A program made the translations under genes and the position numbers. Under the pieces are notes generated by a model. That model saw only the letters and a list, made by a program, of their open reading frames with translations. It had not been told where the DNA came from and made no database searches. Of a DNA stretch of 30,231 bases, positions 1-30,231 are shown piece by piece (positions within the stretch are counted from its first letter, which is position 1; the number at the start of each line of letters is the position of its first letter). This stretch comes from Candidatus Nealsonbacteria bacterium CG08_land_8_20_14_0_20_36_22 (lineage in GTDB: Bacteria; Patescibacteriota; Minisyncoccia; Minisyncoccales; GWA2-38-27), in assembly GCA_002774555.1 (NCBI GenBank), contig PEYC01000017.1, positions 1 through 30,231 on the forward strand, read 5' to 3'.

Positions 1-171
1 AAGCCAAAAACCGAAGGGCAGTGGCTTTGGTATTTAGAAAGAAAAATTAACTACGACGATTGGAAAGGCCTTAAAAAAAGAATAATAAAAAAATATTTCC
101 CTAAATTAAAAAAACGGCTTGACCCAGGCAAAAGGGAAATGCTTAAAATTTATTTTAAAAAACATGTTTGA
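1..171 (+). CDS. Partial small basic protein (5' end outside window), probable partner/antitoxin of the downstream AbiEii-like nucleotidyltransferase
   Basis: Frame +1 is open from base 1 to TGA 169-171 (KPKTEGQWLWYLERKINYDDWKG...KHV*). Its end overlaps ATG 164 of the next gene. Partner role inferred from position. Confidence 0.6.
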   Translation, partial: KPKTEGQWLWYLERKINYDDWKGLKKRIIKKYFPKLKKRLDPGKREMLKIYFKKHV

Positions 172-835
172 ATTAACTCCCCTTCAAAAAAAAGTTCTTT
201 ATTTGTTTGCTAAATCTTCTTTAAAAAACAAATTTTATTGGACAGGAGGCACCCTCCTCTCATCCCGCTATTTACATCATCGCCGTTCAAACGACCTTGA
301 TTTTTTTACTGATAAACCTTTTAGCTATAATCAAGTTATTGGGTTTATTCAAAAACTTAAAAAAGAATTAAAATTGCCTCAAGTAGATGAAAAGAAAATT
401 TACGACCGGCAAGAATTTATCTTACATAATAGAGGAAAATTGAGATTAGAATTTGTTCAATACGACCATCCAAAACTAAAAACTAGAGAAAAATGGAAGG
501 GAATAATGATTGATTCTTTAGACGATATGGCCTCTAATAAACTCATGTCTTTTTTTGACCGCAACGATCCAAAAGATTTGTTTGATTTATATTTTCTTTT
601 AACTAAAAAGAAATATACAATTAAAAAATTATTGAAATTAGTTGAAAAGAAATTCGGAGTTAGTTTTGAAGAAAGCAGTGTGCTCAGCGAGACCCATAAA
701 TCAACAAAAGAGTTAGACAATTTAAAACCTCTAATTTTAGCAAAAAACCAAAAAGAAAGAAAAAGAATAATAAAAGAAATCCAAGAATATTTTTCTGATT
801 TATCTAATCAGTATTTAAAGCAAGTTTTAGACTAA
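164..835 (+). CDS. Nucleotidyltransferase, AbiEii/type IV toxin-antitoxin toxin family
   Basis: Motif GGTLLSSRYLHHRRSNDLDFF (GGT...HRxSxDxDF) and later NKLMSFFDRNDPKDLFDL. ATG 164 preferred over the TTG at 119 because it couples to the upstream stop. Confidence 0.8.
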   Translation: MFELTPLQKKVLYLFAKSSLKNKFYWTGGTLLSSRYLHHRRSNDLDFFTDKPFSYNQVIGFIQKLKKELKLPQVDEKKIYDRQEFILHNRGKLRLEFVQYDHPKLKTREKWKGIMIDSLDDMASNKLMSFFDRNDPKDLFDLYFLLTKKKYTIKKLLKLVEKKFGVSFEESSVLSETHKSTKELDNLKPLILAKNQKERKRIIKEIQEYFSDLSNQYLKQVLD

Positions 836-840
836 GAAAT

Positions 841-924
841 GCCGGGGTGGTGAAACTGGAAAACACGATGGATTCAAAATCCATTGCTCGCAAGAGCTTG
901 AGGGTTCAACTCCCTCCCTCGGCA
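841..924 (+). tRNA. tRNA-Leu (anticodon CAA), CCA not encoded
   Basis: Acceptor GCCGGGG/CCTCGGC; anticodon stem ATGGA/TCCAT with loop TTCAAAA (CAA at 875-877); variable arm GCTC-GCAA-GAGC; T arm GAGGG-TTCAACT-CCCTC; discriminator A924. Confidence 0.95.
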
Positions 925-925
925 C

Positions 926-954
926 TTGACAAAAACAAATATAAATACTATGCT
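926..954 (+). promoter_or_regulatory. sigma70-type promoter
   Basis: TTGACA (926-931), 17-nt spacer, TATGCT (949-954), upstream of an RBS-bearing small ORF. Confidence 0.6.
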
Positions 955-1005
955 CAAAATATTGTAAATTGAACTTTGTTAACCTAATAATGAAAGGGGA
1001 TAAAA

Positions 1006-1140
1006 ATGGAGTTCTTAATTATTGTAACAGCGTTAATGGTTGTCGTTTTAATGGCTATTTTGGTAATAAATTCGTTGTTTTCCGGAACGAACAAGCCAAC
1101 CAAGCCAACCGACAAGAATGCCGATGAAAGCGCCAACTAG
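1006..1140 (+). CDS. Small 44-aa single-pass membrane protein (below the ORF-track cutoff)
   Basis: AAGGGGA RBS 5 nt before ATG 1006; MEFLIIVTALMVVVLMAILVINSLFSGTNKPTKPTDKNADESAN*; upstream consensus promoter. Confidence 0.55.
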   Translation: MEFLIIVTALMVVVLMAILVINSLFSGTNKPTKPTDKNADESAN

Positions 1141-1578
1141 GATATCGCTGGGCCAGTGGATGCCGACGAAAACTCTGGCTAAAGAAATTAAAAAGCTAGC
1201 GATGAAGAACAAAACGCCAGCTTTTTTATTATAAAGAAAAACAATTGTTGAGATGGCAAAATAAAAAGCAGCATGACCTGAAGGGAAAGATGCTTTGTTA
1301 GGATAATCCAAAAGCAGGTTAATATTATTTTCAATAAACGGCCTGGGTCTTTGCCAGAGACAACGAATAAAATTAACAATTACCAATCTCGCCAGAACGG
1401 CTGAAAGAAGGGCTTGAACGATTATTCTCCAACGTTTTTTAAAATTTAAAAACAAAAATAAAATTAAACAAAAAACTAAAACATATTCAAAATATTTAGC
1501 GAAAAAAACACCCAAACTATCTAACCAAAACCATTTCCCAGCAAATTGATTTATTAATTGAAAAAGATATAAATCCAT
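1048..1578 (-). CDS. PAP2-family phosphatase (undecaprenyl-diphosphatase BcrC-like)
   Basis: Motifs RPRPF, SFPSGHA, ARVFVGIHWPSD; hydrophobic helices. Confidence 0.9.
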   Translation of the reverse strand: MDLYLFQLINQFAGKWFWLDSLGVFFAKYFEYVLVFCLILFLFLNFKKRWRIIVQALLSAVLARLVIVNFIRCLWQRPRPFIENNINLLLDYPNKASFPSGHAAFYFAISTIVFLYNKKAGVLFFIASFLISLARVFVGIHWPSDILVGAFIGILVGWLGWLVRSGKQRIYYQNSH

Positions 1579-1579
1579 T

Positions 1580-2404
1580 TTATTTGGTATTAAGTTCTAC
1601 CAAATTTTGAAGTAAACAGGCAACGATCATTGGGCCAACGCCGCCAATAGTTGGAGTTATATAATCGGCTTTCTGAGAAACGGTTTTTAATTCAACGTCC
1701 CCTACCGCCTTTCCTCTCTTAAAAAAGATACCAACATCAATTATCGCCACTCCCCTTTTTACCGTCTTACCAGTAATAAGATTTGGTTTCCCTACTCCGG
1801 AAATTATAATATCAGCCCTCTTGGTAAAATAAGAAATATCTTTGGTAAATTCATCAACAATTGAAACGGTTGTTTTTTCATTTAAAAGCCAGACAGCTAA
1901 CGGACGACCAACTAACCTTCCAGCTCCAACCAAAACTACATTTTTACCCTTAACTGATATTTTATATTCTTTTAAAAGACGACGAATTCCCTTAGTGGTT
2001 GGCGGAGAAATCGCCAGATTTCCCGTATAGAACTTACCGATATTTTTTTCAGATAAAACATCTATATCTTTTTCTGGGGAAACGAGATTTAAAATTTCTT
2101 GGGCGTTAAAACCCTTGGGTAAAGGCAATTGGATTATAACCCCTGAGTTAATCGGGTCTTTAACAATTTTCTCAATTTCTTTTTTTAATTCTAATCTGCT
2201 AATTTTTGAGGGGAATTTAAATAACTGAAAATCAATTCCTATTTTCTCGCAAGCATTTTGTTTTTGGCGGATAAAAACTTCTGAAGCTGGATTTTCTCCA
2301 ACCAAAACCACGGCTAATTTTAATTTTAGCTGCTTTTCCTCAATTTCTCTTTTGAGGTTTTTCAAAATTTTATCAGCTAGTTTTCTGCCGTTAAGAAACT
2401 TCAT
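1580..2404 (-). CDS. folD: Bifunctional methylenetetrahydrofolate dehydrogenase/cyclohydrolase
   Basis: LAVVLVGENPAS, IIQLPLP, EKDIDVL, TPTIGGVGPMIVACL. ATG 2404 overlaps the glyA stop (ATGA). Confidence 0.93.
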   Translation of the reverse strand: MKFLNGRKLADKILKNLKREIEEKQLKLKLAVVLVGENPASEVFIRQKQNACEKIGIDFQLFKFPSKISRLELKKEIEKIVKDPINSGVIIQLPLPKGFNAQEILNLVSPEKDIDVLSEKNIGKFYTGNLAISPPTTKGIRRLLKEYKISVKGKNVVLVGAGRLVGRPLAVWLLNEKTTVSIVDEFTKDISYFTKRADIIISGVGKPNLITGKTVKRGVAIIDVGIFFKRGKAVGDVELKTVSQKADYITPTIGGVGPMIVACLLQNLVELNTK

Positions 2405-3642
2405 GGAAGCGGGAATTTTTTGCAAAGTTTTTTGACCTCTTTTCTAACCTTTAGATATGATTTAGGATTTGAAAAAACTTCATTAATCCAAAAAGCAATT
2501 TTTTTCATTTCTTTTTCTTTCATGCCTCTGGTTGTAATGGCTGGGGTACCCAAACGGATTCCCGAAGGATTAAAAGGCGGATTAGGATCAAAAGGAATAG
2601 TATTTTTGTTTATAGTAATGCCGGATTTTTCTAAAATAATTTGGGCTTCTTTGCCAGAAATTCCTTTATTTCTTAAATCAATTAAAATTAAATGATTGTC
2701 TGTACCGCCAGTAATTAAATTAAAGCCGTATTTTAAAATCTCTGAAGCTAGGGCCTTGCTGTTTTTTATTATTTGCTTTCCATATTTCTTAAAAGCTGGG
2801 CTTGAAGCTTCTTTTAAACAAACAGCAATGGCAGCAATATTGTTTTCATGGGGACCACCTTGGAGACCGGGAAAAACAGTTTTATCAATTTTTTTAGGGA
2901 GTTCTGGGTCTTTACTTAAACCCTTTTCTGTTACCATAATCATTCCGCCTCTGGGACCTCTTAAGGTCTTATGAGTTGTGGTTGTAATAATATGAACATA
3001 AGGAACTGGGCTTGGATGAACGCCAGCAATAATTAAACCAGCAATATGGGCGATATCTGCTGCCAGATAAGCGCCAATTAAATCTGCGATTTCGCCAAAT
3101 TTTTCCCAATTAAAGAAACGAGGATAAGCAGTTGCTCCAACCCAAATAAGTTTTGGTTTTACCTCTTTAGCTAATTTTTCTATTTCATTATAATTAAGCA
3201 AATTTGTCTCTTTATCAACGCCATACTGAATCGAATTATAATATTTTCCAGAAAAACTTACTTTCCAGCCGTGAGTTAAATGACCTCCGTGAGGAAGGGA
3301 CATTCCCATTACTGTATCTCCGGGCTCCAAAAGAGCAAAATAAACTGCCTGATTTGCCGGAGAACCAGAATAGGGTTGAACATTGACATAAGGCACACCA
3401 AATAATTTTTTTGCTCTTTCCTGACAAAGTGTCTCAATTTTATCGTAAAATTCCAAGCCAGCATAATATCTTTTCCCTGGATATCCCTCAGCATACTTAT
3501 CAGTTAAAACCGAACCCAAGGCTTCCCTCACAGCCGCTGAAGTATGATTTTCCGATGGAATCATCTCCAAAGTCGTCTCCTGCCTTTCTCTTTCTCTCTC
3601 AATAAGTTTTGCAATTTGCGAATCAATTTTTTTAAAATTCAT
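2401..3642 (-). CDS. glyA: Serine hydroxymethyltransferase
   Basis: IPSEN, DKYAEGYPGKRYY, TTTTHKTLRGPRGG (PLP lysine), SGIRLGTPAITTRG. Confidence 0.97.
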   Translation of the reverse strand: MNFKKIDSQIAKLIERERERQETTLEMIPSENHTSAAVREALGSVLTDKYAEGYPGKRYYAGLEFYDKIETLCQERAKKLFGVPYVNVQPYSGSPANQAVYFALLEPGDTVMGMSLPHGGHLTHGWKVSFSGKYYNSIQYGVDKETNLLNYNEIEKLAKEVKPKLIWVGATAYPRFFNWEKFGEIADLIGAYLAADIAHIAGLIIAGVHPSPVPYVHIITTTTHKTLRGPRGGMIMVTEKGLSKDPELPKKIDKTVFPGLQGGPHENNIAAIAVCLKEASSPAFKKYGKQIIKNSKALASEILKYGFNLITGGTDNHLILIDLRNKGISGKEAQIILEKSGITINKNTIPFDPNPPFNPSGIRLGTPAITTRGMKEKEMKKIAFWINEVFSNPKSYLKVRKEVKKLCKKFPLP

Positions 3643-4229
3643 ATTCTTAAAATTTTTTGTTTATTTTTTGTTAAATCAATTACCCTTGATGGTCTGGATT
3701 TTTTGAGATTGCCGACGTCAATAATTAAATCTGGTTGGTCTTTCCCGTCCGAGACGGGTCCGCCTTGGGCGGAAAATTGTTTTAAAACTTCTTTAATTTT
3801 TGTTGATGGCGGTTTTCTTGAAATATTGGCTGAAGTGCCAGTTAAGGGTTTGTTTGTTTTTTGAAGTAATTTTTTAATCAGCTTATAGTTCGGAATTCTC
3901 AAGCCGATTGTCTTTTTTTTGCTAAACAATATTTCTGGCAAACCGCATTTTACTTTTCTTTTTAAAATAACTGTTATTTTTCCGGGCCAATTTTCTCTCA
4001 AAAATTTTTCCTGCTTCTCATTTATAAAAGCCAGATTTTTTGCTGTTTTTATGTCTTTGACAAAAATCGGAATCGCTTTCTTTTTGTCTCTTTTTTTAAT
4101 TTTGAAAATTTTCTCTACGGCTTTTTTATTTGTGGCGTCGGTTATCAAACCGTAGACGGTGTCTGTCGGGCAAACCACTACGCCGCCTTTTTTAATTATT
4201 TTTATTACTTCTTTAATGTCCGTTCTCAT
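3639..4229 (-). CDS. tsaC: Threonylcarbamoyl-AMP synthase (TsaC/YrdC/Sua5 family)
   Basis: PTDTVYGL, IFKIKKR, PGKITVIL, TGTSANIS, PSRVIDL. Confidence 0.92.
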   Translation of the reverse strand: MRTDIKEVIKIIKKGGVVVCPTDTVYGLITDATNKKAVEKIFKIKKRDKKKAIPIFVKDIKTAKNLAFINEKQEKFLRENWPGKITVILKRKVKCGLPEILFSKKKTIGLRIPNYKLIKKLLQKTNKPLTGTSANISRKPPSTKIKEVLKQFSAQGGPVSDGKDQPDLIIDVGNLKKSRPSRVIDLTKNKQKILRI

Positions 4230-4957
4230 TATTTAAAATTCTTGGAAGTTTTTAAAAAACGGGAAAATTTTATAATATCTGCTGGGTTGCCAAAATCTAT
4301 CCAGTAATCTTTAATTTTTTTAACTTTTACTTTCTTCTCTTTTGCCAAAAGAGTAATTACATCAGTTATTTCATACTCGCCCCTTGAAGATTTCTTGATT
4401 TTTGAAAGTTTTTGAAAAACTTCGGGGGTAAATTTATAAAGGCCGGTGTTTATCAAATTTCCAACATATTTTTTTGGTTTTTCAATAATTTTTTTCAAAA
4501 ATCCATTATTAGTAATAAGCACACCGTATTTTTCCGGATTTTTATGGCAAAAACCGGCTACATAATTATATTTCCCGCTAATATTCATAACTTTGAGGTC
4601 TTTCACTGAATAAAGGTTATCACCACAAACAAACACAAAATGCTCTTTATCCACAATATTTTTAACACATTTTAAAGGACAAGCAGTGCCATATATTTTT
4701 TCCTTTCCTCCTAAAATCTCAAACTGATTAATAACCGTTGCTTTGTAGTTATATTTTTTTAAAAAATCTCTCATCTTTTGCTCCTCATATCCTACAACTA
4801 AAATTAACTCTTTATATCCTGCCTTTAAAAGATTATCTAAAAGATATGTTAAAAAAGGTTTTTGATTAACCTTAATAAGATGCTTTGATTTATTTTTAGT
4901 CAGATGCAGCATCCGGGTTCCCTGGCCAGCCGCCGCAACAACCACTTTTCTAATCAT
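4229..4957 (-). CDS. Sugar-phosphate nucleotidyltransferase (NTP_transferase family)
   Basis: AAAGQGTRM...KHLIKVNQKP, GDNLY, IIEKP, SSRGEYEITD; sugar specificity not determinable. Confidence 0.85.
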   Translation of the reverse strand: MIRKVVVAAAGQGTRMLHLTKNKSKHLIKVNQKPFLTYLLDNLLKAGYKELILVVGYEEQKMRDFLKKYNYKATVINQFEILGGKEKIYGTACPLKCVKNIVDKEHFVFVCGDNLYSVKDLKVMNISGKYNYVAGFCHKNPEKYGVLITNNGFLKKIIEKPKKYVGNLINTGLYKFTPEVFQKLSKIKKSSRGEYEITDVITLLAKEKKVKVKKIKDYWIDFGNPADIIKFSRFLKTSKNFK

Positions 4958-5523
4958 TTTTTTGCCAGTTCAAAGGCTTTTTTATTTAAATCAAGATATT
5001 TTTCCGGAACAACTTTTGAGACAGCTTTCAAAATTGATTTTGGTTTTAAGGGAATCAAATTTTTATGGACGGCATAACTTAAAAGGTAAATTCCGCTTAC
5101 CACTTCTTTACCCAATTCTTTTTGGCAAATTTCCGAAGCAGGAATTATGTATTTTGACCCCTTTCCAAAATTCTTTATTTTTTGTATGAGCTTTTTTTCC
5201 TCAAACCCGCCGGGATAGGAAATTAAATTTTTATTGATGACAAAAACGGTTTTAGGACTGGCATAAAAAAGCATCTTTAATGCCTCGGAAATTTCCAGGC
5301 TCAAAATCAAATCAGCGGAACCCAAAGATACTAAAGGCGAATAGACTTTATTGCCAAACCTTATATGGGTCTCCACACTCCCGCCGCGCTGGGACAAACC
5401 ATGAAGTTCTGATGTCTTAACATCAAAACCTTCGAGCAAAGCTGCCTCAGCTATTATTTGAAGCAAAGTGATTAACCCTTGCCCGCCAGTGCCGGATGTT
5501 ATAATATTGAAAGATTTTGCCAT
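4954..5523 (-). CDS. iorB: Indolepyruvate:ferredoxin oxidoreductase beta subunit
   Basis: GTGGQGLIT, SELHGLSQRGGSVETHIRFG; ATG 5523 directly follows the iorA stop. Confidence 0.88.
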   Translation of the reverse strand: MAKSFNIITSGTGGQGLITLLQIIAEAALLEGFDVKTSELHGLSQRGGSVETHIRFGNKVYSPLVSLGSADLILSLEISEALKMLFYASPKTVFVINKNLISYPGGFEEKKLIQKIKNFGKGSKYIIPASEICQKELGKEVVSGIYLLSYAVHKNLIPLKPKSILKAVSKVVPEKYLDLNKKAFELAKK

Positions 5524-5524
5524 A

Positions 5525-7180
5525 TTATTTATTTTGTTTTTTCGCCAATAAAGCACAAATTCTCCGGCTGACAATCACTGAAACCCCCTCTTTTTCTAAA
5601 AACTCTTTAATTGTCTCTTCCATTTCTTTTATGTTTATTGGGTCAACCACTTTTATATTTTTAACACCGCAAGCCCTGGCCACATCTTCAATTTTTATTT
5701 TCTCTCCAGGATTTGGCTGATGACCGGTCATAGCTGTTATAAGATTATCCATCACGATTATTAAAATATTTGATTTATTAAAAACAACGTTGACTAAAGC
5801 TGGAATACCGACGTGAAAAAAAGTTGAATCACCGATAAAAGCTATAATTTTTTGATTTGTACTCTTCCCAATTCCATGAGCAATACCAATTGAACTGCCC
5901 ATACACAAAAGATAATCTTGAAGCTCATGGGGCGGTAAACCTGCCATCATATAACAGCCAATATCACCGCCAAAAATTGTTCCTTTAGGAGCCGCTTTTT
6001 TTATCGCTGTAAGAACCATGGTATGAGGACAACCGGGACAAAAACGGGGAAACCGAACAGGAATTTTGAATTTTCCCGCCTTCGTCCCGCTTGCCAGCAG
6101 GACTTCGGCGGGCAAGCAATTTTTTATTTTTTTATTGATTAGTTTGCCGATTGCCGAAATAATAATTTCTGTTTTTAATTCTCCAATTTGAGGAAGAATA
6201 TCTTTGCCTAAGACCTCCAATTTTGGGTTAATTTCTTTGGCTAAAATTTTTATCTCTTTTTCCAAATAGGGTTCCAGTTCCTCAATCACTAAGACCTTTT
6301 TAAGCTTTTTGATAAAGTTTTTAATTTTTTTCTCCGGTAAAGGATAAAAAAAACCAAGTTTTAAGATTGGCAAATCTAATTCTAACTTTTCCAGCGCTTC
6401 TTTCACATACAAATAAGAAACCCCTGATACAATAATTCCTAATTTCCCCGCCTTCGCCCTTCGGGCTTCGGCGGGCAAGTAATTTTCAATTTTATTGATT
6501 TTATTCTGCTCCGCAAATTCTTTGATTTTTTCTATTTTCTCTAAAAGTTCTTCTTTCATTTCCAGCACTCGCGGTGGCATAGTCACAAATCTCTTTACGT
6601 CTTTAACAAATTTCCCTTTTAATTTTGAATTTTGAATTTTGAATTTTGAATTTACTATGACTGGCATCCTCTGATGTGCCACTCTCGTTGTTGTCCTTAA
6701 AATTACAGGCAACTTAAATTTTTCCGAAATTTCAAAAGCCAATTTTGTAAAATCTTTGGCTTCCTGAGCATCAGCTGGTTCTAACATTGGGATATGAGCC
6801 AAATAAGCATAAGCCCTACTATTTTCTTCTGATTGGGCAGAGCTCCAGCAAGAAGGGTCATCAGCCACCACTATAACCATCGGCCCTTTTATACCGGTAT
6901 AACAAAGGGGTAAAAGAGCGTCTGAAGCAACATTTAAGCCAAAATTTTTCATCGCAACCAAACATCTAAGGCCGGAAAAACTTGCTCCGATCGCTGCTTC
7001 TAAAGCAACTTTTTCGTTAGTTGAAAACTCAAAATATATCCCCTGTTTCTCGGCAATTTTAGCAAAAGTATTGCCAATTTCCGAAGCCGGCGTCCCAGGA
7101 TAAGTAGAAACAAAATCCACCCCTGCTTCCAGGGCTCCCTGAACAATCGCCTCATTGCCAAGTAGAATTTGTTTTTTCAT
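5525..7180 (-). CDS. iorA: Indolepyruvate:ferredoxin oxidoreductase alpha subunit (TPP-dependent)
   Basis: LLGNEAIVQGA, YPGTPASEI, NEKVALE, FCPGCPH, GDIGCY, GDSTFFH...DN TPP motif. Confidence 0.9.
   Translation of the reverse strand: MKKQILLGNEAIVQGALEAGVDFVSTYPGTPASEIGNTFAKIAEKQGIYFEFSTNEKVALEAAIGASFSGLRCLVAMKNFGLNVASDALLPLCYTGIKGPMVIVVADDPSCWSSAQSEENSRAYAYLAHIPMLEPADAQEAKDFTKLAFEISEKFKLPVILRTTTRVAHQRMPVIVNSKFKIQNSKLKGKFVKDVKRFVTMPPRVLEMKEELLEKIEKIKEFAEQNKINKIENYLPAEARRAKAGKLGIIVSGVSYLYVKEALEKLELDLPILKLGFFYPLPEKKIKNFIKKLKKVLVIEELEPYLEKEIKILAKEINPKLEVLGKDILPQIGELKTEIIISAIGKLINKKIKNCLPAEVLLASGTKAGKFKIPVRFPRFCPGCPHTMVLTAIKKAAPKGTIFGGDIGCYMMAGLPPHELQDYLLCMGSSIGIAHGIGKSTNQKIIAFIGDSTFFHVGIPALVNVVFNKSNILIIVMDNLITAMTGHQPNPGEKIKIEDVARACGVKNIKVVDPINIKEMEETIKEFLEKEGVSVIVSRRICALLAKKQNK
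6075..6116. repeat. GC-rich palindromic repeat, family A, in frame in iorA (LPAEVLLASGTKAG)
   Basis: CCCGCC-TTC-GTCC...GGAC-TTC-GGCGGG-CAAG. Confidence 0.8.
6447..6479. repeat. GC-rich palindromic repeat, family A, in frame in iorA (LPAEARRAKAG)
   Basis: CCCGCC-TTC-GCCC-TTC-GGGC-TTC-GGCGGG-CAAG. Confidence 0.8.
6621..6653. repeat. Heptamer microsatellite (AATTTTG)4 inside iorA
   Basis: Direct count; encodes NSKFKIQNSKL. Confidence 0.85.
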
Positions 7181-9720
7181 ATAACAAAGTTAATTAATTT
7201 ACGAGGAATAAAAATTGTTTTTTTGATTTTTTTGTCCTTTGTCCATTTTAGCACTTTCTCTTGTGATAGAGCAATTTTTTTAGCTTCGTCTTCTGGAATA
7301 TCGGCTTCAACCCCTATTTTATCACGGACTTTGCCGTTGATTTGGATAATTAAAGTTATTTTTTCTTCTTTAATTAATTTTGAATCATATTTTGGCCATT
7401 TTTGCTGACAACAAAGACCTTTAAAACCAACCCTAAACCAAAGTTCTTCTGTCAAATGGGGAGCAAAAGGACTCAAGAGAATTAAGAAGTAAGAATAAAG
7501 AATTAAGGGAATTTCTTTTTGTTTATCTAATTCGTTAGTTAAAATCATCAGCGAAGAAACTGCTGTGTTGAGTTTTAAACTCTCAATATCCTCACCAACT
7601 TTCTTTATAGTTTTATGAATTAAGCTTTCTAAATTTTGATTTTTGCTCGCCCGCAGGCGGAACTTGTTCCTTTTTGATTTTTGATTTACTTTATTTTGTA
7701 ATCTCCAAACCTTCTCTAAAAACCTCTTTGCCCCTATCGCTCCTTTAGTATCCCAGGGAATCATCTGTTCAAAAGGACCCATAAACATCTCGTAAACTCT
7801 CATTGTGTCAGCTCCGTATTCTTTGACAACCGTTTCAGGATTAATCACGTTGCCTTTGGATTTTGACATTTTAATTCCTCCCTCGCCGAGAATCATTCCA
7901 TGGCTGGTTCTTTTTTTATACGGCTCCGGACCTATTTCTTTTGGCACTGCTCCAACATCCCATAAAAACTTATAGATAAATCTTGAATACAAAAGATGCA
8001 AATTGGTGTGTTCCATTCCGCCATTATACCAATCAACCGGGAGCCAGTATTTTATTTTATTCTTATCCCAAATATATTTTTGATTTTTGCTCTTTGATTT
8101 TTGAATTCTTGGCATAGTATATGCCAAGTAGTACCAATTAGAACCTGCCCAATTTGGCATCACGTCGGTTTCTCTTTCAGCTGGTCCTTTGCATTTTGGG
8201 CATTTTGTGTTTACCCAGTTTTTAATTTTTGCTAGGGGCGATTCACCTTTCTCAGTTGGTTTGTAATCTCCAACCAGGGGTAATTTTACTGGTAAATCTT
8301 TTTCGGGAACAGCAATCCAGCCGGGATTTTGTAATTCGCCAATACTAAACTCGTTATTTTTGATTTTTGCTCTTTGATTTTTGATTTTGACCGCGCAGTT
8401 TTCGCAGAAAACAAGCGGGATAGGTTCCCCCCAATATCTTTGTCTTGAAAAAATCCAATCTCTTAGCTTATAATGAACCACTTTTTCGGCAACATTTTGA
8501 CGGGCAAGCCACTCTCCTATTCTCTCTCTGGCATCCTCTGACTTCATTCCCTCAAACCTCCTAGAATTTACCAAAATTCCTTCGCCCTCATAAGCTCCTT
8601 CTGAAAAATTGTGCTCAAAATTTTTTGGCTTTATAACTTCAATAATTGCTAAATTATATTTCTTAGCAAAATCAAAATCCCGCTGGTCGTGAGCCGGAAC
8701 AGCCATAATAGCGCCAGTTCCATATTGCATTAAGACATAGTCAGCAACAAAAATTGGAATTTCTCTGCCATTTACCGGGTTTATTGCTTTAATCCCTTTT
8801 AATTCTATGCCAGTCTTTTCTTCGGCCTCAGAAATTCTCTCTTTCTCTATTTTCTTTTTTGATTCTTTAATATATTGTTCAACAAATTTGAAATTTGAGA
8901 TTTGAGATTTGAGATTTTCAATAATTGGGTGTTCTGGCGCCAAAACTAAATAAGTACACCCAAAAAGAGTATCCGGCCTCGTCGTAAAAACCGTAATTCT
9001 TAATTCTTGATTCATAATTCTAAATTCAATTTCCGTTCCCTCGCTCTTCCCTATCCACTCATTTTGAGAGACCTTAACTCTTTCAGAATAATCAACCAGG
9101 TCCAAATCCTGAATTAATCTTTCGGCATAGTTAGTAATTTTTAACAACCATTGCTCTTTTTCTTTTCTAACCACTCCTGCCCCACACCTTTCACATTTAG
9201 CGTCAACAACCTCTTCGTTAGCCAAACCAATCTTGCAGGCCGGACACCAGTTAATCGGTATTTTTGCTTTATAGGCCAAACCGTTTTTGAAAAGCTGCAA
9301 AAATATCCATTGAGTCCATTTATAATAAGCAGGGTCAGTAGTATTAATTTCTCTGAACCAGTCAAAAGAAAGACCCAGACCTTTCTGTTGGCGTTTAAAA
9401 TAAGCCGTGTTTTTTCTGGTAGCAATTTTGGGATGAATTCCAGTTTTAATGGCGTAATTTTCTGTTGGCAAACCAAAAGCATCCCAACCCATTGGGAACA
9501 AAACATTAAAACCTTCCATCCTTCTTTTTCTAGCCACAACATCTAAACCAATATAGCTTCGGCAATGACCAACATGGAGACCTTCGCCTGATGGATAAGG
9601 AAACTCAACCAAAACATAAAATTTTAGCTTTTTTGATTTATTTTTTGCTTGGAAAACATCTTCTTTCTCCCAAATCCCCTGCCATTTTCTCTCAAGTTTT
9701 TTAGGATTGTAATTTTCCAT
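7177..9720 (-). CDS. leuS: Leucyl-tRNA synthetase
   Basis: FPYPSGEGLHVGH, GWDAFGLP, TTRPDT editing domain, KMSKSKGN, IQINGKVR. Confidence 0.97.
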   Translation of the reverse strand: MENYNPKKLERKWQGIWEKEDVFQAKNKSKKLKFYVLVEFPYPSGEGLHVGHCRSYIGLDVVARKRRMEGFNVLFPMGWDAFGLPTENYAIKTGIHPKIATRKNTAYFKRQQKGLGLSFDWFREINTTDPAYYKWTQWIFLQLFKNGLAYKAKIPINWCPACKIGLANEEVVDAKCERCGAGVVRKEKEQWLLKITNYAERLIQDLDLVDYSERVKVSQNEWIGKSEGTEIEFRIMNQELRITVFTTRPDTLFGCTYLVLAPEHPIIENLKSQISNFKFVEQYIKESKKKIEKERISEAEEKTGIELKGIKAINPVNGREIPIFVADYVLMQYGTGAIMAVPAHDQRDFDFAKKYNLAIIEVIKPKNFEHNFSEGAYEGEGILVNSRRFEGMKSEDARERIGEWLARQNVAEKVVHYKLRDWIFSRQRYWGEPIPLVFCENCAVKIKNQRAKIKNNEFSIGELQNPGWIAVPEKDLPVKLPLVGDYKPTEKGESPLAKIKNWVNTKCPKCKGPAERETDVMPNWAGSNWYYLAYTMPRIQKSKSKNQKYIWDKNKIKYWLPVDWYNGGMEHTNLHLLYSRFIYKFLWDVGAVPKEIGPEPYKKRTSHGMILGEGGIKMSKSKGNVINPETVVKEYGADTMRVYEMFMGPFEQMIPWDTKGAIGAKRFLEKVWRLQNKVNQKSKRNKFRLRASKNQNLESLIHKTIKKVGEDIESLKLNTAVSSLMILTNELDKQKEIPLILYSYFLILLSPFAPHLTEELWFRVGFKGLCCQQKWPKYDSKLIKEEKITLIIQINGKVRDKIGVEADIPEDEAKKIALSQEKVLKWTKDKKIKKTIFIPRKLINFVI

Positions 9721-9745
9721 ATTTTTTTATCATAACATAGCTTTG

Positions 9746-9778
9746 CCCCGTTAGAAAGTCCTATCTTTTCTAACGGGG
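9746..9778. repeat. Inverted repeat, family B, intergenic (leuS/accA)
   Basis: CCCCGTTAGAAA / TTTCTAACGGGG, 12 bp perfect. Confidence 0.8.
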
Positions 9779-9868
9779 TTTGCCTTCTTTACAAAATTAA
9801 AATTTTATTATAAGTTAAATTAATTAAGTAATTGCCCTTTTAAAACCACAAAAATAAAGAGGTGAAAA

Positions 9869-10831
9869 ATGAATTCTGAAAGATATCTTCCTTTTGAGGA
9901 AAAGATAATTGAATTGGATAGACAAATAGCTGAATTAAAAAAACTATCTTTACAAAAAAACATTGATTACTCGACTGACGTTTGTAGGATTTGGCGGAAA
10001 AAAATCAAAGAGCTTACCAAAATTTACTCAAATCTAACTGCCTGGCAAATTGTTCAAGTAGCTCGCCATGCTCAAAGACCGACCTTAACTGATTATCTTA
10101 ACCTAATGGTCCAAGATTTTCGGGGACTACATGGTGACCGAAAATTCGGTGATGATAAAGCAATCATCACGGGACTCGGACGAATAGAAAAAGAAAAAGT
10201 GATGATTGTGGGTCACAATAAAGGTAAAACATTGAAAGAAAAAGAGGCCTGTAATTTTGGGATGCCCAATCCCGAAGGTTACCGCAAGGCGCTTTTAAAA
10301 ATGAAGTTCGCTGAAAAATTCGGTATTCCTATTGTTACGTTTATTGATACACCGGGAGCTCATCCGGGTATTGAAGCTGAAGAAAGAGCTCAGACTCAAG
10401 CAATCGCGGTTAACCTCGCAGAAATGTCTCGCTTAAAAGTACCCATAATCTGCATCGTTATTAGTGAAGGTGGTTCGGGTGGAGCGCTCGGTATAGGTGT
10501 TGGCGACCGGCTGGCAATGCTGGAATTTGCTTATTATTCAGTAATTTCACCTGAAGGCTGTGCTGCAATTTTGTGGCGTAATGGCTCTAAAGCCGAAGAA
10601 GCCGCTAAGGCCTTGAAATTAACCAGTAAAGATTTGCTTAAACTTGGTTTGGTTGATGTAGTTATCCCAGAGCCATTAGGTGGAGCTCATCGTAATGTTC
10701 ATGACACTATTTATAATGTCAAAAACTATATCCTCAAAACATTAAGAGAGCTAAAACGTCTGAAAACCGAAGCCCTCCTTGAAAAACGATACCAAAAATT
10801 ACGTGCCATCGGTAGTATTTTTCAAAAATAA
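9869..10831 (+). CDS. accA: Acetyl-CoA carboxylase carboxyltransferase alpha subunit
   Basis: ARHAQRP, LHGDRKFGDD, NFGMPNPEGYRKA, EGGSGGAL, SVISPEGCAAILW, EPLGGAHR; GAGGTG RBS. Confidence 0.93.
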   Translation: MNSERYLPFEEKIIELDRQIAELKKLSLQKNIDYSTDVCRIWRKKIKELTKIYSNLTAWQIVQVARHAQRPTLTDYLNLMVQDFRGLHGDRKFGDDKAIITGLGRIEKEKVMIVGHNKGKTLKEKEACNFGMPNPEGYRKALLKMKFAEKFGIPIVTFIDTPGAHPGIEAEERAQTQAIAVNLAEMSRLKVPIICIVISEGGSGGALGIGVGDRLAMLEFAYYSVISPEGCAAILWRNGSKAEEAAKALKLTSKDLLKLGLVDVVIPEPLGGAHRNVHDTIYNVKNYILKTLRELKRLKTEALLEKRYQKLRAIGSIFQK

Positions 10832-10860
10832 AGGCCTGTTCATAATCTGAATAGGCCTTT
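10830..10860. terminator. Hairpin at the convergent accA/tatD junction (probable terminator)
   Basis: AAAGGCCTGTTCA / TGAATAGGCCTTT, 13-bp stem with one G-U pair, overlapping the tatD 3' end. Confidence 0.55.
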
Positions 10861-11628
10861 TGCGTTTTGGGCAGTGATTTCAGCTACTTTTTGGAAATCT
10901 AAATTTTTTATTTTAGCGATTTCTTCGGCAATATATTTTACGAAAATCGGTTCGTTGCGCCCGCCTTCGTCCCGCTTTTCAGCGGGACTTCGGCGAGCCA
11001 AGGGCGGAGTTAAATAAGGGCAGTCAGTTTCCACAAGAATTCTCTCAAGAGGCGTCTTTTTAATTACTTCATTCAAATCCAATTTATAAATTATCCCATT
11101 GAATCCCAAATAAAATCCCATATCTAAATATTCTTTTGCCTGCTTCCATTTTCCGGTGAAACAATGGATTACCCCGTGAATCTGATTATTTTTTAAAATT
11201 TCCAGCAAATCCTCGTGGGCTTTTCTGCAATGAAAAATCACTGGTAATTCCAATTCCTTGGATAAGCCAAGTTGTTCCAAGAAAACCTCTTTTTGTTTTT
11301 CTTTGAATAATCCATACTCTCTATCATAATCCAAGCCAATCTCTCCAATTGCCACCACTTTCCCTCCTTCGCCAAAGCTACGGAGGGCAAGTTTTTTATA
11401 TTTTTCTTTATCAAAAACTTCATCTTTTGCATGAATTGGGTGGAGCCCGATTGCCCCAAAAACTCCTTTCTTATATTTTTCCGCAATTTCTACTGCTTTC
11501 TTGCTTGTCTCATATTTTGACCCGACATTTATGAGCCAAACATTCTCAGCGAGCGAACGTTTAACAACTTCTTCTAAGTCATTTTTAAATGCCTTGAAAT
11601 TAAGATGAGCGTGGGTATCAATTAGCAT
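10840..11628 (-). CDS. tatD: TatD-family deoxyribonuclease
   Basis: LIDTHAHL, AIGEIGLD, IFHCR, GVIHCF, LVETDCPYL. Confidence 0.95.
   Translation of the reverse strand: MLIDTHAHLNFKAFKNDLEEVVKRSLAENVWLINVGSKYETSKKAVEIAEKYKKGVFGAIGLHPIHAKDEVFDKEKYKKLALRSFGEGGKVVAIGEIGLDYDREYGLFKEKQKEVFLEQLGLSKELELPVIFHCRKAHEDLLEILKNNQIHGVIHCFTGKWKQAKEYLDMGFYLGFNGIIYKLDLNEVIKKTPLERILVETDCPYLTPPLARRSPAEKRDEGGRNEPIFVKYIAEEIAKIKNLDFQKVAEITAQNAKGLFRL
10960..10997. repeat. GC-rich palindromic repeat, family A, in frame in tatD (ARRSPAEKRDEGG)
   Basis: CCCGCC-TTC-GTCCCGCT-TTTC-AGCGGGAC-TTC-GGCGAG. Confidence 0.8.
11362..11391. repeat. GC-rich palindromic repeat, family A variant, in frame in tatD (LALRSFGEGG)
   Basis: CCCTCC-TTC-GCCAAAGC-TAC-GGAGGG-CAAG. 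Confidence 0.75.
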
Positions 11629-11664
11629 ACTTAAATTTTAACTAAAATTTTTATTAAATTCAAG

Positions 11665-11692
11665 AAAAAAGCGTGGCCTTCGGCCACGCTTT
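11665..11692 (-). terminator. Intrinsic terminator
   Basis: Minus strand reads AAAGCGTGGCC-GAA-GGCCACGC-TTTTTT. Confidence 0.75.
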
Positions 11693-11749
11693 GAAATGGC
11701 TATTCCCTAGATTTTTTACTTGTTAAAAAACTACTATCTTTGATTGAAC

Positions 11750-11778
11750 AGTTTAACAAACCGGCAAATCTTTGTCAA
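11750..11778 (-). promoter_or_regulatory. sigma70-type promoter with extended -10
   Basis: Minus strand TTGACA-N17-TAAACT with TG one base upstream of the -10. Confidence 0.55.
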
Positions 11779-11795
11779 ATTTTTTATCTCTTTCG

Positions 11796-13232
11796 CTAAA
11801 TTCTCGGAAACAATGGTTTTGCTTTTTTGATTTTGCCTTCTAATTGTTTGAGTATCTTTTCTGATGTCTCTGGTAAAAATGGCTGAAGTAAATTAGCTAT
11901 AGTAGCTAAGACAATCAACAGATTATTAATAACTTTTTGGTCCTTAGTCCCCCAGGGTTTTTCTTGCTCAATATATTTATCACAAAAGCCAATCAAACCC
12001 CAAATCGCTCTCAAAGCTTCGTTAAATTTAAACTCCTCTAATGCTTTTCTGTAATCTTTTTGGGTTTTATTTATAACTTTTTGAAAATTGGAGTTTGAAA
12101 ATTTATTGAAAATTGAAAATTGAAAATTGAAAATTTCAGCTAATTTTTGTACTCTCGCCACTAAATTCCCAATTCCTGAGGCCAAATCCGCGTTATATCT
12201 CTCTTCAAACTTCTCATAAGTAAAATCTCCGTCATCAGTTGGAGGAATCTCCCGCAAAAGATAATATCTGACAGCGTCTATGCCATACTTTTCAACCAAC
12301 TCAAAAGGATCAATCACATTTCCCAATGATTTTGACATTTTTTGGCCACCGAAAGTTATAAATCCGTGGACGAATATATTTTTAGGTAACTCCAAACCCA
12401 AAGATAATAGCATTGCCGGCCAAAATATAGTATGAAACTTCATTATATCTTTTCCTAAACAATGAACATCTGCTGGCCAATATTTTTTGAATTGTTCGTC
12501 CTCTTTATAGTACCCGATAGCAGAAATATAATTTGGGAGAGCATCGCACCAGACATATAAAATTTGAGATGGATCGCCCGGCACTGCAAATCCCCAGTAT
12601 TTATCTTTTGTTCTTGAAAAACTAACGTCTTCTAACCCCTGCTTTATCATTGATAATGTTTCATTCTTTCTTGTCTTTGGAATAATTTTTAATTCATCTT
12701 TTTCAACCAATTTCTCTATTTTTGCGGCATATTTTGAAAGCCGGAAAAAATAATTTTCTTCCTCAATTGATTCTACTTCTTTCTGATGAATAGGACATTT
12801 GCCATCTTCTAAATCTTTTTCTGTAATAAATGCTTCACAACCAGCGCAGTAAAAACCTTTATATTTTTTTTTATAGATATCACCGCTTTCCTCCAGTTTT
12901 TTCCATACTTTTTCTACTGCTGGCTTATGTCTTATTTCATCTGTAGTTCTAATAAAATCGTTATTGAAAATATTTAAAATTTTATTTAATGCTCTGAATT
13001 TTTCTGATATTTCATCAGCAAATTCTTTCGGCTCCTTGCCTACTTCTCTTGCTGCTCTTAAAGTTTTGATGCCATGTTCATCTGTTCCTGTCAAAAAAAA
13101 TACGTCTTCTCCTAAAAGACGGTGATAGCGAGCTAAAACATCCGCTTGAATTAATTCTAAAGCAAACCCTATGTGAGGAGGGGCATTAGTATAAGCAATG
13201 CTGGTTGTAATATAGAACTTTTTTTTAGCCAT
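11796..13232 (-). CDS. metG: Methionyl-tRNA synthetase (short form)
   Basis: YITTSIAYTNAPPHIGF, TGTDEHG, YVWCDAL, KMSKSLGN. Confidence 0.96.
   Translation of the reverse strand: MAKKKFYITTSIAYTNAPPHIGFALELIQADVLARYHRLLGEDVFFLTGTDEHGIKTLRAAREVGKEPKEFADEISEKFRALNKILNIFNNDFIRTTDEIRHKPAVEKVWKKLEESGDIYKKKYKGFYCAGCEAFITEKDLEDGKCPIHQKEVESIEEENYFFRLSKYAAKIEKLVEKDELKIIPKTRKNETLSMIKQGLEDVSFSRTKDKYWGFAVPGDPSQILYVWCDALPNYISAIGYYKEDEQFKKYWPADVHCLGKDIMKFHTIFWPAMLLSLGLELPKNIFVHGFITFGGQKMSKSLGNVIDPFELVEKYGIDAVRYYLLREIPPTDDGDFTYEKFEERYNADLASGIGNLVARVQKLAEIFNFQFSIFNKFSNSNFQKVINKTQKDYRKALEEFKFNEALRAIWGLIGFCDKYIEQEKPWGTKDQKVINNLLIVLATIANLLQPFLPETSEKILKQLEGKIKKAKPLFPRI
12106..12135. repeat. Heptamer microsatellite (TTGAAAA)4TT inside metG
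   Basis: Direct count; encodes IFNFQFSIFN. Confidence 0.85.
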
Positions 13233-13288
13233 AATCTTAAAAGGAGGTCCGACCTCCTTTTAATTTTATCATAAATTTAATTTTTTAT

Positions 13289-14317
13289 CTATAGGATTTC
13301 TATTTTCTTCTCTTTTCTTTTTTGCAAAAATTCTTTTAGGAATTCAAATAATATTCCAAATAAAGGAACGGCTAAAACAGCACCTAACAACCCCCAAAGA
13401 TGACCGCCGACTACCAAAGAGAGCAAAACCAAAGCTGGAGGTAAACCAACGAATTTTTTCATTAAAATTGGAGATAAAATACTATTCTCTATCTGCTGAA
13501 TTAAAATGAAGGCAATTAAAACCAAGATTCCTTTCAATGGTTCTGTTGGAAAAATTATAAAAAATAAAATAACTCCTGTTAAAAGAGGCCCAATATAAGG
13601 AATAAAATTAAACACGCCGGCGAAAAGAGCCAAAGTAAAAGGATACTCTATGCCAAAAAGAAGAAAAGCGACATAAGAAGCCACGCCAATAAATATACAA
13701 GCTAAAATTCTAGCGCCAAACCAGCCAGCTACCTTCTTTTGGCATCTTGCCCAAACATCCAAAACCTGGGCTTCGTATTTTTTAGGGAAAAGAAGAATTA
13801 AGGTTTTTTCAACCGCCTTTTCTTCTAAAGAAAGAAAAATAGCCGTAATAACAACAAATATGGTTACGAAAACTCCGCCGAAAATAGTAAATAAAACATT
13901 AAAAATATTCTCTGCCATTTTTTCCAGAGTATCGCCCAAAATTCTAAGGAAACTTTCAATATTCTCAAACGCCTGAAAACCGAATCCCCGCAATAATGGA
14001 GAGATTTTTTCAAAATATTGAGGGAAAAATCCTAAAAATGCCTTGATTTCAACAATAAACAAGGGTACCACCAAATAAATCAACAAACTTAATATTCCAA
14101 AAATCCCAACATAAATTAAAATTACTGCTCCGACCCGAGGGAGCCTTCTTCTTTGAAAAAAATTAACAACCGGATTAAATAAAATGGAAATTGTTAGGGC
14201 AAAAACAAACCAAATCAGAATTTCTCTTATTGAAAAAAGAATATAGAAAATAAGCACGGCAACAGAAATTTTCAAAATAGTCCGCCAGGAAATGTCTAAA
14301 ATTTTCTCATTGTCCAT
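13289..14317 (-). CDS. AI-2E family (PerM-like) membrane transporter
   Basis: Multiple TM segments; FNFIPYIGP, QQIENSILSP, LWGLLGAVLAVP. Confidence 0.88.
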   Translation of the reverse strand: MDNEKILDISWRTILKISVAVLIFYILFSIREILIWFVFALTISILFNPVVNFFQRRRLPRVGAVILIYVGIFGILSLLIYLVVPLFIVEIKAFLGFFPQYFEKISPLLRGFGFQAFENIESFLRILGDTLEKMAENIFNVLFTIFGGVFVTIFVVITAIFLSLEEKAVEKTLILLFPKKYEAQVLDVWARCQKKVAGWFGARILACIFIGVASYVAFLLFGIEYPFTLALFAGVFNFIPYIGPLLTGVILFFIIFPTEPLKGILVLIAFILIQQIENSILSPILMKKFVGLPPALVLLSLVVGGHLWGLLGAVLAVPLFGILFEFLKEFLQKRKEKKIEIL

Positions 14318-15564
14318 AGAAATTTTGACTTATCTTTAAATGGCCCAATCAGGGCTAAATTTAATTTTTGAGGTTTAAAAATATCTCTGGAAACTTTTAA
14401 AACATCGTCAGCTGTTACTTTGTTAATTCTATCATAAATTTGCTCTGGCGTTAAAATCCTCCTCTCTAAAAGTTCCTGAATTCCGTAAAAAGAAGCCAAA
14501 GCGTCAGATGACTCTAACTGCAAAGTCGTTTTCCCTTTGATATAGTCCTTGGCTTTTTTTAGTTCAGTCGCCGGCACTTTTTTTTGAGAAATATCTTTGT
14601 ATTCTTGCAAAATGGTTGAAATTGCCTTTTCAATGTTTTTATTGTCAACGCCTGCTGAAGTAACTAGAAAACCACTATCAAGGTCAGATGAAACTTCTGT
14701 GGAAATATAATAAGCCAAACCTAATCTTTCCCTTACTTTAATAAACAATCTGGAACTCATCATTCCTCCCAAAATTATTCCCAAAATTTCCTGGGCGTAT
14801 CTTAAGGGGTGAAAAAGATTGTATGACCTTACTCCCAAACAAAGATGGGTCTGATCGGTTTTTCTCTCTTTTAAAAGACAGTCCGGCCTTATCTGTTTTT
14901 CAATTACCTTCGGCTTTCCAAGGGCCTTACCAGTTTTTATTTCTGAAAATGATTTTTTTACTTTTTTTATAGCTGACGACAACCCTATTTTTCCAGCCAA
15001 ACAAACAAGAGCATTTGGGGCGACATATTGATTTCTCAAATAATTTTTCAGCTTATCTTGAGAAATTCCCAAGACGGTTTCTCTGGTCCCGGCAATATTC
15101 CAGCCAGCTGGCTGGTCTCCGTACAAAAGCTCCCGCCACAAAATCTGAACATAAGATATTGGATTGTCATAGTACATATTAATTTCCTCTAAAATCACTC
15201 CTTTTTCTCTCTTGATTTCGCTGGAGTTCAATCTTGAATTCAAAAAAATGTCAGAAACCCAATCCAAAGCCAAATCTAAATGATTGGCGTCAACTTTGGC
15301 AAAATAGCCGGTGTATTCCTCGCCCGTAAAAGCGTTGTAAATACCTCCTATTTTGTCTAAGGTTTCAGCAATAGCTGTGGTGTTAGGACGTTTTTTTGTC
15401 CCTTTAAAAAACATATGCTCCAGAAAATGGGAAATTCCATTGAGCTCTTTTTTTTCGTATTTAGAGCCAGTAGCCACTAATACCAAAACAGTCACTGCCT
15501 GGCCCTCTTTCTGAGGAATAGTAATAACCCTTAAGCCGTTTTTTAAAGTAGTTTTTCTAAACAT
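14296..15564 (-). CDS. M16-family zinc peptidase
   Basis: GISHFLEHMFFKGT (HxxEH), NAFTGEEYT, SSRLFIKVRERLGLAY. Confidence 0.93.
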   Translation of the reverse strand: MFRKTTLKNGLRVITIPQKEGQAVTVLVLVATGSKYEKKELNGISHFLEHMFFKGTKKRPNTTAIAETLDKIGGIYNAFTGEEYTGYFAKVDANHLDLALDWVSDIFLNSRLNSSEIKREKGVILEEINMYYDNPISYVQILWRELLYGDQPAGWNIAGTRETVLGISQDKLKNYLRNQYVAPNALVCLAGKIGLSSAIKKVKKSFSEIKTGKALGKPKVIEKQIRPDCLLKERKTDQTHLCLGVRSYNLFHPLRYAQEILGIILGGMMSSRLFIKVRERLGLAYYISTEVSSDLDSGFLVTSAGVDNKNIEKAISTILQEYKDISQKKVPATELKKAKDYIKGKTTLQLESSDALASFYGIQELLERRILTPEQIYDRINKVTADDVLKVSRDIFKPQKLNLALIGPFKDKSKFLWTMRKF

Positions 15565-16847
15565 TCTTTTATATTTTTGATTTTTACCCTTTCTTGTTTC
15601 ATTGTGTCGCGGTTGCGAATGGTTAAATCATTTTTTTCTAACGATTCAAAATCAATGGTTAAGCAAAAAACCGTGCCAATTTCATCCTGTCTTCTGTATC
15701 TCCGGCCGATTGAATCTGTCTCGTCATATTGGCAGTTAAAATGGGGTTTTAAAATTTGGTAAACTTCTTCTGCTTTTTTTATTATTGCTGGTTTATTTTT
15801 CACTAAGGGCAAAACAGCAACTTTTATCGGGGCTAAAGATTTATGAAACTTCAGCATGGTTTCCACTTCTTTTGTTGCTTTGGTAGTTTTAGTTCTACCG
15901 CCGCTTACTTCTATATAAGCATCGCACAAAAAAGCAAATAAAGACCTATCTACACCAACTGAAGTTTCAATAATATATGGGAAATACCCCTCATATTTTA
16001 AATCTTCTCCGCTATTTCTTGAATGATTAGATAAATCCCAATCTCCTCTATTATGAACCCCTTCAATCTCTTTCCAGCCAAAAGGAAACTTGTATTCAAT
16101 ATCTAAAGCTCTTTTGGCATAATGAGGGAGTTCGTTTTTGGGAACCTCCTTTACTCTTAGGTCAGCTTTTTTAATCCCTAAGTTCAAATACCAGTTTATT
16201 CTTTCTTTTTTCCAGTAATCAAAAAATTTATCAGCTGTTTTCGGCGCGCAAAACCACTGAAGCTCCATCTGTTCAAATTCTCTTGTTCTATAAATAAAAT
16301 CTTTGGGAGTAATCTCGTTTCTAAATGCCTTTCCGATCTGGGCTATGCCAAAGGGAATTTTAAGACGCATTGTTTGCAAAACATTTTTGAAATTAACGTA
16401 AATCCCCTGACAAGTTTCAGCACGCAAATAAGTTAGCGTCGCCTCATTTTCAACCGAGCCCACAAATGTTTTCATCATTAAATTAAACTTTCGCGACTTT
16501 ATTAACTCTCCTCCGCACTCAAGACACTGAGAATTTTGAATTTCGTCTAGACGAAATCGGTGATGGCATTTTTTACACTCCACCAGTTCATCGGCAAAAC
16601 CCGCTGTCAAATGACCAGATGCCTGCCAAACCTTCGGGCTCATTAAAATCGCTGCGTCCAAACCAACAATATCCTCGTGTTTTTTGAGCATTTCATCCCA
16701 CCAGGCTTTTTTAATATTATTTTTCATTTCAACTCCTAATGGCCCAAAATCATAACAAGAGCCAAAACCGCCGTAAATTTCTGACGAAGGAAAAACAAAA
16801 CCCCTTCTCTTTGCCAAAGACACAATTTTCTCCATTAAATCTGTCAT
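15543..16847 (-). CDS. glyS: Glycyl-tRNA synthetase, homodimeric (alpha2) type
   Basis: KRRGFVFPSSEIYGG, YLRAETCQG, AFRNEITP...RTREFEQME, IETSVGVDR, SIGRRYRRQDEIGT. Confidence 0.95.
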   Translation of the reverse strand: MTDLMEKIVSLAKRRGFVFPSSEIYGGFGSCYDFGPLGVEMKNNIKKAWWDEMLKKHEDIVGLDAAILMSPKVWQASGHLTAGFADELVECKKCHHRFRLDEIQNSQCLECGGELIKSRKFNLMMKTFVGSVENEATLTYLRAETCQGIYVNFKNVLQTMRLKIPFGIAQIGKAFRNEITPKDFIYRTREFEQMELQWFCAPKTADKFFDYWKKERINWYLNLGIKKADLRVKEVPKNELPHYAKRALDIEYKFPFGWKEIEGVHNRGDWDLSNHSRNSGEDLKYEGYFPYIIETSVGVDRSLFAFLCDAYIEVSGGRTKTTKATKEVETMLKFHKSLAPIKVAVLPLVKNKPAIIKKAEEVYQILKPHFNCQYDETDSIGRRYRRQDEIGTVFCLTIDFESLEKNDLTIRNRDTMKQERVKIKNIKECLEKLL

Positions 16848-16858
16848 TATTCTATATT

Positions 16859-16918
16859 ACCCCGTTAGAGATTAAAGAGCAAGAATTAAGAACAGAAAAA
16901 ACAAATCTCTAACGGGGT
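16859..16918. repeat. Inverted repeat, family B, intergenic upstream of glyS
   Basis: ACCCCGTTAGAGATT / AATCTCTAACGGGGT, 15 bp perfect, 30-nt loop. Confidence 0.8.
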
Positions 16919-16978
16919 TACCTAATTTCCCAAAAATAAAAAAGCCCTGCGATTTAAAGCAAGGCGGAAAAACAAATA

Positions 16979-18547
16979 TTATTTAACAGGTGCGGTTGTT
17001 TCCACTGGAATGGCTTTGTTTTCAATGAATGTTCCTGTCCATTGGTCCTCGCCTGTAATTATTATTTCTCCAATTATATCAACAACTTCCCCTGTTAAAA
17101 CAACCTGGAAAGAAATATTTGGCGCTTCGTTTAAAATCCCTGTCCCCGCCTCCATATCTCCAACCATCCAAATAATCTCTCTACTTTGACTGTCAAAGGC
17201 AAATTTTGATTTTTCTTGTTCCGGAGAAATCTTGCCGGTTAATTGAACATTTTGAGGCAAAACCGTCTTTACTTTTACATTCTTAACATCGTTAAAATAG
17301 TTTTTTGCTCGCCAAGTTATAATATAAGTAGTTGGGTCTATTGCCTGAGAAATTTCTAATTTTGAATTTACTTTTGTTTCAAATTCCTCTTTTGCCTGAG
17401 AAATTAAAACCGTATTTTTTAAAATAGCGTTTTTTTCTTGGGGGCCAGCTATCTGCCAGTCATCTCTTAAATTGAGCCAAAACTCAACCTTACCTTCTTC
17501 TCCCTGCCCCAAAAATCCCAACTTTGGCACCTCCCGCCAATCCCAAACTATAGAATTATCACCATTTTTAAACTGGCCTTTCTCGCTTTTTATGGTCTCA
17601 AAATCAAATGCCTTGCCATCTAACTTTACCACTAAAAACAAATTGTTGAATTCTTCTTCTCCGATATTCCTGAAATAAATCTCATAATGAAGCAAATCGC
17701 CGGGAAAAGCTATATATTGATTCTGGCTGTTTATTGTCTGAAAAATAGAAAGCCGGGGCTTGGCAATCTCCGCCCCTTTGGTTATCTGTTTTAATAAAAC
17801 AAAATTATCTTCCAGCCAAATTCCCAGCTCGCCCCGGAAAATTTTATTTTCTCCAGTTTCGCCAGATAACTTTCCTTTAATTTCAACCCTACCGCCTTCT
17901 GCTTTATTTAAAATAGGAATCTCCCATTCTGTCTTTCCCAAAGCCGAAGGTTTGCTTTTTATAAACTCAAAACCAGAAGGATATTCAATTTTTATTCCTA
18001 AATCAAAAAGAGGCTCATCCAAGCTGGAATAATAATTCAAAGAAAAATCAAACTCCCGGCCTGCTTTTATTTTAGAGGGCAAGTCAAAATCAAAAGTCAG
18101 AGGAATAGATTGGATTTTGGTGGTAAAAGTTGTAGAGGATTCGTAGCGGGCTTGAAGGTTTTTGGGCTGATAATTCAACCAGGCCTTAACTGTTTTTAGC
18201 TCACCTTCTTTGCCGAAAAGCCGACCCTTGAATTTAAAGGTTTTCTCTTCGCCAGGATAAATATCTCCTAATTCCTCTGGTCCTATCTCTTGCCTCTTGG
18301 AAAAACCTTCTTTCAATAAGGTATACTCTGGAAATTCAAAAATAAGACGAGGTTCTTCTAGTCGGACATTGCCATTATTTTTATATTTCACCGTATATTC
18401 AATTTCGTCAGAAATTACTGCTTCTTCCGGACCTAAAATCTCCAATTTCAAAATCTCCTTTGAATAAGGATTCCTCTGCCAATACCAAAAACCAGCTACA
18501 CTTAAAGCAATTCCTAAAATAATAATGATGATAAGAAATTTTTTCAT
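16979..18547 (-). CDS. Membrane-anchored exported protein with repeated Ig-like/DUF11-like beta domains
   Basis: N-terminal TM helix; repeated 'Y.I..KN.G' beta-sandwich pattern (YTVKYKNNGN, YEIYFRNIGE). Function unknown. Confidence 0.7.
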   Translation of the reverse strand: MKKFLIIIIILGIALSVAGFWYWQRNPYSKEILKLEILGPEEAVISDEIEYTVKYKNNGNVRLEEPRLIFEFPEYTLLKEGFSKRQEIGPEELGDIYPGEEKTFKFKGRLFGKEGELKTVKAWLNYQPKNLQARYESSTTFTTKIQSIPLTFDFDLPSKIKAGREFDFSLNYYSSLDEPLFDLGIKIEYPSGFEFIKSKPSALGKTEWEIPILNKAEGGRVEIKGKLSGETGENKIFRGELGIWLEDNFVLLKQITKGAEIAKPRLSIFQTINSQNQYIAFPGDLLHYEIYFRNIGEEEFNNLFLVVKLDGKAFDFETIKSEKGQFKNGDNSIVWDWREVPKLGFLGQGEEGKVEFWLNLRDDWQIAGPQEKNAILKNTVLISQAKEEFETKVNSKLEISQAIDPTTYIITWRAKNYFNDVKNVKVKTVLPQNVQLTGKISPEQEKSKFAFDSQSREIIWMVGDMEAGTGILNEAPNISFQVVLTGEVVDIIGEIIITGEDQWTGTFIENKAIPVETTAPVK

Positions 18548-19254
18548 TTACTTATTATACCATTTATATAGGACTGGGAAACTTCTTCCAGTTCTTTCCC
18601 CTGTTCTTGTTCAATTTTCAATCTTGATAAAATCCTCCAATTTTTGTCAGGGAAAAGGCGAAAAATCTTAATTGTTTCCGGCGAAATCAAAATTTTGTCT
18701 TTTGTGCTGTCATCCGAACATCTCAAACAAATTATTCCATTACTTTCCGAAGAAAAATTCATCAGGCCCGGAATTAGTTTCTCCTGGCATTTAACACAAT
18801 GATATAAATCAATCTGATATCCTAAAATCGAAAGCAGATTCCAAACGAAATAATAGTAAATAATTTCCAATTTCCAATTATTTAATTTTTCAAAAACCTC
18901 ACTCAATAAATTCCAAACCTTTTCATCTTGTTCTTGGCCGGTGATTAAATTGTCAGCCGCTTCGGCTATTTGACTGGCAATTTCTATTTTTTTTAAAGAA
19001 TTTCTTATATTTTTAAATTTTTCAATTACTATTGCCTCGGTTAAGGTTTTATGGTTTTTTCCTTGGATAAACTCAATTTCCGACAAATAAAAAAGGTCTA
19101 TCCCGGCTCTTAATTTTGATTTAATCTTACGTATTGCTTTTCCTAAAATTTTTAATTTTCCAAAGTCCTTTGTATAAACAACAAAAACCTGGTCTGCCTC
19201 CCGCAAATCTTCTTTTTTCAAAATAAAACCTTGGGTTCTATAATGAACAGCCAT
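18544..19254 (-). CDS. recO: DNA repair protein RecO
   Basis: EADQVFVVYTKDFGKL, AIRKIKSKL, zinc-finger CVKC...ICLRC. Confidence 0.9.
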   Translation of the reverse strand: MAVHYRTQGFILKKEDLREADQVFVVYTKDFGKLKILGKAIRKIKSKLRAGIDLFYLSEIEFIQGKNHKTLTEAIVIEKFKNIRNSLKKIEIASQIAEAADNLITGQEQDEKVWNLLSEVFEKLNNWKLEIIYYYFVWNLLSILGYQIDLYHCVKCQEKLIPGLMNFSSESNGIICLRCSDDSTKDKILISPETIKIFRLFPDKNWRILSRLKIEQEQGKELEEVSQSYINGIISK

Positions 19255-19278
19255 AAACCAATAATTAGGAATCAGGAA

Positions 19279-19581
19279 TTATGGTTTTACTCCGCCCCTG
19301 TCTTTCAGGTATCTGATTTCTTTATCCAACGCCATTCTTGTTTTAAAATCACTTGCCCTTTTTCTGGTTGACTGCAATCCTTGAATTGCTTTTTTGTAGT
19401 CGTCTTTGGAAATCTGGCTACCGTATTTCGATGTTGACCCGAAAACTTCTCGCCCTATTTTTTGCCGTTCGCTTTGAGAATATTTTTGACCGCCAGTTTT
19501 GGGAATTATTCCGCTGTCTTTCTTTATGGTTTCTCTTAATTTGTTGACAGGAATAGGTTTATTTTTATCAAAAATGCCCAT
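19279..19581 (-). CDS. Hypothetical basic protein (~100 aa)
   Basis: ORF filling the gap between ileS and recO; ATG 19581; no recognisable motif. Confidence 0.65.
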   Translation of the reverse strand: MGIFDKNKPIPVNKLRETIKKDSGIIPKTGGQKYSQSERQKIGREVFGSTSKYGSQISKDDYKKAIQGLQSTRKRASDFKTRMALDKEIRYLKDRGGVKP

Positions 19582-19586
19582 TGAAT

Positions 19587-22382
19587 TCAAAGTTTATTAA
19601 TACCAATTTTTAATTTTTCTCCATCGACCTTTAGCTCTTTTTCTAACCCAAACTTTGTTTTTGCCTTTCCTATTTTAAAATCTTCTGCTAATGTTTCTTT
19701 CTTGATAAAATCTTTCTTTTGGGTTAAAATTTTGTTTAACCTCTTTATGCCGTATCCCTGAACTAAAATTTTATCTTTTGGTTTTAGGCCGGCTTTTTTT
19801 CTCATCTCTTGAATGTGCCGGATAACCTCCCTAACCACCCCTTCTTCTTTAAGTCCTTTGGTAATTTTAGTGTTTAATTTAAGTTCTTTTCCAAAAACAA
19901 TTTTTTTAACATTAGCTTCTTCTTTTATCGGCTCTAATAAATCTTTTTCTAATTTATTTTTTATTTGGAGCGAGGCGAGCGGCTGGCGAACTTTTATGCC
20001 GGCTTTTGCCCTTTGAGCCAAAACCTCAGTGGTAATTCCTCTGATTTTTATCATTTTTTCTTCTAATTCTTTATTAATCAACTTCTTGTTTGGTTCAGGA
20101 TATTCTTCTAAATGAACAGATTCTTTTTCTCCGCCTAAACATTGATATAATTCTTCGGCAATAAAGGGAGTGAAGGGAGCTATAAGTTTTGATAAATTCA
20201 AAAGAACATAATAAAGAGTTGCGATTGCTTCTTCTCTATCTTTAGCCCCGGCGTGGAATCTTCTCCTGGACCTTCTAACATACCAAAGTGATAAATCATT
20301 AATAAAAAACTTTTCTATTGCCAAAGTAGCAACAGAAACATTGTATCGTTCTAAATTCCTCGTCACTTTTTCAATTAAATTATTGAGCCGCGAAACAATC
20401 CAGATGTCTAAAATATCTTTAGGTTTTGGCTTTAATACTTGCGAGGGATAATCTTTTTTATCCACATAAGTAATAAAAAAAGCGAAACTATTCCACAAAG
20501 TAAGCAATTTCCGCTTTATTTCATCAGCCGCCTTATATCCGAAATTCAAATTATACTCGGGGTTTTGCCTGGCATACATCCAACGCATCGGGTCTGCCCC
20601 AATTTTCTCAACCGCATCATCAAACCAAATAGCATTTCCTTTTGATTTATGCATTTCCTCGCCTTTTTCGTCGCGAACAGAGGCATAACCAAAAATTGTT
20701 TTTACGGGAGCCACATTCTCCAAAACCATGCTCATCACAATAATACTATAAAACCAGTTTTTAAACTGGCCGGGGAACGACTCACAAACCAAATCAGCCG
20801 GAAACCATTCCTTTGTCATTGTGGAAAAAGGAACAATGCCGGCATCCAACCAAGGATTCCCGACATCAGGAATCCGAGAGACCAACTTTCCGCATTTTGA
20901 GCATTTAATTTTAATTTCATCAATCCAGGGCCTGTGAGGAGAATTGTCATTAAACTTATCCCAACCCTTAACCGTTTTCTCTTTCAACTCTTCTTTTGAG
21001 CCGATTACTTCAAAATTACCGCAGGAGCATTCGTAAATCGGCAGAGCCAATCCCCAATAACGTTTTTTGGAAATCAGCCAGTCCTGCATATTCTTCAACC
21101 AGTCCAACTCCCTTTCCAAGCCAAAAGAAGGAATCCACTCTATTTTTTTTGCCACTACTATTAATGGTTTTCTCAATTTTTCCATTGAAATGTACCATTC
21201 ATCAACCAAACGAAAAATCAATTCTGTTTTACAGCGCCAGCAGGTTGGATAACGATGTTTGTAATCCTCAATTTTAAAAACCAAATTTTTCTTCGCCAAA
21301 TTATCAAAAATCAAATCATTTACCTGGCTAACCAACTTTCCAGTCAAAAAACCAAAACCTTTTTTATACCTACTTTCCTCGTTTGTTGGGTCAATAACAG
21401 AGAGATTAAATTCTTTACTAAGTTTAAAGTCTTCTTGTCCACAACCAGAGGCAATATGAACAATACCTGTCCCCTCTTCAGAAGTTACGTCTTTCCATAA
21501 AATAACTCTATGTTCTGTTTTTTGAAGTTCATCAAACATCCCTTGATAAACCAAGCCCTTTAATTCTTTACCAGGAAACTCTTTTAATATTTTTCCTTCC
21601 GCAATTAAATTAGCTTTTTCTTTCAAAATAATAAAAATATCTCTATTTTTATCCTGAACCTCAGCATAAATTAATTCTGGATGAACAGCTAAAGCCACAT
21701 TGGCTGGCAAAGTCCAGGGCGTGGTCGTCCAGACAAGAAAAAAAGTATTCTTTTTATTAATTACTGGTAATTTTACAAAAATTGCTTTGTGAGTTATTTC
21801 TTTATATTCCTCTGTTAAAATTTCATGCTGAGATATCGCTGTGCCGCAGCGCGGACACCAAGGCACAACGTCTCTTCCTTTATAAAGCAGTCCTCTTTGC
21901 CGGCATTTTTTAAGAAAGCCCCAAATAGCATAATTATTCTCATCAGACATTGTGTAGTAAGAATTATCCCAATCCATCCATTGGCCAAGCCGAATTGATT
22001 GTTCTGTCTGGATTTTTGAATATTTTTTCACCCTTTCTTTACATTTTTCAACAAACTTGTCAATTCCGTATTTCTCAATATCTTTTTTATTTTTAAAACC
22101 TAATTCCTTTTCAACTTCAACTTCAACATGAAGCCCTTGGCAATCAAAGCCATTTTGAAATCTTAGCTCACGCCCCTGCATTGCTTTATACCTCTGGAAG
22201 ATATCTTTATAAGTTCTCCCCCAAGCGTGGTGAACGCCCATAGGATTATTAGCAGTTATTGGCCCATCTAAAAACGACCAATGTTCCTTACCCTGGTTTT
22301 TTTTTCTCAACTTCTCAAAAATTTTCTTCTCTTGCCAAAACCTTAGTATTTTCTCTTCTATTTTTGGAAAATCTAAACTCAT
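19587..22382 (-). CDS. ileS: Isoleucyl-tRNA synthetase, type 2
   Basis: DGPITAN, GFDCQGLHVE, WTTTPWTLPAN, DWLISKKRYWG, WYVRRSRRRF, no C-terminal zinc finger, KVRQPL (type 2 C-terminus). Confidence 0.95.
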   Translation of the reverse strand: MSLDFPKIEEKILRFWQEKKIFEKLRKKNQGKEHWSFLDGPITANNPMGVHHAWGRTYKDIFQRYKAMQGRELRFQNGFDCQGLHVEVEVEKELGFKNKKDIEKYGIDKFVEKCKERVKKYSKIQTEQSIRLGQWMDWDNSYYTMSDENNYAIWGFLKKCRQRGLLYKGRDVVPWCPRCGTAISQHEILTEEYKEITHKAIFVKLPVINKKNTFFLVWTTTPWTLPANVALAVHPELIYAEVQDKNRDIFIILKEKANLIAEGKILKEFPGKELKGLVYQGMFDELQKTEHRVILWKDVTSEEGTGIVHIASGCGQEDFKLSKEFNLSVIDPTNEESRYKKGFGFLTGKLVSQVNDLIFDNLAKKNLVFKIEDYKHRYPTCWRCKTELIFRLVDEWYISMEKLRKPLIVVAKKIEWIPSFGLERELDWLKNMQDWLISKKRYWGLALPIYECSCGNFEVIGSKEELKEKTVKGWDKFNDNSPHRPWIDEIKIKCSKCGKLVSRIPDVGNPWLDAGIVPFSTMTKEWFPADLVCESFPGQFKNWFYSIIVMSMVLENVAPVKTIFGYASVRDEKGEEMHKSKGNAIWFDDAVEKIGADPMRWMYARQNPEYNLNFGYKAADEIKRKLLTLWNSFAFFITYVDKKDYPSQVLKPKPKDILDIWIVSRLNNLIEKVTRNLERYNVSVATLAIEKFFINDLSLWYVRRSRRRFHAGAKDREEAIATLYYVLLNLSKLIAPFTPFIAEELYQCLGGEKESVHLEEYPEPNKKLINKELEEKMIKIRGITTEVLAQRAKAGIKVRQPLASLQIKNKLEKDLLEPIKEEANVKKIVFGKELKLNTKITKGLKEEGVVREVIRHIQEMRKKAGLKPKDKILVQGYGIKRLNKILTQKKDFIKKETLAEDFKIGKAKTKFGLEKELKVDGEKLKIGINKL

Positions 22383-22393
22383 ATTTTTCTGAT

Positions 22394-22993
22394 TTATTTA
22401 ACCTCTAAAAATTCGCTTAGACCGGGATAAAATCCTTTAACAGAGGAAAAAGTATCATCAAACTGGTTTTTTTCTAAAAGCTCTTTTTCGTTTAATCCTT
22501 TTAAGAATCCATTCAAAAGCCAAATCGGGTCACCGTGGCTGATAATTATAATTGTTTTATTTTTATATTTTTTTTCAATATCTTTTATAAAATCTATTGT
22601 CCTTTTTTTGACATCTCGCCAACTTTCGCCTTTAGGAGGCCGCTTAAAGAATTTTTGTTTTTTATTAGTGAAAAACTTTCTGTATTCATCTATTTTTCCT
22701 CCATAAAAAATCCCAAAATTTATATCCCGAAGCCGTTTATCAAAAATAATTTTTAACCCAAGTATTTTAGCAACAATTTCCGCTGTTTGGCAAGTTCTCA
22801 AAAAATCTGAAGAATAGATTAAATCAACATTTTTAGCTTTAAACTTTTCTACTACAGATTTTACTTGCTCTTTTCCTTTTTTCGTTAAACCAACCAAATT
22901 TACTGATGTCCAAGGATATAAAAGTCCTTTCTTCTTTGTCTGATAAATTGTTTCTCCGTGTCTTAAGAGAATATATTTATTTTTCAATTTCAT
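22394..22993 (-). CDS. Histidine phosphatase (phosphoglycerate mutase-like) family protein
   Basis: RHGET, SSDFLRTCQTA, SHGDPI. Confidence 0.88.
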   Translation of the reverse strand: MKLKNKYILLRHGETIYQTKKKGLLYPWTSVNLVGLTKKGKEQVKSVVEKFKAKNVDLIYSSDFLRTCQTAEIVAKILGLKIIFDKRLRDINFGIFYGGKIDEYRKFFTNKKQKFFKRPPKGESWRDVKKRTIDFIKDIEKKYKNKTIIIISHGDPIWLLNGFLKGLNEKELLEKNQFDDTFSSVKGFYPGLSEFLEVK

Positions 22994-23034
22994 TTTTATA
23001 GCTTATTTTAACTAAAAAAATTGATTTTTTCAAC

Positions 23035-24030
23035 TTATTCACTTATAAATTGTAAGGAAATCTTTCTTTTCAATTTTTGAGTATTCCCATGTCTTAGTAG
23101 CCCAAAATATGAATTGAGTGTCTCTTTTGTTTTGTTTGTTTTTATTCTTTTAAATATTCTTCTCTTTGTAGCGTTGCGGAGTACTCGATGGTCTGGGAAA
23201 TTAACCCAACCTAAAAAATCAACCCCAGAAAATAAGGTTTTTATAAATATTTTATCGGGATGTATTAACAGTTTAAGATTATTGTTTAAAAAAGATTTTA
23301 TTTCAGGCACCAAACTTTCTATCCATTTTTTATTATGATTTAAAATAACAAAATCATCTGAATATCTGATATAATATTTTTCTTTAAGTTTATGTTTTAC
23401 AAATTGGTCAAATTCATTCATATAAATATTTACCAAAAGCTGTGATGTTAAATTACCAAGGGGCAGACCAACCCCGGGTTTTATAGAATAAAAACTATCA
23501 ATAATCTCTCCTAAAAGCCATAGAATATTTTTATCCGGAATATATTTACTTAAAATATTTTTTAATATTTTATGATTTATGCTCGCAAAAAATTTCCTAA
23601 TATCGCATTTCAGAACCCAACAGGTTTTTGTATTATTTTTGCTGACTACATAATAGAAATCTATAAACCTTTTTATTGCTTTATACATTCCCTTTTCTAA
23701 CCGACACGAATAAGAGTCGGAAATAAATATTCTCTCAAAAAACGGATACAATATGCGATATACCGCATGATGGACTAACCTGTCGCGAATGCTCGCCTTA
23801 TGGATATTTCTCGGTTTTGGGTCACAGATATTAAATGCTTGATAGCCACCGTGTTTATAGGTATGATTAACTAAATCTTGTTGCAAAGACAGAATATTAT
23901 CCATTAAATTGAAAGAAAACTTCTGCACATCTTTCTTGTTTCTTTTTCCTTTAATAAATTCCTGCCAAGCCAAAAGCAAATTATTAACGCTTACTATATC
24001 CTCAAATTTATGGGTCAATTGAATCTTCAT
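23035..24030 (-). CDS. DGR reverse transcriptase
   Basis: KPRNIHKASIRDRLVHHA, KCDIRKFF, GLPLGNLTSQ, YIRYSDDFV, VDFLGW; no maturase/endonuclease tail. ATG 24030 with AAAGGA upstream; an in-frame TTG at 24093 is an alternative start. Confidence 0.93.
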   Translation of the reverse strand: MKIQLTHKFEDIVSVNNLLLAWQEFIKGKRNKKDVQKFSFNLMDNILSLQQDLVNHTYKHGGYQAFNICDPKPRNIHKASIRDRLVHHAVYRILYPFFERIFISDSYSCRLEKGMYKAIKRFIDFYYVVSKNNTKTCWVLKCDIRKFFASINHKILKNILSKYIPDKNILWLLGEIIDSFYSIKPGVGLPLGNLTSQLLVNIYMNEFDQFVKHKLKEKYYIRYSDDFVILNHNKKWIESLVPEIKSFLNNNLKLLIHPDKIFIKTLFSGVDFLGWVNFPDHRVLRNATKRRIFKRIKTNKTKETLNSYFGLLRHGNTQKLKRKISLQFISE

Positions 24031-24046
24031 AATTGTTCCTTTAATA

Positions 24047-24055
24047 CCCCCCCCC
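24047..24055. repeat. C9/G9 homopolymer between the divergent avd and RT starts
   Basis: TTAATA-CCCCCCCCC-AACC read directly from the sequence. Confidence 0.9.
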
Positions 24056-24073
24056 AACCAGTCAAATTTAAGT

Positions 24074-24397
24074 TTGGTGCAAAAATTAGTCAACGCCTAC
24101 AAGCTTTGGCATAAGTTTTTGCCTCATTTCCCAAAAACATCTCGTTATACTTTAGGGTCAAAAATTGACTCGCTTTTTATAGAAACCACTGAATCTGTAA
24201 TCAAAGCGTTTCATTCAGGCAAGGGAGAAAAATTGATTTATTTGATTCAGGCATCTGTAAAGCTTGATTTATTAAAATTCTTTTTGCAAATTGCTTGGGA
24301 AATAAAAGCGCTGGATAATAAAAAATACATTCGCCTTTCTGAAAAACTGGACGAAATCGGCAGGATGCTCGACGGCTGGTTAAAATCTCTAAAATGA
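24074..24397 (+). CDS. avd: Avd-like accessory variability determinant (four-helix bundle)
   Basis: Basic ~107-aa helical protein: FPKTSRYTLGSKID, ASVKLDLLKFFLQIAWEIK, EIGRMLDGW; adjacent to DGR RT and TR. Start codon uncertain (TTG 24074/GTG 24077). Confidence 0.85.
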   Translation: MVQKLVNAYKLWHKFLPHFPKTSRYTLGSKIDSLFIETTESVIKAFHSGKGEKLIYLIQASVKLDLLKFFLQIAWEIKALDNKKYIRLSEKLDEIGRMLDGWLKSLK

Positions 24398-24508
24398 ATT
24401 TTATCATACATAATTACTTCGCTCGGTCGGAAAAGAAAAGTAAATTTTTCTTTTCCTTTCTCGCTTGTAATTATAAACCCGCCTGATTAAGGCGGGAAAC
24501 AAAGAGAT

Positions 24509-24644
24509 TTGCGCACGGCAGCGAAACGCCAGTTCTCATTCCAATCATTCTCGAACCAATTGAGGTTCAGGTTGCGCTCATCGCTATTCCAGTTCAGATA
24601 CGGCACGTGGCGGTTGCTATCCGGATTCTGCCAGACAGAACCAA
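24509..24644 (-). repeat. DGR template repeat (TR), 136 nt
   Basis: Ungapped match to 25030-25165; 33 adenines on the minus strand; 10 AAY codons in the target frame. Confidence 0.96.
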
Positions 24645-24928
24645 TTGTACAAAATATCATCTATGCCACCACCCCTTGATTGCTCTCGGGGTTGAATCTT
24701 ATTCGGAATCCTCGCCCCGTAGTAAGCTTTGCTTTACTATTGGGGTTAATTCCTTAATATCTTGCACCAAGTATCTTTGTTTTTTGGAAATTAGAAACGA
24801 CCCTAATATGAAGCGTACCCCATATTATTCTGCGTTGTTCTAATCCCGGATCTCAATCGCTCACAGCCGTAACCGTGAGCATATCAATCTACTATCCAAA
24901 ATTATATTATCATATTCTGATCAAAAAT

Positions 24929-24964
24929 AAAATCCTTTGCGAAAGGTTTTTCGCAAAGGATTTT
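24929..24964. other. Perfect 16-bp hairpin downstream of VR (homing hairpin and/or terminator)
   Basis: AAAATCCTTTGCGAAA-GGTT-TTTCGCAAAGGATTTT. Confidence 0.75.
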
Positions 24965-25025
24965 TGTTGTTCGGACCAAGAATCCAAAAATCCAAGAAGG
25001 ATTAAGAACCCAAAAGTCCAAAAAC

Positions 25026-25574
25026 TTACTTGCGCACGGCAGCGAAACGCCAGTCCCCACCCCAACCACCCTCGAACCAAAGGAGGTGCAGGAGGCGCTC
25101 ATCGCTAAACCAGTTCAGATACGGCACGAGGCGGCTGCTAACCGGATCCTGCCAGACAGAACCAAGAGCAACAATCGGAAATTGCTTTTGCAGTCCAGGA
25201 TAAGCCGCGCCGAGAGCCAACAATTCCTCTATTCTAGCGGGACGGAAGCCCTGCTTTTCCATTTCGGCAATGGCGTCGCCAGAAGAAATGTTCTTTCCGA
25301 AACAGAAAAGAACGATTTCCTCTTCTTGCTTACCGCTCCCAGCAATTGGAAAATGTTCCTGAGTGATATCGTTGTTCACCCAGCCGTAGTTGCCAGCTTT
25401 GATCATTTGGGCAAGGGTTTGACTATAGTCAACTATAACCATGGATGTTTGTCGTTGATTTTCCATCTCTTTGCCCACCAGTTCGCCTGATAGCAACTTA
25501 TTGACGCCATTCATTCCGCCCAATTTGTTAACAACTGCTTCAATCTGCCCCAATGTTAATTCTCCGTACTTCAT
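25026..25574 (-). CDS. DGR target protein with C-terminal variable region (probable CLec-like fold)
   Basis: VR encodes the C-terminal GSVWQDPVSSRLVPYLNWFSDERLLHLLWFEGGWGGDWRFAAVRK; start ATG 25574 (or 25583); fold inferred from DGR knowledge. Confidence 0.88.
   Translation of the reverse strand: MKYGELTLGQIEAVVNKLGGMNGVNKLLSGELVGKEMENQRQTSMVIVDYSQTLAQMIKAGNYGWVNNDITQEHFPIAGSGKQEEEIVLFCFGKNISSGDAIAEMEKQGFRPARIEELLALGAAYPGLQKQFPIVALGSVWQDPVSSRLVPYLNWFSDERLLHLLWFEGGWGGDWRFAAVRK
25030..25165 (-). repeat. DGR variable repeat (VR)
   Basis: 118/136 identical to TR; all 18 differences are at TR adenines (9 A>G, 6 A>T, 3 A>C). Confidence 0.96.
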
Positions 25575-25682
25575 AATACACATCCTTTCCCGGCTTTTTG
25601 CCGAAAAAATTCCCTCTGCCCGAGGTTTTAGGGGTCGCTAAATGCGACAATTTGTTTTATAAAAGAACACTACTCTGTCCTA

Positions 25683-25712
25683 ATTATACCATATCATCTT
25701 GCTACTTGTCAA
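25683..25712 (-). promoter_or_regulatory. Consensus sigma70 promoter upstream of the DGR target gene
   Basis: Minus strand TTGACA-N18-TATAAT with extended TGn. Confidence 0.7.
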
Positions 25713-25722
25713 GCTCTTACAT

Positions 25723-26833
25723 CCTGAATTCAACCTGCAAGCGCAACACTTGGCATATTAATGCTAATGTTAAAACGATTCAATTTTTTTGAAAACATTT
25801 CTAAGGGTGTCTTCCAGCCGAGCCGTTTTCTGGGCCGGTGGTTAAGGTTGTTCTCAACTTCTTGTATTTCCTCGTCAGATATCATAGTAAAATCTGTTTT
25901 CTTTGGAAATAAATCTCTGATTAAGCCATTGGTATTCTCGTTGGTCCCTCTTTCCCAGGAATGATAAGCATGAGCAAAGAAACATTTAAACCCTGTTCTC
26001 TTTTCGAGCTCTTCCCATTTTTGATTTTCAAAGCCGTTATCAAAGGTAGCTGTTTGTTTCAGTCTTTGGGGTAGATTTTTAACCCTGCTTTCTATTGCCA
26101 GAACGGTGGCTTCGCTGCTTTTATCTCTTAATTTGGTGATAAGCACTAATCCTGTTTTTCTCTCAACAAACGTGTTAATTCCAGGTTTATGATCTTTTGA
26201 TTCAACTGTGTCTGACTCCCAGTCGCCTATACGAATTCTATCACTAACAATCATAGGGCGTAAATCAATAGATAATCCTTTAACAGTTGAAGATGTTCTC
26301 TGACAGCGTCTCATTCCTTTATGGGTTCTACGTTTCTTCTTTCTTCTTAAGTAGGGCCTTAAATCCTCATAACCAGGCTTCAACAATCCCCAGCCATTTC
26401 TGTGTATTTGATGATATATGAATCGGTATATTGCTTCGTGAGATATGGAATAACCGGGCAAGTCTTCTTTAATCCTGCCTGCTATCTGCTCTGGCGATGT
26501 TCTCTTCTTTAATTCTCGTATCACATAAGCTCTGATAGTGTCATTCTTTAATCTTTCTGTTCTGCCTCTTAAGCCTCTCTTTTTTAAGGCTCTTTCATGA
26601 GCTGCTCTGGGAATATATCTTCGTCTCCCAAGAGAATCCAGATTCCTCTTAATTTCTCTGGACACAGAAGAAGGTGAACGACCTAATGCCGCGGCAATGG
26701 TTCTGATTGAGGTTTTTTGCCACAACATCTCTTGTATTCTCTCCCTTTCCTCAACCGTAAAATGTGTATATTTCATATCACTTTGATAATACATTATTTT
26801 ATCAAAGTGTTGCACTTACTTGTTGAACTAACG
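25723..26833 (-). mobile_element. IS30-family insertion sequence, 1111 bp, 3-bp target duplication (CAT)
   Basis: Imperfect terminal IRs CCTGAATTCAACCTGCAAGCGCAACACTT / CGTTAGTTCAACAAGTAAGTGCAACACTT (core 19/23); CAT at 25720-22 and 26834-36. Confidence 0.9.
25730..26776 (-). CDS. IS30-family DDE transposase
   Basis: HTH IAAALGRSPSSVSREIKRN, SPEQIAGR, ISHEAIY, GDWESDT, TFDNG, WERGTNENTNGLIR; stop codon lies within the terminal IR. Confidence 0.95.
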   Translation of the reverse strand: MKYTHFTVEERERIQEMLWQKTSIRTIAAALGRSPSSVSREIKRNLDSLGRRRYIPRAAHERALKKRGLRGRTERLKNDTIRAYVIRELKKRTSPEQIAGRIKEDLPGYSISHEAIYRFIYHQIHRNGWGLLKPGYEDLRPYLRRKKKRRTHKGMRRCQRTSSTVKGLSIDLRPMIVSDRIRIGDWESDTVESKDHKPGINTFVERKTGLVLITKLRDKSSEATVLAIESRVKNLPQRLKQTATFDNGFENQKWEELEKRTGFKCFFAHAYHSWERGTNENTNGLIRDLFPKKTDFTMISDEEIQEVENNLNHRPRKRLGWKTPLEMFSKKLNRFNISINMPSVALAG

Positions 26834-28345
26834 CATCTTCTCCGGGGCTGAAATCCCCAGTAAATCTAAAGTGTTTTTGAGAACAATTTTTGTGGCTGAT
26901 ATTAAAGCAAACCGGGCTTTACTTAATTCTTTATCTTCGGAAATCACCCGGCAGTTTTCGTAAAATTGGTGAAAAGCGTCAGCTAACTGAACTACATACT
27001 GAGGAATTCTCTGAACTTGAAAATCTTTAGCAGTATCTTCAATAATTTCCGGAAACCTAATCAATTGTTTAATCAAATTCAACTCGCTCGGATGATTTAA
27101 TAATTGAAAATTGAAAATTGAAAATTGAAAATTATTTTGCGCTTTGCGCAAAATGCTTGATACCCTCGCATAAGCATATTGGACATAATAAACCGGATTT
27201 TTCTCTGACTGTTCTTTTGCCAAATCCATATCAAAATTCAAATGACTATCGGGACTTCTCGTTAAAAAGAAAAATCTAGCAACATCTAAACCAACTTCAT
27301 CTATTAATTCTTCGAGCCCCACATAATTACCGGTTCTTTTTGACATTTTAAATTCCTGGCCCTCTTTAAAAAGCTTAACTAACTGCATTAAAACAACAGT
27401 TAATTGTTCTTTTTTATATCCTAATGCCTCTGCCGCTGCTTTTAATCTGGCGATATAACCATAATGGTCAGCTCCCCAAAAGAAAATCAGCTTATCAAAA
27501 CCGCGCTCAAATTTGTTTTTCAAATAAGCAATATCCGAAGCAAAATAGGTTTTCTCGCCATCTGCTTTCACCAACACTCTATCTTTATCATCTCTAAATT
27601 CAGTTGATTTAAACCACAAGGCGCCGTCTTTTTCATAAGCTAATTTCTTTTTTTTCAGCCAATTTAAAATTTTATCAACTTCTTTGTTTTTATACAGATT
27701 TTTTTCCGAAAACCAAACATCAAATTTAATTTTTAGCTTTTTAGTGATAAATTTTTGATTTTCTTTTTGAATTTGTAGGGCTGTTCTCTTTTCTCCTTTG
27801 TAAAACCCTTTTTTCAGAGCTTCTATTTGTTTACCCCGATCATTAATATAGTATTCACGGCATATCTTATATCCTGCTTTTTTAAAAACATTTGCCAAAA
27901 CATCTCCGCAAAATCCTCCCCGGCCGTTCCCCAAAGTTAAAGGACCTGTGGGATTGGCCGAAATAAACTCTATATTTACCCTGTTAAATCCGCCTTTGGC
28001 GGTGTCCCGCTGAAAGCGGGACAATTTAACAGGGTGAATTTTTTGCCCAAATTTTTCCTTTTCTTTTAAAATCTCCCCAACCTGTTTTTGTAAATATTCT
28101 TTTGAAATAAAAAAGTTAATAAACCCCGGTTTAACAATCTCTATTTTTTCGATAATACTGCTTTTTATTCTTGATTTTATCATTTCTGCTATTCTCATCG
28201 ACTCCTTTCCCGTCACCATTGCAACATTCGTCGCACAATCCCCATACTCTTTCCCCCTCGGCTGTTCAACCAAAATCTCGGAAACCTTGTACCCAAGCTC
28301 TTTAATCGCTTTTTCTATTAATTTCCCGATCTCTTCTCTAACCAT
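26828..28345 (-). CDS. argS: Arginyl-tRNA synthetase
   Basis: EFISANPTGP, TYFASDIAY, WGADHYGY, KMSKRTG, NPVYYVQYAYAR, GISAPEKM. Confidence 0.95.
   Translation of the reverse strand: MVREEIGKLIEKAIKELGYKVSEILVEQPRGKEYGDCATNVAMVTGKESMRIAEMIKSRIKSSIIEKIEIVKPGFINFFISKEYLQKQVGEILKEKEKFGQKIHPVKLSRFQRDTAKGGFNRVNIEFISANPTGPLTLGNGRGGFCGDVLANVFKKAGYKICREYYINDRGKQIEALKKGFYKGEKRTALQIQKENQKFITKKLKIKFDVWFSEKNLYKNKEVDKILNWLKKKKLAYEKDGALWFKSTEFRDDKDRVLVKADGEKTYFASDIAYLKNKFERGFDKLIFFWGADHYGYIARLKAAAEALGYKKEQLTVVLMQLVKLFKEGQEFKMSKRTGNYVGLEELIDEVGLDVARFFFLTRSPDSHLNFDMDLAKEQSEKNPVYYVQYAYARVSSILRKAQNNFQFSIFNFQLLNHPSELNLIKQLIRFPEIIEDTAKDFQVQRIPQYVVQLADAFHQFYENCRVISEDKELSKARFALISATKIVLKNTLDLLGISAPEKMR
27104..27133. 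repeat. Heptamer microsatellite (TTGAAAA)4TT inside argS
   Basis: Direct count; encodes NFQFSIFNFQ. Confidence 0.85.
27978..28035. repeat. Composite inverted repeat, family B, in frame in argS
   Basis: ACCCTGTTAAAT/ATTTAACAGGGT enclosing CCGCC-TTT-GGCGG and TGTCCCGCT-GAA-AGCGGGACA. Confidence 0.8.
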
Positions 28346-28386
28346 TATTTCCAGTTTACCTTATTTTTTGCTAAAATAAAAGAATT

Positions 28387-28836
28387 ATGAAGGTTCTAAC
28401 TGAAAATAAAAAGGCCTATTTTGATTATCAAATCCTGGAAAAGTTTGATGCAGGATTGGTTTTACTTGGAACTGAGGTAAAGTCAATAAAATTGGGTAGG
28501 ATAAATTTGGCAGGTTCTTATGTTGTATTTAAGGGCGAGGAATTATATCTTATTGGCGCTAAAATTCCTCCTTATCAGCCCAAAAACGCGCCCCCGGATT
28601 ACGAACCGGAACGTTCTCGCAAGCTTCTTCTAAATAAAGCCGAGATAAAAAAATTAATCGGTAAAACCAAACAAAAAGGTTTGACTCTAATACCCTTGAA
28701 GGTTTATACTAAACATGCTAAAATAAAGCTTGAATTCGGGATAGGCCGCGGTAAAAAGAAGATTGATAAAAGAGAGTCAATTAAAAAACGGGAGGCAGAA
28801 CGGGAAATCCAAAGAGAGTTAAAATCACGGGGATGA
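28387..28836 (+). CDS. smpB: SsrA-binding protein
   Basis: NKKAYFDY, AGLVLLGTEVKSIK, RSRKLLL, GKKKIDKR. Confidence 0.97.
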   Translation: MKVLTENKKAYFDYQILEKFDAGLVLLGTEVKSIKLGRINLAGSYVVFKGEELYLIGAKIPPYQPKNAPPDYEPERSRKLLLNKAEIKKLIGKTKQKGLTLIPLKVYTKHAKIKLEFGIGRGKKKIDKRESIKKREAEREIQRELKSRG

Positions 28837-29182
28837 AAAGTTTTGATAGAGGTCTTCGTCAAAATAAAGCAGGCCGAGATCTCCGACTCTCGAAAATAAT
28901 CGGAAAAGAAAAATAAGTGCCAACTTATTTAACAAACAACCTGTTTTAGCATACGCTTAAAGCAGCATCGGAAATAACGATTCTCGATAGTTAAATTCCG
29001 GTGTCATAATATCGAGATAGATAATTCTTCTCGCCCAAAAAGAATTATTAAAAATAATTGGGATTAGAAAATTAAAATTTTGTTTGTTTTTTATCTAATT
29101 TTCGAAATACAAAACAAAATAAGCCTGTAGTATTATTTTGGCGAAACTTCTAGACGGGGCTTCAACGCCCCCATCTCCACCA
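28829..29182 (+). ncRNA. ssrA: tmRNA; tag ANLFNKQPVLAYA (28919-28960)
   Basis: 5' GGGGATG pairs with 3' CATCTCC-ACCA including the G3-U70 pair; resume context ATAAGT-GCC; lies next to smpB. Confidence 0.93.
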
Positions 29183-29202
29183 ATTAAAATTATTTTTCAA
29201 AA

Positions 29203-29721
29203 ATTTTGTACAAACGGACTTTCATAAACAATCAAATAAGAGCGAGGGAAGTAAGAGTAATTGATGAGACTGGAAAACAGTTGGGAATTTTATTTAAAGA
29301 AAAAGCTATCCAAATAGCCAGGGAGCGAGGTTTTGACTTAATCCAGGTTACTGAAAAGGTGGAGCCGCCGGTTTGCAAATTATTGGATTACGGAAAATAT
29401 TTATATAATCTCCAAAAAAAAGAAAAAGCGGCCAAACATCACAAAACTGGCGAGCTTAAGGGAATAAGATTAACTTTTGGGATTTCAGAGCATGATTTAG
29501 AAACAAGAGTGAACCAATCAGAAAAATTTTTAAAAAAAGGAAATAAGGTTAGAATAGAAATGGCATTAAAAGGAAGACAAAGGTCAAAAGCACTAGAAGG
29601 TTTTGCTAAAGAAAAATTTAAAAAATTCCTGGAGACATTAGAAAAATTAGTCCCAATAAAAATTGAAAGGGACTTAAAAAGAGAGTCAAGAGGATTAATA
29701 ATGATTATATCTAAAAGATAA
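29203..29721 (+). CDS. infC: Translation initiation factor IF-3 (non-AUG start, ATT 29203 or TTG 29206)
   Basis: INNQIRAREVRVI, DLIQV...PPVCKLLDYGKYLY, FLKKGNKV. Confidence 0.93.
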   Translation: MLYKRTFINNQIRAREVRVIDETGKQLGILFKEKAIQIARERGFDLIQVTEKVEPPVCKLLDYGKYLYNLQKKEKAAKHHKTGELKGIRLTFGISEHDLETRVNQSEKFLKKGNKVRIEMALKGRQRSKALEGFAKEKFKKFLETLEKLVPIKIERDLKRESRGLIMIISKR

Positions 29722-29808
29722 TAATGCCAATCTACGAATGATATGCCAATAACGCGAATAATTTGCGTCATTGGTATAAAATTCGCATGATATTGGCGTT
29801 ATATTTTT

Positions 29809-29991
29809 ATGAAAACAAGAAAATCAATTAAAAAACGTTTTAAAATTACTAAAACCGGTAAAGTTCTGAGAAGAGCAACCGGACAAGACCATTATCAGGC
29901 AAAAAAATCAGGGAAGAAAAAAAGAAAAATGCGAAAATGGATAGAGGTCTCAAAACCAGAAGCTAAAAAAATAAAGCAACTGCTTCACTAA
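29809..29991 (+). CDS. rpmI: 50S ribosomal protein L35
   Basis: MKTRKSIKKRFKITKTGK; position between infC and rplT. Confidence 0.92.
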   Translation: MKTRKSIKKRFKITKTGKVLRRATGQDHYQAKKSGKKKRKMRKWIEVSKPEAKKIKQLLH

Positions 29992-29992
29992 T

Positions 29993-30231
29993 ATGGTTAG
30001 AGTTAAACGAGGAAAAACAGCTCACAGACGGAGAAAAAATTTGTTGAAACACACAAAGGGTTTTCGCTGGGGAAGAAAATCAAAATATCGCCTCGCCAAA
30101 GAGGCCTTGCTTCATGCCTGGAAATATGCTTACCGAGACAGAAGAACCAAAAAAAGAGAGTTCAGAAAACTTTGGCAAATTCAAATCAATGCTGCCTGCC
30201 GAGAACAAGGTTTATCTTACAGCCGTTTTAT
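29993..30231 (+). CDS. rplT: 50S ribosomal protein L20 (runs off the window)
   Basis: MVRVKRG...KGFRWGRK...AYRDRRTKKREFRKLWQIQINAA. Confidence 0.95.
   Translation, partial: MVRVKRGKTAHRRRKNLLKHTKGFRWGRKSKYRLAKEALLHAWKYAYRDRRTKKREFRKLWQIQINAACREQGLSYSRF

Follow-up and report, generated by a model that had tools for sequence, protein, structure and literature searches.

The window analysed here, the whole 30,231-nt stretch of DNA, comes from an ultra-small groundwater bacterium, and its 30 kb of housekeeping genes include a complete chromosomal diversity-generating retroelement (DGR), an apparatus that rewrites the end of one protein, as a cassette sited among aminoacyl-tRNA synthetase genes. 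The cassette is ordered as a target gene with its variable repeat (VR), a spacer, the template repeat (TR), an inverted avd and the reverse transcriptase (RT) gene. The TR, the RT gene and the target gene lie on the minus strand, and avd lies on the plus strand, opposite to all three. A first-pass annotation of the sequence had described a complete DGR at this position, and the RT, the Avd, the TR/VR pair and the target were all confirmed.

The RT gene (23035–24030, minus strand) encodes 331 aa from ATG 24030 and matched Pfam RVT_1 (E 5e-21). Its start had previously been placed at TTG 24093, but ATG 24030, which has an AAGGA sequence 6–11 nt ahead of it, is the more likely one; gene callers also use an alternative start at TTG 24057, giving 340 aa. 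The DGR motif GLPLGNLTSQ noted earlier was present (as VGLPLGNLTSQ), together with a catalytic YSDD, and the best PDB match was the Bordetella phage DGR enzyme bRT (8ub7, E 4e-38), whereas RTs of the group II intron and retron types reached E 7e-19. On the basis of motifs and the PDB match, the enzyme has the features of the DGR clade, i.e., motif 4 of the form [LIV]GxxxSQ, YxDD, a length of about 330 aa and no maturase or endonuclease domain. Since NCBIfam contains no DGR RT model, the top match in that library was a group II RT/maturase (TIGR04416), which reached 138.5 bits against a cut-off of 300; the retron model retron_St85_RT reached 56 bits against a cut-off of 235. Neither group II intron RNA nor a retron msr was matched by Rfam in positions 22900–26900.

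The TR (24509–24644, minus strand; 136 nt with 33 adenines and 10 AAY codons) and the VR (25030–25165, minus strand), which forms the final 45 codons of the target gene, aligned without gaps over all 136 nt when read on the minus strand. They differed at 18 positions, every one of them a TR adenine (18 of 33; A>G 9, A>T 6, A>C 3). Because adenines make up 33/136 of the TR, the probability that all 18 would fall on adenines by chance is (0.243)^18 = 8.5e-12, or about 1e-11. These changes altered 13 residues and 9 of the 10 AAY (Asn) codons of the TR. The exact alignment, the recounted mismatches and the translations all agreed with the first-pass annotation. The homology ended sharply at 24509/25030 and at 24644/25165; a 25-nt GC-rich 3′ end was the same in both repeats and free of adenine changes, with divergence starting right after it. 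Elsewhere in the genome (510 kb, 85% complete), the TR matched only the VR, and no further VR or target for it was found there.

Theoretically, such a pair of repeats could arise by ordinary duplication, the TR being a decayed duplicate of the target 3′ end and the RT an unrelated group II intron or retron enzyme. The top NCBIfam match of the RT favours this view at face value, but its 138 bits fall far below the cut-off of 300, the 331-aa protein has no domain of the maturase or endonuclease type, and bRT is by far its best solved relative. Moreover, the restriction of all 18 mismatches to adenines is a pattern that recurs in 66 related loci. Together, the adenine-only mismatches, the bRT match and this recurrence refute the duplication reading, the probability of which we consider practically nil.

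The target gene (25026–25583, minus strand) encodes 185 aa, but its start is probably ATG 25574, giving 182 aa, as this codon has an AAGGA ribosome-binding site and homologues begin with MKYGEL. It is preceded by a consensus sigma-70 promoter (25683–25712, minus strand; TTGACA, 18 nt, TG-TATAAT; 12/12 positions), the sequence of which was the same in a closely related cassette, L004. The protein consists of a short helical N-terminus followed by a C-type-lectin-like domain (residues 43–185), and neither a signal peptide nor a Pfam or NCBIfam match was found. Its family comprises more than 5000 clusters at 50% identity and has no Pfam model; to our knowledge, no ligand has been assigned to it. 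The AF2 model had a pLDDT of 87.6, and its top fold matches (Foldseek, VIA) were all CTLD/FGE folds, including TvpA (2y3c, Z 6.0), Mtd (1yu0, Z 5.9) and Bd2740 (8oks, Z 8.1). In this model, the VR sits in the C-terminal C-type-lectin-like fold, at moderate Z scores of 6–8. Residues 43–185 aligned to TvpA, Mtd, the C-terminal domain of Legionella Lcl (8q4e) and the FGE/PvdO/EgtB fold at Z 5.7–6.5, with the VR occupying the C-terminal strands as in these proteins. In contrast to this shared topology, sequence identity was just 9%–14% and the match strength moderate, and the target domain is much smaller (ca. 140 aa) and lacks a lipoprotein or secretion signal and any Pfam match.

The arrangement of the cassette corresponded to architecture B3 as defined by Wu et al. 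2018 (PMC5758913), in which TR, avd and RT follow in the order TR-(avd)-RT with avd reversed, and which accounts for 90% of CPR DGRs. The inverted avd was therefore rejected as an unusual trait, B3 being the norm in CPR. A divergent avd adjoined the RT gene in 84 of 91 related loci, and the TR/VR layout was as here in 66 of those 84, so that the cassette belongs to an already known kind. The earlier remark that DGRs are common in CPR accords with B3 as the standard arrangement of that group (PMC5758913) and with the cellular CPR clade 2 (PMC8144416). We conclude, with a probability of about 0.9, that the cassette is a bona fide host-chromosomal DGR of the standard CPR/Patescibacteria type (architecture B3 of Wu, with target/VR ahead of TR-(avd)-RT).

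As the first-pass annotation had noted, no phage genes occurred anywhere in the 30 kb, the surroundings being purely housekeeping. Its placement of the cassette between argS and the phosphatase-ileS unit was right as to the site, but an IS30-family insertion sequence (25724–26833, minus strand; NCBIfam transpos_IS30, E 6e-76) lies between argS and the target, outside the DGR. Having entered argS between its final sense codon and its stop codon, this element lies 11 bp upstream of the target promoter and is single-copy in the genome (510 kb, 85% complete). When argS-ileS synteny was checked in relatives, G018, which belongs to another genus of the same family, carried a DGR at the same argS/His-phosphatase-ileS site. 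The two RTs were 53% identical, the G018 enzyme having diverged to the same extent as its gene neighbours. Occupation of this site by a DGR in both genera supports long-term host ownership, and the reading of the cassette as host-owned thus gains from both its housekeeping context and this relative.

The abutting IS30 could nevertheless point to mobility, the DGR being what is left of a phage or prophage or else cargo carried by the insertion sequence. A further observation in the same direction is that the L004 cassette was 99%–100% identical to that of the window, whereas the adjoining argS and smpB were only 62%–78% identical, which implies recent lateral exchange of the cassette. However, IS30 was absent from L004, where the insertion site is empty and clean, and since the same junction exists there without the insertion sequence, delivery of the cassette by IS30 was rejected. 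The single copy of IS30 in this genome, the lack of phage genes in 30 kb and the G018 DGR, whose RT has diverged in step with its neighbours, likewise argue against mobility, and CPR clade-2 DGRs have been reported to be cellular (Roux et al. 2021; PMC8144416). A mobile rather than a host-owned DGR is accordingly improbable. Judging from the sequences, the exchange with L004 looks like homologous replacement at a resident locus.

The non-coding parts of the cassette included a conserved structured RNA domain 5′ of the TR (24647–24880, minus strand; alignment A3, 65 loci). In this alignment, two hairpins (24880–24859 and 24827–24804) are followed by an A-rich strand (24782–24774) and by a long-range helix, P3 (24767–24756 with 24658–24647), that encloses P4 (24753–24705) and P5 (24693–24671). 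RNAalifold predicted 38 pairs in the domain across the 65 loci, and 36 of the 38 had changes on both sides; no Rfam family matched it at E ≤ 1. On the 3′ side, a U-rich strand and stem-loop (24478–24505, minus strand) gave a terminator-like match. The U-rich strand (24505–24497) directly adjoins the TR and pairs with the A-rich strand at 24782–24774, and this A/U duplex bracketing the TR covaries across loci (CAAAG/CTTTG here; TGAAG/CTTCA, TACAG/CTGTA and TAACA/TGTTA elsewhere). It is followed by a 7-bp GC stem-loop (24496–24478) and then by TTTATAATT. By analogy with the duplex and stem-loop elements reported by Handa et al. (bioRxiv 10.1101/2023.10.23.563531), this stem-loop likely binds Avd, ends the template RNA, or both.

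An extended −10-like box (TGnTAnnAT; 24904–24912, minus strand) is conserved across loci just past the target terminator, the consensus of 66 spacers being a T-run followed by tg.TA.AaT, and is likely the promoter of the template RNA. A 16-bp inverted repeat (24929–24964), located 66 nt downstream of the VR and terminator-like on both strands, is the putative target-gene terminator, an equivalent of the post-IMH hairpin, or both. Degenerate repeats of ca. 8 nt (YTTKG; 24975–25029, minus strand) are arrayed directly downstream of the VR but not after the TR; most of the 66 loci have similar arrays past the VR, in which TTGG most often recurs at a spacing of 8 nt. The 25-nt GC-rich end shared by the two repeats, the inverted repeat 66 nt past the VR and the VR-only 8-nt array could together represent IMH-type features. 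A search for a cDNA primer, in which duplex energies of unpaired segments of the 5′ domain were compared between cognate and non-cognate TR 3′ ends, gave no signal.

These elements suggest how the cassette might work. A template RNA of about 420 nt would be transcribed from its own conserved extended −10 promoter (ca. 24904–24912) and would comprise the folded 5′ domain (24880–24647), the TR, the U-rich strand pairing back to the A-rich strand upstream of the TR, and the terminal stem-loop. RT and Avd would attach to this RNA and make a cDNA of the TR with misincorporation opposite adenines, and the cDNA would replace the VR, which might be marked as the recipient by the shared GC-rich 3′ end and the VR-specific sequence downstream.

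The accessory gene avd (24010–24397, plus strand), which lies next to the TR and RT and had been described only as Avd-like, proved real by its matches to Pfam bAvd (E 8e-18) and NCBIfam DivGenRetAVD (E 4e-19, model positions 3–104). The canonical Avd domain is encoded by a 107-aa frame from TTG 24074, and the conserved avd ATG at 24010 corresponds, on the opposite strand, to the His7 codon of the RT. Between the RT and avd starts lies a poly-C simple repeat (C9; 24047–24055), the longest G/C run in the 510-kb genome, in which the expected count of G/C runs of at least 9 is 0.15. In this C9 state, the conserved ATG is +1 out of frame with avd, whereas in C8 it is in frame and opens a 128-aa protein. 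The tract is conserved and enriched at the RT-avd junction across the 84 related loci, with 68 G/C runs of at least 7 in 6.3 kb of junctions vs. 8 in the remaining 496 kb. In loci with tracts of 6 or less, avd was in frame with the −20 ATG in 10 of 14 cases; with tracts of 7 or more, the frames were scattered (12/26/14). Among otherwise identical assemblies, exact-protein look-ups of the 340-aa and 331-aa RT calls revealed, with tract lengths read from short-read assemblies, C8 in three samples, C9 in seven samples and the window, C10 in one, and C8 with one extra T in another. Such C8/C9/C10 length polymorphism in otherwise identical DNA, with its consequence for the reading frame, resembles that of a contingency locus, and the DGR in this genome looks throttled by a slippery poly-C run in its accessory gene. 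The statement that the components are intact thus needs qualifying: it stands for the RT open reading frame and motifs, the TR, the RNA helices and the promoters, but avd in the C9 state is one base off the conserved ATG of relatives. Because the whole Avd domain is already contained in the 107-aa frame with its TTG/GTG start, C9 need not abolish Avd, and because the tract is also part of the RT 5′ leader, it may instead act on the RT or on promoter spacing.

The activity of the cassette was approached by comparing VR alleles. In L004, a single 4.3-kb metagenome contig that could be an assembly chimera, the TR segment was identical to that of the window over its first 95 nt and the cassette outside the VR differed at 5 of 1038 positions (99.5% identical), whereas the two VRs differed at 22 sites, 21 of them at TR adenine positions. 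Of the 23 differences between the TR and the L004 VR, 22 lay at TR adenines, as did all 18 here. On this comparison, the VR has been rewritten from the same TR since the two nearly identical cassettes diverged, which shows retrohoming on an evolutionary scale only. Among about a dozen groundwater samples, at least 21 contigs carried one and the same VR, and indeed the same whole 2.7-kb cassette, C8 alleles included; the only polymorphism was the C8/C9/C10 tract, and the flanking genes contained patches of 1%–9% divergence. At contig level, at which rare variants are invisible, one Logan contig of run X1 spanned TR to VR unchanged, and in runs X8, X10 and X11 the contigs broke inside the VR at a low depth of 2–7x. 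Matches among Logan contigs were dominated by IS30 copies from other organisms. Thus, the earlier suggestion that the DGR may still be active held for past rewriting, as seen in the L004 allele, but is qualified by the single VR consensus among contigs of about a dozen samples.

The DGR might therefore be frozen or domesticated, i.e., active once and now silent in this population, with a fixed VR and parts kept by drift or for another role. The identity of the 2.7-kb cassette in at least 21 contigs despite patches of 1%–9% divergence in the flanks is consistent with this reading, as is the displacement of avd from the conserved ATG in most assemblies. However, no substitution has touched the open reading frame and catalytic motifs of the RT, the TR with its AAY codon design, the RNA helices or the promoters, all of which are intact; in-frame C8 alleles coexist with C9, the same TR also occurs with a second VR allele, and rare variants would be invisible in a contig consensus. 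We consider a frozen DGR rather unlikely. In our preferred reading, the poly-C run that separates the divergently oriented starts of RT and avd would slip in length, such that C9, the state of this genome and most samples, would uncouple avd from its conserved ATG and leave little or no Avd, and C8 would restore the 128-aa protein. Mutagenesis would then be on only in a subpopulation, which would fit a single VR consensus across samples. We tentatively propose, at slightly less than even odds, that the tract at the head-to-head avd/RT junction is a stochastic, heritable on/off switch for targeted hypermutation, whereby full-length Avd would be scarce or missing in most cells (C9), which retain a single VR, and diversification would be left to C8 cells. 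Given also that the scaffold for protein binding in the template RNA would be 5′ of the TR and not 3′ of it, CPR DGRs could then differ mechanistically from the Bordetella paradigm, as a variant that regulates itself. In the literature searched, we found no paper tying such a G/C tract to DGRs, nor a description of a 5′ placement of the protein-binding scaffold of the template RNA.

As a DGR, the cassette adds nothing new in kind, as abundant chromosomal DGRs with the same gene order and small targets lacking known domains have already been recorded in CPR. It is, rather, a well-sampled natural case, in which one clonal cassette in about a dozen groundwater samples offers two VR alleles from one TR, C8/C9/C10 tract alleles and an IS30-free site in a relative. 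Whether the avd frame, as set by tract length, predicts VR diversification bears on how cells restrain a DGR.

Cellular DGRs of CPR and DPANN were reportedly described by Paul et al. in Nat Microbiol in 2017. The cassette shares with these DGRs (B3, PMC5758913; clade 2, PMC8144416) the host phylum, groundwater habitat and chromosomal location, the inverted avd between TR and RT, and a single adjacent target that has a C-terminal VR but neither a signal peptide nor a transmembrane segment nor a known domain. No group-defining difference separates it from them; its local traits are the argS/ileS locus, the neighbouring IS30, the specific target family and a TR-avd gap of 111 nt, compared with a median of 16 nt in relatives. 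The poly-C tract also recalls the intragenic and promoter poly-G/C contingency loci of Campylobacter, Neisseria and Haemophilus, in being a long G/C homopolymer in an AT-rich genome, in its position at a gene 5′ end within a divergent promoter region, and in a length that is polymorphic among otherwise identical genomes and sets the reading frame. Unlike those loci, it would gate a mutator accessory gene and not a surface structure. With the DGR of Bordetella phage BPP-1 (mtd-VR, avd, TR, brt; bRT-Avd-RNA complex, PDB 8ub7 series; Handa et al., bioRxiv 10.1101/2023.10.23.563531), the cassette has in common the clade of its RT, an Avd, adenine-specific TR-to-VR differences, an AAY-rich TR, a GC-rich shared 3′ end, a VR in a C-type-lectin fold located C-terminally and, as predicted here, a duplex bracketing the TR with a stem-loop just 3′ of it. 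In contrast to BPP-1, the element is cellular and not phage-borne, avd is inverted and head-to-head with the RT gene with a simple repeat at their junction, and in this lineage the TR is followed on its 3′ side by hardly any non-coding spacer but preceded on its 5′ side by a folded domain of about 230 nt; the template RNA appears to have its own predicted promoter.

On the minus strand, the template repeat (TR, 24509–24644) and the variable repeat (VR, 25030–25165) of the diversity-generating retroelement (DGR) aligned without gaps over 136 nt in a base-by-base comparison. All 18 mismatches fell at TR adenines (18 of 33 adenines changed; A>G 9, A>T 6, A>C 3), a result expected by chance with a probability of about 8.5 × 10^-12 given that adenine makes up 24% of the TR, and they altered 13 residues, hitting nine of the ten AAY codons. 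Similarity stopped abruptly at both ends; at the 3′ end, the last ca. 25 nt were GC-rich and identical in both copies, with complete divergence directly thereafter. No further match to the TR except this VR was found in the genome assembly (510 kb, 64 contigs, 85% complete). The reverse transcriptase (RT) gene (23035–24030, minus strand) encodes 331 amino acids from an ATG preceded by AAGGA, matched RVT_1 and carries the motifs GLPLGNLTSQ and YSDD. Its best solved relative was the Bordetella phage DGR RT (8ub7; E = 4e-38), compared with 7e-19 for group II intron/retron-type RTs; the NCBIfam group II model was matched at 138 bits (cut-off 300) in a collection that holds no DGR RT model. The accessory gene avd (24074–24397) is encoded on the plus strand, whereas the TR, RT and target are on the other, and it matched Pfam bAvd (E = 8e-18) and NCBIfam DivGenRetAVD (E = 4e-19, model positions 3–104). 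The first-pass annotation had described the gapless, adenine-only alignment, translated both repeats, and reported a DGR-type RT with GLPLGNLTSQ beside an Avd-like gene; each of these points was confirmed, the translations exactly.

The target gene (25026–25583, minus strand; likelier start ATG at 25574) carries the VR at its C-terminal end. Searches of Pfam and NCBIfam gave no match for the protein, no signal peptide was found, and the family into which it falls is very large, made up of ca. 200-aa proteins derived almost entirely from Patescibacteria metagenomes (358 matches in a word-indexed search; 5128 clusters at 50% identity in an exhaustive search). An alignment of 30 members showed conserved scaffold residues in the C-terminal segment with variable positions between them. 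In the AlphaFold model built on this alignment (pLDDT 87.6), every leading structural match to residues 43–185 was a C-type-lectin or formylglycine-generating enzyme (FGE)-type fold, the best being Bd2740-C (Z = 8.1), and these matches included variable proteins from DGRs, TvpA at Z = 6.0 and Mtd at Z = 5.9. The target is thus predicted to adopt a C-type-lectin/FGE-type fold, on scores that are moderate but unanimous in agreement.

The cassette is embedded among housekeeping genes (folD, glyA, tsaC-like, iorAB, leuS, accA, tatD, metG, a transporter, an M16 peptidase, a class II synthetase, recO, ileS, a His-phosphatase, argS, smpB and infC). An AbiEii-type nucleotidyltransferase toxin gene (type IV toxin–antitoxin) at the left end of the window (119–835) was the only defence-like gene among them. 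The earlier annotation had judged that the cassette looked host-owned, noting no phage genes nearby, and had suggested comparing argS–ileS synteny in relatives. No phage genes were found across the 30-kb window, and a genome from another genus of the same family (G018) likewise carries a DGR between argS and the His-phosphatase–ileS pair (locus L034, 3934–6835), which supports host ownership. The RT of that DGR is 53% identical to the window RT, a divergence about that of its neighbouring genes, and its target is a different, unrelated 308-aa protein. The argS/His-phosphatase–ileS site appears to have housed DGR cassettes over the long term, their targets being exchangeable. An IS30-family element absent from the first-pass annotation (25724–26833, minus strand; transposase E = 6e-76) is inserted between the last sense codon of argS (ATG) and its TAA stop, and supplies CGT-TAG, so that ArgRS is one Arg longer; the old TAA is still present at 25717–25719. 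The other end of the element lies 11 bp upstream of the −35 box of a perfect-consensus target promoter (25712–25683, minus strand). It occurs once in the genome assembly, and a related 4.3-kb ENA metagenome contig, L004, has a clean empty site (3150–3175).

L004 (1–4334, compared with window 24550–29100) also carries a second VR allele. In 100-nt bins, its smpB and argS showed 62%–78% identity to their window counterparts, climbing to 86% over the final ca. 100 nt of argS, whereas beyond argS (the upstream region, the target, the spacer RNA and the TR) identity was 99%–100%, the VR excepted; the switch falls within the last 100–150 nt of argS. Over the 1174 nt shared, 27 differences were found, 22 of them in the VR and 21 of these at TR-A positions. 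The part of the TR on the contig (95 nt) was identical to the window TR, and the L004 VR differed from the TR by 23 changes, 22 at A. The TR identity and the location of 21 of the 22 VR differences at TR adenines indicate that the VR was rewritten from this very TR after two near-identical cassettes separated; VR rewriting by the cassette in the recent evolutionary past forms part of the best-supported account. Taken at face value, this one short and possibly chimeric contig also implies that, at a syntenic site, the cassette has recently been replaced laterally between fairly distant relatives.

At least 21 contigs, drawn from about a dozen groundwater samples, encoded the exact target protein. 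Among eight contigs compared base by base, region 23035–25723 contained zero substitutions, with patches of 1%–9% divergence in the flanks. In assembled Logan contigs, a single contig from one run spanned TR to VR unchanged, and contigs from three low-depth runs broke inside the VR. Compared with window 19000–30231, three sister-sample contigs (L007, L008 and L009) were mosaics, mostly identical but with blocks of 4%–9% divergence covering infC and beyond in L007, ileS and recO in L008, and an intergenic block in L009. This pattern suggests either that co-occurring strains recombine frequently or that the assembler switched between strains.

The only polymorphism in the cassette among these assemblies was the length of a C-run at the RT–avd junction (24047–24055), which, as read from short-read assemblies, was C9 in the window and in seven samples; three samples had C8, one had C10, and one had C8 plus a nearby extra T. 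In the last (L122, JGI 3300025021; equivalent to window 24047–24076), the T lies in a TTT run 20 nt downstream of C8, and the two indels restore a C9-like frame past the second; this may be either a second-site frame change or homopolymer error. C9 is the longest G/C homopolymer in the genome (35.5% GC; 0.15 runs of that length expected), and this junction showed a several-hundred-fold excess of G/C runs of at least 7 (68 in 6.3 kb vs. 8 in 496 kb). In seven related loci (L033, L045, L056, L081, L087, L118 and L074), poly-C gives way at this position to dinucleotide repeats, either (CT)n, which is read as SLSLSL, or (GA)n, so that one junction site is occupied by slippery repeats of different kinds. 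Relatives carry an opposite-strand ATG 20 nt inside the RT coding region, which is the reverse complement of the conserved RT His7 codon. With tracts of 6 or shorter, avd and this ATG shared a frame in 10 of 14 loci, whereas with tracts of 7 or longer the frames were scattered (12 in frame, 26 at +1 and 14 at +2). In the window, C9 places avd +1 out of frame with the ATG at 24010, and the C8 allele would yield a 128-aa ATG-initiated Avd. Judging from these reading frames, the cassette may be mostly "off" in this population through the frame state of avd, although a 107-aa TTG/GTG frame already contains the complete Avd domain and the tract also lies within the RT leader. A literature search turned up no publication that links DGRs to a junction repeat of this kind.

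Across 66 related loci, the spacer between VR and TR was conserved in both sequence and length (mostly 300–390 nt; 385 nt in the window), and its elements run from the VR as a repeat array, terminator hairpin, T-run, −10-like box and folded domain. The array (24975–25029; YTTKG, plus strand CCAAAAAT-like) comprises four to seven degenerate copies of ca. 8 nt directly after the VR; its position is conserved across the lineage (66 loci compared) and it never follows the TR, and it may mark recipient DNA for cDNA homing. The target terminator hairpin (24964–24929) and T-run are followed by a conserved extended −10-like box (24912–24904). For the folded domain, RNAalifold predicted 38 pairs from a 65-locus alignment, 36 of which showed pair-keeping changes on both sides. 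The domain includes two hairpins (24880–24859 and 24827–24804) and a long-range helix (24767–24756 with 24658–24647) that encloses two more helices and stops short of the TR by ca. 3 nt in the window and ca. 10 nt in relatives. An A-rich strand (24782–24774) pairs with a U-rich strand directly 3′ of the TR (24505–24497), with clear compensatory changes between loci, and a GC stem-loop follows (24496–24478). No Rfam family matched the cassette region, and a search of the template RNA for a priming site did not locate one. In the best-supported account, a resident chromosomal cassette would make a template RNA that is structured and self-contained.

The same pair of features, a duplex that brackets the TR and a stem-loop immediately 3′ of it, has been described for the Bordetella element and predicted in other phyla including CPR (Handa et al., bioRxiv 10.1101/2023.10.23.563531). 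In relatives, a median of 16 nt separates the end of the TR from the stop codon of the convergent avd; the large protein-binding scaffold therefore seems to lie 5′ rather than 3′ of the TR, in contrast to the Bordetella element. The cassette order (target/VR, spacer, TR, inverted avd, RT) is widely shared. Among RT homologues from the same family and order, a divergent avd lay 12–67 nt from the RT start in all ten, and nine had the same TR/VR layout. In a set of 91 loci, comprising these ten, the window and 80 from species-representative genomes of many Patescibacteria classes (RT 57%–71% identical), avd was divergent in 84, and in 66 of these an A-biased TR/VR pair lay in the same arrangement, the VR–TR offset being mostly 430–510 nt. 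A 65-kb stretch of one contig from a genome of the same order (G025:C4; L031, L032 and L033) contains three separate B3-type DGRs, each with its own TR/VR pair and with differing junction repeats (C10, C7 and (CT)8). The TR-(avd)-RT order with inverted avd matches architecture B3, which makes up 90% of Wu et al.'s CPR set (PMC5758913), and CPR DGRs fall in cellular clade 2, with targets typically lacking transmembrane or other known domains (Roux et al., PMC8144416). The first-pass finding is real and correct, and the element is a standard CPR DGR and thus an ordinary member of a described group.

Follow-up and report, generated by a model that had tools for sequence, protein, structure and literature searches.

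A hypermutable cytosine repeat at the overlapping, divergent 5′ ends of avd and the reverse transcriptase gene as a candidate phase-variation switch of DGRs in CPR bacteria

Introduction

Poly-G/C contingency loci are well known from Campylobacter jejuni, Neisseria, Helicobacter and Haemophilus. A homopolymer of at least eight units lies in the 5′ coding region of a gene, gaining or losing one unit moves the gene body into another frame relative to the start codon, phases are scrambled among relatives, and tract length differs between near-identical strains. In these host-adapted pathogens, the repeats gate surface structures or restriction-modification enzymes, and both Campylobacter and Helicobacter carry them without MutS. 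A random simple-repeat switch can also exert second-order control of variability, as in phasevarions (phase-variable Mod methyltransferases) and in repeat-mediated mutL switching, where genome-wide methylation or the mutation rate is affected.

Diversity-generating retroelements (DGRs), by comparison, direct hypermutation to one target gene. The DGR of Bordetella phage BPP-1 (mtd-avd-TR-brt) combines a reverse transcriptase (RT), an Avd protein that forms a four-helix bundle and an adenine-specific TR/VR pair, and Avd is essential in this system (PMC5758913). The BPP-1 avd gene is co-oriented with and upstream of TR and has no known repeat tract or phase switch, and its product has no disordered, proline-containing leader. 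Within the CPR set of Wu et al. 2018 (PMC5758913), 90% of DGRs have the TR-(avd)-RT architecture, called B3, in which the target gene with VR, TR, a reversed avd and RT follow one another. The word “homopolymer” occurs zero times in that paper, and no problem with the avd frame is described. The regulation of DGRs in cells is largely unknown; unchecked hypermutation would be expected to carry a cost when its target is a functional protein.

Here, we describe a locus that shares features with all of these systems. It lies in a stretch of 30,231 nucleotides (here, the window; positions are counted from its first letter) from Candidatus Nealsonbacteria bacterium CG08_land_8_20_14_0_20_36_22 (PEYC01000017.1:1-30231). 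The B3 layout and the three BPP-1 components are present, and the avd 5′ coding region carries a repeat with the four properties of poly-G/C contingency loci listed above; neither this repeat nor the overlap of the start codons is part of the B3 layout as published. Unlike in the pathogens, the gated gene would be a retroelement accessory factor used for hypermutating another gene, the hosts are groundwater CPR bacteria, either free-living or episymbiotic, and the tract is common to avd and the 5′ region of the divergent RT gene, with the switching itself a prediction. The likeness to phasevarions and mutL switching is conceptual only, as the process here is site-directed hypermutation of a single target gene. 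Poly-G/C contingency loci and the B3 layout are thus already known, and a search of the full texts available found no paper linking DGRs, Avd or mutagenic retrohoming to homopolymers, phase variation, slippage or contingency loci. What is most likely new is a contingency repeat that appears to gate a targeted-hypermutation machine and is conserved across a large CPR clade.

Results

The tract lies in a DGR of the B3 architecture

The components of the cassette in the window are as follows.

23035-24030, minus strand: DGR reverse transcriptase, 331 aa from ATG 24030 (open reading frame; RVT_1 match with E = 4.2e-21)
24074-24397, plus strand: Avd body, a four-helix bundle, 107 codons from TTG 24074 (Pfam bAvd)
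24478-24496, minus strand: GC-rich hairpin and T-rich tail directly after TR, terminator-like (sequence scan)
24509-24644, minus strand: template repeat (TR), 87% identical to VR
25026-25583, minus strand: DGR target gene, 185 aa, with VR at 25030-25165 (open reading frame and repeat match)

The surrounding element is a real DGR. Its RT translation contains the SQ-type motif 4 (LPLGNLTSQ) that characterizes DGR RTs, and mismatches between TR and VR within the repeat occur solely at TR adenines (A to N on the minus strand). The reversed avd lies between TR and RT, giving the order target-TR-(avd)-RT of architecture B3. Avd matched the Pfam bAvd profile (PF22296) with an E value of 7.9e-18 over profile positions 5 to 106 of 107, and the 185-aa target gene had no Pfam match. 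The VR carries 18 adenine-specific differences, and RT, TR and the Avd body are intact.

A C9 homopolymer occupies the 5′ coding region of avd

Upstream of the Avd body, three further features overlap one another.

24010-24114, plus strand: out-of-frame avd 5′ leader, ATG 24010, 34 sense codons and TAA at 24112-24114 (frame reading; peptide match)
24010-24030, both strands: head-to-head overlap of the avd and RT start codons, 21 nt (ATG..CAATTG..CAT), codon for codon on both strands
24047-24055, plus strand: C9 homopolymer (G9 on the minus strand), a simple-sequence repeat (exact run count)

The C9 run is not a chance feature: besides it, the 35%-GC window holds only one C or G run of at least six (a C6), and under an independent, identically distributed model, 0.013 C runs of at least nine are expected per window. 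The whole genome (510,666 bases; 35.5% GC) contains 13 G/C runs of at least seven, of which this one is the longest. The homopolymer itself appears to be selected at the DNA level, because CCC is the rarest proline codon in the genome (18%), and three consecutive CCC codons are expected at 0.6%, while an ordinary conserved proline just before the body is encoded by all four proline codons among the loci. A MutS_V domain search of the genome, which is 85% complete, returned no match; this fits a high instability of repeats, albeit as weak evidence, and the organism apparently resembles Campylobacter and Helicobacter in this respect.

At C9, ATG 24010 is one frame off the Avd body, which is headed by the in-frame TTG 24074 followed by GTG 24077, and a change of one unit in the repeat alters the reading frame between the two. 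The original prediction placed the RT ATG, avd TTG, ATG 24010, TAA and C9 tract at the positions listed above, and all of these coordinates agreed on re-reading. It also held that deleting one cytosine would fuse ATG 24010 to Avd. Removing one C (C8) did recover this joined open reading frame (24010-24397), which encodes 128 aa and begins MGQLNLHNCSFNTPPNQSNLSLVQKL....

The joined frame agrees with the N termini of related proteins. We searched a large protein collection for Avd relatives, of which 663 were returned, and took lengths from the best 120. Most of these 120 were 115 to 135 aa long, versus 107 from TTG 24074. The extra residues are N terminal and follow the pattern M-x-Q-L-N-F-H, a short N/Q/S-rich stretch, (P)PP and ..(F)NLSL-IQKL, so that the homologues extend upstream through a Pro-Pro(-Pro) stretch, the point of a check proposed at the outset. 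The window minus one C encodes the same pattern, and the leader peptide at 24010 (MGQLNLHNCSFNTPP...) matches the N-terminal leader of these long-form homologues. In an AlphaFold model of one long-form homologue (mean pLDDT, 86), leader residues 1 to 16 scored below 50 and helix 1 started at a conserved leucine, Leu(−2), two codons upstream of the window's TTG. Residues 1 to 16 are therefore best described as a predicted disordered segment, one that can tolerate changes in length if the model is right.

Since most homologues carry a leader that C8 would restore, the tract sits in the 5′ coding region of avd, in a flexible leader, and not in an intergenic gap. This corrects the earlier placement of the tract between the avd and RT starts: the interval between the RT ATG (the CAT at 24028-24030) and TTG 24074 does measure 43 bp, but the avd ATG overlaps the RT ATG by 21 nt. 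The genuine start of avd is probably ATG 24010. No Shine-Dalgarno (SD) sequence was found before this codon, and the avd mRNA is possibly leaderless or short-leadered there. A promoter call upstream of ATG 24010 was dropped, as the 3-nt periodic conservation arising from opposite-strand RT codons dominates that region.

A repeat recurs at the same position across CPR loci

For comparison, we took 160 related loci from genome and metagenome contigs by Avd-body patterns only, so that the selection was blind to the upstream region. All of the fetched loci were on CPR/Patescibacteria-type contigs, and the RT gene was divergent from and upstream of avd in each of the 141 loci with an RT match, as in the B3 layout of the window. 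Enough upstream sequence for a tract survey was available for 141 loci, including the window. A C run of at least seven was found at the homologous spot, 20 to 40 nt before the body, in 123 of the 141 loci (∼87%). Lengths ranged from C7 to C14 with a mode of 9 to 10, plus one C30; the commonest were C10 (39 loci), C9 (36), C11 (19), C8 (11) and C12 (8). An invariant C9 in relatives had been named as an outcome that would speak against a switch; instead, the position of the tract is conserved and its length is hypervariable.

Two loci (L106 and L077) carry (CA)n at the tract position. This suggests that the conserved trait is slippery repetitiveness rather than G/C content.

Reading frame is scrambled only where a repeat is present

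We defined the frame of each locus as that of the ATG-initiated open reading frame running into the tract, relative to the Avd body. Among loci with a tract of at least seven, frames 0, +1 and +2 occurred in 33, 40 and 48 cases, and a uniform distribution was not rejected (P = 0.25). This spread was unchanged in subsets limited to the canonical M-x-Q-x-N-F-H leader. By contrast, 14 of the 18 loci without a long tract were in frame (P = 1.4e-4 by a binomial test against 1/3), and the in-frame share differed between loci without and with a tract (P = 5.7e-5 by Fisher's test). Among the four exceptions without a long tract, L077 has the (CA)n repeat, and in L121 the leader is contiguous with the body start. 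Tract lengths followed a period of three: C9 and C12 predominated in the in-frame loci, C8, C11 and C14 in the +1 loci and C10 and C13 in the +2 loci.

Wherever no slippery sequence is present, the leader stays in frame, an argument for its translation, and the randomization of frame where the repeat is present is the signature of a hypermutable contingency tract. Judging from these sequences, the leader seems to be truly coding, with its frame scrambled by the repeat. About 27% of consensus alleles are in frame, so the DGR would usually be off if the OFF phase is null.

Two other ways of scoring the loci were set aside. A frame definition based on the RT start, by tblastn extrapolation, was noisy (19:26:42), with an ATG exactly 18 nt upstream in only 43 of 98 loci. 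A test for leaders free of stop codons did not discriminate, as the second frame is mostly open too (stops in 16, 20 and 71 of 85 loci).

Near-identical sequences differ in tract length

Length alleles were read from assembled contigs. Eight groundwater runs contain all sampled 31-mers of the stretch, and the window's sequence, including C9, recurs without change in contigs from two of them (X9 and X11) and in an independent JGI metagenome contig (L167). The contig from run X10 carries the in-frame C8 allele with no other difference over 562 nt (23838-24400), at a depth of only 3.5. Two sequences from a relative that is ∼92 to 95% identical (X13 and L168) have C10 by an A-to-C change at 24046, with no indel.

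Similar differences were seen elsewhere in the family. One aquifer well yielded both L002 and L082, which over 730 nt are 99.86% identical and are told apart by tract length alone: C10, out of frame, in L002 and C9, in frame, in L082. The pair L079/L157 differs by C10 versus C12, and L124/L125 by C7 versus C9. A length in the hypermutable range (G/C runs of about 7 to 8 or more), a placement that alters frame, length polymorphism, and scrambled phases alongside in-frame repeat-free relatives were all observed at this position.

No family-wide bypass start lies between the tract and the Avd body

If Avd were routinely started downstream of the tract, the phase of the leader would matter little. 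The residues just upstream of the window's TTG are conserved as amino acids: codons for Leu(−2) were TTG (41 loci), TTA (28) and CTG (23), and those for Pro(−1) were CCG (31), CCA (31), CCT (24) and CCC (17). As these changes are synonymous, both residues appear to be translated. An ATG, GTG or TTG between the tract and Leu(−2) was present in only 8 of 141 loci, and 40 of 90 OFF loci had no start codon of any kind up to body codon 3. Those TTG and GTG codons that do occur sit at ordinary leucine and valine positions.

SD-like motifs between the tract and the body were found in 10 of 123 loci, equal to control windows (6.8%), and none was found before TTG 24074 or GTG 24077 in the window. Across the family, we found neither a bypass start nor a ribosome-binding site for a short form. 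A product from TTG 24074 or GTG 24077 would still keep nearly all of the bAvd domain, so the OFF phase may correspond to a low level of slightly shortened Avd rather than to zero.

The RT gene shares its 5′ region with the avd leader

The overlap sets Avd M-G-Q-L-N-L-H opposite RT M-K-I-Q-L-T-H, with codon boundaries common to both strands. In 39 of the 47 loci whose leader is canonical, the RT ATG is read from the strand opposite leader codon 7. The longer RT form from TTG 24093, which the original prediction had considered, is left unsupported by this arrangement, and TTG 24093 itself begins a −35-like TTGACT:

24065-24093, minus strand: promoter-like TTGACT-17-TAAATT, candidate RT promoter pointing into the G tract and RT (9 of 12 matches; a consensus match only)

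This promoter-like site stops 9 nt before the G run, which suggests that the tract is probably in the RT 5′ untranslated region (UTR). Relatives have a recurrent TTGTAA-17-GATAAT at a similar place, but both sites are consensus matches confounded with Avd codons. A separate RT transcript is suggested by the terminator-like hairpin after TR. The G run lies 16 nt upstream of the RT ATG in the window and 10 to 24 nt upstream in most canonical relatives (36 nt in one). Between the run and the RT ATG, 6 nt upstream of the latter, is AAAGGAA; this SD sequence is clear in the window, but a strict SD sequence is present in only 9 of 39 canonical relatives. Tract length may also have a secondary effect on how RT is expressed.

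Some features of the leader peptide reflect RT signals encoded on the opposite strand: the RT N terminus and, for the window and part of the relatives, also the RT ribosome-binding site. Because much of the leader's conservation can be accounted for in this way, peptide similarity alone is no proof of translation, and the argument for translation rests instead on the frame statistics and the absence of a bypass start. The reading of the leader's SFN residues as a mirror of the RT SD sequence holds only in part, given the rarity of the strict SD sequence in canonical relatives.

Discussion

We consider it likely that slipped-strand phase variation acts on Avd, and hence on DGR activity, and that the assembly studied here represents an OFF or low phase. 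The C9 run would act as a hypermutable repeat within the first ∼15 codons of avd in a CPR-type TR-(avd)-RT DGR. Translation from ATG 24010 would have to cross the disordered, repeat-bearing leader before reaching the four-helix-bundle body. Slipped-strand mispairing in replication would add or remove cytosines and produce three reading-frame phases, only one of which links ATG 24010 to the body. With C9, full-length Avd would be absent, or Avd would be made at a low level from the weak TTG/GTG codons that have no ribosome-binding site. As Avd is required for cDNA synthesis in the characterized DGR, the phase of the tract would most likely gate mutagenic retrohoming, making it a stochastic, heritable and reversible ON/OFF switch on targeted hypermutation. 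The anatomy of the locus, its family-wide conservation and length variability, the frame statistics and the allele differences are seen in sequence; how fast the tract switches, whether OFF phases lose Avd and what this does to homing are inferred. The proposal that tract length toggles an ATG-initiated Avd, with this assembly OFF or reduced, was made from the window alone; it now draws support from the tract-bearing majority of loci (123/141), the frame statistics and the length alleles of near-identical sequences.

Other explanations can be offered for the same repeat. RNA polymerase or the ribosome might slip on CCC CCC C, so that Avd is made from every tract length and the tract serves as a low-level attenuator, not as a switch. 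The tract is a perfect slippery sequence encoding Pro-Pro(-Pro). Polyproline motifs stall ribosomes, and proline tRNAs could re-pair at such a stall. Recoding of this kind would also suit the lack of an internal start signal, and leaky expression would make it easier to bear that about two-thirds of consensus alleles are out of frame. Programmed frameshift sites, however, keep one fixed offset, whereas here the three frames are spread as 33:40:48 and loci without a tract are simply in frame. Length differences are seen directly in DNA between near-identical sequences, and the (CA)n replacements are not ribosomal slippery sites. We therefore regard recoding as unlikely to be the main mechanism, although slippage of RNA polymerase or of the ribosome could make the phases less distinct and add leakiness alongside phase variation. 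It is quite unlikely that the repeat is kept for RT instead, with the G run in the RT 5′ mRNA or promoter tuning RT while Avd starts internally at TTG/GTG and the avd frame is irrelevant. This idea takes its appeal from the minus-strand TTGACT-17-TAAATT that ends 9 nt before the G run, from the 10 to 24 nt that separate the run from the RT ATG downstream of it in most canonical relatives (a position very likely within the RT 5′ UTR), from the leader-peptide features that mirror RT signals, and from the short Avd form, which covers bAvd positions 5 to 106 of 107. Yet the ATG is in frame in 14 of 18 tract-free loci, which would be unexpected were it irrelevant, Leu(−2) and Pro(−1) evolve synonymously upstream of the TTG, and neither start codons nor SD motifs exceed background between tract and body. 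Lengths of C7 to C14, a C30 and (CA)n are also hard to square with a spacing-dependent promoter or a G-specific RNA element. A dual effect of the repeat, on RT as well as avd, is possible.

Error or decay is a highly improbable source of the pattern. Homopolymers are error prone, the depth of the C8 contig is low, and C9 might in principle be an error of sequencing or assembly; alternatively, the DGR might be dying and its avd a frameshifted pseudogene. Against this, all sampled 31-mers recur in eight runs, the X9, X11 and L167 contigs agree on C9, and 123 of 141 divergent loci, drawn from many studies, carry the tract in the same position. The 18 adenine-specific VR differences and the intact RT, TR and Avd body do not suggest a decaying element.

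Extending slipped-strand phase variation of Avd from the window to the family, we lean toward a contingency locus spread clade-wide among CPR/Patescibacteria DGRs, in which avd and RT overlap at their 5′ ends and a repeat located there would randomly and heritably toggle targeted hypermutation. If this is true, it would give a simple population-level answer to the cost of hypermutation: the mutator would be off in most cells and turned on at the rate of slippage, with no sensor needed, so that most cells hold the diversified protein fixed while a minority re-diversify. DGR activity would then have its first known regulatory mechanism of this kind, and contingency loci, known mainly from host-adapted pathogens, would then also operate in ultra-small groundwater bacteria.

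There would be practical consequences as well. Tract phase would become a predictor when DGR “activity” is read from metagenomes, and a start codon separated from its body by a variable repeat would account for avd often being annotated as short, mis-started or missing in CPR genomes. The short form in databases is not itself a marker of the OFF phase, as an equation of the two was rejected on two loci that are called short yet are in frame (L164 and L166). Both belong to the nearest relatives of the window, among which L164 (C5) and L166 (C9) are in frame and L163 (C10) and L165 (C8) are out of frame.

Start codons and leader repeats

The start codons of avd (ATG at 24010, plus strand) and the RT gene (ATG at 24030, minus strand) lie head to head and share a quasi-palindromic overlap, ATG..CAATTG..CAT (24010-24030), where both strands read seven codons with codon boundaries in common. 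The 5′ ends of the two mRNAs must therefore overlap in antisense.

At the position homologous to the poly-C site of the avd leader, ∼20 to 50 nt upstream of the Avd body, two related loci (L106 and L077) carry (CA)n dinucleotide repeats of ∼8 and ∼13 units in place of poly-C, and a single related locus (L129) has a C30 run. A close relative with 82% Avd identity (L165) has a C8 tract with avd out of frame. The second codon of its Avd body is an ATG (L165:481), a rare example of a canonical internal start, by which the tract could be bypassed.

Source genome

The source genome (35% GC) contains four more C8/G8 runs (C15:6239, C53:5968, C55:197, and C4:8799), several of them apparently intergenic and in AT-rich surroundings; these could be other contingency tracts. 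The MutS_V domain was not detected in the whole genome, which is consistent with an absence of mismatch repair in what is an incomplete assembly (85% complete).

A second bAvd-like four-helix-bundle gene lies on contig C34 (L162:1477-1824), with a weaker match (31.6 bits, under the Pfam cut-off). It adjoins pilin-like genes with an N-terminal FTLIELIIV motif and a gene for a prepilin-peptidase-like membrane protein, and no RT gene is visible on this 4-kb contig.

Template repeat and target gene

The template repeat (24509-24644, minus strand) is immediately followed by a GC-rich hairpin and then a T-rich tail (24478-24496, minus strand), a combination that resembles an intrinsic terminator. 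If it terminates transcription, the template RNA would be a short transcript separate from the RT mRNA. The DGR target gene is directly adjoined by an IS30-like transposase gene (25730-26815, minus strand), identified by an HTH_38 domain and a weak rve match.

Follow-up and report, generated by a model that had tools for sequence, protein, structure and literature searches.

A DGR whose avd gene lies between template repeat (TR) and reverse transcriptase (RT), on the strand opposite to both, raises the question of whether RNA running from TR into RT crosses avd in antisense and thereby sets the supply of Avd relative to RT. We sought to answer this question for such a locus in a 30,231-nucleotide stretch of DNA from Candidatus Nealsonbacteria bacterium CG08_land_8_20_14_0_20_36_22 (contig PEYC01000017.1, hereafter the window), whose source genome is small (~0.5 Mb) and low in GC. 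The locus has the following parts.

23035-24030, minus strand: DGR reverse transcriptase, 331 aa from ATG 24030 (RVT_1, 4.9e-21)
24074-24397, plus strand: avd, conserved Avd domain, 107 codons from TTG 24074
24509-24644, minus strand: template repeat (TR), 136 nt
25030-25165, minus strand: variable repeat (VR), within the 3' end of the target ORF
25026-25583, minus strand: DGR target gene, an ORF of 182-185 aa with likely start ATG 25574
25683-25712, minus strand: predicted promoter 5' of the target gene, sigma-70-like TTGACA-18-TATAAT with TG before the -10, 12 of 12 matches
24929-24964, both strands: terminator-like hairpin of 16 bp that follows the target gene and carries a T-rich tail on either strand

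Along the minus strand the order is target gene with VR (-), TR (-), avd (+) and RT (-), avd being divergent from RT and convergent with TR, exactly as the preliminary description had placed them. The TR and VR are 87% identical over 136 nt, and 18 of their 18 differences fall at TR adenines. With this adenine-specific repeat pair, an adjoining RT, and a VR at the 3' end of the target that ends 2 nt before the stop codon (25026-25028), the locus is a DGR. The RT ORF is open over 23035-24093(-), the alignment of RT to its relatives begins at residue 1, and the true start is most likely ATG 24030; NCBIfam RT models matched RT only below cutoff. The avd product matched PF22296 bAvd (7.9e-18, 65.4 bits against a cutoff of 40) and also NF033474 DivGenRetAVD (1.8e-19), here with 70 bits, under that model's 80-bit cutoff. 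Comparison of the Avd sequence with solved structures gave no match, and the target gene matched no Pfam or NCBIfam family.

The preliminary description had called this layout unusual and had suggested a survey of avd orientation in the RT clade. We ran this survey on the best 80 of 559 RT relatives, taken from one-genome-per-species contigs and 60-73% identical to the RT of the window. All of these best 80 of 559 loci came from CPR/Patescibacteria MAGs. Upstream sequence was available for 75 of the 80, and in 75 of 75 avd lay immediately upstream of RT and was divergent from it. About 55 of these best 80 of 559 loci yielded an adenine-biased TR/VR pair, and every pair detected lay on the RT strand, upstream of avd. 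An orientation shared by 75 of 75 related loci indicates that the layout is not a product of chance. The order in the window, in which avd stands between TR and RT and is read from the other strand, is moreover that of Architecture B3, TR-(avd)-RT, which Wu et al. 2018 (Nucleic Acids Res 46:11, PMC5758913) defined and observed in 90% of the CPR set that they examined; cassettes of the B3 type require at least two transcription units (PMC5758913). With the order common among its relatives and already catalogued, the description as unusual no longer holds: within the Patescibacteria (CPR) DGR clade the locus is an ordinary one, and its layout has been published. CPR Architecture B3 cassettes (PMC5758913) share with the window the order and orientation of TR, avd and RT, the host group, and a small target with a 3' VR, and we found no difference in layout between them. 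The closest known systems also include DGR clade 2 of Roux et al. (bioRxiv 10.1101/2020.04.01.020958).

A second doubt was whether the orientation of avd reflected an inverted segment introduced by assembly or binning. Contigs assembled from four DNA runs of different studies were found to bridge the 5' end of RT, avd and TR, over the following spans.

23838-25978: bridging contig of run X1
23838-24480: bridging contig of run X8
23838-24653: bridging contig of run X11
23643-24531: bridging contig of run X10

Since the contigs of all four runs bridge the junctions, the orientation of avd is not an assembly inversion. The same order recurs in 75 independent MAG loci, and we consider the chance of an artefact negligible. 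The contigs also provided several observations on the surroundings of the locus. Contig cover falls over the VR (25072-25238) in X8, X10 and X11, a drop that we did not count as evidence of diversification. An IS30-family element (25720-26833; transposase ORF 25730-26815, with HTH_38 and a weak rve match) lies just upstream of the target promoter, which itself is located ~100 nt upstream of the target gene and ~10 bp from the end of the element. In a contig of run X10, which derives from a ~92% relative, 25719 is followed directly by 26834 and 1114 nt are absent; that allele is without the insertion, and the IS30-family element is polymorphic. Farther along, at 27076-27242, contig depth summed over all runs leaps to several thousand, with many loose ends at 27102 and 27133-27138, which suggests a short sequence common to many organisms or a repeat in the large ORF 26828-28345.

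With the layout secured, the question became where the TR RNA ends. Two hairpins lie between TR and the avd stop codon.

24470-24496, minus strand: GC-rich hairpin with T-rich tail, 12 nt after TR (CCCGCCT-taatc-AGGCGGG, stem-loop 24496-24478)
24429-24456, plus strand: AT-rich hairpin of 11 bp located 32 nt beyond the avd stop codon, its plus-strand tail T-rich

The first of these has the GC-rich stem-loop and T-run of an intrinsic terminator. In the window it has 7 pairs, 6 of them GC, and its T-tail is weak (TTTATAATT, 6 T in 9). Across the relatives, 46 of 54 loci had, at most 60 nt from TR, a hairpin whose following 9 nt included 6 T or more, compared with 9 of 1038 control windows (0.9%). 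The hairpin begins 3-16 nt from TR and its stem measures 6-11 bp. The sequence of the stem varies between loci while its pairing is kept through compensatory changes. In most relatives the signal abuts or overlaps the avd stop codon, and the T-run after the stem is kept wherever that stop falls. From the end of TR to the avd stop there are 111 nt in the window; the median in the relatives is 16.5 nt, and only one of them (L046, 105 nt) is similar. This gap (24397-24509) contains an insert of ~80 nt between the post-TR hairpin and the avd stop that is missing in most relatives, and it is in this insert that the AT-rich hairpin lies, a possible terminator of avd. Judged by its sequence and its conservation, the post-TR hairpin is probably an intrinsic terminator of the TR RNA, which would probably end before avd, near 24470.

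Stem-loops at this position have been read differently. Handa et al. (bioRxiv 10.1101/2023.10.23.563531) reported that 207 of 278 Avd-containing DGRs, CPR ones among them, have stem-loops immediately 3' to TR, and interpreted these as Avd-binding elements that are followed by more functional spacer. If their reading applies, then the hairpin here may not terminate transcription, or may do so only in part. The hairpin would then be mainly the equivalent of the Avd-binding stem-loop of BPP-1, and the functional RNA would continue as spacer into the antisense of the 3' end of avd. Its position 3-16 nt after TR and its stem of 6-11 bp do resemble Sp 3-33 of BPP-1. The retention of the T-run irrespective of the position of the avd stop argues against this reading, as does the window itself, where an unrelated insert of ~80 nt follows the hairpin and the element has nevertheless not been lost. 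The codons of avd provided a further test. A codon-level profile of 72 avd genes showed no excess synonymous identity anywhere (observed/expected 0.93-1.16), and it was equally flat in the 3' third, where a BPP-1-like spacer would fall; the 3' codons of avd are thus under no extra synonymous constraint. We therefore regard a mainly Avd-binding role with a spacer reaching into avd as unlikely. The two functions are not mutually exclusive, and the probable terminator may at the same time correspond to the Avd-binding stem-loop of BPP-1. The flat profile also led us to reject a sequence-conserved antisense RNA element overlapping avd, sequence conservation being what this profile examines.

On the other side of TR, the comparison of relatives uncovered a promoter-like motif and a large structured domain, both on the minus strand.

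24904-24912, minus strand: predicted extended -10 promoter of the TR RNA, TGnTAnAAT, here TGATAATAT
24645-24897, minus strand: conserved structured RNA domain directly 5' of TR (RNAalifold, covariation)
24880-24872/24867-24859, minus strand: helix of this domain
24835-24817/24814-24797, minus strand: helix of this domain
24767-24756/24658-24647, minus strand: helix of this domain
24752-24749/24709-24706, minus strand: further helix of this domain
24692-24684/24679-24671, minus strand: further helix of this domain

In columns 148-156 of alignment A2, the fixed positions of the extended -10 were occupied by T in 44 of 53 loci, G in 40 of 53, T in 52, A in 51, A in 36, A in 38 and T in 52. RNAalifold applied to the 53 loci gave 42 pairs in the 5' domain, 37 of them with compensatory changes. 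Of the cells at these pairs, 97.4% were paired, compared with 38-49% when partners were slid and 70% after shuffles. The covarying structure spans ~215-250 nt across loci, and the 12-bp helix that closes it stops 3 nt short of TR. An Rfam search returned no family for the TR leader, only the sub-threshold chance matches rli38 and rox1.

These features can be set against BPP-1, whose cassette is mtd-avd-TR-brt. Both systems combine RT with Avd and adenine-specific transfer from TR to VR, and both have a GC-rich 3' end common to TR and VR (IMH-like) and a stem-loop just after TR. The duplex that stands just before TR in BPP-1 ('cPRT Stop') has a likeness here in the 12-bp helix 24767-24756/24658-24647. 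In contrast to BPP-1, avd is here inverted and placed between TR and RT, the starts of avd and RT overlap, the post-TR hairpin is followed by a T-run, and the long structured RNA lies 5' of TR, where BPP-1 has a 140-nt spacer 3' of it.

We could now return to the transcript that had been proposed to run from TR through RT, antisense to all of avd. If TR and RT were co-transcribed as in BPP-1, then pairing of this RNA with avd mRNA, or transcriptional interference, could set the ratio of Avd to RT. TR and RT do lie on the same strand with only avd between them, and the functional RNA of BPP-1 reaches 140 nt past TR. A search for a conserved sigma-70-like RT promoter upstream of the repeat tract described below found none at a fixed position among the relatives, so read-through from TR is a possible source of RT mRNA. 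Within the window, TTGACT-17-TAAATT (24093-24065, 9 of 12 matches) was considered as an RT promoter and rejected, as it was no better than expected from shuffled sequence. Co-transcription is at odds with the conserved hairpin and T-run found directly after TR in 46 of 54 loci, with the lack of excess synonymous conservation anywhere in avd, and with the location of the conserved structured RNA, which is 5' of TR and not 3'. With a terminator-like signal closing the TR unit ahead of avd, the main RNA species is not expected to be a long antisense transcript through TR and RT. This signal, the predicted promoter and 5' structure belonging to TR itself, and the flat synonymous identity of avd together disfavour the proposal, and we judge co-transcription quite improbable, somewhat more so than the spacer reading of the hairpin. 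The alternative that the preliminary description had itself allowed, in which the TR RNA stops short of avd and RT is transcribed from a start of its own, fits the sequence better. Its proposed end of the RNA near 24400 would probably have to be moved to about 24470.

If Avd supply is not set by antisense RNA from TR, the start of avd deserves scrutiny. Here too the comparison of relatives departed from the simplest annotation, and pointed to an additional 5' segment.

24010-24073, plus strand: probable true 5' end of the avd ORF, with ATG 24010 antisense to the RT His7 codon CAT

In the relatives, no start codon is conserved at the Avd domain: the residue two codons upstream of it is Leu, for which all six codons are used, or else Ile or Met. 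A position where Leu is encoded by all six codons is not a start codon, and TTG 24074, to which this position corresponds, was therefore rejected as a general rule for the real start of avd. In 72 of 72 loci no stop codon interrupts the avd frame from the tract onward. An ATG-led frame opens into the tract in 70 of 71 loci against 26.7 expected from shuffles, and the frame from the ATG at His7 to the tract is open in 45 of 47 relatives against 28 expected. The codons of RT bear the mark of this second reading: His7 is CAT in a ratio of 47:1, compared with 342:238 elsewhere in RT, and Leu5 is never TTA or CTA (0 of 34, versus 33% elsewhere), codons that would be stops in the antisense. From this codon bias and these open frames we infer that the avd ORF probably begins inside RT codon 7. 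Counted from this start, the ORFs of avd and RT share 21 nt in a head-to-head overlap, and the 5' ends of their mRNAs must then overlap as well, which implies a limited antisense overlap at the 5' ends of avd and RT. In the window, the reading from ATG 24010 is one base out of the Avd-domain frame and yields a 34-aa product ending at TAA 24112-24114; skipping one C in the tract would give a 128-aa Avd from the same ATG. In 39 of 47 loci the avd ATG is preceded at 11-18 nt by a -10-like motif (AATAAT/TAATAT), with no Shine-Dalgarno sequence (23990-24009, plus strand, in the window), an arrangement that would fit a nearly leaderless avd mRNA. Read on the other strand, the motif coincides with the conserved 'EDII' codons of RT, so that it is indistinguishable from coding constraint.

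The frame of avd in the window depends on a homopolymer within this 5' segment.

24047-24055, C9 on the plus strand (G9 on the RT strand): homopolymer in the avd 5' ORF, 16 nt upstream of the RT ATG

A repeat tract between the starts of avd and RT was present in 71 of 75 relatives from the best 80 of 559, at 10-21 nt upstream of the RT ATG. On the RT strand it was G6-14 in 64 loci, (GT)n in 5 and (GA)n in 2. In flanking DNA, serving as control, there were four G/C runs of at least 7 in 459.5 kb. Tract length was unlike in 5 of the 6 closest locus pairs. Among the samples, the contig of the 92% relative from X10 carries A24046C, which extends the tract to C10, and the X11 contig has C8 at a depth of 3.5, a reading that could be a homopolymer error. 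The ATG frame coincided with the Avd frame in 5 of 47 loci when the His7 ATG was used, or in 17 of 72 with any ATG. Loci that were out of frame divided equally between frames +1 and +2 (21:21). With so few loci in frame, most assembled alleles would be off, unless the frame is restored by slippage in the RNA.

The simplest reading of these data is that the tract would act as a slipped-strand on/off switch on avd. Its main rival places the effect of the tract at the RNA level, through transcriptional slippage or ribosomal frameshifting that would provide a steady low level of Avd, or through an element in the 5'-UTR of the RT mRNA. A system that always needs a shift would fit the finding that in-frame alleles are rarer than one third (5 of 47), and a role in the RT mRNA would fit the location of the tract 10-21 nt upstream of the RT ATG. 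The equal division between frames +1 and +2 is unexpected for a directional recoding signal. The replacement of the G-run by (GT)n or (GA)n in 7 loci speaks against the RNA-level reading too, as do the differences in tract length between the closest loci and between samples, and we give it a low probability, comparable to that of the spacer reading above.

The proposed slipped-strand switch resembles the SSR contingency loci of Campylobacter, Neisseria and Haemophilus, with their intragenic poly-G/C tracts. In those loci the 5' coding region holds a homopolymer or dinucleotide tract that varies in length among close relatives or samples and sets the frame of the ORF, as the tract here would do for the probable avd ORF. 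The differences are that the gated gene would here be the helper of a targeted-mutation machine in a non-pathogenic, uncultured lineage, and that in-frame alleles are rarer than one third.

Taken together, the evidence favours, with reasonable though far from complete confidence, a CPR-clade DGR of Architecture B3 that is expressed as separate units rather than as one operon, with a terminated TR RNA and with Avd set at the shared 5' region. The first unit would be the target gene with its own promoter and terminator. The second would be an autonomous TR RNA of ~430 nt, made up of the extended -10 (24912-24904), the 5' domain, TR, and the hairpin with its U-run (24496-24470). The third would be avd (+), with an ORF running from ATG 24010 in RT codon 7 through the C9 tract, and the fourth RT (-) from ATG 24030. 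Avd supply would more likely be set at the shared 5' region of avd and RT, where the tract would put avd in or out of frame. Whether this amounts to a general design of CPR DGRs, comprising an autonomous terminated TR RNA with a 5' protein-recognition structure, head-to-head avd and RT, and phase-variable hypermutation through the avd repeat, is a proposal that we find evenly balanced between belief and doubt. In the literature searched, outside which Paul et al. 2017 falls, we found no mention of the post-TR terminator, the 5' structured RNA, the avd/RT overlap or the repeat tract.

Taken by itself, the layout of the locus is nothing new, since CPR DGRs are already catalogued with this order as their norm. 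What is gained is a case against the antisense-RNA idea and for a self-contained TR RNA, with a predicted promoter and a probable 3' end, together with a start region of avd and RT that contains a slippery tract. If this is confirmed, then the mechanism known from BPP-1, with its 3' spacer and single operon, would not transfer unchanged to the largest natural reservoir of DGRs, and targeted hypermutation in CPR bacteria would be under heritable, stochastic on/off control. Were the switch real, lineages could lock in a useful variant by turning Avd off.
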